Shown: positions 1 through 64,000 of the stretch, one piece after another
How positions within the stretch are numbered: the first letter of the stretch is position 1
Layout: each line of letters opens with the position of its first letter
Source: Candidatus Omnitrophota bacterium
GTDB lineage: Bacteria; Omnitrophota; Gorgyraeia; Zapsychrales; JAHFFX01
DNA: 64,000 bases
Assembly: GCA_023247725.1 (NCBI GenBank)
Contig: JAHFFW010000008.1
Span: 7,359 to 71,358, forward strand
Reading direction: 5' to 3'
The notes under the pieces: model-generated
Databases searched by the model: none
Told to the model about the DNA's origin: nothing
Seen by the model: only the letters and a program-made list of their open reading frames with translations
Position numbers and translations under genes: made by a program

Positions 1-13
1 GCCATTCGACAAA

Positions 14-982
14 TTGAACGTTAAAAAGATTTTGGTCGTTTCCTTAACTAATGTGGGAGACGTCATCTTGACGTTTCCGGTTCTGGATATCTTGCTGGAA
101 GATTTTTCAGATTCGGAATTGTCCGTTGTCGTTGGCCCTAAAGCCAGGGAATTGCTGGACCAGAATCCTCTCATCAAGAACGTCTATGTCTTTGATAAGA
201 AAGGTTCTCCTCTGGAAAAATGGCGGTGGGTGAATCTTCTGCGCCAAGAGCGTTTTGATCTCGTGATTGATTTACGCCATACCGCGATTCCTTTTTTTAT
301 TGGAGCCAAATACCGGACATCATTCCGGCGGATGAATGGGAAAAAAGGGCAACACATACGGTCCCAACATCTGCGGCGGCTGCAAGAGGTTTATGATTAT
401 CGTGAGTCCGCCAATCATCGGTCGGCCTTGTATATCTCTAGTCTGGATAAGGCTGTCATTGATCAGCAATTGAAGAACTTCGAAATCGAAGACCAGCCGT
501 TTATCGTGATGTCCCCAGGAGCCGCCCATCATCTCAAATGCTGGACCCCGAGCGGATTTGCGCAGGTCGGCAATTGGCTGATGGAACGCGATCACTACAA
601 AATTGTTTTGGTGGGTGATCGCAACGAGATCTCGATGAATATCGGCATCACCGAACAGATGCGCCAGCGGGCGCTTAATTTGACGGGGAAAACAACGCTC
701 CCCCAATTGGCGGAGCTTTTGCATCGATCGGCCGGAGTTATTGCCAATGACAGCGCCGTGATGCACCTGGCCAGCTATCTGGATGTGCCGACCCTCGCCA
801 TTTTCGGCCCCACGAATGAGGCAAAGTACGGTCCATGGGGAGCGCGATGCCGAGTGATTCGGCGGGAATTGTTTTGTGCGCCCTGCGAAAAATCCGCTTG
901 TCGCTATCAGCACGAATGCATGCAGCTCTTGGACCCCAAGGATGTCTATGCCGCCTTTGAGAAGAATGTCTTGAAATCGTGA
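14..982 (+). CDS. ADP-heptose:LPS heptosyltransferase, glycosyltransferase family 9 (TTG start)
   Basis: N-terminus MNVKKILVVSLTNVGDVIL and overall GT9 architecture, with the C-terminal GPTNExKYGPW motif typical of WaaC/WaaF-type enzymes. Sits first in the kds/heptose cluster. The reading frame is also open to the window edge, so the start is not certain. Confidence 0.8.
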   Translation: MNVKKILVVSLTNVGDVILTFPVLDILLEDFSDSELSVVVGPKARELLDQNPLIKNVYVFDKKGSPLEKWRWVNLLRQERFDLVIDLRHTAIPFFIGAKYRTSFRRMNGKKGQHIRSQHLRRLQEVYDYRESANHRSALYISSLDKAVIDQQLKNFEIEDQPFIVMSPGAAHHLKCWTPSGFAQVGNWLMERDHYKIVLVGDRNEISMNIGITEQMRQRALNLTGKTTLPQLAELLHRSAGVIANDSAVMHLASYLDVPTLAIFGPTNEAKYGPWGARCRVIRRELFCAPCEKSACRYQHECMQLLDPKDVYAAFEKNVLKS

Positions 983-2019
983 AGATGGATTTCCGTAACA
1001 TTTTGATCATCCGAACCGATCGCGTGGGTGATGTGATTCTGACCACGCCCATGATGGCGGCCCTGCGTCAGAATTATCCAGAGGCAAGGATCAGCGTTCT
1101 TGTTTCTGTGTCGACCTTGGAACTGGTCGAGGGCAACCCGCATCTCAATGAAATCCTCGTGGATGACCGGCACGGCAAACACCAAGGATTCTGGGGATTT
1201 TTCCGGTTGGTCCGGGGGATTCGACAAAAAAATTTTGACGCGGCCTTCGTCATGCATACCAAGAACCGCACCAACAGTTTGTGTTTTTTGGCGGGAATCC
1301 CGCACCGCATCGGTTATAAAAATAAAAAATTTGGATTTCTTCTGACCGAACCCATCGCCGACACGCGCTGGCAAGGACTAAAACATGAAGTGGACTATTG
1401 TCTGGATGTTTTAAAAGAATTGGGAATCCTGAGCCGGGAATCGAACCTTTATCTATCCGTCAGCCGGTCGGCCAAAGAATGGGCCCAACGATTTTTGGAG
1501 CAAAACCAGGTGAAGGAATCCGACCGGCTGGTGGCGATTCATCCCGGCGCCAGTTGCATCTCCAAGCGCTGGAATCCTGAACGGTTCGCGGAGGTTGCAA
1601 ACGAACTGTTTGAAAAAAAAGGATTCAAAGTGATTTTGGTCGGATCCAAAGACAATAAAGACATCATTCAGAAAGTGAAAGAATCCTTCCACCATCCGGT
1701 CATCGATGCGATTGGCCAAACGACCCTCGGGCAATTGGCAGGACTGTTCGAACGCTGTCAGTTATTGATTTCCAATGATTCTGGACCGGTCCATATGGCC
1801 AGTGCCCTGGGGGTGCCGGTCATTTCCATTTTTGGCCGCAATCAAGCGGGGCTGAGTCCTATCCGGTGGGGACCATGGGGTCATAGCGGACTTGTTTTGC
1901 ATAAAGAAGTGGGTTGTCACCAATGCTTAGCCCATAACTGCCGGATCAATTTTCGTTGCCTCGATGAAATCAAACCCAAAGAGGTCTTAGAAGCTGTTGA
2001 CGCTCTATTGGCCCTGTGA
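979..2019 (+). CDS. Second GT9 heptosyltransferase, paralogous to the upstream gene
   Basis: NILIIRTDRVGDVILTTP at the N-terminus and SNDSGPVHMASALGVPVISIFG in the C-terminal half are GT9 signatures. It overlaps the upstream gene's stop codon. GTG 979 and ATG 985 are both possible starts. Confidence 0.8.
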   Translation: MKMDFRNILIIRTDRVGDVILTTPMMAALRQNYPEARISVLVSVSTLELVEGNPHLNEILVDDRHGKHQGFWGFFRLVRGIRQKNFDAAFVMHTKNRTNSLCFLAGIPHRIGYKNKKFGFLLTEPIADTRWQGLKHEVDYCLDVLKELGILSRESNLYLSVSRSAKEWAQRFLEQNQVKESDRLVAIHPGASCISKRWNPERFAEVANELFEKKGFKVILVGSKDNKDIIQKVKESFHHPVIDAIGQTTLGQLAGLFERCQLLISNDSGPVHMASALGVPVISIFGRNQAGLSPIRWGPWGHSGLVLHKEVGCHQCLAHNCRINFRCLDEIKPKEVLEAVDALLAL

Positions 2020-2114
2020 TAAAATCAGCCTTCGTTTTTTCTGGAAAAAATTCATTTTGAGTGTCCATGGAATTAATCCAACTCTTATAAATTTCTGCCC
2101 CGCAAAGGTTTTTC

Positions 2115-3134
2115 ATGAAACAGTATCAGGGAACGATTGCCCGGTTCCGACAGAAACAAATCCTCGTCATCGGCGACATCATGCTGGATCAATACATCTT
2201 TGGCAATGTCTCGCGGATTTCTCCCGAGGCGCCGGTGCCGATTGTTTTGCAAGAAGGATCGCAGACCTACACCCCCGGTGGTTCGGCCAATGTTGCTGCC
2301 AATCTGAGGACCCTGGGTGCGAAAGTGACTCTCATCGGCCGCATCGGCGCCGACAAAGAAGGCCAGATCCTTTTGCGGGAATTAAAAAAAAGAAAAATCG
2401 ATACCCAATCTATCGCCCTTGATCGAACCTGCCCCACCTCGCTTAAAACCAGAATTGTGGCTTCGCATCAGCAGGTCTTGCGTTTGGACCGGGAACTGAC
2501 CGAAAACTGTCCTTTACAACTGGAAGACAAAATCAAACGTTTTGTTCAATCCAATTTAAAAAAATATGACGCGGTGATTATTTCGGATTATGGCAAAGGC
2601 CTGATTAGCTCCGGCTTGGTTGAAGATATTTGTTCGCAGGCGTTATCCCGTCGGAAAATCATCACGGTGGATCCCAAGGTTGAGCATTTTAGTTTTTATC
2701 GCGGGGTGACGGCGATCACCCCCAACCGCAAAGAGGCGGAGAATGCCATCCGGGACATCAAGATCAAATATGTATCGGGCCGCAGGCTGCCGCTTCACCG
2801 TGACCAGCTTCAAACCGACGCCGACATTGACGAGGCGGGAAAGGCCTTGTTGAATTATTTGAATCTGGAAAGCCTCTTGATCACGCTGGGCGAACAGGGA
2901 ATGAGGCTGTTTGAACGAGGAAAAAAACCTATTCATATTAACACCAAGGCTCAGGAAGTGTTTGATGTCACTGGCGCTGGCGATACGGTCATTGCGGTTT
3001 TTACTTTAGCCTTGACGGCTGGCGCAGATAAGCATCAGGCTGCGGATATTGCCAATTATGCGGCTGGGATTGTGGTCGGACACCGAGGGGCGGTTGCGAT
3101 CAGTCCTAAGGAGCTTACAGAGGTGATTCCATGA
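2115..3134 (+). CDS. rfaE1: D-glycero-beta-D-manno-heptose-7-phosphate kinase (HldE domain I only; PfkB carbohydrate kinase)
   Basis: ILVIGDIMLDQYIFGNVSRISPEAPVP matches the HldE kinase N-terminus and the DVTGAGDT PfkB ATP motif is present. There is no adenylyltransferase domain II. Confidence 0.85.
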   Translation: MKQYQGTIARFRQKQILVIGDIMLDQYIFGNVSRISPEAPVPIVLQEGSQTYTPGGSANVAANLRTLGAKVTLIGRIGADKEGQILLRELKKRKIDTQSIALDRTCPTSLKTRIVASHQQVLRLDRELTENCPLQLEDKIKRFVQSNLKKYDAVIISDYGKGLISSGLVEDICSQALSRRKIITVDPKVEHFSFYRGVTAITPNRKEAENAIRDIKIKYVSGRRLPLHRDQLQTDADIDEAGKALLNYLNLESLLITLGEQGMRLFERGKKPIHINTKAQEVFDVTGAGDTVIAVFTLALTAGADKHQAADIANYAAGIVVGHRGAVAISPKELTEVIP

Positions 3135-3898
3135 AATTTGGAAAAGGAAAAGAGACGATCATCGGAGTCATTCCAGCCAGATACGGGTCCACACGACTTT
3201 CCGGAAAAGTGCTTTTGCCCATTGCGGGAAAGCCAATGATCCAGCACGTTTGGGAAAGGGCTAAAAGAAGCCAAATGCTGGATCAACTTCTCATCGCTTG
3301 CGATGACAAAAGGATATTCGACGTGGCCAAGGGATTTGGGGCTGCGGCCGTTATGACCTCAACAGATCATGTATCTGGTACCGACCGGCTCGCGGAGGCC
3401 GTTGAGGATTTGGACTTTGACATTATCGTCAATATTCAGGCGGATGAACCCCTCATCCAGCCTTGCGTCATTGATGATCTGGCCTATGCCCTGACCCGTT
3501 ATGATTGCCCCATGGCCACTGTTATCTCCGACAACTTATTCGGAGAAGAATTGACGAGCCCCGACGTTGTCAAGGCGGTCATTGACCGCAACCATGATGT
3601 GGTTTACTTTTCTCGTTCGCTCATCCCGTTTGAACGCAAGAAAGGGACTAGAACACCCTATTACAAGCATTTGGGCATTTATGCCTACCGGAAAGAATTT
3701 CTGCTCAAGTTCAAACAACTTCCTCATTCTTTTCTGGAGCAGGCGGAAGAATTAGAGCAACTTCGCGCTTTGGAATGGGGATATAAGATCAAAGCAGTCT
3801 TGACAGATGTGGAAACCATCGGTGTCGATGTCGAGCAAGATTTGCAGAAAGTGGAAGAATTTTTGAAAAAAGAGGCGAGGCTTGCCAAACTCAGTTAG
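3131..3898 (+). CDS. kdsB: 3-deoxy-manno-octulosonate cytidylyltransferase (CMP-KDO synthetase)
   Basis: GVIPARYGSTRLSGKVLLPIAGKPMIQHVWERA is the classic KdsB N-terminus. There is a 4-nt overlap with the upstream gene. Confidence 0.92.
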   Translation: MKFGKGKETIIGVIPARYGSTRLSGKVLLPIAGKPMIQHVWERAKRSQMLDQLLIACDDKRIFDVAKGFGAAAVMTSTDHVSGTDRLAEAVEDLDFDIIVNIQADEPLIQPCVIDDLAYALTRYDCPMATVISDNLFGEELTSPDVVKAVIDRNHDVVYFSRSLIPFERKKGTRTPYYKHLGIYAYRKEFLLKFKQLPHSFLEQAEELEQLRALEWGYKIKAVLTDVETIGVDVEQDLQKVEEFLKKEARLAKLS

Positions 3899-3969
3899 TG
3901 TGGGATGGGTTAAAACAGGCAACGGTGTGCGGCGCGTGTTCATCGCCGGTCCCAAAAAGGAATGATCGC

Positions 3970-4800
3970 ATGCCTAAGGCGGTTAAAATTGATAAAATCT
4001 CGATCGGCGGAAAAGGCCGGTTGGGTCTCATCGCCGGTCCCTGTGTCATCGAAAATAAAGACCTCACCTTCAAAATCACCGGGACGCTAAAAAAAATCAC
4101 GACCCAGCTGGGAATTCCTTTCATTTTCAAGGCCAGCTACGACAAGGGGAATCGGACTTCCGTGTCGTCATATCGCGGCCTGGGGTTGAAAGAAGGCCTG
4201 GCTATTCTTCGGGAGGTGAAACAAAAATTTCAGGTGCCCATCTTAAGCGATGTGCACTCGGTGGCCGAAGTCAAATTGGCCGCCGGGATTTTGGATGTCA
4301 TCCAGATTCCTGCCTTTCTTTGCCGGCAAACCGACCTTTTGCTCGCGGCTGGTTCGACGCAAAAACCAGTGAACATCAAGAAGGGACAGTTTTTGGCGCC
4401 TTGGGACATCGAACAGGTGGTTAAAAAAATTGAATCGACGGGCAATCGGAATATTTTATTGACCGAACGCGGCGTGAGTTTTGGCTACAACCAATTGGTT
4501 TCCGATTTTCGTTCCCTGGCCATTATGCGCAAGACCGGTTATCCGGTTGTCTTTGACGCCTCGCACAGTGTGCAGGAACCGGGCGGGTTGGGAAAGGCGT
4601 CGGGCGGAAATAGTGAGTTCATTCCCTTACTAGCGCGCTGTGCGGTTGCCGCCGGCTGTGATGCCGTCTTTATGGAGGTTCATCCTTTTCCGCCCAAGGC
4701 ACTTTCCGACGGGCCCAACATGCTGCGGCTGGATTTGGTCAAAGGGCTTTTGGAGGAATTGAAAGCCATTGATTCAATCGTCAGGCAAAAAAAGGTTTGA
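3970..4800 (+). CDS. kdsA: 2-dehydro-3-deoxyphosphooctonate aldolase (KDO-8-P synthase)
   Basis: IAGPCVIENKDLTF...IPFIFKASYDKGNRTS...DVHS is typical of KdsA. The start is taken at the internal ATG 3970 (MPKAVKID). Confidence 0.92.
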   Translation: MPKAVKIDKISIGGKGRLGLIAGPCVIENKDLTFKITGTLKKITTQLGIPFIFKASYDKGNRTSVSSYRGLGLKEGLAILREVKQKFQVPILSDVHSVAEVKLAAGILDVIQIPAFLCRQTDLLLAAGSTQKPVNIKKGQFLAPWDIEQVVKKIESTGNRNILLTERGVSFGYNQLVSDFRSLAIMRKTGYPVVFDASHSVQEPGGLGKASGGNSEFIPLLARCAVAAGCDAVFMEVHPFPPKALSDGPNMLRLDLVKGLLEELKAIDSIVRQKKV

Positions 4801-4818
4801 TCCAGTTTCAAGGAAGGT

Positions 4819-5775
4819 ATGTCCATAAAATTGGCCAAAGACGTTATCCGGATTGAAGCCCAGGCCGTACAGGCCCTGAGTCGCTCCATCGACGGGCAAT
4901 TTTTAAAAGCGATCGACATGATTGCCAAATGCCGCGGCCGGGTGATTGTCACCGGCATGGGCAAGGCGGGAATTATCGGCCGTAAGATTGCCGCCACATT
5001 TTCTTCCACGGGAACTCCCAGCATTTGGATGCACAGTGCCGAGGCCGAACACGGTGACCTGGGTCAAGTGACAAAAAATGATATCCTGATGTTATTGTCG
5101 AATAGCGGCGAGACCGACGAAACCAAACGCCTGCTGCCGCTCATCAAAAAAATTGGCGCCAAATCGATTGCGTTAACCGGCAATCCGCGGTCGTCTTTGG
5201 CGAAATACAGCGACGTGGTCCTTGATGTCAGCGTGCGCAAGGAAGGATGTCCATTGGGCCTGGCTCCCATGGCTTCGACGACGGTGACTTTGGTCATGGG
5301 CGATTGTCTGGCGGCGTGTTTGATTGAACGCAAAGGATTTCAGAAAGAAGATTTTGCCTTTTATCATCCTGCCGGAACGTTAGGAAAAAAACTTTTGCTC
5401 AAAGTGGAAGACATCATGCGTACGGGTGCAACCCTGGCCCGGGTTCGTCCGCAGATGAAGGTGAAGGAAGTCCTTTTGGCGATCACTCAGTCCCGCTGTG
5501 GCTCAGCTTGCGTGGTGGATGGGCGCAATCGGCTTTTGGGAATTTTTACCGACGGTGATCTGCGCCGGCATCTGGAAACCGATCCGACCTTAACTGATCG
5601 GCCAGTCAGGGAGGTCATGACCAAAGATCCTCTGACCATCGAAAAAGACAAGTTGGCCCTCGAGGCCGCGCATCTTCTTCAAGAAAAAAGGATTGATGAG
5701 CTGCCGGTTGTGGCCAACGGCAGGCTCGTGGGTCTTCTCGATGTGCAGGATTTACTGAAGACGGGTTTGATTTGA
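4819..5775 (+). CDS. kdsD: Arabinose-5-phosphate isomerase (SIS domain plus tandem CBS), KdsD/KpsF family
   Basis: SIS motif GRVIVTGMGKAGIIGRKIAATFSSTG with a C-terminal CBS pair. Lies between kdsA and kdsC. Confidence 0.9.
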   Translation: MSIKLAKDVIRIEAQAVQALSRSIDGQFLKAIDMIAKCRGRVIVTGMGKAGIIGRKIAATFSSTGTPSIWMHSAEAEHGDLGQVTKNDILMLLSNSGETDETKRLLPLIKKIGAKSIALTGNPRSSLAKYSDVVLDVSVRKEGCPLGLAPMASTTVTLVMGDCLAACLIERKGFQKEDFAFYHPAGTLGKKLLLKVEDIMRTGATLARVRPQMKVKEVLLAITQSRCGSACVVDGRNRLLGIFTDGDLRRHLETDPTLTDRPVREVMTKDPLTIEKDKLALEAAHLLQEKRIDELPVVANGRLVGLLDVQDLLKTGLI

Positions 5776-6293
5776 AAGATAAGCTTAAAAAAATTAAACT
5801 TCTGATTATGGATGTCGACGGGATTTTGACCGATGGCCGCATTGTCATGGATGATGAGGGGCGAGAAACAAAATTTTTTGATGTGCGCGACGGGTTTGGG
5901 ATTGTGATGTTTCGCAAAGCCGGTTTTAAAACCGCCATCATCAGCGCCCGGCCATCCAGGACCATTTTGCATCGCGCCAAAGATCTTTCCATTGACAAAG
6001 TGGTGACCGACACCTATCCCAAAATCGGGGCTTATGAATCCATGTTGAAGGAATTTGGCTTCAAGGATGAAGAGGCTTGTTATATGGGAGATGATTTACC
6101 CGATTTGGACATCATGCAAAAGGTCGGTTTTGCGGTGAGTGTTCCCGACGGGCGTCCTGAAGTTCGGCAATCCGCTCATTACGTGACCACGCACCGTGGA
6201 GGCCGTGGCGCCGTGCGGGAAGTGATTGAAATGATCATGAAGGCCCAGACATTGTGGAATTGGCCGGTCGCGAAAGAAAAGAGAAAGAAATGA
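5772..6293 (+). CDS. kdsC: KDO-8-phosphate phosphatase (HAD family)
   Basis: LLIMDVDGILTDGRIVMDDEGRETKFFDVRDGFGI is the KdsC signature. TTG start 5772 shares a TTGA overlap with the kdsD stop; an alternative ATG is at 5808. Confidence 0.88.
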   Translation: MKDKLKKIKLLIMDVDGILTDGRIVMDDEGRETKFFDVRDGFGIVMFRKAGFKTAIISARPSRTILHRAKDLSIDKVVTDTYPKIGAYESMLKEFGFKDEEACYMGDDLPDLDIMQKVGFAVSVPDGRPEVRQSAHYVTTHRGGRGAVREVIEMIMKAQTLWNWPVAKEKRKK

Positions 6294-7105
6294 AAAAGAC
6301 AGTCCTATTGGTTATTTGTTTTTTAGGGACGACGTTGGCTTTTGCCGAGGAGTCGGCCCAGCAGTTTGAAGGATTCACTCTGGATGGTTATTCCGACGGA
6401 GGACGCAAATCCTGGGATGTCAAAGGCGATTCGGCCAACATCGAAGGCAGCAACATCAATATGACCAACGTCAACGCCAATTCCTATGGCGATGAAAAGG
6501 TCAATCTCAAGGCCAAGACCGGCACGGTCAATAAAGATACTGGGAAGATGCATTTAGAGAAAGATGTGGTCATTACAACGGAAACCGGCTCACAACTCAA
6601 AACCGACGAGCTCAACTGGGAAAGGGAAAAGGATCTGGTCACGACGGATAAAAAAGTGACCTTGACCCGGGATGAAATCGTCGCCGAGGCCATGGGCGCC
6701 ATTGCTCATCCAAATCTCAAAACCGCCCAGATGAATGAGGACGTCACGGTGAAGGTGAAAACTGATCCAAAGGTACCCGGCGGAAGAATTCTCACCATCA
6801 CCTGCGATGGGCCTCTCGAGGTCGATCAGGTCGGGCAAAAGGCCGTGTTCAACCATAATGTGCTGGCGGTTCAGGAAGGGCGGGAATTACGCTCCGATAA
6901 AGCGGAATTGTATTTTGATACCCAGACCAAACAAATCAAACAGATGATTTGCACCGGGCATGTTTCCATCAAGCAGGGCGAAAACGTGACCTATTCCGAA
7001 ATGGCAATCTATCGCGCCGGGGAGCAACGGCTGACCCTTTCTGGTCAGCCCAAACTGATTCTGGAAATCAACGGAGAAAACAGCTTTGCACCTCTTGGAA
7101 ACTAA
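6290..7105 (+). CDS. lptA: Periplasmic OstA-like LPS transport protein (LptC/LptA-like; two OstA-type halves; signal peptide)
   Basis: Signal peptide MKKTVLLVICFLGTTLAFA followed by OstA-like beta-jellyroll pattern in both halves. Occupies the kdsC-[lptC/lptA]-lptB position. Confidence 0.7.
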   Translation: MKKTVLLVICFLGTTLAFAEESAQQFEGFTLDGYSDGGRKSWDVKGDSANIEGSNINMTNVNANSYGDEKVNLKAKTGTVNKDTGKMHLEKDVVITTETGSQLKTDELNWEREKDLVTTDKKVTLTRDEIVAEAMGAIAHPNLKTAQMNEDVTVKVKTDPKVPGGRILTITCDGPLEVDQVGQKAVFNHNVLAVQEGRELRSDKAELYFDTQTKQIKQMICTGHVSIKQGENVTYSEMAIYRAGEQRLTLSGQPKLILEINGENSFAPLGN

Positions 7106-7808
7106 AGGGCTCGTCAAAAGTTACGGGGGCCGTCGGGTCGTGGATGGATTGAGCATTTCCGTCGGGCGCTCGGAAATCGTCGGATTGCTAGGCCCCAACG
7201 GAGCGGGAAAAACCACGACCTTTTATATGGCGGTCGGCATCATCAGCCCGGATGAAGGCAAGATCCTTTTCGATCAGGACGACATTACCCGTAAACCCAT
7301 CCATGACCGCTGCCGGCTGGGAATGGGTTATTTGGCTCAGGAGCCTTCGATCTTCCGGAAATTAACCGTTGCCGAAAACATCATGGCCATACTGGAAACC
7401 CTTCGCTTAAGTCCCCGGGAACGGCGTCGGCGGTTGAATTCGCTTCTCGAGGAGCTGAAAATTGCGCATCTTGCGAAGAGTAAGGCCTACACGCTTTCCG
7501 GCGGAGAACGGCGGCGTTTGGAAATCACCCGGGCCCTGGTCACGAATCCTTCATTTTTGCTTTTGGATGAACCTTTTTCCGGCATCGATCCGATTGTGGT
7601 GGCCGAAGCGCAGGAAATCATTAAGGGATTAAAAAATCGCGGTTTGGGGATTCTGTTGACCGATCATAATGTGAGGGAAACTCTTTCCATCACGGACAGG
7701 GCTTATTTGATCGCCGAGGGAAGAGTCCTTATTTCCGGTTCCGCTCAGGATTTGATCAACGATCCAAGGGCACGGAAGATTTATTTGGGGGAGAAGTTTA
7801 GCATGTAG
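7086..7808 (+). CDS. lptB: LPS export ABC transporter ATP-binding protein
   Basis: LLETKGLVKSYGGRRVVDGLSISVGRSEIVGLLGPNGAGKTTTFYM (Walker A), the LSGGERRRLEI signature and LLLDEPFSGIDP (Walker B). Confidence 0.93.
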   Translation: MHLLETKGLVKSYGGRRVVDGLSISVGRSEIVGLLGPNGAGKTTTFYMAVGIISPDEGKILFDQDDITRKPIHDRCRLGMGYLAQEPSIFRKLTVAENIMAILETLRLSPRERRRRLNSLLEELKIAHLAKSKAYTLSGGERRRLEITRALVTNPSFLLLDEPFSGIDPIVVAEAQEIIKGLKNRGLGILLTDHNVRETLSITDRAYLIAEGRVLISGSAQDLINDPRARKIYLGEKFSM

Positions 7809-7897
7809 GGATTTAGGGATTAAGGGGATTAGGGATTTGGGGGGTTGGGGAATAAGGTTGATTGAATAACCCCCAACCCCCCCAAATCCCTAAATCC
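7808..7897. repeat. Telomere-like G-rich tandem units (TAGGGATT/AGGGGATT/GGGGGG) forming a ~27-bp stem inverted repeat with a 19-nt loop; G-quadruplex-capable
   Basis: Seen directly. GGGATTAGGGATTTGGGGGGTTGGGG (7825-7850) is near-perfectly complementary to CCCCAACCCCCCCAAATCCCTAAATCCC (7870-7897). Extra GGGATTTA units lie upstream. No U-tract follows. Confidence 0.8.
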
Positions 7898-7923
7898 CAA
7901 GATCCCCCAAGGAGCACTCACTC

Positions 7924-8814
7924 ATGAAACTCGAAGTCAAAAAAATTGATGCCACCAAACGAGAATTGAAATTTGAAATCCCGCCGGAGCGGGTTTCTCA
8001 GGCTCTAGAGGAAGTTTATAAAGAGATTGGCAAAGTCGCCAAGGTGCAGGGTTTTCGGCCAGGCAAGGCGCCTCGGCAAATTATTCAGAAGGAACACGGA
8101 AACCTTGCCCAAGAAGAGGTGATCAAGAAGCTCATTCCGGAAGTTTATGAGGAAGGATTGAAACAACACAATATCTCTCCCATGGATTACCCGCAGATCA
8201 ACGATGTTTCGCTCAAGGATGGGAGGCTATTTTTTACGGCCGTATTGGACATCAAACCTGAGATCAAACTCCAAGAGTATAAAGGAATCAAGGTTCAACG
8301 AAAAAGTTCGCAAGTGACCGACGAGGAAATCAACAAAACCCTCGAAATCTTTAAAAAGGGAAAAGGCGAGGCGCAAGACGCACCGTTGGACGACAATTTT
8401 GCCAAAGGGTTGGGTTACCCGACCATCGTGGAATTTACGACATTCTTGAAACGCCAGATGGAAATGGACAAGGACCGGCAAAATCGCATCGACGTGGAAA
8501 ACCAGATCCTGGAGACCCTGCTTAAGGAAAATTCTTTCGCCGTACCGGCCTCCGCTGCGAAAAAACAGCTGGAGCACTTAGTTCAGGAAAACATCCGGCA
8601 CCTGAAAAGCCGCCGCGTTCCCGAGGAGGAAATCAAAAAGAGAGAAGAGGGACTTTATAAAAACCTCAAACCGGTCGCCGAGCGCGATATCAAACTGTTC
8701 TTGATCCTGGAAAAAATTGCCGAACTGGAAAATATTACGATCGGCGAAAAAGAAAGCCTGCCACAAAAGGTGATTGAATTCTTATTAAAGAATGCCCAGT
8801 GGCAAGAGGAATAA
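7924..8814 (+). CDS. tig: Trigger factor, minimal form lacking the FKBP PPIase domain
   Basis: The N-terminal ribosome-binding domain with GFRPGKAP signature runs directly into C-domain-like sequence. Total is 296 aa against the usual ~430. The tig-clpP order is conserved. Confidence 0.7.
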   Translation: MKLEVKKIDATKRELKFEIPPERVSQALEEVYKEIGKVAKVQGFRPGKAPRQIIQKEHGNLAQEEVIKKLIPEVYEEGLKQHNISPMDYPQINDVSLKDGRLFFTAVLDIKPEIKLQEYKGIKVQRKSSQVTDEEINKTLEIFKKGKGEAQDAPLDDNFAKGLGYPTIVEFTTFLKRQMEMDKDRQNRIDVENQILETLLKENSFAVPASAAKKQLEHLVQENIRHLKSRRVPEEEIKKREEGLYKNLKPVAERDIKLFLILEKIAELENITIGEKESLPQKVIEFLLKNAQWQEE

Positions 8815-8871
8815 CGAGACCCAATTCGCATCCCGATGATGGAAATTAACGCTTGATAAAAGGAGACGCTT

Positions 8872-9480
8872 ATGGACATTCGAAACCAAATCCTTGTTCC
8901 CATGGTCATCGAAAAAACTGGTCATGCCGAACGGGCTTACGATATCTATTCCCGGTTGCTAAAAGACCGAATCATTTTTATCGGAACCGCGATCGATGAT
9001 ACTGTTTCGAACCTGGTCATCGCCCAGCTTTTGTTTTTGCAGTCCGAGGATTCGAACAAGGACATCAATGTCTATATCAACAGTCCGGGTGGTTCGGTCA
9101 CGGCCGGGCTCGCCATTTATGATACGATGCAGTTTTTAAAACCCGACGTGAATACCTATTGCGTGGGCCAGGCCGCCAGCATGGGGGCGGTCCTTCTGGC
9201 GGCGGGAACGAAGGGCAAGCGGTTTGCGCTTCCCTATTCACGGATCATGATTCATCAGCCCTGGGGAGGAACGCAAGGAACCGCGAGCGATATTTCGATC
9301 CAGGCCAAGGAAATTCTTCGCGTCAAGGAAGAGTTGAATCAAATCCTGGCCCTGCATACGGGCCAACCCCTCCAAAGGATTCAAGTGGATTCCGACCGGG
9401 ATTTTTTTATGACGTCGCGCGAGGCGAAGGCCTATGGATTGGTCGATGAGGTGATCGTCAATCCCAGTAAAAAGGTTTAA
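8872..9480 (+). CDS. clpP: ATP-dependent Clp protease proteolytic subunit
   Basis: [33 protein letters not shown] and the Ser-His catalytic context [14 protein letters not shown]...MIHQP. Confidence 0.95.
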
Positions 9481-9516
9481 GCTGCTTTCAAGAAGAAAGG
9501 ATCAAAGGAAACGGCA

Positions 9517-10659
9517 ATGAAAAGAAATTTGCTTTTAACTCCTGGACCCACGCAATTGCCAGCGAGGATCTGCCAGGTTTTGGGTGAACCGATCATCCAT
9601 CATCGCACCCCGCAGTTTCAGGGGGTGCTCAAAGAAGTCACCGAAGGCCTGCAATACGTTTTTCAGACAAAGAATGACGTTTTGATTCTAACCTCGTCGG
9701 GAACCGGAGGAATGGAAGCGGCGGTGAGCAATTTTCTGTCACCCCATGATCAAGTGATTGTCCTTGAGGGCGGCAAATTCGGGGAGCGCTGGACCGAGCT
9801 GTGCCAGATGTATGGCATCAAAGCGCATGTCATCAAAGTTCCATGGGGGAAAGCGGGCGCGGTTTCTGATATCAAAAAAATTCTCGGTGCACAAAAAGAA
9901 ATCAAGGCCCTCTTCGTTACCTTGGTTGAAACCTCGACGGGGGTAACCACGGACGTTCGCGCCATCGGCGAAGCGCTCTCCGGCACCAATGTCATTCTCG
10001 TGGTCGATGCCATCAGCGGTTTGGGTGCGGTCGAATTGCGAACCGATGAATGGAACGTGGATGTGGTTGTTGCTGGTTCGCAGAAGGGACTGATGCTGCC
10101 TCCGGGCCTGGCCTTTGTCAGTGTGAGCCCCAAGGCCTGGGCCTTGGCGGAGAAATCCACCTGCCCCAAATATTATTTCCATCTGAAAGCGGCGAAGAAG
10201 GCGGCCCAGAAAACCGACACGCCTTTTACTCCGGCCATCGGCATCATCATGGCGCTCAATGAAAGTCTGCTTCTCATAAAAAATGAAGGCATTGAAAAGC
10301 TTTGGGCCCGTTATGCCAGATTGGCGCAAGGGACTCGCGCCGCTGCCAGAGCCATGGGATTGTCTTTATATGCTGACCCGGCGTGTGCCTCGCATGCCGT
10401 AACCGCCATCCAAGTTCCTTCCGGTATCGACGGAGAAAAACTCACGAAGATCATGCGCGACACCTATGGGGTTACGATCGCCGGCGGGCAAGAGGAACTC
10501 AAAGGCAAAATCGTCCGGATCTGTCAGATGGGCTGTGTCGATGAATTTGATATCCTGACGGGAATCGCGTGCCTGGAAAAGGTTTTGCATGAGATGGGCC
10601 ACCAGTTCACGCTGGGATCAGGCCTGGCCGCGGCGCAAAAAATTTATAATCAAAAATAA
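9517..10659 (+). CDS. Class V (AGXT-type) aminotransferase, probable phosphoserine aminotransferase
   Basis: Class V fold pattern (TPGPT, SSGTGGMEA, SQKGLMLPPGLAFVSVS with the PLP lysine). Immediately upstream of serA. Confidence 0.75.
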   Translation: MKRNLLLTPGPTQLPARICQVLGEPIIHHRTPQFQGVLKEVTEGLQYVFQTKNDVLILTSSGTGGMEAAVSNFLSPHDQVIVLEGGKFGERWTELCQMYGIKAHVIKVPWGKAGAVSDIKKILGAQKEIKALFVTLVETSTGVTTDVRAIGEALSGTNVILVVDAISGLGAVELRTDEWNVDVVVAGSQKGLMLPPGLAFVSVSPKAWALAEKSTCPKYYFHLKAAKKAAQKTDTPFTPAIGIIMALNESLLLIKNEGIEKLWARYARLAQGTRAAARAMGLSLYADPACASHAVTAIQVPSGIDGEKLTKIMRDTYGVTIAGGQEELKGKIVRICQMGCVDEFDILTGIACLEKVLHEMGHQFTLGSGLAAAQKIYNQK

Positions 10660-10677
10660 TTATTGGAGTCATCCTTC

Positions 10678-12261
10678 ATGAAGATTTTGATTAGCGACAA
10701 ATTGGCGCAGGAAGGAATCAATATCCTCAAATCGGTTAAAGAATTCGAGGTGGACAGTCGGAGCGGGATGAAACCCGAGGAGCTTAAAGGCATTATCAAA
10801 AACTACGATGCCTTGATCATCCGTTCCGAGACCAATGTGACGGCCGACATCATCGAACAAGCCGACCGATTGAAGGTGATCGGCCGAGCCGGGGTCGGCC
10901 TGGATAATGTGGACTTAAAGGCCGCGACCAAGAAAGGCATCGTGGCCATGAACACGCCCGCCGGAAACACGACATCGACGGCCGAACACACCATGAGTCT
11001 CATCCTGGCCTTATCGCGCAATATTCCTGCGGCCTGTGCTTCCTTAAAAAGCGGCAAGTGGGAACGCTCGAAATTCACCGGCGTTGAACTCTACGGAAAA
11101 ATTTTAGGGATTATCGGCTTGGGACGCATTGGCTCGACGGTTGCCCGCATGGCCAAATCCTTTGGGATGAAAATCATTGCTTATGATCCGTATCTATCAA
11201 TGGAGGTTGCCGGCAAAATGGGAATTGATATGATGGAATTTGCCGATGTTTTGCAGGAAGCGGATTATATCACTATTCATGTCCCCAAAAGTCATGAGAC
11301 CAAAAGCCTCATCGGCGAAAAGGAATTTGGATTGATGAAAAAGACGGCCCGGGTTATTAACTGCGCCCGCGGCGGTATCATTGACGAAAAGGCATTAGCG
11401 CAGGCCTTGGCCGAAGAACGAATCGCCGGCTGTGCGTTGGATGTTTATGAAAAGGAGCCTTTGGCCGCGGATCATCCCTTGCTCAAATTTGACAATTGCG
11501 TGGTGACTCCGCATCTGGGAGCCTCAACGTCCGAAGCCCAGATCAATGTCGCCATTGAGATCGCCGAGTGTGTCCGTAATGCCCTTCTGGGCCGAGGCAT
11601 TATCAATGCTGTCAATTTCCCGTCGGTCTCCGCACAAGAGTATAAAATTTTAGAACCCTATATTTCTCTGGGAGAACGCATGGGCAAATTCGCCGGTCAA
11701 TTGGTGAACGGACGCATTCAAGGAATCCGAATCACCTACAGCGGTCCGGTCACGAACCAGAAATTGGCGCCCGTCACCATGGCGCTCGTCTTTGGCGTTC
11801 TTTCCCCCATTTTGGGAGAAACGATTAATCTCATCAATTCGGTCGATTGCGCCCGCGAACGCGGAATCAAGGTTGAGGAAATCATTTCTACCCAAGAAGA
11901 AGAATTTTTAAACCTGGTGAGTCTGGAGGTCATTTCCGACAAAGAAACTTTTTCGTTGTGGGGAACCCTGAGCGCCAACAATAAACCGCGCATCGTGAAG
12001 GTCAATAAAATTTATGTCGAGGCGATTCCCGAGGGGCATATGCTTTTCATTAATAATCATGACCGGCCGGGAATTGTGGGGGCTGTTGGCACGATCCTCG
12101 CTGCGGCACAGATTAACATTGGCAGCATCAGTTTTGGCCGGGAAGAGCAGGGAGGGCTCGTCGTCAGCGTTGTCAACGTTGACAGCGAAGTGCCGACTCA
12201 AACGATCGAACAGCTTAAAAAAACCAAAGATATCCTGTTTGTGAAACCGATTAAGGTATAA
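10678..12261 (+). CDS. serA: D-3-phosphoglycerate dehydrogenase with C-terminal ACT domain
   Basis: MKILISDKL..., NAD Rossmann GIIGLGRIGSTVA, the 2-hydroxyacid dehydrogenase catalytic region and a C-terminal ACT domain. The SD GGAG sits 9 nt upstream of ATG 10678; the track ATG 10663 is an alternative. Confidence 0.9.
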   Translation: MKILISDKLAQEGINILKSVKEFEVDSRSGMKPEELKGIIKNYDALIIRSETNVTADIIEQADRLKVIGRAGVGLDNVDLKAATKKGIVAMNTPAGNTTSTAEHTMSLILALSRNIPAACASLKSGKWERSKFTGVELYGKILGIIGLGRIGSTVARMAKSFGMKIIAYDPYLSMEVAGKMGIDMMEFADVLQEADYITIHVPKSHETKSLIGEKEFGLMKKTARVINCARGGIIDEKALAQALAEERIAGCALDVYEKEPLAADHPLLKFDNCVVTPHLGASTSEAQINVAIEIAECVRNALLGRGIINAVNFPSVSAQEYKILEPYISLGERMGKFAGQLVNGRIQGIRITYSGPVTNQKLAPVTMALVFGVLSPILGETINLINSVDCARERGIKVEEIISTQEEEFLNLVSLEVISDKETFSLWGTLSANNKPRIVKVNKIYVEAIPEGHMLFINNHDRPGIVGAVGTILAAAQINIGSISFGREEQGGLVVSVVNVDSEVPTQTIEQLKKTKDILFVKPIKV

Positions 12262-12274
12262 CCTTAAGGCTCTT

Positions 12275-13066
12275 TTGTCTATGCCGCTTATCCATTCACC
12301 ACAATCACCACAACGATCTCGGGACTCGCGGCATTTTGTGATTTTTGGTCCCTTGCCATTTTTTTGGTTTGGATTGGAAGACAGTCTCAATCCTCTGGCC
12401 CTGACCACGATTTCTTTTGTCATCCTGGGGCTTTTGTTTTTACGAAAAAATTCCCGGGAAATTTTTTCTTCGGGGATCCTCATCGGATTGTCGCTGGCGC
12501 TCATGGTGTTTTGGGTGAAAATGAATTGGCTTGACGATTATATTGATACCGTGATTTATTACCGCCTCACCCAATTGACTTATTTTGTTGCCGCCTTGAT
12601 GGCGTTCGTCATCGGGGGGTTGAATTTTTACGATTGGTGGATGCTGCGCCGCTATCCGACGAGCCATAAAGCAATTTTTGCCTTGCCAACGTTTGCCCCT
12701 ACGTCTGGCTACCAACCCTGGTTTGTCTGGAGTCTGCTTGCGGTTTCCTCGATTGCCCTGGGGCTTTTTCTGGGATTGATGCAATCCGTATATCCTTCTT
12801 CACCATATCTGCAAGGGATGATCAGCACTTTATTGGTTCATCGGCTGCGGATGGAATTGCAAATTTATGTTGCCGTTTATAGCATTGCCCTCATTTTGCC
12901 TTTCCTGGGGATGGTTTGGGTGTCCTCCAAACTCTTTGATTCAAAACCATTCCAGTTATTTTTTTTCCGCCGACCCAGCCTCATCCGAGCAGTTTCCTCG
13001 GCGGTATTCTTTTCTCTTGGGGTCGGATTGATTTATCTTTTGAACCAGCCTTTCTTGGGAGGATAG
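12275..13066 (+). CDS. Hypothetical polytopic membrane protein
   Basis: Multiple hydrophobic segments and no recognisable motif. Confidence 0.5.
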   Translation: MSMPLIHSPQSPQRSRDSRHFVIFGPLPFFWFGLEDSLNPLALTTISFVILGLLFLRKNSREIFSSGILIGLSLALMVFWVKMNWLDDYIDTVIYYRLTQLTYFVAALMAFVIGGLNFYDWWMLRRYPTSHKAIFALPTFAPTSGYQPWFVWSLLAVSSIALGLFLGLMQSVYPSSPYLQGMISTLLVHRLRMELQIYVAVYSIALILPFLGMVWVSSKLFDSKPFQLFFFRRPSLIRAVSSAVFFSLGVGLIYLLNQPFLGG

Positions 13067-13088
13067 GGTGGGAAATACTGACCAACGC

Positions 13089-15274
<2,186 letters not shown>

Positions 15275-15348
15275 ATATACGATATGTTCGCTCTTCAAAA
15301 GTCCCCCAAGTCTATATCTTTTTGCCGATCAAGTGGTTTTGCTTGGAA

Positions 15349-15377
15349 AAAGCCTTGACTTTGATATACCCCTATGT
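15349..15377 (+). promoter_or_regulatory. Candidate sigma70 promoter (TTGACT-17-TAATTT) upstream of the conserved leader and the Pal-like gene
   Basis: Hexamers and 17-nt spacing read directly from the sequence. Confidence 0.4.
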
Positions 15378-15461
15378 TAATTTGGGTTCATCAAAATGGA
15401 GGAACAAATGTCGTCTAGGAATTTCCTTTTGTTCTGCTACGCAAAACTAATAGAATTGTTA

Positions 15462-15546
15462 GTTTTGCTTCGCAGCAATATTCTAGAGAAGAATAATTGC
15501 TGCGAAGCAAAAGAACCAGTTCAATTACTTTTGCGAAGGAGAATAG
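15462..15546 (+). promoter_or_regulatory. Conserved ~75-nt promoter/leader element, copy 1 (TTGCT-N4-AGCAA palindromes, GCAAAAG/CTTTTGC hairpin, ends in SD GAAGGAGAATAG)
   Basis: About 87 % identical to 29217-29290 upstream of ruvB. It includes a perfect 16-bp inverted repeat TTTGCTTCGCAGCAAT/ATTGCTGCGAAGCAAA. Confidence 0.6.
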
Positions 15547-15575
15547 GTTTTCTGACTTTATCAGTTTTTTTATGG

Positions 15576-16133
15576 ATGAATGCCAGTGGATGCACCATCA
15601 TTTATCAAAAGGGCCGCCGCAGCGATATTGAAAAAATTTTTCAGCTCAAGGGCGAATTAAGCGACTTGGAACGGGCCAAGGCCGAACTGGAAGAGAGGCT
15701 CAAAAAGGAAATCCAGGATAAGGAAGTCAAGGTCGAAATGATGGACCGGGGACTCGTCATCACCTTCGTCGCCGAAGTCCTTTTTGATTCGGGTAAGGCG
15801 CAACTGCGCAATGACTCGCTGGGAAAATTGGACAAGGTCGCGGATGTCCTGCAAACCACCGTCAAGGATCTCTCGATTGGAATCGAAGGCCATACCGATA
15901 ATCAGCCCATCAAGCACTCTGGTTGGACTTCCAACTGGGAATTATCATCGGCTCGGGCCATGAGTGTTTTGCATTACATGGCTGACAATGCCAAAATCAA
16001 TCCATCTCGACTTTCGGCCACTGGCTACGGCGAGTATCGGCCGGTTGCCTCCAACGCTACCGCCGAAGGCCGCCAAAAAAATCGACGGGTGGAAATTGTG
16101 ATTTTGCCTAAAACGAACGTGGAAAAGCCTTAA
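15576..16133 (+). CDS. OmpA/MotB/Pal-family peptidoglycan-associated protein (probable lipoprotein)
   Basis: OmpA_C motifs GHTDNQPI...SNWELSSARAMSV...NRRVEIVILP. The track start 15396 would translate the conserved leader. A TTG at 15531 would give a lipoprotein signal peptide MRRRIGFLTLSVFLWMNASGC. Confidence 0.75.
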   Translation: MNASGCTIIYQKGRRSDIEKIFQLKGELSDLERAKAELEERLKKEIQDKEVKVEMMDRGLVITFVAEVLFDSGKAQLRNDSLGKLDKVADVLQTTVKDLSIGIEGHTDNQPIKHSGWTSNWELSSARAMSVLHYMADNAKINPSRLSATGYGEYRPVASNATAEGRQKNRRVEIVILPKTNVEKP

Positions 16134-16188
16134 TCGGGAGCCGAATAACATGACCCAAAAACGGAGGGATCCGGTGAGTGACACCATG

Positions 16189-16587
16189 AAAAACCTTATT
16201 CTTTTGGCTGCGGTGGTATTGACCGTGGGCAGTTGCTTGATGGCCATTGGTTCTAATGAGTCCGCCCGTAAGATTCAACAAGGTCTGGATTTGGAGCGTT
16301 ACAATCGGATGGAAGTGGAAGAGAAATTAGAGAAGGCGGCGGGCAAAATTGCTTCTTTGGAAGGCGAACTGCAAAAGACTACGGAAAAAATTGTCAGCAT
16401 TCAGGCGGTCATGCAGCAGGGGCAATCCACCAATTCCAATCTCCAAGAACAGTTGGAGGCCATCGCCCAGTTGAAACAATCCCTCGAACAGAAATTGGAT
16501 CAGGTGCAGAAGGCGCAAGCCGCGCAGACCGCCGTCGTGAGCCTGCCGGCGGTGGGGGCAACCGTGGCTCCTTTGCCGGCGCAGTAA
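16189..16587 (+). CDS. Coiled-coil protein with lipoprotein-type signal (LTVGSC); Lpp/OmpH-like, function unknown
   Basis: N-terminal hydrophobic segment plus a Cys, then heptad-rich Q/E/L sequence. Start moved to ATG 16189. Confidence 0.5.
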   Translation, partial: KNLILLAAVVLTVGSCLMAIGSNESARKIQQGLDLERYNRMEVEEKLEKAAGKIASLEGELQKTTEKIVSIQAVMQQGQSTNSNLQEQLEAIAQLKQSLEQKLDQVQKAQAAQTAVVSLPAVGATVAPLPAQ

Positions 16588-16663
16588 AAGAGCAAAGGGA
16601 CTTTTACGCGAATCTCTTTTCCAAAATAAATCACCGATCGTGATGCGTTAAGGATTTGCGAAT

Positions 16664-16691
16664 GGGGGATCAACAATCCCCCATTTTTCTT
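16664..16691 (+). terminator. Rho-independent terminator (GGGGGAT-caaca-ATCCCCC followed by ATTTTTCTT)
   Basis: Perfect 7-bp GC-rich stem followed by a T-tract, downstream of the 16189-16587 gene. It lies inside the spurious N-terminal extension of the uppS ORF. Confidence 0.7.
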
Positions 16692-16736
16692 AGTCAAAAA
16701 ATTTGCTGGAAGCGGGTTTTACCAAAAACAAATAAT

Positions 16737-17459
16737 ATGAATTCTGACCGATTGCCACAACATGTCGCTATCATTATGGACGGCAATGGCCGTTGGGCGC
16801 AGAAGCGCAATCAGCCCCGGACGCGCGGTCATTTAGAAGGAGTGAAACGGGTCGAGGAGGTTGTCTCGACCGCGATCGTCATGGGCATCAAGGTCTTGAC
16901 GCTTTTTACCTTCTCGACGGAGAATTGGACCAGGCCCCGCCAAGAAGTTTCCATGCTCATGCGCACCCTCATGACCGTTCTTAACTCGAAGGTGAAAAGC
17001 CTCAACAAACGCAACGTCCGTTTGCAATTCATTGGCCGCATAACCGGAATCCCCGACCAGGTTTTAAAGAGCTTGCACGCCGCAATGGAGCTGACAAAAA
17101 ACAATACCGGACTCATTGTGAATTTGGCCTTCAATTACGGCGGCCGATTGGAAATCCTCGATGCGGTCAAAAGGATCGCCAAAGCCATCACGGAGGGAAG
17201 CCTGACCATCGATCAGATCGATGAAGGGGCCTTTAGCCAGGCCTTGTATACCCGCGATCTGCCCGATCCTGATCTGTTGATTCGCACCTCCGGAGAAAAA
17301 CGGATCAGCAATTTTCTTCTGTGGCAGTTGTCGTATGCCGAATTTTATTTTACCGATAAATTTTGGCCGGAATTTGATGAGAAAGAATTCCGCAAGGCGA
17401 TTGCCGACTACCAAAACCGGGAACGCCGCTACGGAAATGTTTCGGCCAAGTCAGGTTAA
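16737..17459 (+). CDS. uppS: Undecaprenyl diphosphate synthase
   Basis: HVAIIMDGNGRWA and the FSTENWTRP and LIRTSGEKRISNFLLWQ motifs. Start at the internal ATG 16737. Confidence 0.93.
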   Translation: MNSDRLPQHVAIIMDGNGRWAQKRNQPRTRGHLEGVKRVEEVVSTAIVMGIKVLTLFTFSTENWTRPRQEVSMLMRTLMTVLNSKVKSLNKRNVRLQFIGRITGIPDQVLKSLHAAMELTKNNTGLIVNLAFNYGGRLEILDAVKRIAKAITEGSLTIDQIDEGAFSQALYTRDLPDPDLLIRTSGEKRISNFLLWQLSYAEFYFTDKFWPEFDEKEFRKAIADYQNRERRYGNVSAKSG

Positions 17460-17461
17460 AG

Positions 17462-18295
17462 ATGACCAAAGAACGCTTCGTCAGTTCTACGTTTGGCATT
17501 TTAGTAACAACCCTGGCTATTTTCAATGACTGGCTTTTCATCATCGTCATCATGGGCCTGACGATCGGCGGGCTTTATGAGTTCTTTTATTTGATTAAGA
17601 AGAAGGGGATTCCGATTTACAGCTATGTCGGAATTTTTATCGGGATCCTTTTGCCGGCTTCCATTTATACCCGATTCGAATTGACGAAAAAATGGGAGTT
17701 GTTATTCATCCTGGTCGCCTTTCTGTTGATCTTATTAATGCAATTCGCCCGCAAGGACAACAGCAATGCGGTCGTGGGAATAGCAACGACGCTCTTTGGC
17801 ATCCTTTATGTATCGTGGTTTTTCAGCTTTCTGATTAAGATCCGGTTCATCCTTCCGTCTCCCGACGGTTGCGCCAGCCAGGCTGGGATCAACTTGCTGG
17901 GCTTTATTATCCTGGTGACGAAGATGGGCGACATCGGGGCGTTATTGATCGGAAGCCGTTTGGGCAAGCATCCGCTGATACCGCGCATCAGCCCGAATAA
18001 ATCCGTCGAAGGTTGCCTCGGCAGTTTTCTTTTTAGTACAGCCGCGGCGTTGGTGGCAAAACCATTATTGCCGAATATCTTCTCAACGATTCATGTGGCA
18101 TCTCTGGGCGCCTTCTTCGGTGGAATCGGCCAGCTGGGCGATCTTTCGGAATCTTTGATCAAACGCGATTGTCATGTCAAAGATTCAGGGAAGCTTTTGC
18201 CGGGAATGGGTGGGGTGCTGGATATTATTGACAGCCTTTTGTTCACGGCTCCGGCGTTTTATATGTATATCAGCGCGGCTCTGAATTCCGGCTGA
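17462..18295 (+). CDS. cdsA: Phosphatidate cytidylyltransferase
   Basis: Polytopic membrane protein with the C-terminal CdsA signature SRLGKHPLIPRISPNKSVEGCLGS...GDLSESLIKRD. Confidence 0.9.
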   Translation: MTKERFVSSTFGILVTTLAIFNDWLFIIVIMGLTIGGLYEFFYLIKKKGIPIYSYVGIFIGILLPASIYTRFELTKKWELLFILVAFLLILLMQFARKDNSNAVVGIATTLFGILYVSWFFSFLIKIRFILPSPDGCASQAGINLLGFIILVTKMGDIGALLIGSRLGKHPLIPRISPNKSVEGCLGSFLFSTAAALVAKPLLPNIFSTIHVASLGAFFGGIGQLGDLSESLIKRDCHVKDSGKLLPGMGGVLDIIDSLLFTAPAFYMYISAALNSG

Positions 18296-18331
18296 TCTCT
18301 GCGCTTCAAAGGATATGAGAGCCGAACGTTC

Positions 18332-19480
18332 ATGCGAAAGAGAAAAGTTGTTATCTTAGGATCGACGGGGTCGATCGGCATCAACACCCTCAAAGTCCTT
18401 GACCGTCTGCCGCAAAGATTTGAGGTCGAAGGATTGACGGCCAACAATAATATTGAATTATTGTCGCGGCAGATCAAAAGGTTTAAACCGAAATTTGTTG
18501 CCTGTAATAAAGAAAAAATTGTCGATCGAAAAGGTTTGGGGTTACCCAAAAGAACGCGGTTCTTTGACGTCACTGAAGTTTCCCAGCTCGTCGAATCCTG
18601 CGAGGCGGATATTTTCGTTCTCGCCATTAGCGGTGGGGCCGCGTTGGCGCCCTTTTTGGCCGCGGCCAAAAAGGGCGCCCGGATCGCTCCGGCGAACAAA
18701 GAGGCGCTGGTCATGGCCGGAACGATCATCATGGAAACGACCAAAAAATATGGCGCGACCATTATTCCCATCGACAGCGAGCAAAGCGCCATCTTTCAGT
18801 GTTTGGAAGGCCGAAACCGAAGCGGGTTAAAAAAAATCCTATTGACCGCTTCCGGCGGGCCGTTGAACCGGATGGCCAAATCAAAATTTCCTCGACTGAG
18901 TGTGCAGCAGATTCTCAAACATCCGCGCTGGAAGATGGGGAAAAAAATTACGGTGGATTCGGCGACGCTCATCAATAAGGGTTTTGAGGTGATCGAAGCC
19001 AAGATGCTTTTTGGTTTGGGAACTGAACAGATTGAAGTGGTGATCCATCCCGAGGCGCTGATCCATTCCATGACCGAATTTCAGGATGGGTCTATCCTGG
19101 CGCAGCTGGGAGTCACGGATATGCGTTTACCCATCCAGTATGCCTTGACTTACCCGGATCGGCTGGATTCGGGTTTGCCGGTTATGGATTTTGGTCGGGT
19201 CAGGCAATTGACGTTTGAAACACCCGACGAGCGGCGCTTTCCTTGCCTGGGATTGGCATTTTTCTGTGCCCGTCAGGGCGGCACGCTGCCCTGTGTTCTT
19301 AATGCGGCCGATGAAATCGCCGTGAACGCATTCTTACAGGGAACGATGGATTTTACCGATATTTACACGGTTGTCGAAAAAGTCGTGAACAAGCATCGCA
19401 ATAGACTTAATCCTCAATTGAAGGATATTTTGGCGGCGGACACGTGGGCCAGACAAGCGGCCCGGAACCTGATCAAGTGA
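18332..19480 (+). CDS. dxr: 1-deoxy-D-xylulose 5-phosphate reductoisomerase
   Basis: KVVILGSTGSIGINTLKV NADPH motif, the typical DXR core, and the uppS-cdsA-dxr-rseP synteny. Confidence 0.93.
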   Translation: MRKRKVVILGSTGSIGINTLKVLDRLPQRFEVEGLTANNNIELLSRQIKRFKPKFVACNKEKIVDRKGLGLPKRTRFFDVTEVSQLVESCEADIFVLAISGGAALAPFLAAAKKGARIAPANKEALVMAGTIIMETTKKYGATIIPIDSEQSAIFQCLEGRNRSGLKKILLTASGGPLNRMAKSKFPRLSVQQILKHPRWKMGKKITVDSATLINKGFEVIEAKMLFGLGTEQIEVVIHPEALIHSMTEFQDGSILAQLGVTDMRLPIQYALTYPDRLDSGLPVMDFGRVRQLTFETPDERRFPCLGLAFFCARQGGTLPCVLNAADEIAVNAFLQGTMDFTDIYTVVEKVVNKHRNRLNPQLKDILAADTWARQAARNLIK

Positions 19481-19487
19481 GGTTGTT

Positions 19488-20576
19488 ATGGATTTTATTA
19501 CCTTTTTTATCGTCCTGAGTATCCTAATCCTCGTGCATGAATTAGGTCATTTCATCGTGGCCAAACGCTGTGGCGTCAAGGTGGAGCGTTTTGCGCTAGG
19601 ATTCGGTCCCAAACTTTTGTCTCGGATTTATGACGGAACGGAATTTGCCTTGTGTCTTATTCCCCTAGGCGGTTATGTGAAAATGGCCGGCGATGAACGC
19701 ACCCAGTGCAAAGGCGAGGCCCAGGAATTTTGTTCCCAGCCCATCGGGCATCGGGCGCTCATCGTTCTCATGGGACCAGTCGTTAATTATGCCTTGGCCT
19801 ACGTTTGTTTAGTTTTGGTTTTTCTCTTAGGATATCCTTGCCTTTCCAATAAAATCGGCGAAGCGATGACGGGCTACCCGGCCGAAACCGCAGGTCTTAA
19901 AACCGGAGATCGGATCCTTCGAATCAATGGCCAACCGATGGATCACTGGGAAGATGTGCAGACATATATTTCCACTTCCCAGACGGATTCATTGGTCGTT
20001 GATGTCCAAAGGGATCATGAGACTTTGTCCTTAACCATCATTCCGCGCAAGGATGTCCTGGAAAATATTTTCGGTCAGAAAGAAAACGTGCGCGTCATAG
20101 GGATTAAACCGACCGACGAAATGATTTTGCTGCGATATGGATTTGGTCAATCCTTGACGAATGCCTTTCACCGTCTGTGGGAGGTCACCTGGATGACCTA
20201 CAAGGCGCTGTATCGGATGATGACCGGCGCAATGAGTCCCAAGGACACCATGACGGGGCCTATCGGAATCTTCTTTATCGTGCAAAAGGCAGCGGCCTTG
20301 GGATTCACCTATCTCGTTTATATCGTCGGAACGATTTCCGCCAGTCTGGCCATTTTCAATCTCTTGCCGTTGCCGGTCTTGGATGGAGGCCATCTCTTGT
20401 TTTTGGGAATTGAAAAAATTCGGGGCCGGGCCCTTTCGCAGAAGACGGATGATGCCATTAACAAAGTCGGCATGAGTCTCATTCTTTGTTTGGCCTTATT
20501 TGTTTTTTATATCGATTTTAAACGTTTTGGCTGGATCGAAAAGATCGTCGGTATTTGGCAGCATTTGGGATTATAA
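19488..20576 (+). CDS. rseP: RIP zinc metalloprotease (site-2 protease) with PDZ domain
   Basis: HELGHFIVAK zinc motif, a PDZ domain and the C-terminal LPLPVLDGGHLLF. Confidence 0.92.
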   Translation: MDFITFFIVLSILILVHELGHFIVAKRCGVKVERFALGFGPKLLSRIYDGTEFALCLIPLGGYVKMAGDERTQCKGEAQEFCSQPIGHRALIVLMGPVVNYALAYVCLVLVFLLGYPCLSNKIGEAMTGYPAETAGLKTGDRILRINGQPMDHWEDVQTYISTSQTDSLVVDVQRDHETLSLTIIPRKDVLENIFGQKENVRVIGIKPTDEMILLRYGFGQSLTNAFHRLWEVTWMTYKALYRMMTGAMSPKDTMTGPIGIFFIVQKAAALGFTYLVYIVGTISASLAIFNLLPLPVLDGGHLLFLGIEKIRGRALSQKTDDAINKVGMSLILCLALFVFYIDFKRFGWIEKIVGIWQHLGL

Positions 20577-20608
20577 AAGGAAGAAAATCGTGGTAAGGAG
20601 AGCGGTTC

Positions 20609-21874
20609 ATGGATGATATCAAGAAAAAGATCCATCAATATTTTATCGACAAGACGGATTTGCTGGCGGTCAAGGACCGTTTGACCGAGGAGCAATTGCG
20701 CAAATACGTCACCGAAAAGATCGATGAACTCTGCGAAGAACACAACATCCCTTTGCAAGAAATGGAGCGGGCCGCCGTTGTTCGCGAAATCGTAGGGGCC
20801 ATGGTCAGTTATGGTCCCTTACGTCCTTTGCTGGAAGACAAATCCGTGACCGAGATCATGGTCAATGGTCCGCAGCGGATTTATGTCCAGCGTCACGGCA
20901 AGATTGAATTGACGAACATCCAGTTCACGGATCATCACCATCTCATGCATACGATTCAAAAAATTCTGGCGGCTTCGGGTTCGAGCCGGCGGGTGGATGA
21001 ATCTTCTCCTTACGTTGACTTTTCCCTGCGGGATGGTTCCCGGGCGAATGTCATCCTGCCCCCCGTATCCCTGACGGGTCCATGCATTACGATCCGGAAA
21101 TTTTCTACGGATATCGAAAACGTCGATGATCTCATCAATAAGGGAATGCTGGATGAGAAAATGGCCGCTTTACTGATTGGAGGGATCAAGGCCAAACTCA
21201 ATATGGTGTTTTGTGGTGCGACCGGTACCGGCAAAACCACTCTCCTTAATGTCCTGTCGCGTCATATCCCCGCCGTGGAGAGAGTGGTCACGATTGAAGA
21301 CACGGCTGAATTGCGTCTGATGCAGGACCACGTGGTGAGTTTGCAGACCAAGTCCGCCAATATCGAAGGCAAGGGAGTCATTGCGATCCGGGATCTGTTT
21401 CTGAATTCCCTGCGCATGCGGCCGGACCGCATTATCATTGGCGAGATCCGCAGCGAGGAGGCGCTCGATCTCATTCAATCCATTGCTTCCGGTCACAGCG
21501 GTTCCTTGGCCATTGTGCACGCCGATAGCCCGGAAGATTGCTTCAATCGGATGGTGACGATGACGCTCATGACCGGCATTCGCTTGGCCTCCGAGGAGAT
21601 CAAAAAGCAAATCGCCAATGCGATTGATCTGATCATTTATACCGAATTGTATATGGACGGTATCCGGCGGATCACCACTATTACGGATGTGGAGTATGAG
21701 CCGGAAGAAGAGCAAACCTACTTGCGGGATATCTTTCATTTCGAGCAGGAAAAATTGAAGGATGGCCGGATCCAGGGCAAATGGCATTTCAATCCGCGCC
21801 GGCCCACCTTCATGAAAAAATTCGCCAAAAGAAACGTGGAATTGCCGGGATTTTTCGAGGATAAGAAAAGTTAA
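20609..21874 (+). CDS. CpaF/TadA-family type II/IV secretion ATPase (orphan)
   Basis: Walker A GATGTGKTT and VTIEDTAELRL, plus the His box of the VirB11/CpaF family. No other pilus or secretion genes are nearby. Confidence 0.8.
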   Translation: MDDIKKKIHQYFIDKTDLLAVKDRLTEEQLRKYVTEKIDELCEEHNIPLQEMERAAVVREIVGAMVSYGPLRPLLEDKSVTEIMVNGPQRIYVQRHGKIELTNIQFTDHHHLMHTIQKILAASGSSRRVDESSPYVDFSLRDGSRANVILPPVSLTGPCITIRKFSTDIENVDDLINKGMLDEKMAALLIGGIKAKLNMVFCGATGTGKTTLLNVLSRHIPAVERVVTIEDTAELRLMQDHVVSLQTKSANIEGKGVIAIRDLFLNSLRMRPDRIIIGEIRSEEALDLIQSIASGHSGSLAIVHADSPEDCFNRMVTMTLMTGIRLASEEIKKQIANAIDLIIYTELYMDGIRRITTITDVEYEPEEEQTYLRDIFHFEQEKLKDGRIQGKWHFNPRRPTFMKKFAKRNVELPGFFEDKKS

Positions 21875-21878
21875 AACA

Positions 21879-23138
21879 ATGGATTGGTCCAAATATTTTA
21901 TTCCGACCTTGAAAGAAACTCCCGTCGGCACCGAGGCGATCAGCCATCAACTGCTTTTGCGAGGTGGGCTGGTTCATATGCTCACCTCCGGGGTTTACTC
22001 TTATCTTCCTTTGGGGCTTCGGGTCCTCAAACGCATCGAAGCCATTATTCGGGAAGAAATGAACAATGCCGGAGCGCTGGAATTGTTTCTTCCCGTTTTG
22101 CAACCCTTGGACCTGTGGCAAAAAACCGGCCGGGACAAAACCCTCGCCGAGGTGATGATCCGTTTTAAGGACAAACGCAACCGGGACATGTGCCTGGGGC
22201 CGACTCATGAGGAAGTGATTACGGATTTGGTCAAGGCCTTTGTTAAAAGCTATCGGCAACTGCCTTTAAATCTGTATCAAATCCAAACCAAATTCCGCGA
22301 TGAGATTCGGCCTCGATTCGGGGTCGTGCGCGCGTGTGAGTTCATCATGAAGGATGCCTACAGTTTTGACCGTGCCAAAGAAGGTTTAAAGCGAAATTAT
22401 GAACTCATGTACGAGGCCTATCAAAAGATTTTTTCAAGATGCGGCTTGAAAGCTGTTATTATAGAGGCCGATTCCGGCGCTATGGGAGGTGATATTTCCC
22501 ATGAGTTTCTCATTCCTGCTCCGATCGGAGAGGATGAGATCCTTTTGTGCAACCAGTGCGGCGCAGGCCGTTCCGTGGAAGGCGACCCAGCCAGCTTGGC
22601 CTGCAGTGTCTGCCAGGGTGGAAAAATGGAAAAGACGATCGCGATCGAGCTGGGACATATTTTCCAGCTGGGATTAAAATATAGCGATGCCTTGCAGGCC
22701 ACCTTCCTCGATGAGAAAGGCGATCAAAAACCTTTGGTCATGGGCTGTTATGGAATCGGGGTCAGTCGCCTCATCGCCGCCATCGTGGAGGTGCATCACG
22801 ATGCCAAAGGCATCATTTGGCCAGAGCCGGTCGCTCCCTTTGATGTCGAGATCCTGCCTTTAAAAACTGATGATAGTTCGGTCATAAATCTGGCTCGAGA
22901 ATTGGAAAACGAATTGGAAATAAAGGGCTGGGAGGTTTTGATGGATGATCGTGCGGAAAGCGCAGGGGTGAAATTTAATGATGCGGATCTGATTGGTATC
23001 CCCTGGCGCATCGTTCTCGGCAAAAAGACCGTTACCGATCAAACGATTGAAATCAAAAGCCGGCGAAGTGGAGAGACGAGGGTGGTTCCTATTCGAGAAG
23101 CGATTTCGCGCTTGCAGGAATTACTGACGAACGCCTGA
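21879..23138 (+). CDS. proS: Prolyl-tRNA synthetase, minimal bacterial-type, with the INS editing domain replaced by a short CxxC...CxxC knuckle
   Basis: Class II motifs LRGGLVHMLTSGVYSYLPLG and GCYGIGVSRL, and a C-terminal anticodon-binding domain. Only ~40 aa lie between motif 2 and the post-INS segment, containing CNQC...CSVC. Confidence 0.85.
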   Translation: MDWSKYFIPTLKETPVGTEAISHQLLLRGGLVHMLTSGVYSYLPLGLRVLKRIEAIIREEMNNAGALELFLPVLQPLDLWQKTGRDKTLAEVMIRFKDKRNRDMCLGPTHEEVITDLVKAFVKSYRQLPLNLYQIQTKFRDEIRPRFGVVRACEFIMKDAYSFDRAKEGLKRNYELMYEAYQKIFSRCGLKAVIIEADSGAMGGDISHEFLIPAPIGEDEILLCNQCGAGRSVEGDPASLACSVCQGGKMEKTIAIELGHIFQLGLKYSDALQATFLDEKGDQKPLVMGCYGIGVSRLIAAIVEVHHDAKGIIWPEPVAPFDVEILPLKTDDSSVINLARELENELEIKGWEVLMDDRAESAGVKFNDADLIGIPWRIVLGKKTVTDQTIEIKSRRSGETRVVPIREAISRLQELLTNA

Positions 23139-23626
23139 TGAGTGCAATTGAATTCTCCATCCAGGAGAAAGTTCACCAGATCGCGCAACGGTTGTGTCAG
23201 GAAATGAATCTTGAGCTCGTGGATTTGCACCTGCGCCGGCAGGGCCAGCAGACCTCTATTGAAATCCTGGCGGATCAACCGACCGGAGGCATCACCTTAG
23301 CAGAGTGCGCTCAATTGAATCAGTCCATAAATTCCCTCTTGGAGACTGAAAATGTTTTCCATGGACCGTATCTGTTGGAAGTGTCCTCACCGGGTTTGGA
23401 TCGACCGCTCAAGACCAAAAAAGATTTTTTGCGGGTTCTGCACCGTGAGGTAAGAATTTTTTTAGAGGAACCGATCGACGGAAAGTGGGAGTACGCCGGG
23501 CAGATCGATCAGGTCGACGACGAAGGGATCGTCATTGAAAACCAAGAAGGCCGGGTGTCGATTCCTTTGGCGAAGATGAACCGGGCTAAGCAGCACATCA
23601 CACGAGAGAAAGGTCTGTATGGATAG
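23138..23626 (+). CDS. rimP: Ribosome maturation factor RimP
   Basis: LEVSSPGLDRPL motif and the rimP-nusA-infB synteny. Confidence 0.9.
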   Translation: MSAIEFSIQEKVHQIAQRLCQEMNLELVDLHLRRQGQQTSIEILADQPTGGITLAECAQLNQSINSLLETENVFHGPYLLEVSSPGLDRPLKTKKDFLRVLHREVRIFLEEPIDGKWEYAGQIDQVDDEGIVIENQEGRVSIPLAKMNRAKQHITREKGLYG

Positions 23627-24824
23627 CGAACTTTTGGTCATCCTCGAACAACTCGAACGCGATAAGGGCATCAATAAGGATATCTTGATTGAGGCGGTGG
23701 AAATGGCGGTCGCCTCGGCGGCGAAAAAGGTTTGGACCGTGGATAAAGATGAAGAGATCAAGGTTGTCCTTGACCGGAAAACCGGAAAACTGACCACTTA
23801 TGCCGGCGGGCAAGAAATCCGTTCCCATGAGTTTGGCCGGATCGCCGCCCAAACCGCCAAACAGGTTGTCATTCAAAAAATCCGCGAGGCGGAAAAGGAT
23901 GTGGTCTTTACCGAATATCAGGCCCGCGTCGGCCAAATCATTTCTGGCGGGGTTTATCGCTTTGACAAAGGCAACATCATTGTGGACTTGGGTAAGACGG
24001 AGGCCTTTGTCCCCAAATCAGAACAATCGGGCAAGGAAGAATTTCGCCAAGGAGATCGGATCCGGGCTTATGTGTTGGATGTCAAAAGAGAGACGCGGGG
24101 TCCGCAAATCATTTTGTCGCGGGCACACCCCAGTTTTGTCAAAAGGCTTTTCGAATTGGAGGTTCCCGAAATTTTCGAAGGCATCGTTGAGATCAAATCC
24201 ATTGCTCGCGACGCCGGTGAACGAACCAAGATCGCGGTTTATTCGAAAGATGAAAAGGTCGATTGCGTCGGGGCTTGCGTCGGCATGCGTGGTTCCCGGG
24301 TCAAAAACATTGTCTCGGAATTGCATGGCGAAAAAATTGACATTGTCCGTTACTCGAGCGATATGAAAGAATATATTCAAGCGGCGCTTTCACCCGCCGA
24401 GATTTCTCAGATTCAGATCAATGCCAATGATAAAAAAGCCAACATCATTGTGGCCGATGATCAATTGTCATTGGCCATTGGCAAACACGGGCAGAACGTT
24501 CGCCTGGCTAGCCGTTTGCTCGGTTGGGAGTTGAACATCTTCTCCGCCGATCAATGGCAGGCCCAGAAGGAAGATCAACAAAAACAGCGGGCGAAAGAAG
24601 GACTTCTGTTAGAACCCCAACAAGGGCAAGCGCAGGCGACCATTGCGGATCTGAGCGGCGTGGGGGCAAAGCTGCTCGAGAATTTGCAAAATGCCGGTTA
24701 CGATTCGCTGGAGAAGATTGCCCACTCATCCGTGGAAGATCTGACCGCCATCAAAGGGTTGGGGCAAGTCAGGGCGACCAAAATGGTGGAAGAGGCCAAA
24801 AACTTTTTGAAAGAAAATGAATGA
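23619..24824 (+). CDS. nusA: Transcription termination/antitermination factor NusA
   Basis: S1 and KH domains with the C-terminal HhH pair (LSGVGAKLLENLQNAGY). Confidence 0.93.
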   Translation: MDSELLVILEQLERDKGINKDILIEAVEMAVASAAKKVWTVDKDEEIKVVLDRKTGKLTTYAGGQEIRSHEFGRIAAQTAKQVVIQKIREAEKDVVFTEYQARVGQIISGGVYRFDKGNIIVDLGKTEAFVPKSEQSGKEEFRQGDRIRAYVLDVKRETRGPQIILSRAHPSFVKRLFELEVPEIFEGIVEIKSIARDAGERTKIAVYSKDEKVDCVGACVGMRGSRVKNIVSELHGEKIDIVRYSSDMKEYIQAALSPAEISQIQINANDKKANIIVADDQLSLAIGKHGQNVRLASRLLGWELNIFSADQWQAQKEDQQKQRAKEGLLLEPQQGQAQATIADLSGVGAKLLENLQNAGYDSLEKIAHSSVEDLTAIKGLGQVRATKMVEEAKNFLKENE

Positions 24825-27355
24825 ACATGAAAGTATCCGAACTCGCCAAAGAATATAAAGTCACCAGCCAGGTTATTCTCGAGAAGCTCAAATCGCTTAA
24901 GCTCAAGGCCAAAGATGAACATCAGGATTTGAGCTCTGCCGTCGTGAGTGTCCTGCGCAGCGAATTGAAACTGCTGCCCGTTGCGGTCAAGCCCAAGGCG
25001 GTTCCGCCGGTGGATCCTTCGCGCCGTCCCCGATGGGATCAGGTCGAGGTGCGCAAAAAAGTCACCGCAAAGGAAGAACCCCCCATCGAGGCAGAGCCGA
25101 AGAAACTCGTCGGGGCCAAGGCCGACGGCAAAAAATCACCCATCAAACCGGCAGTAAAAGCGAGCGTTAAGCCAAAAGCAGGGGAAGCCGACCTCAAAGA
25201 AATCCCCAAACCATCTGCGCCTAAAAAATTGGCTGAGCCTCCCGCCGTGATACCGGCAAAACCTGCAGCCCAAAAAACGGAAAAGCCTCCGCTGCCAACT
25301 AAACCTGAAGCACCGTTAGCCCCGGCTAAAGACGTGAAGCCTCCGACGCCACCGCCCGCGCCCGCAGCGCAAAAGCCGACCATTCAATTTAGCGACGAAC
25401 CCTTTGTCAGCGTCAAGCCCCTGGCGAAGAGGAAGAAAATAATTCCGGGCCGAGACAGCGGCCGCGATCGGGATTTTCACAAACCGCGCTTTTCCACCGA
25501 TGGTAAGGATACGGCGGCAAAGACCGCCCTCCGGGAACCGGGGGCGCTAGAAATTCCGGGTAAACTCCCCGGAGATGGACTCGCGCTTCCAACAACTTTT
25601 CAGGACCTCGAAGTCAAACTGCCCATTTCTGTCAAGGATCTGGCCTTTCGGCTGCAGCAAAAACCGAGCGTTGTTCTCAAACAGCTTTTGCAAATGGGGC
25701 TTATGGCCAACATCAATCAAAATATTGACGAGGGGGTTGTGCAGAAGCTGGCCCGGGATTTCGGGTTTAATCTGGTGAAGGTCAAAACTCAAGAAGAACA
25801 ATTGGTCGAGCAGCATGATGTGGAAAAAGATGACCCCAGCAAATTGAGACCGCGACCTCCAGTCATCACCTTCATGGGGCATGTGGACCATGGAAAGACG
25901 TCCTTGATGGATCGGATTCGGCAAAGCCGCGTTGCCGACGAGGAACATGGGGGCATCACCCAGCACATTGGTGCCTATTCGGTCAAATTGCCCAAAGGCA
26001 GCATCACGCTTTTGGATACGCCCGGCCATGAGGCCTTTACCTCGATGCGCGCGCGCGGAGCGCACATCACCGATTTGGTGGTTCTGGTTGTTGCCGCCGA
26101 TGAAGGCATCATGCCGCAGACGGAGGAAGCCATTGACCATGCCCGCGCCGCCAAGGTTCCCCTCGTGGTTGCTTTAAATAAAATTGATAAAAAAACTGCC
26201 AACGCAGATCGAGTCAAGAAGCAATTGCAAGAACACGATTTGACCCCGGAGGAATGGGGTGGAAAGACAATTTGCGTCGGGGTTTCCGCACAGACCGGCG
26301 AGGGGGTTAATCAATTATTGGAGATGATCCTTTTGGAAGCGGAATTGTTGGAGTTGAAGGCCAATGCAGAAAAACCGGCTTCGGGAATTGTCGTCGAGGC
26401 GCATTTGAGCCAGGGCAAGGGGGCGCTTGCCACGTTGATCGTTCAAAATGGGATGTTGAAAGAAGGCGACATCCTGGTCGTCGGCCCTTACTACTGCCGG
26501 GTGAAGGCGATGTATGATGACCACGAACGTCCGATCACGCAGGCCGGTCCTTCGACGCCCGTTGAAATCTTGGGATTGCCCAGTGTTCCCGATGCCGGGG
26601 AACTTTTTTATGTCATGGAAGACGAACGCACCGCTCGAGACATTGCCTACCGTCGTCGCGATCAGCGCAAAGAGCAGCGGATGTCTTTGACTTCCAAAAT
26701 CACCTTGGAAGATCTTTATTCAAAAGTTCAGCAGGGAACGATCAAAGAACTCAACGTCGTCATCAAGGCGGATGTCCAAGGATCACTCGAGGCCTTGATT
26801 GATTCCTTAAAAAAGATTCCCAGCGATCAGGTGCAGCTCAATGTCATTCATTCCGGGGTCGGAGATATCAATGCCTCCGATTGCATCCTTGCCTGCGCCT
26901 CGAGCGCCATCATCATCGGTTTCCATGTCGAGGTGGATCCCCGCGCCAAGGAGGAGTTGGAACGCAATCCCGTCGACGTGCGCACCTACCGGATCATTTA
27001 CGATGCGGTCAATGATATCAAAAATGCCTTGGAAGGCTTGCTCGAACCCAAGACCCGTAAAAAGTTTCTGGCGCGCGTCGAGGTGCGGCAGGTCTTTAAA
27101 CTCAGCAAGTCCGGCACGATCGCCGGTTGCTTTGTCCAGAAAGGCAAGGTTGCGCGCAAGGCCAATGCGGATTTGATCCGTAACGAGGAGGTGGTTTTTT
27201 CTGGAACGATTGGATCGCTCAAACGCTTTAAGGACGATGTTCGCGAAGTGGCCGAGGGCATGGAGTGCGGGATTGGGCTAAGCGGATTTACCGATTACCA
27301 GGCCGGCGATACGATTGAGGCCTACGAGTTGGAAAAAATTGCCAGGAAACTCTAA
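24821..27355 (+). CDS. infB: Translation initiation factor IF-2
   Basis: Pro/Ala/Lys-rich N-terminus, G domain (VITFMGHVDHGKTSLMD, DTPGHEAF, NKID) and the C-terminal beta-barrels. Confidence 0.95.
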   Translation: MNMKVSELAKEYKVTSQVILEKLKSLKLKAKDEHQDLSSAVVSVLRSELKLLPVAVKPKAVPPVDPSRRPRWDQVEVRKKVTAKEEPPIEAEPKKLVGAKADGKKSPIKPAVKASVKPKAGEADLKEIPKPSAPKKLAEPPAVIPAKPAAQKTEKPPLPTKPEAPLAPAKDVKPPTPPPAPAAQKPTIQFSDEPFVSVKPLAKRKKIIPGRDSGRDRDFHKPRFSTDGKDTAAKTALREPGALEIPGKLPGDGLALPTTFQDLEVKLPISVKDLAFRLQQKPSVVLKQLLQMGLMANINQNIDEGVVQKLARDFGFNLVKVKTQEEQLVEQHDVEKDDPSKLRPRPPVITFMGHVDHGKTSLMDRIRQSRVADEEHGGITQHIGAYSVKLPKGSITLLDTPGHEAFTSMRARGAHITDLVVLVVAADEGIMPQTEEAIDHARAAKVPLVVALNKIDKKTANADRVKKQLQEHDLTPEEWGGKTICVGVSAQTGEGVNQLLEMILLEAELLELKANAEKPASGIVVEAHLSQGKGALATLIVQNGMLKEGDILVVGPYYCRVKAMYDDHERPITQAGPSTPVEILGLPSVPDAGELFYVMEDERTARDIAYRRRDQRKEQRMSLTSKITLEDLYSKVQQGTIKELNVVIKADVQGSLEALIDSLKKIPSDQVQLNVIHSGVGDINASDCILACASSAIIIGFHVEVDPRAKEELERNPVDVRTYRIIYDAVNDIKNALEGLLEPKTRKKFLARVEVRQVFKLSKSGTIAGCFVQKGKVARKANADLIRNEEVVFSGTIGSLKRFKDDVREVAEGMECGIGLSGFTDYQAGDTIEAYELEKIARKL

Positions 27356-27356
27356 G

Positions 27357-28361
27357 ATGAAGAAAACCGTCTTTAGCGGCATGCGTCCGACGGGAAAATT
27401 GCATTTGGGGCACCTGGTGGGGGCGCTGGAGGGCTGGGTCAAATTGCAAAAAGAGTACCACTGTTTATTCGGCATCGTGGACTGGCACGCCCTCATGGGA
27501 GAATATGAGGACAGCGGCCGAATTCCAGAATATATTAAGGAGATGGCTTTAGATTGGTTGGCCTGCGGGATTGATCCGGAGCAATCGATTGTTTTCATCC
27601 AATCCCGGGTTCCTGAGCACCTCGAGCTTTTCATGTTCCTGGCGTGTTTGACGCCGCTGGGTTGGCTGGAACGCAATCCCACTTATAAAGAACAATTGCG
27701 CGAGATTGCCACCCGCGATCTGCAGACCTACGCCTTTTTAGGATACCCCGTTTTGCAGGCGGCCGATATCCTTTTGTACAAAGCGCAGGCCGTTCCCATC
27801 GGAGAGGATCAGCTTCCTCATATTGAATTGACCCGGGAAATCGGTCGGCGTTTTAATTTTTTTTACCAGGCTGACATTTTTCCCGATTGTGAAGCGATCT
27901 TAACCAAGACTCCCCGGCTTTTGGGAATCGATAACCGCAAGATGAGTAAAAGCTACCATAACGCCATCAATCTGTCTGATTCCGAACATGAGATCCGCCG
28001 GAAAGTCCAAGGCATGTTCACGGATCCTCGTCGGATCAAATTGACCGATCCCGGCCATCCGCAGGAGTGCAATGTCTACAACTATTATCAAGTCTTTGCG
28101 CCGGGACAGACCACCCGAGAAGTTTACGAATGGTGTTCCGGGGCGAAAAAGGGCTGCACCGAATGCAAACTATTCTTAGCGGAAAAAATTTTGCTGCACC
28201 TGGCGCCCATCCGCGCCAAACGGGCTGAGCTCGAAGCTCATAAAGAGAAGGTGGAAGAGATTTTACAGGAAGGGGCAAAAAAAGCCAAAGCGATCGCCCG
28301 GCAAACCATCGCCGAGGTCAAAGACGCCGTGTTTCATAAGAAGGTCCAGGCCTTGACATGA
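27357..28361 (+). CDS. trpS: Tryptophanyl-tRNA synthetase
   Basis: Class I HIGH motif (GKLHLGHL) and KMSKS. The size and pattern are TrpS-like. Confidence 0.9.
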   Translation: MKKTVFSGMRPTGKLHLGHLVGALEGWVKLQKEYHCLFGIVDWHALMGEYEDSGRIPEYIKEMALDWLACGIDPEQSIVFIQSRVPEHLELFMFLACLTPLGWLERNPTYKEQLREIATRDLQTYAFLGYPVLQAADILLYKAQAVPIGEDQLPHIELTREIGRRFNFFYQADIFPDCEAILTKTPRLLGIDNRKMSKSYHNAINLSDSEHEIRRKVQGMFTDPRRIKLTDPGHPQECNVYNYYQVFAPGQTTREVYEWCSGAKKGCTECKLFLAEKILLHLAPIRAKRAELEAHKEKVEEILQEGAKKAKAIARQTIAEVKDAVFHKKVQALT

Positions 28362-29110
28362 CGGATAAAGCCATGAGCTACAAACTCAAATTGGAAATTT
28401 TCGAAGGCCCGCTGGATCTGCTTTTGTATCTCATTAAAAAAGATGAGATTGATATCTATGACATTCCCATCGCGCAGGTGACCGAGCAGTATTTGGAATA
28501 CATCGAGATGATGAAACTGTTGAATCTCGACGTGATCGGCGACTTTCTGGTCATGGCCGCGACCCTCATGCACATCAAGTCCAAAATGCTTCTGCCGCCG
28601 GATCCGGCCGAGGTGGTTCCCGAGGAAGAAGATCCGCGCGATGAACTGGTCCGCCGGCTCCTCGAGTACAAACGATTCAAGGAGGTCGCCGAGGAACTGA
28701 AGGGCAGAGAATCGTTTCGGCAGGACTTATTCACCCGGATGGTGGATGAAGCCCGAATGAAAGAAATCAAAAATGACGCCAAGGAAGTTTATTTTGAGGC
28801 AAGCCTTTTTGATTTGATCAATGCCTTCACCAAGGCCTTGCGCAAGGTTGCGGAAAAACCCGTCTATGCCCTGACCAAGGAAGAATATACGGTGGAAATG
28901 AAAATCCATAACATCTTGCATGTCCTCATGGATCAAGCCAGCGTCCTTCTTTCGGAGCTCTTCGGCCAGTGCAAAAGCAAAATGGAAATCATTGTCACGT
29001 TCATGGCGATCCTGGAGCTCATCCGTTTAAAAGAAATTGTGATTTTGCAGAAGCAGCTTTTCGGCGAGATTGAGCTGCAACGCAATAAGGAAAATGCCCA
29101 GCCGGCTTAA
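28358..29110 (+). CDS. scpA: Segregation and condensation protein A
   Basis: LEIFEGPLDLLLYLIKKDEIDIYDIPIAQVTEQYLEYI is the canonical ScpA N-terminus. Confidence 0.9.
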   Translation: MTDKAMSYKLKLEIFEGPLDLLLYLIKKDEIDIYDIPIAQVTEQYLEYIEMMKLLNLDVIGDFLVMAATLMHIKSKMLLPPDPAEVVPEEEDPRDELVRRLLEYKRFKEVAEELKGRESFRQDLFTRMVDEARMKEIKNDAKEVYFEASLFDLINAFTKALRKVAEKPVYALTKEEYTVEMKIHNILHVLMDQASVLLSELFGQCKSKMEIIVTFMAILELIRLKEIVILQKQLFGEIELQRNKENAQPA

Positions 29111-29145
29111 GGTCGGCGAAAAATTTATTCTGCTACGCCCCGCCG

Positions 29146-29170
29146 CGGGCGGGGTTTCGGTCTTCTTCGC
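29146..29170 (+). terminator. Candidate intrinsic terminator after scpA (CCCCGCC-gcg-GGCGGGG then TTTCGGTCTTCTTCG)
   Basis: 7-bp GC stem followed by a T-rich tail. Confidence 0.45.
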
Positions 29171-29216
29171 CCCAATGTTTTCACGCCGGCCTGCCGGCAT
29201 TTGAGCAAAGAAGAAT

Positions 29217-29290
29217 GCGGCAATATTCTTGAGTAGGATAATTGCTCCGAAGCAAACGAACCAGTCCTATCCTTTTGCGAAGGAGAATAG
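29217..29290 (+). promoter_or_regulatory. Conserved ~75-nt promoter/leader element, copy 2, immediately upstream of the ruvB ATG
   Basis: About 87 % identical to 15472-15546. Contains a TTGAGC-17-TATTCT promoter-like pair and the TTGCTccgaAGCAA palindrome, and ends in GAAGGAGAATAGactcATG. Confidence 0.6.
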
Positions 29291-29294
29291 ACTC

Positions 29295-30323
29295 ATGCTC
29301 GAAGAAACCAAGCGCCTGTTGATCCATCAAGAAACCGAAGAAGATCAAGTGGTGAGCCTGTCATTACGGCCGGCAAAGCTCACGGATTTTATTGGTCAGA
29401 AAGAATTGGTGGAGAATCTGCGCGTCTCCATCAAGGCTGCCCTCAAACGCGGGGAGCCGATCGAACATATCCTCTTTTCCGGTCCGCCGGGTTTGGGCAA
29501 AACTTCTCTGGCGAATATCGTTGCCCATGAGATGGGCGCCCGGATCACGATCACCTCGGGACCGGCGATTTCGCGGGCCGGGGATCTCATCGGAATTTTG
29601 ACCAACCTGGAAAAAGGCGATGTGCTTTTTATCGACGAGATCCATCGGCTTTCGAAGACCGTGGAGGAATTCCTTTATCCGGCCATGGAAAATTTTCAAA
29701 TTGATTTTATTGTGGATAAGGGCCCCTACGCCAAGACGATCAAATTCAACTTGAAGCCCTTCACCCTCATCGGGGCCACGACCCGCAGCGGTCTTTTGGC
29801 ATCGCCCTTGCGCGATCGTTTCGGTATCTTCCACCATTTGGATTTTTACAACGAGGAAGAATTAAGTCAGATTGTTTTAAATTCTGCGGTTAAGTTGAAT
29901 GTCGTTATTGACCAGACCGCGGCGCTGGAGATTTCCCGACGCTCCCGCGGCACTCCCCGCATCGCCAATCGATTGCTGCGCCGCGTGCGTGACTACGCTC
30001 AGGTGAAGGCACAAAAAAATGAAATCACGAACACCCTGGTCACACAGGCCATGCAGACGCTCGGCGTCGATACCGCCGGATTGGATGAAACCGATCGGCG
30101 TTTTATCCGCGTGATCAAAGAGCATTATCAAGGAGGCCCGGTTGGGGTCGAAACCCTGGCGGCGACCCTTAATGAAGAGATCGACACGATCGTCGATGTC
30201 ATCGAGCCATTTTTGTTGAAGATTGGTTTTTTAAGACGCACGGCCCGCGGCCGTGAATTGACCGAATCTTCTTTATCGCATTTGGTCGAACAGCCGTCCT
30301 TCCCGAAAAACCGCTCCTTCTAA
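29295..30323 (+). CDS. ruvB: Holliday junction branch-migration ATPase RuvB
   Basis: LRPAKLTDFIGQ...HILFSGPPGLGKTSLANI Walker A and LFIDEIHRL. Start at the internal ATG 29295, preceded by an SD. Confidence 0.95.
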   Translation: MLEETKRLLIHQETEEDQVVSLSLRPAKLTDFIGQKELVENLRVSIKAALKRGEPIEHILFSGPPGLGKTSLANIVAHEMGARITITSGPAISRAGDLIGILTNLEKGDVLFIDEIHRLSKTVEEFLYPAMENFQIDFIVDKGPYAKTIKFNLKPFTLIGATTRSGLLASPLRDRFGIFHHLDFYNEEELSQIVLNSAVKLNVVIDQTAALEISRRSRGTPRIANRLLRRVRDYAQVKAQKNEITNTLVTQAMQTLGVDTAGLDETDRRFIRVIKEHYQGGPVGVETLAATLNEEIDTIVDVIEPFLLKIGFLRRTARGRELTESSLSHLVEQPSFPKNRSF

Positions 30324-30393
30324 TCATTCCGGCCCATTGATCTTTAAGAATCCTTCGTTCACAATTTAACGCCGACAAGAAAAGGATTGTTGG

Positions 30394-30609
30394 ATGTCAG
30401 AGATGGCCAAGGTTTTAATTGTGATGGGAGGATTTTTAATCCTCGCCGGAATGATCCTCCTGGTGTTGGGCAAGTTTCCCGGCATCGGGCGGCTTCCCGG
30501 CGATATTTTGATCAAAAAAGAAAATTTCACCTTTTATTTTCCTCTGGCCACGTGTCTGCTTTTGAGTTTGATCATGAGCTTGATCATGATTTTTTTTCGG
30601 CGGCGATAA
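30394..30609 (+). CDS. DUF2905-family small membrane protein
   Basis: 71 aa with two TM segments and an LPGDI motif. Confidence 0.6.
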   Translation: MSEMAKVLIVMGGFLILAGMILLVLGKFPGIGRLPGDILIKKENFTFYFPLATCLLLSLIMSLIMIFFRRR

Positions 30610-30683
30610 AGTTTTTCTGACCGGTCTGCCTTTTGAGCACCGATGGTGACATTGATTGTGGTAGCGCTACTCATCATTTTCCT

Positions 30684-31850
30684 ATGGCCACGCGACTAAA
30701 GCGGACGATTGTTGTTTTGTGGATCGGTATTCTTTTTGGAATTTTATGGATGTCTCGCTCCACCCATGCCTCTGCCTCCATTGTGCGGGTGGCGGTCGTC
30801 CTCGAACAGTCCAATTTTTCTTTGAGCGTCCGGGAAAAATTTGAGATTCGTAATTCTGGTTCCGGAGGGATGATTTTTTTAGGTCAAAATTTGAATGAAT
30901 CTGTGGTGACTTGCGGTCCGAAGGGAATCCACGTTGGGGAACATGGCTTTCCCGTAACGCGCCTGCGGATTGTCCCCCGTCGGGATGCATCCATCTCGAT
31001 TGGCAAACGACGGCTGCGAGGGGATTTGGAAGTGGTCTGCGGCCAGCATGGTTTGGTCACGGCGGTCAATGCGATCGAGCTGGAAGATTACGTCAAGGGG
31101 GTTCTGTATCACGAGGTTTCGAATCGCTGGCCTTTGGAGGCGATCAAGGCGCAAGCCGTTTGCACGAGGACGTATGCCCTTTTTCGGATGCGCAGTAAAA
31201 AAAGAGGCGACTATGATGTCACCAGTGATATTTATTCCCAAGTCTATGGGGGCCGAAACTCGGAAAAATACCGCACAACGATGGCAGCCAACCGCACGAA
31301 AGGGCTCGTCATGGTCTATGGGACCCAAATCCTGCCGGCCTACTTTCATTCTGTATGCGGCGGACATACGGAGGACGCGAGCGAGCTGTGGGGACATGAC
31401 CTTCTTCCCTTAAAAGGTGTCCCCTGTTCCTTTTGCCGGACGAGCCCGCACTATGCTTGGAAAAAAAATTTCCGGTCCAAGGATGTGCAGGACAAGCTCA
31501 ATGCCAATGGTTACAAACTCGGACTCATCAAAGCCATGGAAGTGGTTGACCGCAACATTAGCGGAAGGATCCGGAGACTGAAAATCACGACTCGCGACGG
31601 CAAAGAGGTCTTTATTTCCGGAAAGGATTTCCGCAATATCATTGGACCTAATGAGGTTCGCAGCAACAATTTCGAAATTGAGATGAAAGGATATTATTTC
31701 GATCTCACTGGCAAAGGGTGGGGGCATGGCGTCGGGATGTGCCAGTGGGGGGCCAACGAAATGGCCAGGCAGCGCAAGAAGTTCGAGGCTATTCTGCAGT
31801 ATTACTATCCCGGGGTCGATATCGTGAATATGGAACAAATCAATGATTAA
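30684..31850 (+). CDS. SpoIID/LytB-domain protein (peptidoglycan lytic transglycosylase-like)
   Basis: N-terminal TM, and the SpoIID motif YFHSVCGGHTEDASELWG. Confidence 0.8.
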   Translation: MATRLKRTIVVLWIGILFGILWMSRSTHASASIVRVAVVLEQSNFSLSVREKFEIRNSGSGGMIFLGQNLNESVVTCGPKGIHVGEHGFPVTRLRIVPRRDASISIGKRRLRGDLEVVCGQHGLVTAVNAIELEDYVKGVLYHEVSNRWPLEAIKAQAVCTRTYALFRMRSKKRGDYDVTSDIYSQVYGGRNSEKYRTTMAANRTKGLVMVYGTQILPAYFHSVCGGHTEDASELWGHDLLPLKGVPCSFCRTSPHYAWKKNFRSKDVQDKLNANGYKLGLIKAMEVVDRNISGRIRRLKITTRDGKEVFISGKDFRNIIGPNEVRSNNFEIEMKGYYFDLTGKGWGHGVGMCQWGANEMARQRKKFEAILQYYYPGVDIVNMEQIND

Positions 31851-31861
31851 GGAAGGCAGCC

Positions 31862-32869
31862 ATGCAGCTGGATGATTTGTCCTATGACCTACCGGCAGAG
31901 AGGATTGCCCAATTCCCTTTGCCCGAACGGGCCGATTCCCGGCTTTTGGTCGTGGAGCGGCATTCAGAGACGATCTCGCATGATTCCTTTTTTCGGCTGG
32001 GAAAATATTTGCCAGCGCACAGCATCCTCGTCATCAACAACAGCAAGGTCATCCCGGCCCGTCTCTGGGGTCGTCGCGCCACCGGCGGCCGGGTGGAGAT
32101 TCTTCTTTTGCGCAAGCGCAACGAAGGCGAAGGTTATGAAGCGCTTTTTAGACCACTGAACCGTTTACAGAATGGCGAAACCATTGCCATTGACGAAAGT
32201 GATCTGCGCGCCGAGGTTGTGGATTGCCAAAGAAGGATTGTTCAGTTTAATAAAACGGATATCACGAGTGACCTCGAACGCATCGGGCACATGCCTTTGC
32301 CGCCTTATATCAAACGTCTGGATGAGCCACTTGATCGGCAACGGTATCAAACCGTTTACGCGAAAAATTATGGAGCCGTGGCGGCTCCGACGGCAGGTTT
32401 GCATTTTACGCCCGAGCTTTTGTCCGAATTAAAAAAGTCCGGGCATTCGTTGGTGGAGGTGACGCTGCATGTCAATTATGCCACCTTTGCGCCTGTGAAA
32501 GAAAAAGATCCGACGCGGCACGTGATGCATGAAGAAGAATATGCGGTCTCATCGTCGGCACAGCAGGAATTGACCAAGGCGAAGCAAAGCGGACGAAGAA
32601 TTGTGGCCGTGGGAACAACCAGCTGCCGGGTTCTGGAAACGGTGGCCGCGAGGGGGCCATGGGAAGGTCGAACAAATTTGTTCATTTGTCCTGGATATCG
32701 ATTCCTTGAGACCGATATTCTTCTGACGAATTTTCATCGACCCTTGAGCACGCTGCTCATGCTGGTTTATGCATTTGGCGGAATCGGCCTCATCCGCCGC
32801 GCGTATGAGGAAGCGATCAAGGAGAACTATCGTTTTTTTAGCTACGGCGATGCGATGTTGATTTTATAG
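31862..32869 (+). CDS. queA: S-adenosylmethionine:tRNA ribosyltransferase-isomerase
   Basis: MQLDDLSYDLPAERIAQFPLPERADSRLLV is the canonical QueA N-terminus. Confidence 0.93.
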   Translation: MQLDDLSYDLPAERIAQFPLPERADSRLLVVERHSETISHDSFFRLGKYLPAHSILVINNSKVIPARLWGRRATGGRVEILLLRKRNEGEGYEALFRPLNRLQNGETIAIDESDLRAEVVDCQRRIVQFNKTDITSDLERIGHMPLPPYIKRLDEPLDRQRYQTVYAKNYGAVAAPTAGLHFTPELLSELKKSGHSLVEVTLHVNYATFAPVKEKDPTRHVMHEEEYAVSSSAQQELTKAKQSGRRIVAVGTTSCRVLETVAARGPWEGRTNLFICPGYRFLETDILLTNFHRPLSTLLMLVYAFGGIGLIRRAYEEAIKENYRFFSYGDAMLIL

Positions 32870-32900
32870 AGAAAGGATAAGCTAAAAGTTTTTACCCTAA

Positions 32901-34796
32901 ATGAAACGTCAAGAAATTTTACTCACCATCGCCATTGCCTTATTGGCCGTTTATATCCGATCGAATTTTTCCATTGGTCCTAGGGGAGGACACAGAGCCC
33001 CATTCCCATCGAGTTTGGAAATCGCGCAAGAGATGGTGGCGCAGGGTTGGAATCTGGAAACGCAGGGCAAGCTTCCGGAAGCCCTCTTACTTTACAATCA
33101 GGCGACGGTCGTGGACTCGCATTGTGCGCCGGCGTATGAACATCGCGCCATGCTCTCCGCCCGGCAAGGGGCCTTTAAGACAGCCTTGAATGAATTTGCC
33201 AAGGCCATCGAACTGGCGCCGAGGGAGGCTTCCGGCTATGTGCAGCGGGGAAAACTTTATTTTGGCATGGGCAATAACGAATTGGCGGCGGCTGATTTCA
33301 CGAAGGCGATGGAATTAAATCCCCGTGAGGCGCAGGCGATTCATTATTTGGCTCTGACCTATGCGGCTCAAAATAAAAATAAGGAATCCCTGGAACAATA
33401 TGATCGGTATCTGAGTTTAGCTCCGACGGACAATCAGGCCTACCGCGAGCGGGCGCGTCTGCATTGGGTTCTGGGTCATTCGCAAGACTCTTTAGCCGAT
33501 TATACCCATGCGATTGCGTTGAATCCCAAAGATCAGGAGGCTTATGAGGAGCGCATCCGAATTCTTCTTGCGCAAAAAAAATTTACCAAGGCCTTAGAAG
33601 ACTATTCAACGCTGATGGAATTGGATCCTGCGAATATGCGTTATCTCGCTAAGCGCATTCAGGTTTATGAAGAGTTGGGCAAGCCCGATCTAGCGCAAAA
33701 AGATCGGGAATTGATTCGGGCCAAAGACCCCGGCTTCTATAAAAATTGGTTGTTGCACCAAGGCGCGATCGAGCTCTCCATCGGGGATTGGGACAAAGCC
33801 CAGAAAGATTTCGATGAGGCGATTGCGATGGATCCCAACGGCCCTGCCCTTTATGAACAGAGGGGCAGGCTTGATGTTTTCAAAAAGGATTTTATTTTAG
33901 CGTTAGCCGATTTGGATAAGGCCGTCGAGCTTAATTCCAAGGATCCTTCTGTGTACAATTTCCGCGCCATGATCCACGCGCAAAAAAAAGATTGGGATCT
34001 CGCCTTGCGGGATTTGAATCAGGCGCTTATTCTTAATCCGCGCTACGCCAACGGTTATATGAATCGAGCCCGGATTTATTTAGAGAAGGGGGAATATGAA
34101 AGAAGTTGGAGTGATGTGGCGCAAGTCCGAACGCTGGGCGCAGCCCTCGACGAACAATTCCTGCAGAACTTACAAGAGAAATCCGGCCAAAAGGATTCTG
34201 GGCGTGAGCCGTTGTCGTCCGCCTCGGATGCGGGGCGTTCGTCAGATTCGTTCTTCAATGAAATTCGACTGGGTCAGAACAATGAGCCAGATTCGCTTTT
34301 CTCGACATGGAAAACGATTCATGTTCATCCGCCGGCAGGATGGAAGAAAGAAACAAAGGTGAACTATCCAGGCGGCCAAGCCCTTCTGCAGTACAGCAGA
34401 TCGGCGCAGCAGGCAATCCCCCGTATTTTGCTCAGCGTAAGCGAATTTCCCCACGGGATGTCTTCGATCCAAGAATATGCTCAGACCGTCAAGGAATTTA
34501 TGCAGGAAAATTCTCCTTCCGAGGCCAAGGTTACTATCAGTGAGCCGAAACTGGAAAATCGGGCGGGGCGCAATGTCGCGTACCTGGAATTTTTCAGTGA
34601 AGGCCATAACGGCATCAAGTACCGATTTGCCTGGTATCAGATTCCATTTGAGAAGGTGATTCTGACGGTGCAGTACCACAATACGGATTATCAATTTCCG
34701 GAAGATTTTTTGGCTTTTCAACGGTTGGTCGACTCTTTAGAATTTCAAGAAAGAGATGTCAACGCCGCGGCCCCTGACTTTAAAAAAGGAAATTGA
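32901..34796 (+). CDS. TPR-repeat protein with signal/anchor N-terminus and a non-TPR C-terminal domain
   Basis: About ten tandem 34-aa TPR units (AxxYxxRAxxxxxxG pattern). Inserted between queA and tgt. Confidence 0.7.
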   Translation: MKRQEILLTIAIALLAVYIRSNFSIGPRGGHRAPFPSSLEIAQEMVAQGWNLETQGKLPEALLLYNQATVVDSHCAPAYEHRAMLSARQGAFKTALNEFAKAIELAPREASGYVQRGKLYFGMGNNELAAADFTKAMELNPREAQAIHYLALTYAAQNKNKESLEQYDRYLSLAPTDNQAYRERARLHWVLGHSQDSLADYTHAIALNPKDQEAYEERIRILLAQKKFTKALEDYSTLMELDPANMRYLAKRIQVYEELGKPDLAQKDRELIRAKDPGFYKNWLLHQGAIELSIGDWDKAQKDFDEAIAMDPNGPALYEQRGRLDVFKKDFILALADLDKAVELNSKDPSVYNFRAMIHAQKKDWDLALRDLNQALILNPRYANGYMNRARIYLEKGEYERSWSDVAQVRTLGAALDEQFLQNLQEKSGQKDSGREPLSSASDAGRSSDSFFNEIRLGQNNEPDSLFSTWKTIHVHPPAGWKKETKVNYPGGQALLQYSRSAQQAIPRILLSVSEFPHGMSSIQEYAQTVKEFMQENSPSEAKVTISEPKLENRAGRNVAYLEFFSEGHNGIKYRFAWYQIPFEKVILTVQYHNTDYQFPEDFLAFQRLVDSLEFQERDVNAAAPDFKKGN

Positions 34797-35959
34797 TGAA
34801 GCCAATTCTCAAGACAGGCTCAAATTCTTTTCAATTATTGGCCAAGGATCGCGAGACCCTGGCCCGACGGGGAATCCTGCGTACGGCCCACGGTGACATT
34901 CAGACGCCTTTTTTTATGCCGGTCGGCACCAATGGCACCGTTAAGACGCTTTCCTCGGAAGATTTGCAGGAGATGCATTCCCCCATTGTTTTGTCGAATA
35001 CGTATCACTTATTTATTCGGCCAGGGACTGCGGTGATCAAAAAAGCGGGAGACCTGCATTCGTTTATGAATTGGCATAAACCTATTTTGACCGATTCCGG
35101 GGGCTATCAAGTTTTTTCTTTGGCCCCATTACGCAAAGTGACCGATGAGGGTGTGCAGTTCCAATCCCATTTCGACGGGAAAACCCATTTTTTGACTCCC
35201 GAAGAGGTGATCGCAATCGAAGGCATTCTCGGATCGGACATCATGATGCCGTTGGATGAATGCGCGCCGTATCCCTGCGAACCCGAACATGCGCAAGAAG
35301 CGTTGGAGCGAACGACGCGTTGGGCCCGGCGCTCGAAGGATTTTTTTTTGAGCAAAAAGATAGCTAAAGATCGCCAGTTATTATTTGGAATCATTCAAGG
35401 GTCTTCTTTTAAGGAATTGCGCGAGCAGTCGGCAAAAGCGATTGTCGAAATCGGTTTTGATGGATATGCCGTCGGTGGCGTGAGTGTCGGCGAACCGGTT
35501 TCGCTCATGTTTGAAACCCTCGCCTGGGTTGAGCCTTTGTTGCCGGAAGCACAACCGCGTTATTTCATGGGGATTGGTTATCCGGATCAAATGGTCCGGG
35601 CCGTGGCCGCCGGCATGGATATGTTTGATACGGTCATCCCGACGCGCTTTGGTCGTAATGGAAGTGCCTTTACCAACTGCGGCCGATTGGCCATGCGTAA
35701 TGCCGAATACATTGAAGATTTTCATCCGCTCGACGAAGATTGCCGCTGCATTGTTTGCCAGAAATACACGCGCAGCTACATCCGGCACTTGTTGAACGCC
35801 GGAGAAATCCTGGGATTAAAATTGCTGGCCTATCACAATGTTTTCTTCTATATTCATTTGCTCGAGCGGATCCGTCAGGCGATCGAACAAGGGACATTCA
35901 AACAATTCCATGACAACTTTTTGGCGCATTTCAAACCGAATTCCGAGGGAGCATTGTAG
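34793..35959 (+). CDS. tgt: Queuine tRNA-ribosyltransferase
   Basis: GILRTAHGDIQTPFFMPVGT, catalytic Asp context DSGGYQ, and the zinc site CxCxxC...H. Confidence 0.93.
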   Translation: MMKPILKTGSNSFQLLAKDRETLARRGILRTAHGDIQTPFFMPVGTNGTVKTLSSEDLQEMHSPIVLSNTYHLFIRPGTAVIKKAGDLHSFMNWHKPILTDSGGYQVFSLAPLRKVTDEGVQFQSHFDGKTHFLTPEEVIAIEGILGSDIMMPLDECAPYPCEPEHAQEALERTTRWARRSKDFFLSKKIAKDRQLLFGIIQGSSFKELREQSAKAIVEIGFDGYAVGGVSVGEPVSLMFETLAWVEPLLPEAQPRYFMGIGYPDQMVRAVAAGMDMFDTVIPTRFGRNGSAFTNCGRLAMRNAEYIEDFHPLDEDCRCIVCQKYTRSYIRHLLNAGEILGLKLLAYHNVFFYIHLLERIRQAIEQGTFKQFHDNFLAHFKPNSEGAL

Positions 35960-35973
35960 CGTGAAGATCAAAT

Positions 35974-36019
35974 GGCAATCCGGTCATCCGGGTCATTATT
36001 TCCGGATGACCGGATTGCC
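35974..36019 (+). terminator. Perfect 18-bp inverted repeat hairpin after tgt (GGCAATCCGGTCATCCGG / CCGGATGACCGGATTGCC, 10-nt loop); terminator-like with a weak U-tract
   Basis: Read directly from the sequence. Confidence 0.5.
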
Positions 36020-36062
36020 TGATAACCAGTAATTTATTTCCATTTTCTTAGCTTAAGTCCCT

Positions 36063-36788
36063 ATGCTACGATTCGATATCATCACCATTTTCCCAACGAT
36101 GTTTGCCTCCGTTCTTAATGACTCCATCGTCGGACGGGCCCAGGCTAAAAAAAAGATTTCTATCGGTGTCCATAACCTGTGGGATTTTACGACGGATCCG
36201 TATCGCCAGGTCGATGACCGTCCTTTTGGCGGAGGGCCGGGGATGGTGTTGATGTGCGAGCCCATTTTCCGGGCCGTGGAGAAAATCCGCGGACGAAAAA
36301 AGCAAGCCCGGGTGATCCTCCTTTGCCCGACGGGAAAAACTCTGACTCAAGCCCTTGCCAAGAAGCTGGCCAAGAGAAAACACCTCATCCTCATTTGCGG
36401 TCATTATGAAGGCGTGGATGAGCGGGTCAGGGAGAAACTGGTTGATGAAAGCATTTCCATCGGCGATTATGTTTTGACCGGCGGGGAATTGCCGGCGATG
36501 GTTTTGGTTGATTGTTTGTCTCGTCTGGTTCCGGGTGTTTTAGGCAGAAGAGAATCACTCTTGTGCGAATCCTTTGAATCCAACCAGCTGGAGTATCCTC
36601 AGTACACCCGTCCGGCAAATTTTCATGGAATGAAAATTCCAAATGTGTTATTATCGGGTCATCATCAACAGATTGAAACGTGGCGAAAACAACAGTCCCT
36701 CGCCCGCACGAAAAAACTCCGTCCGGATTTGCTGAAAATCCCACTCAATCAATCCAATTCGCAAAGGTTTAAGAAGACTCGGGGGTAA
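36063..36788 (+). CDS. trmD: tRNA (guanine37-N1)-methyltransferase
   Basis: [15 protein letters not shown]-terminus and the SPOUT knot motifs. Confidence 0.93.
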
Positions 36789-36792
36789 TGAT

Positions 36793-37158
36793 ATGGCTTT
36801 GAGCGCACAGGAGAAAATCAAATTGATGGAAGAAAAATATGCCCGCAAGGAGTTGCCGGAATTTAATGTCGGCGACACCGTGGCGATGCGGATCAAGGTC
36901 GCCGAAGCGGACAAGGTGAGGCTGCACCCTTTTGAAGGGACGGTCATCAAAAAGACCAGCCGCGGTTTGAAAGGGACATTCACCGTGCGCAAAGTTTCCT
37001 TTGGCGAAGGCGTCGAAAGAGTTTTTCCCCTGCATTCTCCCGTCATCGAGAGCCTCAAAGTCGTCAGCAAAGGCAAGGTCAATCGCGCCAAACTTTACTA
37101 CCTGCGCAAGATGGTCGGCAAGCAATCCAAAGTTAAACAGGATCAAGCGGCACAATAA
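36793..37158 (+). CDS. rplS: 50S ribosomal protein L19
   Basis: [22 protein letters not shown]...RAKLYYLR. Confidence 0.95.
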
Positions 37159-37159
37159 C

Positions 37160-37924
37160 ATGACGGCTGCAAAGCTCGTCGGCAAAAAATCGGTGAAATT
37201 AAGGCCCGGCAGCCTCAATGGCCGCCGAGGCTTTCGTTTTGAAAAGGCAGCCCAAGAAAATGGTTTTCACTTCATTGTGGGTATTGATGAGTCCGGCCGC
37301 GGACCCTTGGCCGGGCCGGTCGTGGCGGCTGCCGTTCTTCTTTATGATCACGAGTTTTGCGAGCTTATTCGCAATTCCAAACGGCTTTCTGCGGAACAGC
37401 GGGAAGTCGCCTTTCATGAGATTATGCACAAAGCGACCGTAGGTGTTGGTGTGGTCTCGGAGACGGTCATCGATTCGATCAATATCCTGCGGGCTTCCTA
37501 CCATGCCATGGTGGTTGCGGTCACCCAACTCATTGGGCGAATGCCCGCCCAAATTACTGGCCAACCCGACTTTGAACAAAAGGTGCATTTATTGGTCGAT
37601 GGAAATTCTTTTAAGTCGGATCTGCCCTATTCCTATAAAACGATCATTGATGGCGATAACCTATGCCTTTCGATTGCCTGCGCTTCGATTGTGGCCAAAG
37701 TGATCCGCGATCGGATTCTCCATACGTACGATTGTATTTTTCCCCATTGGGGTTTTGCCAAGCACAAGGGTTACGCAACAAAAGAGCATCGAGCGGCCAT
37801 CAAAAAGTTTGGCGTGGCTCCCATTCACCGCCACTCATTTCTCCGCCTCATCAATTCTAAAGTTGAGTCTCCTCGATTGCAGGAGGAGCTTTTAGTCCGT
37901 GCTCTCGAATACGCAAGAAGGTGA
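37160..37924 (+). CDS. rnhB: Ribonuclease HII
   Basis: VGIDESGRGPLAGPVVAAAV is the RNase HII active-site N-terminus. Start at the internal ATG 37160. Confidence 0.92.
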   Translation: MTAAKLVGKKSVKLRPGSLNGRRGFRFEKAAQENGFHFIVGIDESGRGPLAGPVVAAAVLLYDHEFCELIRNSKRLSAEQREVAFHEIMHKATVGVGVVSETVIDSINILRASYHAMVVAVTQLIGRMPAQITGQPDFEQKVHLLVDGNSFKSDLPYSYKTIIDGDNLCLSIACASIVAKVIRDRILHTYDCIFPHWGFAKHKGYATKEHRAAIKKFGVAPIHRHSFLRLINSKVESPRLQEELLVRALEYARR

Positions 37925-37969
37925 TGGGATGAATAGAGCCCCCGGCGGGTTGCTTAAAACGCACACCGA

Positions 37970-38347
37970 TTGATGACGCAATATTTCAAGACTGTCCTTG
38001 GCCACCGAGGAGAAACCCTGGCCTGCACCTATTTGCAGAAACAGGGTTACCGCATCCTGGAACGTAACGTCCGAACGCGATTGGGAGAGATTGATATCGT
38101 TGCGGTTCATCAAGGGACGATCTGTTTTATCGAGGTCAGGACCCGGCATAATTTGGATAAAGGCCATCCCTTGGAATCGTTATCCTTTTTAAAGCGGCGC
38201 AAATTAACCCAGCTGGTTTGGTGGTATTTGAAATCGCGCGGATGGCAGGAAAGAAAGGTACGGTTGGATGCCGTCGGTATCCTTTGGCCGGCGCAGGGCA
38301 AACCTATGGTAGAGCTCATCCAGAATGCCTTCGAAGTTTCTTCGTGA
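37970..38347 (+). CDS. yraN: YraN-family (UPF0102) endonuclease
   Basis: GEIDIVA...FIEVRTR motif and the trmD-rplS-rnhB-yraN synteny. Confidence 0.85.
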   Translation: MMTQYFKTVLGHRGETLACTYLQKQGYRILERNVRTRLGEIDIVAVHQGTICFIEVRTRHNLDKGHPLESLSFLKRRKLTQLVWWYLKSRGWQERKVRLDAVGILWPAQGKPMVELIQNAFEVSS

Positions 38348-38497
38348 TCCATTGGAATCTGCTGGCTACGCCGACAAAATTTTGGCGCTTTCATTGAAAT
38401 GAAAAAGACTTTAGGTTATGATAATCCCATCTTTCCAAATTTTCGACGTAGGACTTGATTTCTTGCCACTTGAATTCATTCATCCACCGTTTTTTGC

Positions 38498-38983
38498 ATG
38501 AACAAATTCCAGCATCACACCCTCAAAGAATACCTGACACAACTATCACGGAAAGTTCCAGTCCCCGGCGGGGGATCGGCGGCAGCCCTTTGCGGGGCTT
38601 TAGGCGCAGCTTTATTATCCATGGTGGCCCAGTATTCCCTGGGAAGAAATTCTTCGGTAGCTCAAGAAAAAAAAATGCAGGATGCTTTAAGTCAAAGTGA
38701 ACGCCTGCGCCACCGCCTGACCACCCTCGTGGACTTAGATGCCCAGGCCTACAGGCGGGTTGTAAAATCCCGGGGCGCATCCCTGGCCCGGCGGCAAAGG
38801 GCGCTCAAAAAAGCCAGGGAAGTCCCTTTAGAGATCTGCGAACGTTGTTATCAGGCGGCGAACCTCGCCCCTTTTTTGGTCCAATCGGGAAACCCCTCTT
38901 TGCTCAGCGATGTGGAGGTGGCCATGGAACTATTGTGGGCGGCGTTTCGCGCTGCCAAGATCAATGTCGAGATCAATCAATGA
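38498..38983 (+). CDS. Cyclodeaminase/cyclohydrolase-family protein (FTCD C-terminal-like; methenyl-THF cyclohydrolase-like)
   Basis: PGGGSAAALCGALGAALLSMVA motif. Adjacent to and overlapping folD. Confidence 0.75.
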   Translation: MNKFQHHTLKEYLTQLSRKVPVPGGGSAAALCGALGAALLSMVAQYSLGRNSSVAQEKKMQDALSQSERLRHRLTTLVDLDAQAYRRVVKSRGASLARRQRALKKAREVPLEICERCYQAANLAPFLVQSGNPSLLSDVEVAMELLWAAFRAAKINVEINQ

Positions 38984-39888
38984 AAATTCCGGAATCCACG
39001 TCTCAATCTGAATCGGGCTTCGCCGCTCCCGCCAAACTCCTCGACGGAAAATTGTTGAGCGCCCAGCTTAAAGAACAATTAAAAAAAGAATTGTCGGATC
39101 TGAGGGAGCGTTTTGGTCACGTCCCGGCCCTCGTCAATATCATGATCGGAGAGCCGGCGTCCTCCTGCGCGTATGCCAGCTCCCAAAAAAAAGTCGCTGG
39201 CGAAATTGGCATCGAATACCGATTGACCAGTCTGCCTCTGGAGATTTCCCAGCGCGATCTGATTGCGTACATTGAAAAACTCAATAAAGATCCCCATATT
39301 CACGGCATCATGCTGCACAAGCCGGTTCCCAAACAAATTGATTACCGCCTGGTGGCCAATCATGTCGACCCCGCGAAAGATTTAGAAGGCATCAACGTCG
39401 AGAACATTGGCAAAATGATTCTGGGAGAAACCCGGATCATCCCTTGCACGCCGGCGGCGGTCATGGAACACATCAAATCCAGCGGCATCAATATTCGGGG
39501 AAAAGAAGCGGTGGTGGTTGGCCATAGCGAGATCGTGGGAAAACCGTTGAGTCTGTTGTTGCTGGAACAATATGCGACCGTCACCGTCTGTCATGTGGCC
39601 ACCCACGAGGCAGGAAAACTTCGGGAGCATGTGAGTCAGGCCGATATCCTGATTGTTGCCGTCGGAAAACCCGCCTTAATCAAAGGCGATTGGATTAAAA
39701 AAGGCAGCGTCGTCATTGACGTGGGGATTAACCGCGTGGGCGATCGCATCGAAGGGGATGTCGAATTCGAAAGCGCCCGCCGCAACGCCGCGTACATCAC
39801 CCCGGTTCCGGGAGGGGTTGGGCCGGTGACGGTTGTCATGTTGATGCGTAATGCCATTGAGGCATTTAAAATTCAGAATAGAAAGTAA
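38980..39888 (+). CDS. folD: Bifunctional methylenetetrahydrofolate dehydrogenase/cyclohydrolase
   Basis: HGIMLHKPVP..., GKxxVVVGxSxIVGKP, PVPGGVGPVTV. Confidence 0.93.
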   Translation: MKIPESTSQSESGFAAPAKLLDGKLLSAQLKEQLKKELSDLRERFGHVPALVNIMIGEPASSCAYASSQKKVAGEIGIEYRLTSLPLEISQRDLIAYIEKLNKDPHIHGIMLHKPVPKQIDYRLVANHVDPAKDLEGINVENIGKMILGETRIIPCTPAAVMEHIKSSGINIRGKEAVVVGHSEIVGKPLSLLLLEQYATVTVCHVATHEAGKLREHVSQADILIVAVGKPALIKGDWIKKGSVVIDVGINRVGDRIEGDVEFESARRNAAYITPVPGGVGPVTVVMLMRNAIEAFKIQNRK

Positions 39889-39893
39889 TCCTC

Positions 39894-41075
39894 ATGGACA
39901 GAATCATTTGTTTAGGAAACTCTTTGGCTGGAATGAAGGCGCTTGAACTCATTCGGGCCGCGCGACCAGAAAGTGAACTTTCGGTTCTCGCGACCGAAAA
40001 TGTTTTGCCCTATCATCCGGCGCGGTTGGCCGCCTGGGTGGCGAAACACATTCCGGAAGAAGACCTTTATTGTCAAACTCAGGATTTTTATAAGACCAAC
40101 CGGATTGAACTCATTTTTGAAAAAAGAATTGCCCGCATCAATTTCCGAAAAAATCAGATCGTGACCGAAGAGAAAGAAATCTTTCCCTTTGATATGCTGC
40201 TTTTATCCGATACACCGCAAGTGAAATTTTTTGACTTGAAGGGGGGCGGCAAAGCAGGAGTTTTTTCGGCGGGGCGATTATCCGATATAAAAAATCTCCT
40301 CAATTCCTTACCGGCGATCGATACCCTTATCATCCAGGTGAGCGATTGGGAAAGTCTCAGGCTTGCGGCTGCTTTATTGTCGACGGCAAAAGAGGTGGTG
40401 GTTCTGTGTCCCGGCGCGTCTTTTTTGCCGCAGGTTTTAGAGCCAGAATCTTCGCTCCTTTTGATGAAATTTCTCCAGGAAAAGGGAATGCGAATCTTGC
40501 CGGAGAATGAAGTGGTGGAAGTCTTGGGCGAAAACGATGTCAAAGCGGTGCGGCTCAAATCCAAAAAGGTTTTGGCGTGCGAGGCCTTGGTCCTCGGATC
40601 AGCCCGGCCGGATTTTCGTCTACTGGCGGATACGCCTTTACAAACGACGTTCGGCCTTACGGTGGATGAAAATTTCGTTACTTCTTTAAAGCATGTTTAT
40701 GCGTTCGACCGAATGATCTCACCAAAATCTGGCGAGGCTGGCGGTCGGTCCACCGATACCCTCGAGGAACAGGGCAAGATCATGGCTGCCGCCATTGGAA
40801 AAGCAGCGTATGCTTATCCTCCGATCATTTTTCAGGAGCTGATCCAATTGCCTGGATTGACGGCCGGTTTTTTGGGTGAGGTGAAATTGCCGTTGGGTGG
40901 ACAAATCCACCATCGTTTGGTCGAGGCTGACCGGAGTTATAAAAAAATCTTTTTGGATCGAGAGGGAATTTTGCGGGGAGCGATTCTCTTTAATGCCTTG
41001 AATTCAAAAGACCAGTGCCTGCAATGGCTGCGTCAAGGAGTCTGCGTTCTTGGCCGCGAACAGGAATTGCTTTAG
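39894..41075 (+). CDS. Hypothetical protein, distantly resembling pyridine-nucleotide-disulfide oxidoreductases but with a degenerate dinucleotide motif
   Basis: IICLGNSLAGMKA sits in place of GxGxxG, and the size matches. No confident family assignment. Confidence 0.45.
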   Translation: MDRIICLGNSLAGMKALELIRAARPESELSVLATENVLPYHPARLAAWVAKHIPEEDLYCQTQDFYKTNRIELIFEKRIARINFRKNQIVTEEKEIFPFDMLLLSDTPQVKFFDLKGGGKAGVFSAGRLSDIKNLLNSLPAIDTLIIQVSDWESLRLAAALLSTAKEVVVLCPGASFLPQVLEPESSLLLMKFLQEKGMRILPENEVVEVLGENDVKAVRLKSKKVLACEALVLGSARPDFRLLADTPLQTTFGLTVDENFVTSLKHVYAFDRMISPKSGEAGGRSTDTLEEQGKIMAAAIGKAAYAYPPIIFQELIQLPGLTAGFLGEVKLPLGGQIHHRLVEADRSYKKIFLDREGILRGAILFNALNSKDQCLQWLRQGVCVLGREQELL

Positions 41076-41195
41076 TGCGCCCTTGTCGTTGGGTGCGAAT
41101 TCCATCTCGTCAACGCGCAAGCCATTGCGCGAAGGCGGATGAAAATTTTTCTTGCCAAATAAAATAGAATGTATTATTCTACCCCCAACAAGAAG

Positions 41196-42053
41196 ATGTC
41201 CATTTTAAAAGTCCGAAACTGCTTTTTTCTTCTTTTCTGCTCCTTTTCTGTTGCAACCTTTCATTCAAACGTTTTCGCCGAGGCCCAAAAACCAACTTTC
41301 GAAGAATTGCGTATGCTTGGTTTTACCAAGCAAGAAGAAGGTAATCTTGACGAAGCGTTAGCATACTACTTGCAGGCTTCCAACCTCGATCCCAAAAAGG
41401 TCAATGTCTTAAACGATATTGGGGTGATCTATGAGCAGATGGGTTTGATCGACCGCGCCGAGTTGATGTATCAGCAGGCCGTTGCGCTTGATCCAAATTA
41501 TCTGCCTCCCTTAATGAATCTGGCTTCCCTGTACGAGAAAAAAGGCGATACCGCCAAGGCCATTGAATATCTTAAAAAACGGATCGACGCCGGTGCCCCG
41601 GATGACATTTGGACCCAAAAGGCCCGACAGCGGCTGGCCGAGATTTATAATCAGTTCCCCGAATTTAAAAAGCGGCTCGTGGATGAACAAAAAGGTGATC
41701 TAGAAAGAGAAATTGCCGAACAGCGTAAGGCCGAAAAAATTGCCCAGCTCAAAAATCAATTGGCCAAGGCGGAAGGGCATTATGAAGAAGGGATGAAAAA
41801 GTTGGAACAAAAAAAATTCGCCGAGGCCGCGGAGGATTTTGAACAAGCCTTATCCATTACTCCCAGCAACACCCGCTATGCCCAAGCCAGAACCATGGCG
41901 CTCAAAGAAGACACCAAAAGAAAAATTCAGAATCATTTCAATGCCGCCATGGACTATTGGGATCACAATGACAACGCCCGGGCCAGCGACGAAATCCAAA
42001 AAATACTCACCCTAATCCCAGACGACAATCCACTTCAAGAGACACGTTACTGA
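41196..42053 (+). CDS. Secreted TPR-repeat protein
   Basis: Signal peptide MSILKVRNCFFLLFCSFSVATFHSNVFA followed by TPR units. Confidence 0.65.
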   Translation: MSILKVRNCFFLLFCSFSVATFHSNVFAEAQKPTFEELRMLGFTKQEEGNLDEALAYYLQASNLDPKKVNVLNDIGVIYEQMGLIDRAELMYQQAVALDPNYLPPLMNLASLYEKKGDTAKAIEYLKKRIDAGAPDDIWTQKARQRLAEIYNQFPEFKKRLVDEQKGDLEREIAEQRKAEKIAQLKNQLAKAEGHYEEGMKKLEQKKFAEAAEDFEQALSITPSNTRYAQARTMALKEDTKRKIQNHFNAAMDYWDHNDNARASDEIQKILTLIPDDNPLQETRY

Positions 42054-42124
42054 ATTCCGTATAAATCATAGAACATGGAATGTCCTCGCACATTGATTTC
42101 CCCAAAGGCGTTTAAGGTCGATTC

Positions 42125-44695
42125 ATGCCGGACACACAGATTTTTTTAATCGACGCGCATGCCCTGTGCTATCGTTCCTATTTCGCCATTCGGAATCTCG
42201 CCAATTCAAAAGGACAAGCCACCAATGCGGTTTATGGATTTTTGGCAACCCTTAAGAAGATTTTGCGCGATCACAAACCCGAATATTTGGCGATCTGTTT
42301 TGATGCCGGCAAAAAAACCCAGCGTCAGGAGAAGTTTGCCAAATACAAAATCCATCGCCGGCCCATGCCGGACGATCTGGTCAGTCAAATCCCGCTCATT
42401 AAGGAGGTCGTGGCCGCGTATCATTGGCCGGTCTTCGAGGCCGAAGGTTTCGAGGCCGATGACATTATCGCCACTCTCGCTAAGAAGTTATCGGCGAAGG
42501 CCGAGGTCGTCATTGTCAGTGATGATAAAGATATGCTGCAACTATTGTCTGATCGTGTCAAAGTTTTTAGCATCCGGCGGGATCAATTCCTTAATCCGAA
42601 AGAATTGAAACAGGAGCTGGGGATCGATCCCTCCCGAATTGTGGATTACATTGGCCTGGCCGGCGATCAGACCGATAACATCCCGGGGGTCGTTGGGATC
42701 GGAGAGGTCACCGCCAAAGAGCTCATCAACGATTATGGAACTTTAGAAAATATTTTCCAGCATCTGTCGCAGATCAAACAAAAAAAGGTTCAGGAAAAAT
42801 TGAGCGAGCAAAAAGACATGGCGTTTTTCAGCAAAGAGTTGGCGCTTCTGGATTCGAAGGTTCCGGTGGATATTGATCTCAAGGAGATGTCCGTCCGGGA
42901 GCCGGATGAAAAAAGGCTCCTCGAGCTTTTCCGCGACCTGGAATTTAAAAAATTCGCGGATGAGCTATCCGTGGCTGATCAAGAGGCCTTGCCCATCAAG
43001 GTCAAGGGAATTCATCGTGCCGACGACCAGACAGAGTTGGTGAACAAAATCAAAAAGGCCGGCCGCTTGGTCTTTATGGTGGACGCTCCCGCGGAACCAA
43101 CTTTGACCGGAGCCGGCATCATGGTCGCCGTGCAGGAGGGCGAGGTGTATTCCATTTCCTTTGAGCTTTTGGATGAGCTCAAATCGGTTTTTTGTGACCC
43201 GGACATTTTAAAAATCACCTATGACGCCAAAAAAGTTTTTAAAGTGTTTGCCGAGAAACAATGCGCGATTGATGCCAAGGTTTTTGATGTGATGCTCTCC
43301 GGTTATTTATTAGCGCCTTCCCAGACGTCTTTTAGCGTCGACACTCTGTCTTGGATTTATTTAAGGTCACCCATCGCGACGGTCGACCGTCTAGCGCGGG
43401 AGACCGAATGTCTTTTGCGCCTTTATCCCATATTAGAGAAGGAGCTCAAGGCCAAGGATCTTTGGCGGCTTTATGAGGACATTGAAATCCCTTTATCGCA
43501 GGTCCTCGACCGGATGGAACGCGAAGGCGTGCGCCTGGATGAAGGGCTTCTCAAAGGTTTATCCAAGGATGCCGAAAGGAAAATCAATCTCCTGATCGAA
43601 GAGATTTATCAGAAAGCGGGCCGCGAATTCAATCTCAATAGTCCCAAACAACTGGCCCAGGTCCTTTTCAACGAGCTTAAGTTCCCGGTTATTAAAAAAA
43701 CCAAAACCGGTTTTTCGACGGATGAGGATGTGCTTTTGCGGCTGTCAAAAACCCATGAGATCCCGGCGAAGATTTTGGAGTACCGGCAGCTGGCCAAATT
43801 GAAATCCACCTATATCGATGCCCTGCCGAGGCTGATCAACCCCGAGACTGGCCGCTTGCACGCGCGATTTAACCAGACCGGGACCGAGACCGGACGTTTG
43901 AGCTCAAGCGATCCCAATTTGCAGAATATTCCCATCCGGACACAGATCGGCCGGCAAATCCGCAAGGCCTTTATTCCTTTTCAAAAGAATCACCGCATCG
44001 TTTCCGCGGATTATTCTCAAATCGAATTGCGAATTCTGGCTCATCTCTCCGGCGATAAAACCTTGAAAAAGGCCTTTTGGGATGACCAGGACATCCATAA
44101 TTACACCGCTGCCCTCATCTATGAGGTCAAAGAAAAAGACGTCACGCCGCCGATGCGCAACATGGCCAAGCGCGTCAACTTCGGCCTTAGTTACGGCATG
44201 AGTCCTTTCGGCCTTTCCAAAGACCTGGACATTGCGCAGTCCGAGGCCCAGGCCTTTATCGAAAAATATTTTTTACGCTATCCCAACGTTAAGAAATTTA
44301 TGGAGGACGCCGTGCGCAAGGCGGAAGAGCAGGGTTTTGTCCTCACTTTACTGAACCGTCGTCGGTATATCCCGGAAATCCTTAGCTCGAATCAGGCCGT
44401 TCGTCAATTGGCGCAGCGTCAGGCTATCAATACGCCGGTGCAAGGCTCGGCCGCGGATTTGATGAAGCTCGCCATGATCCATATCCAGCGCGAGCTGGAG
44501 AAGAAAAAATTTGTTACAAAGATGATTATTACGGTTCATGACGAATTGGTCTTTGATGTTCCTGACTCCGAGAAGAAAACCATTGTGGAATTGGTGCGGC
44601 AAAAAATGGAAGGAGCCATTTCTTTGTCGGTCCCCATCAAGGTGACGGTCAAAAGCGGGCCCAACTGGCTTGAGCTGAAAGAAATCAAGCCATGA
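42125..44695 (+). CDS. polA: DNA polymerase I
   Basis: 5'-3' exonuclease N-terminus, a central 3'-5' exo-like domain, and polymerase motifs A/B/C (DYSQIELR, RRxAKxxNFGxxYG, VHDE). Confidence 0.95.
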   Translation: MPDTQIFLIDAHALCYRSYFAIRNLANSKGQATNAVYGFLATLKKILRDHKPEYLAICFDAGKKTQRQEKFAKYKIHRRPMPDDLVSQIPLIKEVVAAYHWPVFEAEGFEADDIIATLAKKLSAKAEVVIVSDDKDMLQLLSDRVKVFSIRRDQFLNPKELKQELGIDPSRIVDYIGLAGDQTDNIPGVVGIGEVTAKELINDYGTLENIFQHLSQIKQKKVQEKLSEQKDMAFFSKELALLDSKVPVDIDLKEMSVREPDEKRLLELFRDLEFKKFADELSVADQEALPIKVKGIHRADDQTELVNKIKKAGRLVFMVDAPAEPTLTGAGIMVAVQEGEVYSISFELLDELKSVFCDPDILKITYDAKKVFKVFAEKQCAIDAKVFDVMLSGYLLAPSQTSFSVDTLSWIYLRSPIATVDRLARETECLLRLYPILEKELKAKDLWRLYEDIEIPLSQVLDRMEREGVRLDEGLLKGLSKDAERKINLLIEEIYQKAGREFNLNSPKQLAQVLFNELKFPVIKKTKTGFSTDEDVLLRLSKTHEIPAKILEYRQLAKLKSTYIDALPRLINPETGRLHARFNQTGTETGRLSSSDPNLQNIPIRTQIGRQIRKAFIPFQKNHRIVSADYSQIELRILAHLSGDKTLKKAFWDDQDIHNYTAALIYEVKEKDVTPPMRNMAKRVNFGLSYGMSPFGLSKDLDIAQSEAQAFIEKYFLRYPNVKKFMEDAVRKAEEQGFVLTLLNRRRYIPEILSSNQAVRQLAQRQAINTPVQGSAADLMKLAMIHIQRELEKKKFVTKMIITVHDELVFDVPDSEKKTIVELVRQKMEGAISLSVPIKVTVKSGPNWLELKEIKP

Positions 44696-46098
44696 GAGTT
44701 GCCTTTTGCTCTTCGGAGATTGCGCCTTTTGCTAAAACCGGCGGGCTCGGGGATGTCTGCGGGACCTTGCCGTTGGCCCTGGAAAAATTAAAAATCGAAC
44801 CCGTGTTAGTTTTGCCCCGCTACCAAATGATCGATCCTCAGAAATATCAGCTCAAAAAAATTTCTCCCGAGGCGTGGATCGGAACGGCGGGGCAAAACAT
44901 TCCGGTTTATTTCATCGAGCAGGAAGGATATTTTGGCCGCAAGGAGATTTACGGTGAAGACGGCGGCGAGTACAGCGACAATCTCGAGCGTTTTCATTGT
45001 TTTTGCTTGAAAGCCCTCGAATTATTCAAAACCCAAAAAAAGACAATGGACATCATCCACGTCCATGACTGGCAGGCGGCGCTCATTCCTGTCCTTTTAA
45101 AGTCAATTTTTCGTTCGGACCTATTTTATAAAAAAACCAAAAGCATTTTGTCCATTCATAATATGGCATTCCAGGGGATTTTTCCGAAGGATCAATTCCC
45201 CAAATTAGGTTTCGATCGCCGGTTATTCTCGATGAACGGGTTGGAATTCTACAACCAGATCAACCTCCTCAAAGGCGGACTCATTTTTAGCGACCGGGTG
45301 GCGACGGTCAGTCCTCATTATGCCAGGGAGATTCGGACTCCAGAATTCGGCTGCGGCCTGGAAGGAGTTTTGGCCAACCGCAGAGAAGGCGTCGTGGGGA
45401 TCCTCAACGGTTTGGATTACGAGACCTGGAACCCAGAAGCCGACGTCCATATCAAACACCGGTACAGCAAAGACAATTGGAAATCGAAATTCGAAAATAA
45501 ATCTTATTTACAGAAGCTTGTTGGTCTGCCCGTCAAAAGGAATGTTCCGATCCTGGCCTTCGTCGGGAGACTGACTTATCAGAAAGGCATTGAGCTTTTG
45601 ATGAAGGCTATGGATAAAGTTTTGGCGTTAGATCTTCAACTGGTTTTTCTGGGAGTGGGGGAACCCAAGTATGAACAGCCGTTGCGGCGTTTGGCTAAGA
45701 AAAATCCGGCGAAGATCGCCGTATCTTTAAAATTCAGCGAGGAATTGGCGCATCAGATTTATGCCGGATCGGATTTGTTTTTAATGCCATCCGTCTTTGA
45801 GCCATGTGGTTTGAGCCAGATGATCAGCTTCCGTTATGGCACGATTCCCTTGGTTTATAGAACCGGAGGCCTGGCCGATACTGTTTTTCCTTTTGATCCG
45901 GCGACGGGAGAGGGGACAGGTTTTATCTTTGACCAATATAAGGAAGACGCATTTTTAAAATCCCTGCAAGAGGCGCTTTTGGCTTATCAGGATCGTCCGA
46001 GTTTTGAACGGTTGATGACGAAGGTCATGAACAGCGATTTTTCCTGGGAACGCTCGGCCAAGGAATATCAGAAGTTGTACCTGTCTTTGCTCAATTGA
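44692..46098 (+). CDS. glgA: Glycogen synthase (ADP-glucose type, GT5)
   Basis: MRVAFCSSEIAPFAKTGGLGDV with the KTGGL motif. Confidence 0.93.
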   Translation: MRVAFCSSEIAPFAKTGGLGDVCGTLPLALEKLKIEPVLVLPRYQMIDPQKYQLKKISPEAWIGTAGQNIPVYFIEQEGYFGRKEIYGEDGGEYSDNLERFHCFCLKALELFKTQKKTMDIIHVHDWQAALIPVLLKSIFRSDLFYKKTKSILSIHNMAFQGIFPKDQFPKLGFDRRLFSMNGLEFYNQINLLKGGLIFSDRVATVSPHYAREIRTPEFGCGLEGVLANRREGVVGILNGLDYETWNPEADVHIKHRYSKDNWKSKFENKSYLQKLVGLPVKRNVPILAFVGRLTYQKGIELLMKAMDKVLALDLQLVFLGVGEPKYEQPLRRLAKKNPAKIAVSLKFSEELAHQIYAGSDLFLMPSVFEPCGLSQMISFRYGTIPLVYRTGGLADTVFPFDPATGEGTGFIFDQYKEDAFLKSLQEALLAYQDRPSFERLMTKVMNSDFSWERSAKEYQKLYLSLLN

Positions 46099-46101
46099 CC
46101 G

Positions 46102-46698
46102 ATGGTCACGATCGGTTTGACAGGAGAACTGGGAGTGGGCAAATCGACGGTGGCAGGATTTTTTTGCCAAAAGGGAGCCGCGGTGCTCGACGCCGATTCG
46201 CTGGCGCATCGATTGATGGAACCGAATCAGCCGGTTTTCCGCAAGGTCGTCAAAAAATTTGGCCCACAGATTCTTAAAAACGGCCGGATTGATCGGGCTC
46301 AATTGGGGAGGATGGTTTTTGCAGATCCTCGAAAGTTGAGGATTCTGAACCGGCTTGTTCACCCGGCGACGATTTCAGCGATCAAAAGCCATGTTCGCGG
46401 CATTGGCCGGCGCCATCCCCGCGCGATTATTGTGATCGAAGTGCCGCTCCTCATTGAAACCGGTCTGGATCGTTGGGTCGATCATTGTCTGGTCGTCAAG
46501 GCGTCGAGGAAAAAGCAATTGGAGCGGCTGCAAAAAAGCCGGCGTTTGTCGAGAACCCAGGCGCTTAAAATCATTCAAAATCAGATGAGCACGAAGACGA
46601 AAATGAAATATGCGGATTTTGTGATTGATAACGGTGGATCGCTGCCAGCTACAAAAAAACAAGTGGAAAGGATTTGGGAACAGCTAAAACATTTTTAG
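46102..46698 (+). CDS. coaE: Dephospho-CoA kinase
   Basis: IGLTGELGVGKSTVA P-loop. Confidence 0.9.
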   Translation: MVTIGLTGELGVGKSTVAGFFCQKGAAVLDADSLAHRLMEPNQPVFRKVVKKFGPQILKNGRIDRAQLGRMVFADPRKLRILNRLVHPATISAIKSHVRGIGRRHPRAIIVIEVPLLIETGLDRWVDHCLVVKASRKKQLERLQKSRRLSRTQALKIIQNQMSTKTKMKYADFVIDNGGSLPATKKQVERIWEQLKHF

Positions 46699-46711
46699 GA
46701 TCATCCGGTGG

Positions 46712-46756
46712 GGGGCGTCCCGACTCGCGCTCTAAGTCAGGGGTCGGGACGCCCCG
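46712..46756 (+). terminator. GC-rich 13-bp perfect hairpin (GGGGCGTCCCGAC / GTCGGGACGCCCC) after coaE, in the rho leader
   Basis: Read directly. The TTTT run sits about 15 nt downstream of the stem. Confidence 0.45.
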
Positions 46757-46838
46757 CGCCCCAGTGAAAGCGTTTTAAGGATTATTTTAAAATTCTCCGT
46801 AACGCCAAAAGGATTCAGAAAAAACAAGGTGAGGACAA

Positions 46839-48215
46839 ATGACAACCAAAACTAAAAACGAAACATCCAAGGAAGCAAAAGAGATCAAGAAAAATAGTGA
46901 AGGAGAAGAAATTATGGAAAAAACCGCAACGAAGTCGGCCAAAGAGGGGACCGACGTGGTGTTTCAGCTGGACATCACCAAGCTCAAGGACATGAAGATG
47001 GCCGAGCTGACCAAGATGGCCAGGGACATGAACATCAACGGCTTAAGCGGTATCAAAAAACAGGACTTGATCTTCAAGATCCTGCAGGGACAAGCTGAAA
47101 AGGAAGGATTGATGTTCGGGGAAGGCACCTTGGAAATCCTGCCGGAGGGTTTTGGATTCTTGCGCAGTTCCCGCTACAATTATCTCCCCTGCCCCGACGA
47201 TATTTATATCTCACCGTCCCAGATTCGGAAATTCGATTTAAAAACCGGCGATAGCGTGAGCGGCCATATCCGTCCGCCCAAGGAAGGGGAAAAATATTTC
47301 GCGCTCTTGAAGGTGGAAGCGGTCAATTACGAGGATCCGGAAAAATGCAAGGACAAGATCCTCTTCGACAACTTGACGCCGTTATACCCGCATGAGCGGA
47401 TCATCCTGGAAACGAAACCCGAAGAAATTTCCATGCGGATCATGGATCTCATTACGCCGCTAGGAAAAGGCCAGCGCGCGCTCATCGTGGCCCCGCCCTA
47501 CAGCGGCAAAACCGTCCTGCTGCAGAAGATCGCCAATGCGATCACGACGAATAATCCGGATGTCATCCTCATTGTCTTATTGATCGACGAGCGTCCGGAG
47601 GAAGTCACGGACATGCAGCGGGGCGTCAAGGGGGAGGTCATCTCCTCGACCTTCGATGAACCGGCCGAACGGCACGTTCAGATCGCCGAGATGGTTTTGG
47701 AAAAAGCCAAACGCCTGGTTGAGCACAAACGCGATGTGGTCATCCTCCTGGATTCTATCACCCGCCTGGCCCGGGCCTATAACACGGTCGTGCCTCATAG
47801 CGGGAAAATCCTTTCGGGTGGTGTTGATTCCAATGCCTTGCACAAACCCAAGCGGTTCTTTGGCGCGGCACGTGCCGTCGAGGAAGGCGGAAGCTTGACC
47901 ATTATTGCGACCTCGCTCGTGGACACCGGCAGCCGGATGGATGAAGTCATCTTTGAGGAATTCAAAGGCACCGGCAACATGGAATTGCAGCTGGATCGGA
48001 ATCTTTTTCAGCGTCGGATTTACCCGGCGATTGACATCAAGCGCTCCAACACCCGCCATGAAGAGCTCTTGATCGACAAGGATGATCTGCAAAGGACCTG
48101 GTTATTGCGCAAGGCCATCAACGATCTTAACTCGGCCGAGGCCATGGAGCTTTTGATCGATCGGATCGGAAAGTATAAAAGTAACAAAGAATTTTTGCAA
48201 AATATGAACAAATAG
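46839..48215 (+). CDS. rho: Transcription termination factor Rho (with short Lys/Glu-rich N-terminal extension)
   Basis: Rho N-terminal domain, the RNA-binding CSD-like region, and the P-loop PPYSGKT. Confidence 0.95.
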
Positions 48216-48272
48216 GATACAGTTTTCCCCTAATCTCCGAGCTTCTATCTCGACGCCTGATCCAATTTATTG

Positions 48273-48301
48273 TTGTGAAAACCCCTCTTTGTCGTTATAC
48301 T
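48273..48301 (+). promoter_or_regulatory. Candidate sigma70 promoter TTGTGA-17-TATACT upstream of rpmE
   Basis: Hexamers with 17-nt spacing. Confidence 0.4.
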
Positions 48302-48407
48302 AAATTCTCAAAATTTTAGTCAACGGTCGTCTTCAGTCATCCTTTACCGTTTGAGTTTTTGACGAATCAGATTTTGCCAGTGTCGCAACTGGAAGGAGGT
48401 TTTTAGT

Positions 48408-48605
48408 ATGAAGGCCAATATTCATCCGCCTTATGAAGAAACGACCATCACCTGTGCGTGCGGGGCGGTCATCCATACCCGGTCGACCAAAAAGAATATC
48501 CGCGTCGAGATCTGTTCCCAGTGCCATCCCTTTTTCACCGGGGCGAAGAAATTCGTGGATACGGCCGGCCGGATTGAACGCTTCACCAAACGCTACAAGA
48601 AGTAA
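48408..48605 (+). CDS. rpmE: 50S ribosomal protein L31 (Zn-ribbon type, CxxC...CxxC)
   Basis: [27 protein letters not shown]...[10 protein letters not shown]. Confidence 0.95.
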
Positions 48606-48610
48606 ATCAA

Positions 48611-49672
48611 ATGCTCGACAAGCTGGCGAAGCTGGAAAAACGCTACGAAGAGATCGAGCGCCTTTTGGCCGACCCCGAAATCAGCGCCGATCAGGCTGCG
48701 TGCCAGAAGCTGGGCAAGGAGCTTTCCGAAATTTCCCCGACGGTCAGTGCCTACCGAACCTACCACGGCTACGAATCGCAGATCTTAGAACTCCAGAAGC
48801 TTCTCTGTGAAAAGCACGATAAGGAATTTGAAGATCTCGCCAGGACCGAGCTCAAAGAACTTGAACAAAAACAGCGTGAGCTTAAAGGTCGATTGGAAAA
48901 TCTGACGAACATCTCTTCGCAGCAAAAGGATCAGGACCTTATTATGGAAATCCGGGCGGGAACCGGAGGAGAGGAAGCCAGCCTCTTTGCCGCGGATTTG
49001 TACCGCATGTATACGAAGTATGCCGATTCGAAAGGCTGGAGGGTGGAATCGATCAGCAGTTCACCGTCGGAGACGGGGGGTTTTAAGGAAGTCATCTTTA
49101 GCGTCAGCGGCAAAGGCGCGGCGCACAACCTCAAATGGGAAAGCGGGGTTCATCGCGTGCAGCGGGTTCCCACGACCGAGGCCTCGGGCCGCATCCATAC
49201 CTCTGCGGCGACCGTGGCCGTTTTATTTGAGCCGGAAGAAATTGAACTGACGATTGATCCAAAAGATTTAAAGATTGATGTCTTTCGTTCCTCCGGTCCG
49301 GGCGGGCAAAGTGTCAATACGACGGATTCGGCCGTGCGCATGACTCACTTGCCGACGGGAACGGTCGTCGTTTGCCAGGATGAACGCTCGCAGTTAAAAA
49401 ACCGCGCGAAGGCCATGCGGGTCCTGCGGGCTCGCTTGTTAGATAAAAGGAGACAGGAGGCCCTGGCGAAGGCAACGGCCGAGCGGCGTTCGAAGATCGG
49501 CACCGGCGATCGCAGCGAAAAAATCCGCACCTACAACTTTCCCGACCGCCGCGTCACCGACCACCGGATTGGATTTACCACCCACCAGCTTCCGAAAGTG
49601 ATGGACGGAGATCTGGACGAAATCACGACCGCCTTGATCAAAGCCGAACGTGAAACAGAGGCTTCTCAATGA
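48611..49672 (+). CDS. prfA: Peptide chain release factor 1
   Basis: GGQ motif ([11 protein letters not shown]) and [20 protein letters not shown] (RF1 PxT-type). Confidence 0.93.
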
Positions 49673-50466
49673 CCGAACCAGAACTTTATTTGACCCACCG
49701 TCGGGGTTGCAACCGGATCGAACTCTATCTGGACGAACACCCCTTAACGGATTCGGAGCGTCAAGGCTTAGAAGAATTCCAGCGCCGCCGACAAAACGGT
49801 GAACCGCTTCAATATATTTTAGGAGAAACCGAATTTTACGGTTTCCGAATCAAGGTTGACGAACGGGTCCTGATCCCGCGACCAGAAACAGAGATTTTAG
49901 TCGATTTGGCTTTGGAAGAATGTCGTCGATTCGCCGAGCGTTCCCTGCGGATTCTCGATATGGGAACGGGGTCTGGCAATCTGGCCATTGCCTTGGCCAA
50001 AAAACTTCCCCAGAGCAAGATCAGGGCCATTGATCGATCGCAGGCGGCGCTTGATTTGGCCCTTGAGAATGCTAAAATCAATTTGGTCGACGAACAAATT
50101 GATTTTGTCTGCGCGGATTTATTGGAGGCTTTTCATTTACAAGGTGAGCCTTTAAAGAAATTCGATCTGATTGTGTCCAATCCCCCTTATATTCCGACGG
50201 AGGATATCGCCTGCTTGTCGATCGAGGTGCAGCGAGAACCTCGACTGGCTCTTGATGGAGGAACCGATGGCCTGGATTTTTTGCGCCGCATGATCAAAGA
50301 TGGCGGGCGTTTTCTTGTTCCCGGAGGTTGTCTCCTGGTTGAGTGCGGCGACGGACAGGCAGGAAAGATCAGGGAGATTTTCCAGCCAATGTCCGGTTTT
50401 CAGGATTGCCGGATTTTTAAAGATTTAAACCAAAAGGATCGTTTGGTCAAAGTGAGGCGCGAATAA
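49669..50466 (+). CDS. prmC: Release factor glutamine N5-methyltransferase (HemK)
   Basis: IVSNPPYIP (NPPY) and the SAM motif DMGTGSG. The prfA-prmC order is conserved. Confidence 0.9.
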
Positions 50467-50469
50467 ATT

Positions 50470-51729
50470 ATGGAAAAACTCGTGATCGAGGGAGGCCATG
50501 CCCTCAAAGGGGAAGTCAGGGTCAGCGGCTCAAAAAATGCCGCCTTGCCGGTTTTGGCGGCAACGTTATTGACCGACGACGAATGTGTGTTAAGGAATAT
50601 TCCCCGCCTGCGCGATACCATGACGATGGTGAAACTCTTGCGCTCTCTGGGAAAAACGATCGATATCGGAAAGGATTCGGTTACCGTCAGCAAAGGTCCC
50701 TCCAATCATGTTGCGGAGTATAAACTTGTGTCGACGATGCGGGGGTCATTTTGCGTCCTGGGTCCGCTTCTGGCGAAGCTTGGCAAGGCCAAGGTTTCTT
50801 TGCCGGGCGGATGCGTCATCGGCATCCGGCCGGTGGATTTGCACATCAAAGGCATCAAGGCCCTGGGCGCCAAAATTGATTTTGACAGCGGGTATGTGGT
50901 CGCCAGCGCCCACCGGCTCAAAGGCAATCACATGTATCTCGGCGGAGGTTTTGGTTCCTCGGTCCTGGCCACCGCGAATGTGATGATGGCGGCGACTTTG
51001 GCCGACGGAGAAACCATCATCGAATCAGCCGCCTGCGAACCCGAGATCGAAGACTTAGCCAATTTTCTCATGGCCATGGGGGCAAAGATCAAGGGAAAGG
51101 GAACCCCGCAGATTGCAGTCCAAGGCGTCAAGAAATTGCACGGGGCGAATTTTCGCATCAGTTCGGACCGAATCGAGGCCGGGACCTTCATCCTTCTGGC
51201 GGCGGCGTTGCGCAGCAACATCACGATTCGGGAAACGAACTTCATGCATCTTCTGGCGCTTCTGGATAAATTGGAGGAAGCCGGCATGAGATTCGAAAAA
51301 GAATACAATCTGATTCGTCTCAAATGCAGCCGGCATCTGAAACCGACCAGCATCACCACCTTTCCCTATCCTGGTTTTCCGACGGATTTGCAGGCCCAGT
51401 TCATGGCGCTTATGGCCATGACCCCGGGGGTGAGCGTCATCACCGATAAAGTTTATCCCGATCGGTTTATTCATATCGCGGAGCTCAACCGCATGGGGGC
51501 GAGCATCCGTCGGGAAGGCAGCAACGCGATTGTCGAAGGAGTCAAAACCCTTCACGGGGCTCCGGTCATGGCCTCGGATCTGCGGGCCTCGTCGGCGCTC
51601 ATCATCGCCGGGCTGGCGGCCAAGGGGAAGACCGAAATCCATCGCATCTATCATCTGGAGCGCGGTTACGAGAATCTCGACGAGAAATTGGCAACGATGG
51701 GGGCGAAAATTTATAGGGAAAAGGAATAG
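50470..51729 (+). CDS. murA: UDP-N-acetylglucosamine 1-carboxyvinyltransferase
   Basis: MEKLVIEGGHALKGEVRVSGSKNAALPVLAA is the canonical MurA N-terminus. 419 aa. Confidence 0.95.
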   Translation: MEKLVIEGGHALKGEVRVSGSKNAALPVLAATLLTDDECVLRNIPRLRDTMTMVKLLRSLGKTIDIGKDSVTVSKGPSNHVAEYKLVSTMRGSFCVLGPLLAKLGKAKVSLPGGCVIGIRPVDLHIKGIKALGAKIDFDSGYVVASAHRLKGNHMYLGGGFGSSVLATANVMMAATLADGETIIESAACEPEIEDLANFLMAMGAKIKGKGTPQIAVQGVKKLHGANFRISSDRIEAGTFILLAAALRSNITIRETNFMHLLALLDKLEEAGMRFEKEYNLIRLKCSRHLKPTSITTFPYPGFPTDLQAQFMALMAMTPGVSVITDKVYPDRFIHIAELNRMGASIRREGSNAIVEGVKTLHGAPVMASDLRASSALIIAGLAAKGKTEIHRIYHLERGYENLDEKLATMGAKIYREKE

Positions 51730-51914
51730 GGTTGAAAAGGATATGAGGGCAAGAAAACTTGATTCCTTGGGCGATCAAGCGCTGGAAGATTCCAAAAAAG
51801 GTAAATTTAAGGAATGATGAGGCATTTTGCCAGCCCATCATTTTGGGAATGTTACCATCATCTCCCTCGAAACGTTCAAAAATTAGCGGAAAAATTTTTT
51901 GAGAAGGCAGGGCC

Positions 51915-52463
51915 ATGGTCCAGATGACGACCTTTGCGGGTGGCAGGACGGGATCATGGCAAGTTGAGCATATCCGTGCCGTCATTGGTCCGCCATTGGA
52001 AATGGTCAAGCGCCTGGCCGTGGCTAAGGGCAAAGATTCCTCGAATCAAAACGCGGTATGGCGGCTGCGCGGCGTGACCAGTTATGAGCGGTATGTGCAT
52101 CGATCCGAACGAGAGCAGCTGGTAGCCCGCCAGCCTGAGCTTGGGCGGGTTGAGGCAACGCACGCCGCGCTCATCCCCATCAAAAAATCTGCCGCTTGGT
52201 GGAACTTGACTCAAGATGAGCGTCGGGAAATCTTCGAAGAGCAATCGCATCATATTGCCACCGGACTGCAATATCTCCCGGCGGTTGCCCGGCGCCTTTA
52301 CCACAGCCGCGATCTGGGCGAGCCGTTCGATTTTCTCACCTGGTTTGAGTATGCACCGGCGGATGCCTCTGCCTTTGAGGATCTGGTGCAAAGATTGCGT
52401 CGGACACCGGAGTGGAAATTCGTCGAGCGGGAGCTCGACATCCGGCTCAGCAAACGGGAGTAG
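51915..52463 (+). CDS. cld: Short (lineage-II, NwCld-like) chlorite dismutase-family haem protein
   Basis: 182 aa with TFAGG..., ALIPIKKSAAWW, SHHIATGLQYLPAVARRLYHSRDLGEPFDFLTWFEYAP and EWKFVERELDIRL. This is a recalled resemblance to short Cld proteins, not a search result. The gene is locally GC-rich. Confidence 0.55.
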   Translation: MVQMTTFAGGRTGSWQVEHIRAVIGPPLEMVKRLAVAKGKDSSNQNAVWRLRGVTSYERYVHRSEREQLVARQPELGRVEATHAALIPIKKSAAWWNLTQDERREIFEEQSHHIATGLQYLPAVARRLYHSRDLGEPFDFLTWFEYAPADASAFEDLVQRLRRTPEWKFVERELDIRLSKRE

Positions 52464-52711
52464 GTGGATGAGTGGAGACCTACGGCTGGCCGATGGCCAC
52501 AATATAGACGCACGATGGAAGAGCTGATTGAGGCTGTTGCTGGATGGTAATGGATGAAGCAATTAACCCGCCTAATCGCTTCATAATTTGAAGCGGTTAA
52601 ATTCCCGCCTTTTACCTTTTGGCATATAGATTTCAAAAAGTATAATGCGAAAGGTAAATTCCAAATTTCCCTAACTGTTGACAGTTATTTATAAGTGTAT
52701 ACGCTTAGGGA

Positions 52712-52753
52712 AATGTTCACTCAGGTGCTAATGTTCACTATTGAGTGAACATT
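52712..52753. promoter_or_regulatory. Operator-like repeat: AATGTTCACTCA direct copy plus palindrome AATGTTCACT-ATTG-AGTGAACATT
   Basis: Seen directly in the AT-rich spacer upstream of abiEi. Confidence 0.4.
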
Positions 52754-52875
52754 CCATCGATTTGCTAATCTTATACAATCTTATGTAGTCGAAATATAAG
52801 AAGCGTATAAAATCTGTGCACTTGTTAATAAGTGACGAGGTTTTCTACAGGCGAAAATTGCTACCCGAAAAAATC

Positions 52876-52914
52876 TTGACATTATGTCGCATAAATTATA
52901 TACTTTTTGCGACA
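52876..52914 (+). promoter_or_regulatory. Consensus sigma70 promoter TTGACA-17-TATACT with flanking inverted repeat TGTCGCA...TGCGACA, about 20 nt upstream of abiEi
   Basis: Perfect -35 and near-perfect -10 hexamers. The inverted repeat brackets the -10, consistent with an autoregulated operator. Confidence 0.55.
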
Positions 52915-52933
52915 ATAATAGTGAGGTATATTT

Positions 52934-53530
52934 ATGCAATATACTAATGATATTGTAGTTAACAGAATACATGGCCATGGTAGGGGATGGGTTTTTACGC
53001 CAAGCCATTTTTTTGACCTTGGAAGTCACTTTGCTGTAAGAAAAGCCCTTGAGAGGTTAGCGAAGCAGGGAACAATCCGGCGCCTTTCCCCAGGGCTTTA
53101 TGACTATCCCAGGCGCCATCCTGCGTTGGGAGATTTGGTTCCTAACTATGAGCAAATTGGTAAGGCATTGGCCGGACAGTATAAATTAAGGCTGCAACCT
53201 TCCGGAGCCTACGCTGCCAATCTTCTAGGTTTAACCGAGCAGGTTCCGGCCAAAATCGTTTTTTTGACTGATGGCCCCAATCGGAAATTAACTATCGGCA
53301 ATCAGCGAATCATCTTTAAAAGAACCACCCCCAAAAACATGGCGGCCGCAGGCCGTGTTAGCGGTTTAGTTATTCAGGCCTTACGCCATTTGGGAAAGAA
53401 TAATGTGGATGATGATACCATCGACAGGCTTAAAACGCGATTGAGTGATGATGACAAACAGCAGCTTCTCAAAGATATTTCGTGCGCTCCGGCTTGGATC
53501 GGCGCAATATTCAGAAAAATGGTGGAATAA
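52934..53530 (+). CDS. abiEi: AbiEi-family antitoxin/transcriptional regulator (type IV TA system, DUF6088-like)
   Basis: NRIHGHGRGWVFTPSHFFDLGS...LAKQGTIRRLSPGLYDYPR...LQPSGAYAANLLGLTEQVP matches the AbiEi family pattern. It is directly upstream of, and overlapping, a DUF1814 gene. Confidence 0.8.
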   Translation: MQYTNDIVVNRIHGHGRGWVFTPSHFFDLGSHFAVRKALERLAKQGTIRRLSPGLYDYPRRHPALGDLVPNYEQIGKALAGQYKLRLQPSGAYAANLLGLTEQVPAKIVFLTDGPNRKLTIGNQRIIFKRTTPKNMAAAGRVSGLVIQALRHLGKNNVDDDTIDRLKTRLSDDDKQQLLKDISCAPAWIGAIFRKMVE

Positions 53531-54558
53531 TGGATCGATTTGCAGTCTTGCCTGCTTCAGAGAAAATTCTTTATTTCGATACAATGGCCGGTAAACTTGG
53601 GATCTCGCCGGAGATGGTCGAGAAAGATTTTTGGGGTTGCTGGACACTGGAGAAACTTTTCACATTAAAGGATATTGGAGCGCACATCACATTTAAGGGC
53701 GGCACCTCGCTCTCCAAGTGCTACAACGCCATTGAACGTTTCTCGGAAGATGTTGATATTGCCATTGAAAGAAAATATCTGGAACATGGCAAAGATATTG
53801 AGCCGTCGGTTGATGTCAGCAATAAGGAAAATCAGCGACGCATCGAAGAATTGATGGCTTCCGCCAGGACAGCCATTCGCAAGCAGATTCTTCCGGAGTT
53901 ACGACGGCAAGCTGAAAAGATCCTTGGAAAGAGTGGTCAATGGTCGATAGATTTGGATCCCAAAGATCCGCTCGAGCAGACACTTCTGTTTGTTTTTCCA
54001 AAAGCTGTCATAAAAACGGATCGCGAATATGTAATGCCTATAGTTAAGATTGAGTTAGGCGCCCGTTCAGATGATTGGCCGGCGCAATCTGTTCATATCT
54101 TCCCCTACGTAGCTGAAGTTTTACATGATGCGTTAGTCGTTCAGCCCATCACCGTCAAGGTTTTATCGGCGGAGAGGACATTTTGGGAGAAGGCGATGAT
54201 CCTTCACCGGCTTTATCACTCTCCCGAAGAGAAGACTGTTTCAAAACGTATGTCACGGCATTATTATGATCTATATGCGATGAGTAAGGCTGGAATATTT
54301 GATAGGGCGCTTAAGGATGTTGGGTTGATGCGCAGTGTCGTTGAGTTCAATAGACTTTTCTTTCGATATTCTTGGCTAAATTATGACGAGGCCAAGCGCG
54401 GGACTTTCCGCTTGGTTCCTAAGGATGCTGAGCGGATTAAGAGCCTGAAAATTGACTACCGGCAAATGGAGCAAATGTTTTTCAAGGATCAACCGGCGTT
54501 TGATCGGATTATAGAAAGACTTAAAGAGATAGAAGATAAAATTAATGACCAAAAATAA
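53530..54558 (+). CDS. abiEii: AbiEii/AbiGii-family nucleotidyltransferase toxin (DUF1814)
   Basis: EKDFW...[23 protein letters not shown] is the DUF1814 signature. ATAATG overlap with abiEi. Confidence 0.85.
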
Positions 54559-54700
54559 ATCAACCGGCATCAAATCATGGCCATTGGATGACAGGCCAAG
54601 AGAGAAATTGCTTAAAAAAGGCGCGGACGCTTTGAGTAATTCTGAACTCTTGGCAATTTTGTTGCGCACGGGGAACCTAAAAGAAGAAGAGAGGACGTAA
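54545..54700 (+). pseudogene. radC: Remnant (51 aa) of a RadC-family (UPF0758/JAB) protein N-terminus, truncated at the hsdM start
   Basis: [43 protein letters not shown] is the canonical RadC N-terminal HhH region. It then diverges and stops in a TAATG overlap with hsdM. Confidence 0.6.
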
Positions 54701-56160
54701 TGTTTGAGCAAGTTTTCAAGAATATTGACGACATCCTTCACAAAGATGCAGGGTGCAGTAGCGAGCTTGATTATGTGGAGCAGACTTCATGGGTTCTCTT
54801 TCTGAAATATTTGGATGATCTTGAGAAAGACAAGAAGACCGCGGCCAAATTGGCGGGCAAGACGTATTCAAATATTATCGGTCCGGAATATCGTTGGGAT
54901 GTATGGGCAACGCCCAAAGACAATGATGGCAAGCTGGATCATCACAAAGCACTAACGGGCGATGACCTTAAAGATTTTGTTGACCACAAATTGTTTCCCT
55001 ATCTGAAAAAGTTTAAAACCAGCGCCCAGAGCCCCGACACCATTGAATACAAAATCGGCGAGATTTTCAGCGAACTTAAAAACAAAATCCAGAGCGGTTA
55101 CAATCTCCGCGAGGTCATCAACTTAATTGATCAGCTTCGTTTTCGTTCTCATGCCGAGAAGCATGAAATGTCGCATCTTTATGAAGACAAGATCAAGAAT
55201 ATGGGCAACGCCGGACGTAACGGCGGCGAATACTACACGCCCCGTCCGCTGATCAAAACGATTGTCAAGGTAGTTGCACCTGAAATCGGCAATAAAATTT
55301 ATGATGGTGCGGTCGGGTCAGCGGGCTTTTTGTGCGAAGCCTTTGAGTATCTTAAATCTCAAAAGAATCTAACAACCAAAGACGCGCAGACGCTTCAGAA
55401 AAACACTTTCTACGGCAAAGAAAAGAAATCCCTCGCCTATATCATCGGCACGATGAATATGATTCTGCACGGCATTGAAGCGCCCAATATTGTGCATACC
55501 AACACGCTGGCTGAAAACCTCGCTGATATTCAAGAGAAAGACCGTTATACAATCGTCCTTGCCAATCCGCCGTTCGGCGGTAAAGAACGAGCCGAGGTTC
55601 AGCAAAATTTTTCGATAAGAACCGGCGAAACCGCGTTTTTGTTTCTTCAACATTTTATTAAGATCTTGAAAGCCGGCGGCCGTGCGGGTGTAGTCATTAA
55701 GAATACATTTCTTTCCAATACTGACAATGCCTCGATCAGCCTGCGCAAACTACTTTTAGAAAGCTGTAATTTACACACGGTACTTGATCTTCCCGGCGGC
55801 ACATTCACCGGCGCAGGAGTCAAGACTGTGGTTTTGTCTTTTGAGAAAGGCACGTCGACCAAGAAAGTCTGGTTTTATCAACTTAACCTTGGCCGCAACC
55901 TCGGCAAGACCAACCCGCTCAATGAAAACGATCTGGCCGATTTTGTGAAATTGCAGAAATCAAAAGCGGATTCGGAAAATTCATGGACGGTCAATGTGGC
56001 GGATGTGGATAAGGTTACTTTCGATTTGTCCGTCAAGAATCCGCATAGAAAAGATGAAACGACTTTGCGCGAACCGAAGGAAATATTGGCTTCAATGAAA
56101 AAGCTGGATGAAGAGAATAAGGAAATAATGCAAGAAATCAGTCGGATAATAGGAGATTAA
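54700..56160 (+). CDS. hsdM: Type I restriction-modification system methyltransferase subunit (N6-adenine)
   Basis: HsdM N-terminal domain, SAM motif and LANPPFGGKE (NPPF). Confidence 0.93.
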   Translation: MFEQVFKNIDDILHKDAGCSSELDYVEQTSWVLFLKYLDDLEKDKKTAAKLAGKTYSNIIGPEYRWDVWATPKDNDGKLDHHKALTGDDLKDFVDHKLFPYLKKFKTSAQSPDTIEYKIGEIFSELKNKIQSGYNLREVINLIDQLRFRSHAEKHEMSHLYEDKIKNMGNAGRNGGEYYTPRPLIKTIVKVVAPEIGNKIYDGAVGSAGFLCEAFEYLKSQKNLTTKDAQTLQKNTFYGKEKKSLAYIIGTMNMILHGIEAPNIVHTNTLAENLADIQEKDRYTIVLANPPFGGKERAEVQQNFSIRTGETAFLFLQHFIKILKAGGRAGVVIKNTFLSNTDNASISLRKLLLESCNLHTVLDLPGGTFTGAGVKTVVLSFEKGTSTKKVWFYQLNLGRNLGKTNPLNENDLADFVKLQKSKADSENSWTVNVADVDKVTFDLSVKNPHRKDETTLREPKEILASMKKLDEENKEIMQEISRIIGD

Positions 56161-56181
56161 TCTTTCTAATCAACGAAGCGT

Positions 56182-57147
56182 ATGCCTCCAGAGAACTTTG
56201 AACAATTTAAAGCAAAGCATGAAGCATGGAAAAAGTGTCTTTCCGGTGAAGATCGCAATTCTGTGTTCAATCAAATCTTTCGGATGGTTTGGAATGCCGC
56301 AGTTTTTAAAATAATTAACGAGGCACGCAGGATTTCTCCGACAGATACAAAAGGTCAGATTAAAATTAATGGGATGGTGCATCATTTTTTAGACAGGTGC
56401 TTCTTTGACAGCCAGTTTCTGGCTGTTCGACGGTTGACAGATGCGGCATACACATTAGAGGATGCCAAGAAAGGGATATTTTCTTTGACTGCATTATTAA
56501 ATGATATGAAAGCAAATATCTCTCTAATGACTCGCGCAAATCTTTTCGCAGTTGAAAACCTTGAATATGATCCTACGGGAATTCAGCAACGAGAATTGCA
56601 ATATGCTTTTGAACAATCCAAAAATGGGAAAGGCGCATATTGGTCATCTTTTAAAGGAAGTAGTCATGACATAACGTCCAGACATGATCAGATTGACGTT
56701 CTTTGTGGAACATCCGCCGATCAGCGCAAGCCATCTGATACTATTCGGGGAGAAATCTTTGATTATTTACTTAAGCGGACAAAGGATGCTTCAGAAGACG
56801 TTAATCTGCACGTTAATAAATACATCGCTCATGCCGCAACGCCTGATAGCCGCGAATATTCTAAAGCAGGCGAGGTGTCTATTACTTTAGATCATTTATG
56901 GGGCGCGCATAAAGTAATTTGTCAGGTCGCTAATTTTGTTGATGTATATATGCTTTCGAGAGCCCATTATAGCTTCTTGCCAGTTCCGCAATATGACCAT
57001 TTTGAACATATTGATGAGTTTTTGGTTTCCGCAGAGGGAGTGGATGCTTTAAGTAACGCATGGCATCAATTTCAGAAAGACACAGATTCTTGGGCGTCAT
57101 GGGGAATGAAAGAGTTGCAGGAAGAAATATTGCAGAAAAATGAATAG
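56182..57147 (+). CDS. Unknown 321-aa protein embedded between hsdM and hsdS (candidate defence/Abi-type effector; no family recognised)
   Basis: Complete ORF, translationally coupled (8-nt overlap with hsdS), AT-richer than hsdM. No methylase, specificity-subunit or nuclease motifs were found by eye. Confidence 0.5.
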   Translation: MPPENFEQFKAKHEAWKKCLSGEDRNSVFNQIFRMVWNAAVFKIINEARRISPTDTKGQIKINGMVHHFLDRCFFDSQFLAVRRLTDAAYTLEDAKKGIFSLTALLNDMKANISLMTRANLFAVENLEYDPTGIQQRELQYAFEQSKNGKGAYWSSFKGSSHDITSRHDQIDVLCGTSADQRKPSDTIRGEIFDYLLKRTKDASEDVNLHVNKYIAHAATPDSREYSKAGEVSITLDHLWGAHKVICQVANFVDVYMLSRAHYSFLPVPQYDHFEHIDEFLVSAEGVDALSNAWHQFQKDTDSWASWGMKELQEEILQKNE

Positions 57148-58426
57148 AACAATTAAACAATTAGAGTCGAATCAGGCAAGCACTGCTTGGCAAACCAAAA
57201 CGCTTGGCGAGGCTTGCGAAGTCTTTGCCGATGGGGATTGGATAGAGAAGAAAGACCAAGCAACAAGCGGTATACGGCTTATACAGACTGGCAATATTGG
57301 GAATGGATATTTTTTAGATAGAGGTGAGAAAGCACGGTATATTTCAGAAGGTACATTTAAAAGATTGCGATGTACAGAAGTTTTGCCGGGTGATTGTTTG
57401 CTTTCCAGATTACCCGATCCAGTAGGAAGGGCAGGTCTTATCCCTGATACAGGGCAAAAAATGATTACTGCGGTTGATTGCACAATCATGCGTTTCAAAA
57501 AAGATACTTTGCCTAAATGGTTTATTTATTATTCTTTGTCTCCAGACTATCAAAACGAAATTAACAAAGAGGTCACTGGAGCGACACGTCAACGTATCAG
57601 CAGAAGTAATTTAGGCAATATTAAACTTCCAATCCCCCCGCTCCCCGAACAGAAACGGATTGTTAAGATTTTAGATGATGTTTTTGAAAAAACCGCCAAG
57701 GCCAAAGAAAATGCCGAGAAGAATCTGCAAAACACCCGGGAACTTTTTGAATCGTATTTGCAGGGTGTGTTTGCTGATTCTGGCGATGGATGGGAAGAAA
57801 AGAAGCTGGGGGATAACAATATTCTTGAAATTATCGATGGCGACCGAGGAGTTAATTATCCTGAGAAGTCGGATTTTCTAGATCGAGGTTATTGTCTTTT
57901 TCTGAATACTAAGAATGTACGTCCTGATGGGTTTAATTTTGATACAGCAATGTTTATTTCGAAAGAAAAAGATAATGCTTTACGCAAAGGGAAACTTCAG
58001 CGAAATGATGTAATCCTCACGACCAGAGGAACAATCGGTAATCTAGCTGTTTATGATAGCAACGTTAGTTATGAGAATATCAGAATCAATTCGGGTATGC
58101 TTGTTTTTAGACCGAAGGTAGAAAAATTATTGCCTTCTTTTCTCTTTGAGGTATTCCGGTCTGGAATTATGAAAAATCAAATTTCTCGGCATGTGTCGGG
58201 CGCGGCTCAGCCTCAATTACCGATTAAGACTTTGGTAAATTTTACGATTCCCGTGCCCAATAGTATCGATGAGCAAAAGAAAATCGTTGATCGCCTTAGA
58301 GAAATTTCAGCCGAAACCAAAAAACTCGAAGCTATCTATCAGCAAAAGCTCGCTAACTTGGAAGAGTTAAGAAAATCAATATTACAAAAAGCGTTCAATG
58401 GCGAACTTGTAGAGGCAAACGTATGA
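57140..58426 (+). CDS. hsdS: Type I R-M specificity subunit (two target-recognition domains)
   Basis: Conserved central and C-terminal HsdS repeats (RQRISRSNLGNIKLPIPPLPEQKRIVKILD...; LPIKTLVNFTIPVPNSIDEQKKIVDRL). Confidence 0.9.
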   Translation: MNRTIKQLESNQASTAWQTKTLGEACEVFADGDWIEKKDQATSGIRLIQTGNIGNGYFLDRGEKARYISEGTFKRLRCTEVLPGDCLLSRLPDPVGRAGLIPDTGQKMITAVDCTIMRFKKDTLPKWFIYYSLSPDYQNEINKEVTGATRQRISRSNLGNIKLPIPPLPEQKRIVKILDDVFEKTAKAKENAEKNLQNTRELFESYLQGVFADSGDGWEEKKLGDNNILEIIDGDRGVNYPEKSDFLDRGYCLFLNTKNVRPDGFNFDTAMFISKEKDNALRKGKLQRNDVILTTRGTIGNLAVYDSNVSYENIRINSGMLVFRPKVEKLLPSFLFEVFRSGIMKNQISRHVSGAAQPQLPIKTLVNFTIPVPNSIDEQKKIVDRLREISAETKKLEAIYQQKLANLEELRKSILQKAFNGELVEANV

Positions 58427-60795
58427 ACGAAGCTGAAACAAGAGCGGAACTGATTGATCCGAAACTCAAGGAAAGCGGTTGGGGCGTGGTTGAGGGCTCC
58501 AAAGTCCTTCGGGAATATCACATCACTGCTGGCAAAATCCAAGTTGGCGGGGGCCGGGCTAAGCCGCTTATTGCCGATTATGTTCTTGTCTTTCATGGCC
58601 GCAAGCTGGCCGCGATTGAAGCTAAAAGCGATGAAGAAGAAGTCGGCGAAGGTGTCGCACAGGCCAAAAATTACGCCGAAAAAATGTGTTTGGAAACGAC
58701 TTATGCCGCCAACGGCAAAGAGATTTATCAAGTTTGCATGAAGACCGGCAAGGAAGGCCCGGTTGCCAAATTCCCCACTCCGCAGGAACTCTGGAACAAA
58801 ACATTTGCCCAAGAGAATCAGTGGCGGGATAAATTCAGCCATGTGCCTTTTGAGGATGTTGGCGGTACCAAGTACGTCCGCTATTATCAGGAAATCGCCG
58901 TCAATAATACCATGTCTTCAATTGCCGACGGCAAACAGCGTATTCTACTGACACTCGCGACAGGTACGGGAAAGACTTTTATTGCTTTTCAGATTGCGTG
59001 GAAACTTTATCATGCCCGCTGGAATTTAAAGCGTGACGGCGCGCGCAGGCCGCGTATTTTGTTTCTGGCTGACAGAAATATTTTGGCTGATCAGGCATTC
59101 AATGATTTTTCATCCTTCCCCGAAGACGTGTTAGTGCGGATTAATCCTAAAGAAATCAGTAAAAAAGGAAGTGTGCCGACCAATGGAAGTATTTTCTTTA
59201 CCATCTTTCAAACATTTATGAGCGGCAAAAATAACACGCCATATTTCGGGGAATACCCAGCGGATTATTTTGACTTTATCATCATTGACGAATGCCATCG
59301 GGGCGGCGCCAACGACGAAGGCAACTGGCGAGGGATTTTAGAATATTTTTCGCCTGCTGTTCAACTGGGGTTGACCGCGACACCCAAACGCCGGGACAAT
59401 GTGGACACTTATCGCTATTTCGGCGATCCGGTTTATATTTATTCGCTTAAAGAAGGCATCAACGACGGATTTTTAACGCCGTTTAAGGTTAAACGGATCA
59501 AGACAACCCTAGACGATTATATTTACACATCCGACGATCAGATTGTTGAGGGTGAAGTTGAAGAAGGCAAGATTTATAAAGAGCCTGATTTCAATAAAAT
59601 TATTGAGATCAAAGAACGCGAAGCCAAACGGGTGAAGATATTTCTTTCTGAAATCAATCAGAATGAAAAGGCGATAGTTTTTTGTGCCAATCAAGACCAC
59701 GCGGCGGCGGTGCGGGATTTGATCAACCAGTATAAAAAAAGCCCAGAGCCAAATTACTGCGTGCGGGTTACCGCTAACGACGGCGCGTTAGGTGATCAAT
59801 ATTTGCGTGATTTTCGGGATAATGAAAAAACTATCCCGACGATTTTAACAACTTCACAAAAGCTGTCCACCGGCGTGGATGCCCGCAATATCCGTAACAT
59901 TATCCTTATGCGCCAGATTAATTCGATGATTGAGTTTAAACAGATTATTGGACGCGGCACACGATTATTCGATGGAAAAGAATATTTTACCATTTATGAT
60001 TTTGTTGACGCATATCATCATTTTGCTGATCCCGAATGGGACGGTGAGCCGATTGTTGAGGTCTGTTCTAAGTGTCTGGAGAATCCCTGTGTCTGCGAGA
60101 AAACACCGCCGCGTCCATGTCCTCGATGTGGACAGAGGCCTTGTGTATGTGAGAAACCGCCAGAACCGCCCTGTCCAAGATGCGGAAAAAATCCTTGCGC
60201 GTGTCCCAGAAAAGTGAAAATCAAATTGCGTGACGGCAAGGAGCGCGAAATTCAACATATGATCGCAACTTCTTTTTGGAGTGCAGACGGCAAGCCGATT
60301 TCAGCCGAAGAATTTTTGAAGGGTCTGTTTGGGAAACTGCCTGATTTTTTTAAAAGTGAAGATGAACTGCGCAAAATCTGGTCTAGTCCTATTACACGTA
60401 AAGCATTGCTCGAAAATCTCGCTTCTGCCGGATACGGCAAGGACGAATTGACTACTTTACAGAAATTAATTGATGCTGAAAAAAGTGATCTGTTTGATGT
60501 TATCGAGTTCGTCTCTTTTGCGTTGAAGCCGATTACTAGAGAAAAACGTGTTGCTTTGGCACAATTTAAAATTTTTGCAGGCTTGGGTGATAAACAAAAA
60601 GATTTTTTAGAATTTGTGCTTTCCAAATATATTGAAACCGGCGTTGAGGAATTGGATCAGGAAAAACTCCCAGATCTTTTGACGCTCAAATATCAAGCCA
60701 TCAGTGATGCGGAGGATATCCTGGGTGGTGTGGACAATATCCGCACGACGTTTATTGAGTTTCAGAAGTATTTATATGAGAAAGCTGTTGTGTGA
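58423..60795 (+). CDS. hsdR: Type I restriction enzyme R subunit with unusual tandem Cys4 knuckle insertion
   Basis: HSDR_N N-terminus (MNEAETRAELIDPKLKESGW), helicase motifs I GTGKTF, II DECH, III LGLTATP, and a C-terminal EcoEI_R_C-like domain. A 47-aa insert at 60064-60204 carries three CxxC...CxC units. Confidence 0.88.
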   Translation: MNEAETRAELIDPKLKESGWGVVEGSKVLREYHITAGKIQVGGGRAKPLIADYVLVFHGRKLAAIEAKSDEEEVGEGVAQAKNYAEKMCLETTYAANGKEIYQVCMKTGKEGPVAKFPTPQELWNKTFAQENQWRDKFSHVPFEDVGGTKYVRYYQEIAVNNTMSSIADGKQRILLTLATGTGKTFIAFQIAWKLYHARWNLKRDGARRPRILFLADRNILADQAFNDFSSFPEDVLVRINPKEISKKGSVPTNGSIFFTIFQTFMSGKNNTPYFGEYPADYFDFIIIDECHRGGANDEGNWRGILEYFSPAVQLGLTATPKRRDNVDTYRYFGDPVYIYSLKEGINDGFLTPFKVKRIKTTLDDYIYTSDDQIVEGEVEEGKIYKEPDFNKIIEIKEREAKRVKIFLSEINQNEKAIVFCANQDHAAAVRDLINQYKKSPEPNYCVRVTANDGALGDQYLRDFRDNEKTIPTILTTSQKLSTGVDARNIRNIILMRQINSMIEFKQIIGRGTRLFDGKEYFTIYDFVDAYHHFADPEWDGEPIVEVCSKCLENPCVCEKTPPRPCPRCGQRPCVCEKPPEPPCPRCGKNPCACPRKVKIKLRDGKEREIQHMIATSFWSADGKPISAEEFLKGLFGKLPDFFKSEDELRKIWSSPITRKALLENLASAGYGKDELTTLQKLIDAEKSDLFDVIEFVSFALKPITREKRVALAQFKIFAGLGDKQKDFLEFVLSKYIETGVEELDQEKLPDLLTLKYQAISDAEDILGGVDNIRTTFIEFQKYLYEKAVV

Positions 60796-60859
60796 TAGGC
60801 AAGGTTAGATACAAATACTTTCTGTTTAGCAAATATGTTGTTTAGGGTAAAATGAAATT

Positions 60860-61018
60860 ATGAGTCGAGTCACTGTAAAACCTGAAATGTTAAGCTGGGC
60901 TTGTGAAAGGTCTGGCCATAGCGCAGAAGATATGCGCAAAAGGTTCCCCAAGTTTGATCTTTGGAATCGTGGAGAAGCAAGCCCGACACTTAAAGAAAGG
61001 TTTTTAAACCGTTTCTGA
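60860..61018 (+). pseudogene. 52-aa remnant resembling the N-terminus of XRE-HTH/ImmA-IrrE-type regulators
   Basis: MSRVTVKPEMLSWACERSGHSAEDMRKRFPKFDLWNRGEASPTLKE resembles the N-termini of such regulators (recall only), then terminates. Confidence 0.35.
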
Positions 61019-61278
61019 CTTATACTTAGGAGTTCAAGAAGTTAGATTAGAAGTGGCAAAAGAGGACATTTCCGGTGGAACTTATTGAAGATGCAGACGA
61101 TATTTAGAAACGGTCTAAAGGCTTCTCGCTGGCTTCAAAGTAATGTCGCTCCGGTTTTTGATACAAAAGAGATTTTAAAAGCTAGTACAGAATTCTCCAA
61201 TATTGCGACGTTCTTCTTTCAGATTTTTTACATTCAATTCAAGATCAATAAACTCTTATCTCTTAATCAAAAATTGGT

Positions 61279-61890
61279 GTGAAGGTGGAAACTGAGAATC
61301 CCCGTATAGTTCTGGTAACAATTGGAATAATAGGAGGGGTTCTCTTAATTCAATGGTTTTCTAAAAGAAAAAAGCTTGAACAAGACTTATTAAATTATGG
61401 CGTCGAAATGCAGGCAAATGTCATCAAGAAAGGATGGGCATTCCGTGGCCTGCGAGATCTTCATATCCATTACGAAATCAACGGAAGAGAAGTCACTAAA
61501 GTCATTTCGGTAGATATTAGTCATGAGAATATAAAAAGTATGCCTATATTGATTGATCCCATGAACCCAAAAAGGGTTTTATATAATATGAGAAAGTTTG
61601 ATTTAAAAAAAGTCAGTGAAGATTCTGTTACCAATTTCAAAGAGAGATATGAAGCAAATAAAACTGATTATGATAAAGGTGCTGAAGAGGGATTCGAGGG
61701 GAAACCCATGAAGGAAAAGGAAAGTGCCGAATATATTCAAGGCTATGAAGATGGCGTTGAAGATCTTCATTACGACGAGGGATTTAAAGATGGATGTGAA
61801 GGGAAGCCTATGAAGGAAAATCCAAACGCTCAATACGAGGAAGGCTATAAAGATAGCATTGAAGATCGCCGTGAAGATGACAAAGAGTAA
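61279..61890 (+). CDS. Single-pass membrane protein (DUF3592-like N-terminal region) with acidic C-terminal repeats (EGFEGKPMKE..YxxGYEDG)
   Basis: GTG start, one TM helix, a VLIDPMNPKRVLY-type motif, and two approximately 25-aa repeats. Confidence 0.45.
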   Translation: MKVETENPRIVLVTIGIIGGVLLIQWFSKRKKLEQDLLNYGVEMQANVIKKGWAFRGLRDLHIHYEINGREVTKVISVDISHENIKSMPILIDPMNPKRVLYNMRKFDLKKVSEDSVTNFKERYEANKTDYDKGAEEGFEGKPMKEKESAEYIQGYEDGVEDLHYDEGFKDGCEGKPMKENPNAQYEEGYKDSIEDRREDDKE

Positions 61891-62104
61891 GGAGTTTATC
61901 CAACAGCAAGAATTGTGTTGATTACTCTGAAGAGAAATAGATGAATGTCATGATCATTCATCTCACAAATGAGATGGACACCTAAAAGATGGTTTCATAA
62001 ATGATTGATATGAATAAGGTTGAAAATCGTATTTTTATTGAGACCTACGGATGACCGTTGGTGCAAGTACCGTACGACGATTTTAGGGATTTTGAAGAGG
62101 ATAA

Positions 62105-64000
62105 ATGGCTATGGATAAAAGAGTTGTAAAAAAACAAATAATTTTGAGTGGGATTTTGGTTATGCTCTATTTATTGGCCTCTATCCATCCCGCCAATGCC
62201 CAACCTCAACAAAAAACCGTTGATGAGTTATTAACTCTTCAAGGACAAGAATTTTACCGACAAGCCAACCAGTTTGCTTCCCAATGTTTATGGCAGGAAT
62301 GTACCGGCCGTTTGCCGGAATTTTGGCGCCTTTTGGATCATCTCGAACAACAGACTGATAAAGATGAAAGTATTGAAAGCCTCTTAGCCACCCAGTACTT
62401 GGCCTCGGCAATTTTAAAATACGGTGGTAACGAAGATTATCAAAAACTTTTAGCCCTTTACGATACAGTTTCGTCCGAATCTCGTCGTCAGTCGCCATTT
62501 ATAGATTCGCTCAGTGCTTTTTGGATCAAGCAAGAGTTAACGAAAGTATTCAGTGAAGAAAGACCTAAGAAAATCACTTTTGTCAAAGGTAATTTTACAC
62601 TGCCGCCACAATTAGCTAATGCCAGTGAAGAATTAAAAAATACTTGGATGATGTATAAAGAAGTCATAACGACGTACGAAAATAAATTGGAAACTTATAA
62701 AGATAAAAAATGGATATACACACAAAACAGTTGGCCGGTTTTTTATGGAGTGATTGCAGATTTTCTCCATGATAAGAAAGAAAATGCTATAGGAAAGATG
62801 ACGCAGTTTGAATGGGGCGGTTGGTGCGGGACTGGAAGCGATACATTGTTTACTCCGAAGACGCGTACCATTTGGATGGCATTTTTAAAAGAGCGTAATT
62901 ATCCTTTGGCCTTGGGCGCGCTTTTATCCTACATGAATCAAGGGAGCAGAATGATGCTCAATGCCGATCAAGATTTTCTTTGGCAGAAGCAATTCATTGA
63001 ATGGTGTTGTTTCAACTGGGAAACACTTTTGGTGGGAGCGGTGTTAGACGGTCGTGCCGAATATCTTCGATTTTTGGGAACGTATGGTTCTCAAAAGACA
63101 GCGCAGTATTTAAGTTTGATGGGGGCGCTACCGATGGATAGTTGGACTAAAGAGACGTATTTGCGATCGGTAGCGGCTTTTATTACGCCGGGATGTCTAG
63201 TCGGTAATTACGGAACGGCCAGTTCTGCCGATATCACTCGTCAAGCCAAGAATGAAATTCCTCAAGAAACACAAAAGAAACTTTTGGATATTTTAACCTC
63301 GCCAGTCAACCCCGATATTGATAGCAATATGATGGATACAGTCAGTCACCTTTTAACTCCACTGTGTCGTCCGGAGACAAAAGAGTCGCTTAAAAAAATT
63401 TTACAATCACCGTATACTGAACCGCGCAAACGCGCAGTTATTGCTTTAGAGGCATTAGGCGAAAAGGTTGAGATTCCGATAGATCCCGGCCCTGTCCATT
63501 TTCGTCTGCTCGTTAATGGCACACCTTTAGCTAACCAAGATGTGGAATGGACGCTTGAACAAAAAGACCAGCAAGTGAGTAGTTCTGTTCACACGGATGA
63601 GAATGGTCAATTTAGTTTGCAAAGGAATTACTTGGTCGATCCAACCAGAAACTGGAAATTGATTGTTTCCTCTGGCCGCAACATGAAGAATATAAGGGAT
63701 GTATTCTTTAATTTCAAATCCGATTTACCGAAAAATTTTGACAAACCGATTGATATCCCACTCAAAACATCGGCGCTGACCTTAAGCCTTCATTTAAATC
63801 ATCCAGATGATTATTACAAAGATAAGCAGATGGGGATTCGCCTTCATTATAATGGCCCGGGTGGAGGAGGATTAGTCTATTTTCAGGCCGTTGGTGAAGA
63901 ATTTAAATTGCCTGTTACTTCAAAAATCACATTTCCACGTTTGGTATCTGGCGAATACTACATCACAATCTTCGTTCCCGGTTCAGCAATGTGGGCTCAA
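62105..64000 (+). CDS. Large secreted hypothetical protein (5' partial view, over 630 aa, continues beyond the window)
   Basis: 632 codons with no stop, from ATG 62105 to the window end. Signal peptide MAMDKRVVKKQIILSGILVMLYLLASIHPANAQ. About 38 % GC. It is absent from the ORF track only because the window contains no stop codon. Confidence 0.6.
   Translation, partial: MAMDKRVVKKQIILSGILVMLYLLASIHPANAQPQQKTVDELLTLQGQEFYRQANQFASQCLWQECTGRLPEFWRLLDHLEQQTDKDESIESLLATQYLASAILKYGGNEDYQKLLALYDTVSSESRRQSPFIDSLSAFWIKQELTKVFSEERPKKITFVKGNFTLPPQLANASEELKNTWMMYKEVITTYENKLETYKDKKWIYTQNSWPVFYGVIADFLHDKKENAIGKMTQFEWGGWCGTGSDTLFTPKTRTIWMAFLKERNYPLALGALLSYMNQGSRMMLNADQDFLWQKQFIEWCCFNWETLLVGAVLDGRAEYLRFLGTYGSQKTAQYLSLMGALPMDSWTKETYLRSVAAFITPGCLVGNYGTASSADITRQAKNEIPQETQKKLLDILTSPVNPDIDSNMMDTVSHLLTPLCRPETKESLKKILQSPYTEPRKRAVIALEALGEKVEIPIDPGPVHFRLLVNGTPLANQDVEWTLEQKDQQVSSSVHTDENGQFSLQRNYLVDPTRNWKLIVSSGRNMKNIRDVFFNFKSDLPKNFDKPIDIPLKTSALTLSLHLNHPDDYYKDKQMGIRLHYNGPGGGGLVYFQAVGEEFKLPVTSKITFPRLVSGEYYITIFVPGSAMWAQ

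Follow-up and report, generated by a model that had tools for sequence, protein, structure and literature searches.

A horizontally acquired anti-phage island between murA and trpG of an Omnitrophota genome, probably a cassette array of a miaB-targeting family

The window analysed here, 64,000 nucleotides of a contig assigned to Candidatus Omnitrophota, runs at its right-hand end into a 17.9-kb horizontally acquired island that has anti-phage genes aboard and lies between murA and trpG. Four copies of one recombination junction divide the island into three cassettes, and copies of this junction are found in many other Omnitrophota loci. We consider it probable that the part of the island past the chlorite dismutase gene (cld) is an array of large serine recombinase (LSR) cassettes, itself recombinase-less, which belongs to a miaB-targeting family of Omnitrophota and sits in an ectopic attB-like fragment of the tRNA-modification gene miaB.

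The insertion between murA and trpG

Each of the 18 informative relatives in Omnitrophota has trpG-trpD immediately behind murA, separated from it by 3-175 nt. Here the two are parted by an insertion of 17,856 bp (window 51730 to ~69585). The sequence-only reading, made earlier from the letters of the window, had proposed that an accessory, largely defence-related island begins after murA, and both the gene order, which is not conserved in relatives, and the foreign composition uphold it. The same reading had placed the right-hand end of the island outside the window; we took it from a second contig (L001), which overlaps the window by 7,731 nt with 2 mismatches. The left-hand features are these:

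50470-51729, + strand: murA, last core gene left of the island (PF00275; orthologues 65-85% identical in 19 Omnitrophota loci)
51730-51914, no strand: murA-cld spacer, containing the left limit of the inserted DNA (placed to the spacer only)
51915-52463, + strand: cld, predicted clade-2 (short, dimeric-type) chlorite dismutase (PF06778)

The drop in GC that had been noticed past murA is real: window positions 1-51729 have a GC of 0.50 and the three island modules 0.42, 0.41, and 0.45, with tetranucleotide distances to the core 12 to 32 SD above those of core chunks of the same size. Core values return at trpG-trpD (GC 0.515; tetranucleotide distance -0.3 SD). The cld gene was rightly singled out as a GC-rich exception, its GC of 0.58 and GC3 of 0.645 being similar to murA, against a GC3 of 0.33-0.51 for the island genes. 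Its product resembles solved short Clds (PDB 9gtj, E 3e-68; NwCld 3qpi, E 7e-66; residues 4-180) and by this full-length similarity qualifies as a putative clade-2 chlorite dismutase. At the position after murA cld is absent in all the relatives compared. The spacer before it does not resemble the spacers between murA and trpG in relatives and gave no match in the junction-profile search. This left 0.7 kb (spacer and cld) is separate from the rest, and cld lies outside the cassette array.

Clustered within the island are AbiE, type I restriction-modification (R-M), HEPN_AbiU2, and PD-Lambda-4/Avs8 systems, which together with a site that is empty in relatives and a foreign composition mark it as a horizontally acquired defence island. 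The earlier statement that every recognisable gene here is defence- or mobile-associated goes too far, since the composition of cld is like that of the host and its product an ordinary enzyme, and neither the membrane nor the secreted protein matches a defence family.

The sequence comes from a metagenome assembly, and mis-assembly at the repeats within the island might have joined the island to the murA contig. However, the join recurs in independent assemblies: murA-cld-AbiE-hsdM is found on two further contigs, the stretch from hsdS to trpD on another, and a single 86-kb contig bears murA together with the second HTH gene. We regard a chimera of this kind as hardly credible.

Junctions and cassettes of the island

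The four junction copies (A-D) are located at 52476, 62032, 64989, and 69520, all on the + strand and all intergenic, and there are none elsewhere in the 71.5 kb. In each, a TG joins the opening codons of miaB, on its left, to the 3' tail of an LSR gene (the R-box), on its right. The cassettes and the two junctions that fall within the window are:

52.5-62.05 kb: cassette 1, with AbiE, a RadC stub, type IB R-M with a HEPN_AbiU2 gene, and small ORFs
62.05-65.02 kb: cassette 2, with a secreted protein and a MerR-type HTH gene
65.02-69.55 kb: cassette 3, with an Avs8/PD-lambda-4-like STAND NTPase and a second HTH gene
52472-52552, + strand: junction A, 15-nt miaB left-arm remnant GTGGAGACCTACGGC, putative TG crossover, R-box AGRWPQYRRTMEELIEAVAGW*
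61940-62119, + strand: junction B, P arm without an HTH gene, putative TG crossover, R-box DDRWCKYRTTILGILKRINGYG*

Junction A matched a profile built from other genomes (E 2e-7) though it was outside the training set, and its left arm is identical at 12 of 12 positions to the native miaB of an empty site (L179). The P arm of junction B (~110 nt) carries a conserved ...ATTCATC...GGACAC...CATAA block and the miaB start MNKVENRIFIETYG. Junctions B and C have a 46-nt identical stretch; they have 120 bp in common that begin 45 nt left of the core, and C and D have 624 bp in common that end at the core; the first ~40 nt of the C R-box also occur in another genome (L085:9005). The right arm of junction D reads WPMNTYDSK in the miaB frame and stops after 3 codons in the LSR frame; two other listed right arms of the miaB type (L142, intact; L108:5408) stop there in the same way.

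The integration site is therefore directly repeated at each cassette boundary, as in SCC-like arrays. An intact target gene, which would adjoin such an array, is not present here: only a 22-codon miaB-like fragment adjoins trpG, and the 71.5 kb contain no miaB gene. Examination of the island and of the 64-kb window region likewise revealed no recombinase of any kind. The sequence-only reading had suggested looking for an integrase and att repeats nearby; no integrase lies in or adjoining the island, and the repeats exist as the four copies of the junction. It is these copies, which that reading missed, and not the two gene stubs on which it relied, that are the evidence for serial building by successive insertions.

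The contents of the cassettes are as follows:

52464-52933: 470-bp spacer between Cld and AbiEi
52619-52646 and 52876-52904: sigma-70-like sites in the spacer, 11/12 matches each (pattern match only)
52611-52658, 52665-52714, and 52713-52752: palindromes in the spacer (pattern match only)
52934-53530, + strand: AbiEi (PADLOC E 3e-71; PF19570 and PF08843 for the AbiEi/AbiEii pair)
53530-54558, + strand: AbiEii (PADLOC E 9e-98)
54545-54700, + strand: RadC N-terminal stub, 51 aa (UPF0758_N E 2e-17)
54700-60795, + strand: type IB R-M operon (PADLOC MTase_I E 1e-162, Specificity_I, REase_I)
54700-56160, + strand: hsdM
56182-57147, + strand: HEPN_AbiU2-family gene embedded in the R-M operon, 321-aa protein
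57140-58426, + strand: hsdS
58423-60795, + strand: hsdR, EcoAI-type
60860-61018, + strand: 52-aa ORF
61279-61890, + strand: 203-aa membrane protein with a single N-terminal hydrophobic segment
62111-64000 (window edge), to composite position 64429, + strand: secreted 772-aa protein, cargo of cassette 2
L001 8894-12655, beyond the window: Avs8/PD-lambda-4-like STAND NTPase (PDLC03991 E 2e-46, residues 7-1251)

The earlier calls of Cld, AbiE, the RadC remnant, type I R-M, and the membrane and secreted proteins hold. By contrast, the 52-aa ORF that had been taken for an XRE/ImmA-like regulator remnant has no family or structure match in Pfam, NCBIfam, or PDB even at E 10. The AT-rich spacer does hold the promoter-like sites and palindromes described for it, including a perfect 11-nt inverted repeat (52713-52723/52742-52752), but its left part (52476-52552) is junction and not promoter DNA. 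Proteins of the AbiEi family are known to regulate their own expression via inverted repeats, and positions 52611-52904 (+ strand) are presumably the AbiE promoter/operator region. AbiEi lies immediately upstream of the AbiEii nucleotidyltransferase gene, with a one-base overlap, which is the AbiE arrangement; judged by their profiles, the two are a type IV toxin-antitoxin or abortive-infection pair. An AbiEi gene also stands behind a type-2 R-box in two other loci (L113 and L165). The RadC stub covers only positions 1-31 of the 218-position model (TIGR00608). HsdM, a two-domain HsdS, and HsdR are encoded in a single operon, as expected of type I R-M of the EcoAI (IB) family, and HsdR scores 814 bits against NF046051 (EcoAI/FtnUII R subunit; curated cut-off 550). 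Of 118 listed homologues of the embedded HEPN_AbiU2-family protein, about one in three carries PF18734. For the 203-aa membrane protein, which is also present on two other contigs, PADLOC and NCBIfam searches gave no match.

The N-terminus of the 772-aa protein of cassette 2 is signal-peptide-like (MAMDKRVVKKQIILSGILVMLYLLASIHPANA); only a DUF6795/Big_1-like Ig domain was matched in it, and the defence-profile search (PADLOC) found nothing. The putative Avs8/PD-lambda-4 STAND NTPase of cassette 3 matches its family profile over the full length. Both MerR-type HTH genes lie beyond the window; the HTH protein contains a winged HTH of the MerR type but lacks a catalytic domain, and its homologues are essentially confined to Omnitrophota.

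One could see in all this a generic defence-island hotspot, filled by unrelated elements at different times and by different mechanisms, in which HTH genes and repeats would be duplicated regulatory modules. The RadC stub, the mixed composition inside module 1, and a neighbourhood with neither integrase nor tRNA gene would fit. Yet the four junctions have the polarity and the internal break point of about 75 copies elsewhere, and murA-trpG is not a hotspot, since the site is never occupied in relatives. We find this explanation very improbable.

The junction family in other Omnitrophota

Our survey covered 93 loci and yielded 76 unique junction copies (about 75 non-redundant loci). The cassette family is one of integrative elements and is widespread in Omnitrophota. 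Matches to the miaB N-terminal peptide motif (junctions, intact genes, and a few unrelated hits) were on the + strand in 127 of 137 cases. Most junctions in the related loci are located upstream of an intact miaB; in 24 loci the array adjoins it, 22 of them with an HTH gene directly upstream. One locus (L178) has a single cassette between 220-bp repeats, the repeat ending exactly at ...GGATG.

Recombinases were searched for with XerD and gamma-delta resolvase sequences as baits, and the matches were then confirmed with Pfam. Two loci (L108 and L143) have full LSRs (PF00239, PF07508, and PF13408) whose ORFs continue through the junction. L126 and L145 retain C-terminal LSR remnants on the upstream side of junctions, and L129 has an N-terminal fragment. 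In the LSR frame 66 of the 76 R-boxes retain an open tail that ends 10-32 codons past the crossover, and in 47, the B and C copies of the island included, Arg-Trp comes right past it. An LSR, which an SCC-like array should have, is thus present in related arrays only. Since a full LSR is found in only 2 of ~75 non-redundant loci, the link between LSR and junction rests on a few intact cases and on the homology of the tails.

Could ordinary homologous recombination have produced these arrays? Circular or linear DNA with a copy of the HTH gene and the miaB 5' segment could exchange with the copy already there, by Campbell-type insertion or double crossover; this would leave long repeated left arms such as those of L178 (220 bp) and of junctions C and D (624 bp in common), and near-identical HTH copies like the two in L124 (99% identical); most cassettes have no recombinase, and the recombinase genes of two loci would be passengers. 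However, one cassette is found at 99.5-99.7% identity joined to unrelated left arms, the identity beginning at TG(G/A)CCG, so that the switch is exactly at TG with no donor arm carried over. Distant genomes also have the same R-box families following widely differing left arms, and homologous recombination gives no reason for frame-preserved recombinase tails in the R-boxes. We consider it unlikely, if less so than the other alternatives.

A proposed mechanism and its known relatives

We propose that the 17 kb right of cld are a head-to-tail array of three cassettes. The attB would be the chromosomal sequence for about MiaB residues 5-22, with the crossover at TG, just past the codon for the conserved Gly ahead of the first cluster cysteine. 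The attP would be carried by the element, within the 3'-terminal part of the LSR gene: the left half of this site may double as substitute first codons of miaB, usually with a promoter-like block ahead and often a MerR-type HTH gene, and its right half, the R-box, would encode the last 19-25 residues of the recombinase. With the element supplying the miaB start, insertion would leave miaB intact and remake a target-like site alongside, where further cassettes could pile up in tandem and in a single orientation. Most cassettes, the three of the island included, have no recombinase and their movement would need the enzyme in trans. The outermost half-sites of the island join into a ~50-bp miaB-like fragment between cld and trpG, which may be a former ectopic attB that received the three cassettes. 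From these sequence comparisons we infer the LSR as catalyst, the TG crossover, the P arm as promoter, and the HTH protein as a regulator or directionality factor.

Large serine recombinases depend on distinct attP and attB half-sites for the control of direction. Here the integration products would resemble the substrates, because they have the same left halves; this is unusual for such enzymes and counts against the LSR model. Such symmetry would be more usual for a tyrosine recombinase or an integron-like system, and a different trans-acting enzyme, tyrosine recombinase or undescribed, might do the work, the LSR being only one user of the site. One array locus (L127) does have a XerD-like gene, but it was seen only this once and does not abut a junction. 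The R-box is moreover homologous to the LSR tail, and no conserved structure or attC-kind hairpin appeared in 28 aligned junctions. We hold a different enzyme to be as improbable as the generic hotspot.

The closest likeness of the proposed LSR cassettes is to SCC-like tandem defence cassettes, which are moved by Ccr recombinases (PMC11470126). SCC/SCCmec, SCC-like defence cassettes, and the Enterococcus cassette chromosome likewise use a large serine recombinase and a target in the end of a conserved gene for RNA modification, which keeps its reading frame; their tandem composite arrays show the integration site directly repeated at each cassette boundary, many of their cassettes are recombinase-less and movable in trans, and R-M and other anti-phage systems abound in their cargo (PMC11470126; PMC6222049). 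The target, however, is the 3' end of rlmH in SCC and the 5' end of miaB in the Omnitrophota family, so the element must supply a promoter and first codons. Other differences are the putative attP inside the recombinase gene, by which the downstream cassette would supply the last ~20 residues of the enzyme, the MerR-type HTH gene beside the site in many cassettes, the phylum, and the ectopic site of the window array.

SXT inserts in the 5' end of prfC and replaces the displaced end with element sequence. In the same way the dusA-specific genomic islands target the 5' end of dusA, a tRNA-modification gene, and replace it with their own sequence (PMC4482086). Both, however, encode tyrosine integrases beside the site and are usually single elements, whereas in Omnitrophota the recombinase would be a serine one, the units usually stand in arrays, and the majority of them encode no enzyme. 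In Mx8 (intP) and SSV1 (int) attP lies inside the integrase gene, the 3' end of which is altered by integration, as proposed here; these two, from a phage and an archaeal virus respectively, are tyrosine integrases and are not associated with cassette arrays. Integron arrays and CALINs also have co-oriented cassettes parted by recombination sites and are often recombinase-less. The Omnitrophota cassettes differ in being multi-gene units with their own promoter-like block, and no IntI or tyrosine recombinase was found adjoining their arrays, nor attC-type hairpins, so they do not class as integrons.

More tentatively, a "cassette chromosome" may exist throughout the phylum Omnitrophota, placed at the miaB 5' end and with a serine recombinase gene split by its own attP. 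The window array would then be a copy that has no recombinase and was captured by a decoy attB elsewhere than at miaB. If this is true, the last ~20 residues of the enzyme would come, in arrays, from whichever cassette is downstream, and every insertion would pass the miaB promoter to new cargo.

The insert between murA and trpG

GC content is ca. 0.50 over the first 52 kb of the window and drops to 0.36-0.47 from ca. 52.5 kb to the window end. The ORFs and family matches found here agree with the sequence-only reading, which had proposed a low-GC accessory and defence island after murA, containing Cld, AbiE, a RadC stub, a Type I R-M system and membrane and secreted proteins. Its XRE/ImmA-like remnant was not confirmed, as the 52-aa ORF in question had no detectable relative in family and structure searches. 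The right end had been placed outside the window, and trpG and trpD were indeed reached on L001, a contig of the same population that matches the final 7.7 kb of the window except at two positions, then continues for another 7.5 kb (coordinates past 64000 are composite).

Genes of the island and its left border
50470-51729, murA, core gene left of the island
51915-52463, chlorite dismutase (cld), 182 aa, family match
52934-53530, AbiEi, family match
53530-54558, AbiEii, family match
54545-54700, RadC N-terminal stub, 51 aa, match confined to positions 1-31 of 218 in the RadC model
54700-56160, hsdM, family match
56182-57147, 321-aa gene of a HEPN_AbiU2-related family
57140-58426, hsdS, family match
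58423-60795, hsdR, EcoAI family (814 bits versus a cut-off of 550)
61279-61890, 203-aa protein with one hydrophobic segment
62111 to past the window end, long secreted protein
beyond it on L001, in order: 109-aa HTH protein, 1253-aa protein, 141-aa HTH protein, trpG, trpD

Cld is closely related to chlorite dismutases of clade 2 with solved structures (E 3e-68 and 7e-66) and its gene has a host-like composition (GC3 0.645). The promoter-like sites and palindromes noticed in the spacer before AbiEi were recovered as two 11/12 sigma-70-like matches and several palindromes. The HEPN_AbiU2 domain was present in about one third of the 118 listed members of the 321-aa protein's family, and some homologues (P0223, P0226, P0146) are fusions, with an XRE-type HTH at the N-terminus or with a basic-secretory-protein domain. 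The helicase and EcoEI_R_C domains of HsdR are separated, at residues ca. 553-600 (window 60079-60222), by three Cys-rich units in tandem (CSKCLENPCVCEK / CPRCGQRPCVCEK / CPRCGKNPCACPRK) that look like a zinc-binding insert. Within the secreted-protein gene there is a 105-aa antisense ORF (62181-62498, minus strand) with no family match, which is probably spurious. The 1253-aa protein is matched along its entire length by the PD-Lambda-4_A profile (E 2e-46); PD-lambda-4 has been renamed Avs8, a STAND NTPase sensing phage capsid protein.

The comparison with related genomes that had been suggested as a check was made through a MurA-based scan with one genome per species, giving 19 Omnitrophota with MurA identities of 65-85%. 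In all 18 relatives with downstream sequence trpG directly follows murA on its 3' side (gap 3-175 nt) and the island is absent; therefore 17,856 bp have been inserted here (51730 to composite 69585). The composition of the three cassettes (modules 1-3), set against that of trpGD, is consistent with this insertion.

GC content and tetranucleotide distance from the core
module 1: GC 0.42, 32 SD
module 2: GC 0.41, 12.5 SD
module 3: GC 0.45, 18 SD
trpGD: GC 0.515, -0.3 SD

An assembly chimera can be discarded because identical joins occur in other assemblies. In the same population, polA appears as a single 856-aa gene on an 86-kb contig and as two genes (518 and 321 aa) at L003 1656-4226, the split being a frameshift or strain variant. 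The island is real and its first interpretation essentially right. Considered alone, it is an ordinary one, assembled from known defence systems; its junction architecture sets it apart and ties it to a cassette system of the Omnitrophota.

Junction copies and the start of miaB

A 22-nt motif first met just after cld has three more copies, all four (A-D) on the + strand and intergenic, with no others in 71.5 kb.

Motif copies
52475, + strand, copy A, just after cld
62040 (composite), + strand, copy B, before the secreted-protein gene
65007 (composite), + strand, copy C, after the first HTH gene
69536 (composite), + strand, copy D, after the second HTH gene

The sequence left of the motif is shared by copies C and D over 624 bp, covering both HTH genes (their proteins are 73% identical), and this homology ends at the motif, while B and C share 120 bp reaching to its right, with 46 bases identical. 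A junction profile built from other genomes detects only copies A to D in the composite sequence, copy A at E 2e-7 though outside the training set. Judged by their arms, the copies read as B-O-P', P-O-P', P-O-P' and P-O-B', the arrangement expected for three tandem integrations at one site.

The HTH protein has many homologues, almost all of them in Omnitrophota. In the ca. 90 loci around them that we examined the orientation of the HTH gene is constant, and there are often two or three per locus with different genes between. An intact miaB (identified through the NCBI annotation as MiaB in close relatives) lies 80-170 nt downstream of the HTH gene in 22 non-redundant loci, and the repeated motif is the miaB start, e.g., L085 reads MNNVPKKVFIQTWG|CQMNEYD. 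In every internal copy a promoter-like block is kept together with the initial codons as far as Gly, and after TG the sequence switches to another conserved one, the R-box.

The HTH gene might have been simply a core neighbour of miaB. This was ruled out with three MiaB loci picked independently of it (L177, L178 and L179), none of which has it upstream of miaB, so that the gene is element-borne. L179 is an empty site, with core genes and then miaB; L177 lacks the HTH gene; L178 has one three-gene cassette between 220-bp direct repeats (89% identical), the repeat ending exactly at ...GGATG and the R-box following the left copy. Some arrays (L087-L092, junction at L087 6829, and L093, at 17576) end without an intact miaB in the examined sequence and continue into a Na/H exchanger or MarR gene; arrays that are ectopic or very long may thus be frequent.

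In the confident model of the HTH protein (pLDDT 87), a long helix at the N-terminus is followed by a winged helix-turn-helix of the MerR type, a fold resembling RacA, NmlR, GlnR and BldC; with no catalytic domain, it was rejected as the recombinase. The conserved block between its gene and the miaB start (...ATTCATC..ACAGTTTTAGACA...CATAAG...ATG) looks like a promoter with an operator, and the protein could be a regulator of this promoter or a directionality factor. Other readings were discarded. The HTH profile had no match in a viral contig collection, against a phage origin; Rfam at E 1 gave only chance-level matches on the island and L001, against a structured RNA or riboswitch; RNAalifold found no conserved structure in 28 junctions, against an attC-like hairpin; sigma-54 promoter and dif/Xer-like junctions were dropped by eye (wrong spacing, poor match).

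Probable crossover point, candidate recombinase and proposed ectopic target

Two pairs of loci share one cassette each, 99.5-99.7% identical, behind unrelated left arms, and the identity starts at TG(G/A)CCG, right after the Gly codon. When a junction copy and an intact miaB with a common left arm are compared, they diverge within a few bases of the TG point. These observations argue for a crossover within a few bases rather than homologous recombination at any point along the extended common arms.

No recurrent recombinase or integrase appeared in a Pfam census of 94 large cargo proteins of related arrays, and the minus-strand ORFs examined there were ordinary IS transposases or unrelated genes. 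A targeted search, with XerD and gamma-delta resolvase sequences as baits only and matches confirmed with Pfam, found two 570-aa large serine recombinases (LSRs), at L108:1121-2827 and L143:822-2558, with Resolvase, Recombinase and zinc-ribbon domains; among solved structures, the TP901-1 and SPbeta integrases are closest to them. Both ORFs read over the left arm, cross a junction one base off the miaB frame and terminate 19-25 codons inside the R-box. In L126 and L145, junctions are preceded by C-terminal LSR fragments, and an N-terminal fragment was found in L129. Among 76 unique R-boxes, the LSR frame is open to a stop 10-32 codons past the crossover in 66, and Arg-Trp immediately follows the crossover in 47; the tails in this frame are DDRWCKYRTTILGILKRINGYG at B, AGRWCKYRTTILGILKRLNGYHVEG at C and VDRWCKYRVMILGILKLLNDGDPKS in the L143 enzyme, each followed by a stop. 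It follows that the R-box forms the 3' end of the LSR gene and that attP lies inside this gene. This accounts for the R-box being conserved as a peptide in spite of stop codons in the miaB frame, and for its lack of a conserved fold. A leader peptide, as the small R-box ORF might have been taken to be, was rejected on the same ground, the sequence being the recombinase C-terminus. The LSR is a candidate catalyst of cassette integration, and the TG the probable crossover point.

Upstream of the full LSR gene in L108 (ca. 900 bp), an inverted partial LSR C-terminus with a junction (7-225, minus strand; …KKIYIRTFG*PLV…) forms an inverted site pair that could permit inversion. A XerD-like tyrosine recombinase (L127 213-1097, PF00589 E 5e-54) occurs in only one array locus and is not adjacent to a junction.

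There is no miaB in the 71.5 kb of composite sequence. Copy D differs from A-C in that its right arm reads WPMNTYDSKQKSS to a stop in the miaB frame, and in the LSR frame it meets a stop after three codons; on these two grounds the arm is of the miaB type. Such an early LSR-frame stop is also found in two other listed miaB-type right arms (the intact one of L142 and L108:5408). At copy A, the 15 nt left of TG (GTGGAGACCTACGGC) agree with the L179 native miaB at 12/12 positions. Joined, the outer half-sites give a ca. 50-bp mimic of miaB codons 5-22, reconstructed as GTGGAGACCTACGGC-TG-GCCGATGAACACGTATGACTCC, and ca. 50 bp is the size of a serine-recombinase attB. Repeat and junction-profile searches found no att repeat at the murA end of the island, and the profile no junction upstream of cld. 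The simplest reading would be that the three cassettes went into an ectopic target, a short miaB fragment already present between cld and trpG.

A probable cassette system of the Omnitrophota

The closest system is the SCC family of staphylococci (PMC11470126). The two have in common an LSR, a target site at one end of a conserved gene for RNA modification, repeats of the integration site at each boundary, tandem composites, defence cargo and cassettes lacking a recombinase, which in the SCC family are mobilised in trans and here would have to be. The dusA-targeting islands, in which the 5' end of the target gene is replaced (PMC4482086), are alike in this replacement. Unlike both, the system described here targets the miaB 5' end, has attP within the recombinase gene, carries an HTH and promoter module with many cassettes, belongs to the phylum Omnitrophota and, in this island, occupies an ectopic site. 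Integrons are excluded because there is neither IntI nor an attC-like fold. Our literature search found no paper describing the Omnitrophota cassettes, and the SCC-like system, which is widespread in this phylum, is apparently undescribed.

Among the cargo of related arrays are a Gabija-like pair (OLD-TOPRIM ATPase and UvrD helicase, L095 5505-9967; Pfam census), DruA, a TOTE-system primase, a KAP NTPase, DUF4062/Fic-like proteins and many proteins without a family; new defence genes might be found in this cargo. The system is characterised by a defined ca. 50-bp miaB target and a defined recombinase family, with three unusual design points: attP inside the recombinase gene, replacement of the 5' end of the target and an HTH gene at the site. 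It offers a candidate new serine integrase, testable together with its att sites, and a natural case for how serine recombinases assemble tandem arrays, and the junction sequence is usable as a marker for defence cargo in Omnitrophota metagenomes. For this uncultivated and poorly known phylum, the system would be a hitherto undescribed route to gather and swap anti-phage genes.

Follow-up and report, generated by a model that had tools for sequence, protein, structure and literature searches.

A gene embedded in a Type I restriction-modification operon

What function is served by a gene that sits inside a restriction-modification (R-M) operon and encodes no recognisable R-M subunit? The question is raised by a locus of a Candidatus Omnitrophota bacterium, in which a gene for a 321-aa protein, referred to here as X, separates hsdM from hsdS (Table 1). 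The window is the whole stretch of DNA that was analysed, 64,000 nucleotides of contig JAHFFW010000008.1. An earlier examination of the letters alone (the sequence-only reading) had described a 321-aa ORF with a 21-nt gap between hsdM and X, an 8-nt overlap between X and hsdS and a 4-nt overlap between hsdS and hsdR, and the ORF list and the raw sequence agree with this exactly. The operon holds a complete Type I R-M set, with HsdM (486 aa), HsdS (428 aa) and HsdR (790 aa) encoded adjacently on one strand, and HsdR belongs to the type IB family. In a sequence scan of the window, no strong promoter-like or terminator-like site was found between hsdM, X, hsdS and hsdR, and the best promoter-like sites, at 52619 and 52876, both lie 5' of abiEi. 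X would here be co-transcribed and translationally coupled with hsdM, hsdS and hsdR.

Table 1. Features of the window and gene order at loci where X homologues adjoin Type I genes (M, S and R denote hsdM, hsdS and hsdR; coordinates refer to the window)
Locus	Feature or gene order	Coordinates	Strand	Basis or remark
Window	AbiEi (DUF6088) / AbiEii toxin-antitoxin pair, directly 5' of hsdM	52934..54558	+	Pfam and PADLOC
Window	hsdM, Type I methyltransferase	54700..56160	+	N6_Mtase 6.7e-62, HsdM_N; PADLOC MTase_I 1.2e-162
Window	gene X, ATG ORF, 321 aa	56182..57147	+	six-frame ORF list
Window	invariant Arg83-Arg84 dyad of X, C-terminal end of helix 64-86	56428..56433	+	70/70 sequences
Window	top-conserved motif of X, V211-N-K-Y-I-A-H217-A-A-T-P-D-S-R224	56812..56853	+	column counts
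Window	hsdS, two-domain specificity subunit	57140..58426	+	Methylase_S 6.3e-35; PADLOC Specificity_I 1.7e-66
Window	hsdR, restriction subunit, EcoAI/FtnUII (type IB) family	58423..60795	+	NF046051 814 bits, full length; ResIII, EcoEI_R_C
Window	M-X-S-R
L004, L005	M-S-X-R
L013	M-181aa-S-X-AIPR-R
L015	M-S-566aa-X-R, then GmrSD
L016/L020	M-S-SMODS-SLATT-X-R
L019	M-S-?-X-R
L018, L036, L039	S-X			short contigs
L021	S-R-cyclase-PycTM-cyclase-X
L022	R-HTH/Panacea-136aa-AHJR-like-X
L025	X-Schlafen/AlbA_2-R
L037/L038, L040	R-M-S-X

The GC content drops from ~0.50 to 0.42 at about 52,500 in the window, and the whole block of AbiE and hsd/X genes is therefore regarded as an island. Within this block, X (GC 0.402, GC3 0.351) has the same composition as hsdS (GC 0.396, GC3 0.347), whereas hsdM (0.444 and 0.511) and hsdR (0.445 and 0.448) differ. 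The description of X as richer in AT than its neighbours thus holds against hsdM and hsdR and fails against hsdS. In base composition, X and hsdS group together and apart from hsdM and hsdR, and their shared GC and GC3 suggest that the two entered the operon together as a cassette, or that they have a different history from that of hsdM and hsdR.

Several other features of the island and its borders can be described. Its start at ~52,500 comes after a gene of the chlorite-dismutase family, and public gene calls place a 51-aa UPF0758_N (RadC N-terminal) fragment 5' of hsdM, at about 54545-54700. Residues 548-595 of HsdR (window 60064-60207) constitute a Cys/Pro-rich insert, CSKCLENPCVCEKTPPRPCPRCGQRPCVCEKPPEPPCPRCGKNPCACP, with three C-P-x-C-G-x-x-P-C-x-C-like units, which is located between the helicase core and EcoEI_R_C; the remainder is a full-length HsdR of the EcoAI family, and the insert may bind zinc. 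On the 3' side of hsdR, a 203-aa ORF (window 61279-61890) combines a hydrophobic segment at its N-terminus with an acidic motif that occurs twice (EGFEGKPMKE... / DGCEGKPMKE...), and has a weak match to DUF7710 as its single assignment and none in PADLOC. Downstream, public gene calls list a 772-aa DUF6795-like protein as well as one that exceeds 1,250 aa.

Family placement of X

The absence of HsdM, HsdS and HsdR motifs from X, observed in the sequence-only reading, is borne out by Pfam, in which X has no Hsd match. Its exclusion of PrrC/RloC, Fic, Abi_2 and DUF4145 is also supported, with no ABC-ATPase, Fic, Abi_2 or DUF4145 match being detected. The sole Pfam match of X is to PF18734 (HEPN_AbiU2), with residues 74-253 aligned to profile positions 49-168 of 193, and its score of 19 bits (E = 0.001) falls below the gathering threshold of 26.8 bits. 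PF18734 is matched individually by 45 of the 70 aligned relatives at E <= 0.01 and by 19 of them at E <= 4e-6, which is about the gathering threshold (best value 5.5e-9). No other Pfam family was found in the 70 aligned relatives, and many X homologues carry precomputed PF18734 labels. Since its relatives match the profile individually, X is assigned to the AbiU2-like HEPN family, of which it is a divergent branch. By transitive homology it is shown to belong to a large family that has the AbiU2 (HEPN) abortive-infection proteins as distant relatives, and the earlier opinion that X could be placed in no family is superseded.

The family is large and widely distributed. A homologue search returned 118 clusters, mostly of 300-330 aa, with Omnitrophota and Planctomycetia among the named sources, and an exhaustive profile search gave 1,610 representatives (at 50% identity) at E <= 0.001, with 712 at E <= 1e-30. 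Together with ten residues that are invariant over 70 sequences, these numbers establish that X is a real gene. Searches seeded with the most divergent members added homologues from Pseudomonas aeruginosa, Xanthomonas and Stenotrophomonas, all annotated as 'hypothetical'; a single JGI record bears the name 'AbiU2'. The range of the family therefore covers Omnitrophota, Planctomycetota, Phycisphaerae and Pseudomonadota, including integrative and conjugative elements (ICEs) and plasmids of P. aeruginosa.

Other searches were negative. PADLOC-DB v2.0.0 returned no family for X at E <= 1, and the neighbouring genes matched MTase_I, Specificity_I, REase_I, AbiEi and AbiEii strongly. NCBIfam and PHROGs had no match to X, and the PDB sequences, searched with X as well as the family profile, yielded nothing relevant, the single match being EST1A (E = 0.34). 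No X homologue was detected by tblastn against phage genomes, and Foldseek of the X model against the BFVD viral structures returned nothing significant. A search for canonical lactococcal AbiU2 that started from the family's most divergent sequences retrieved nothing beyond additional ~300-aa proteins of the X family, and tblastn of the family member P0117 against plasmids gave no Lactococcus match.

Conserved residues and predicted structure

The AF2 model predicts an all-helical protein of 13 helices (pLDDT 88.5, pTM 0.88). Ten residues, W16, R83, R84, R118, D172, R182, A216, H217, R224 and W294, are invariant in 70/70 sequences. The most conserved segment surrounds H217 and takes the family form V-(N/D)-K-(F/Y)-(I/V)-A-H217-A-A-T-P-E-S-R224, in which K213 occurs in 62/70 sequences and A216, H217 and R224 do not vary. 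A common form of the HEPN motif is R-N-x-x-A-H. The N-K-[FY]-[IV]-A-H motif of the X family resembles this form, and H217 is presumed to be the HEPN-type catalytic histidine. Nevertheless, the canonical HEPN Rx4-6H is not conserved in the X family, where positions -4 to -6 from H217 are occupied by K (62/70), N/D and V/A/G, and R is confined to position -7, in 6/70 sequences.

The arginine missing from the H217 motif may be supplied from elsewhere in the protein, and we infer the R83-R84 dyad to be a candidate source. Mean-field direct coupling analysis (DCA), which was of low power (Meff ~215), weakly indicated that helix 64-86 is packed in parallel alongside helix 190-216 (F74-V211, F75-Y214), and the same low-powered analysis (Meff ~215) weakly linked helix 118-124 to Y214. 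Contacts between the helices as hinted by DCA would bring R83/R84 and R118 towards H217, a proximity that is suggestive only.

The loss of the canonical arginine allows another interpretation, in which X is a catalytically inactive HEPN derivative that serves nearby systems as an adaptor, sensing phage or binding RNA or nucleotides. Variation among the partner genes (AIPR, SMODS-SLATT, Pycsar-like, Schlafen/AlbA_2) would suit such an adaptor, as would the fusions in the X family to an N-terminal HTH (P0103, P0106) or to GGDEF (P0240). However, His217 and five arginines remain strictly invariant down to 28% identity, which is typical of catalysis, and lone copies of X have no partner to which a signal could be passed. 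An inactive adaptor is hence considered improbable.

Linkage to Type I hsd genes

Homology to X was the sole criterion for collecting loci, which came from a search with a 26-sequence subset of the alignment and were screened with hsd seeds from four operons and with Pfam. X homologues adjoin Type I hsd genes, on the same strand, in 15 of ~30 informative loci, which are not all independent since six share one hsd lineage. Within these six (L004, L005, L013, L015, L016 and L019), a single conserved Type I lineage, identities are 65-87% for HsdM and 64-88% for HsdR. The window HsdM and HsdR share only 23-30% identity with those of the six-locus lineage, whereas the window X is 42-66% identical to its X, and the TARA loci represent a third hsd lineage with a third gene order (R-M-S-X). 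The disparity between the identities of X and those of HsdM and HsdR indicates that X has moved between unrelated Type I systems, and as judged from these comparisons it has joined at least three of them. The recurrence of homologues that had been proposed as a check on the sequence-only reading was found, both in unrelated hsd operons and in other islands. Its view of X as an accessory gene of the defence type is sustained by homologues in or beside Type I hsd operons of at least three lineages, together with other defence cargo. It had, in addition, described genes inserted between hsdM and hsdS as characteristically accessory antiphage modules. For X this position is not typical; among the loci examined it is confined to the window, and X elsewhere follows the order S-X-R or R-M-S-X.

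Defence genes often lie beside hsd-linked X, and include AIPR, SMODS-SLATT, a Pycsar-like cyclase with PycTM, Schlafen/AlbA_2 and GmrSD. The hsdS-hsdR slot of the conserved Type I lineage looks like a hotspot for the swapping of defence cargo. At L004, L005, L013, L015, L016/L020 and L019 the contents of the slot differ by locus, comprising AIPR, SMODS with SLATT_4, an unknown 566-aa protein or unknown proteins of ~270-320 aa, and an X homologue is always present. At L021 (5464-7858), two genes with adenylate/guanylate-cyclase domains flank a PycTM effector gene in a Pycsar-like arrangement between hsdR and the X homologue, and these genes are followed by a DUF4238/SEC-C protein. The ~1,200-aa HsdR proteins of L015 (7963-11556) and L016 (7897-11532) show a weak C-terminal match to Peptidase_S24 in precomputed Pfam annotation; a putative HsdR-Peptidase_S24 fusion would be unusual for a Type I restriction subunit.

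The linkage raises the possibility that X is a guard similar to PrrC, with the Type I complex binding and inactivating X until a phage anti-restriction factor (a DNA mimic or Stp-like peptide) frees the toxin. X is embedded in Type I operons with reading frames that overlap or abut (window, L004, L013, L015 and L037), its linkage recurs over three hsd lineages, and its usual S-X-R position is that of prrC, the paradigm discussed in PMC3710099. On the other side, X has no counterpart of the ABC-ATPase domain that regulates PrrC/RloC, its partner Hsd proteins can be only 23-30% identical to one another and about half of X homologues have no hsd genes nearby. The divergence of the Hsd partners and the existence of homologues without hsd genes argue against an obligate protein-protein interface between X and Hsd. 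A guard of the PrrC type is thus unlikely, and less likely than an autonomous effector. The proposed tie of X to the HsdR bearing the Cys-rich insert also finds no support, given that X homologues occur with other HsdR families and, in about half of cases, without hsd genes.

A somewhat smaller chance than that of a PrrC-type guard is given to a portable variant of the idea. In this variant, the X family would be HEPN-derived enzymes with an active site rebuilt from Lys-x3-His and the invariant arginines, which as guards of Type I enzymes, without the ATPase module needed by PrrC/RloC, would detect when phage anti-restriction proteins inhibit these enzymes and respond with abortive infection. 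By analogy with AbiUii and AbiUi, X might instead be a general brake on nucleases, which is a less likely alternative to the portable guard. A brake on HsdR, in the role of modulator, would temper or time restriction by this subunit, in restriction alleviation or self-protection, and would not be an effector. Lactococcal AbiUi, which resembles a restriction endonuclease, gives resistance alone, and the addition of AbiUii lowers that resistance (PMC13064643); moreover, in most operons X separates hsdR from the genes for methylation. Lone homologues without a nuclease partner are nevertheless common, and so many invariant charged residues are more suggestive of an enzyme, or of a site that binds nucleic acid, than of a simple inhibitor. 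The brake on HsdR is accordingly rated as doubtful, a shade below the portable guard and just above the inactive adaptor.

Occurrence outside hsd operons

About half of X homologues are also without defence neighbours of any kind. Single copies occur between housekeeping genes at L010, L017, L026, L031 and L032, with serA/ilvD, flagellar genes, glycosidases and CsgG as neighbours. One homologue is found in a mutS-X-Phd/PIN-Fic toxin-antitoxin island, and others are carried on ICE-like elements of Pseudomonas and Xanthomonas or are plasmid-borne. The proportion of loci without hsd genes, together with the ICE, plasmid and lone copies, indicates that X prefers Type I operons and is not an obligate partner of them. 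On this comparison of loci, X is a mobile accessory gene.

The solitary copies between housekeeping genes might suggest that X is not a defence gene at all, and that a housekeeping or selfish gene of unrelated function is hitch-hiking in variable regions. Against this, the distribution of X is patchy and mobile, extending over ICEs, plasmids and islands, and the genes co-embedded with X are known defence modules. Type I genes are estimated to make up well under 1% of a genome, and their presence at roughly half of the loci is far above the chance expectation. A role outside defence is therefore very improbable, and the least probable of the explanations considered here.

Two of the dispersed copies have unusual surroundings. 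On the mobilizable 9-kb Sphingomonas plasmid pA46BH2 (L043, 1404-4017), the start of the X homologue is overlapped by a small gene annotated 'DNA-binding protein', and a 'restriction endonuclease' gene in convergent orientation directly adjoins the homologue. This arrangement is reminiscent of a toxin-antitoxin pair and would fit the HTH-X fusions P0103 and P0106. In Stenotrophomonas maltophilia (L009, 9546-12981), a distant homologue (29% identity) lies between Peptidase_S24 (umuD-like) and IMS (umuC-like) genes with overlapping frames, and an NYN/OST-HTH protein is next. A link between X and Peptidase_S24, considered on account of this umuD-X-umuC arrangement and the weak S24 matches in the L015 and L016 HsdR proteins, was abandoned as it is absent from the Xanthomonas and Pseudomonas loci.

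Proposed function of X

An autonomous HEPN-type effector is the reading that best fits a mobile, fast-evolving single-gene family with enzyme-like invariant polar residues and a preference for Type I operons that is not obligate. X would be a divergent, full-length member of the AbiU2-like HEPN proteins and a mobile accessory defence gene that has been repeatedly captured by Type I R-M operons. The protein would be a latent nucleic-acid-targeting enzyme, most probably an RNase, which acts as a second-line defence of the abortive-infection type once a phage escapes restriction. Its active site would be built round the invariant His217 of the (N/D)-K-x-x-A-H motif, with the near-invariant Lys213 and the invariant R83, R84, R118, R182 and R224 replacing the canonical HEPN arginine. 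X would work autonomously, sharing expression and inheritance with the R-M genes and needing no contact with Hsd proteins. For X as an autonomous AbiU2-like HEPN effector, probably an RNase, in second-line defence co-expressed with restriction, the probability is put at about 0.45. The RNase chemistry, the latency, the trigger and the abortive outcome are what we infer; family membership, conservation, recurrent Type I linkage and mobility are demonstrated.

The effector reading is favoured by the invariant histidine motif, the five invariant arginines and the one invariant Asp, which would be in keeping with an active site. Autonomy is favoured by the lone homologues among housekeeping genes, the toxin-antitoxin island, the ICEs and the plasmids, and a role in defence by the known defence modules with which X is co-embedded. 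Precedents may be seen in the AbiU2 HEPN proteins of R-M operons and in the HEPN protein HEC-08, whose defence depends on the motif histidine. Conversely, the PF18734 score is sub-threshold, the arginine of Rx4-6H is not conserved, PADLOC has no entry for X and about half of homologues are without defence neighbours. By analogy, lactococcal AbiUii may also count against an effector, as the only namesake studied experimentally does not suffice for defence and reduces AbiUi activity.

The X family is widespread and uncharacterised, with ~1,600 representatives at 50% identity. If it protects against phage, a common single-gene system would be added to the defence catalogues, and demonstration of such protection would clarify the role of AbiU2-type HEPN proteins, the one studied example of which is a damper. 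Furthermore, such a demonstration would provide a test of whether a HEPN site without the canonical arginine can still be a nuclease.

Comparison with known systems

The sequence-only reading had considered X a candidate for a previously undescribed effector, a description that is unsupported for a divergent relative of HEPN_AbiU2, since AbiU2 in R-M operons is already covered in PMC3710099. In that work (Anantharaman et al. 2013, PMC3710099, Table 1), AbiU2-family HEPN proteins are listed in 'R-M operons', the Rx4-6H motif is given as conserved in AbiU2, and a layered defence of HEPN plus R-M is proposed on the PrrC model. AbiU2 in R-M operons is hence known in outline, and guilt-by-embedding in Type I R-M is already an established concept. 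What is new here is the size and spread of the ~300-aa subfamily, the non-canonical motif, the movement between unrelated Type I systems and the absence from PADLOC-DB v2.0.0, which was the sole defence-system database behind this statement.

X shares with AbiU2/AbiUii and PF18734 the sole matched profile, a predicted all-helical fold, an invariant His in x-x-A-H and occurrence in R-M operons. In contrast to the Rx4-6H reported as conserved in AbiU2, the X family has (N/D)-K-x-x-A-H-x6-R, and X falls below the gathering threshold. The partners also differ, being AbiUi for AbiUii and the Type I R-M system for X. AbiUi confers resistance alone, whereas AbiUii is insufficient for defence and lowers AbiUi activity (PMC13064643), so that AbiUii dampens defence and does not confer it.

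PrrC and RloC are members of the HEPN superfamily that are embedded in Type I hsd operons, typically in the hsdS-hsdR slot, and serve as a backup when restriction is neutralised. X has in common with them its embedding in a Type I hsd operon (here M-X-S-R, with 15 loci hsd-linked). Unlike them, it has no N-terminal ABC/Rad50-like ATPase domain (Pfam, NCBIfam and PADLOC) and no Pfam match to the PrrC/RloC families; at 321 aa it is half their size, and many of its homologues lie outside R-M operons.

TgvAB of Vibrio cholerae VPI-2 is, like X, embedded in a Type I R-M operon, and it works alone; however, it is a two-protein, GmrSD-like type IV DNA restriction module with no sequence or fold relation to X. 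HEC-08 (DUF3644) resembles X in that one gene, lying within a defence system of several genes, encodes a HEPN protein; it belongs to a different HEPN family, and its defence is abolished by mutation of the motif histidine (Payne et al. 2024). The same study formalised 'guilt-by-embedding' for Type I R-M, and X follows this pattern, recurring embedded in unrelated Type I operons and also outside them.
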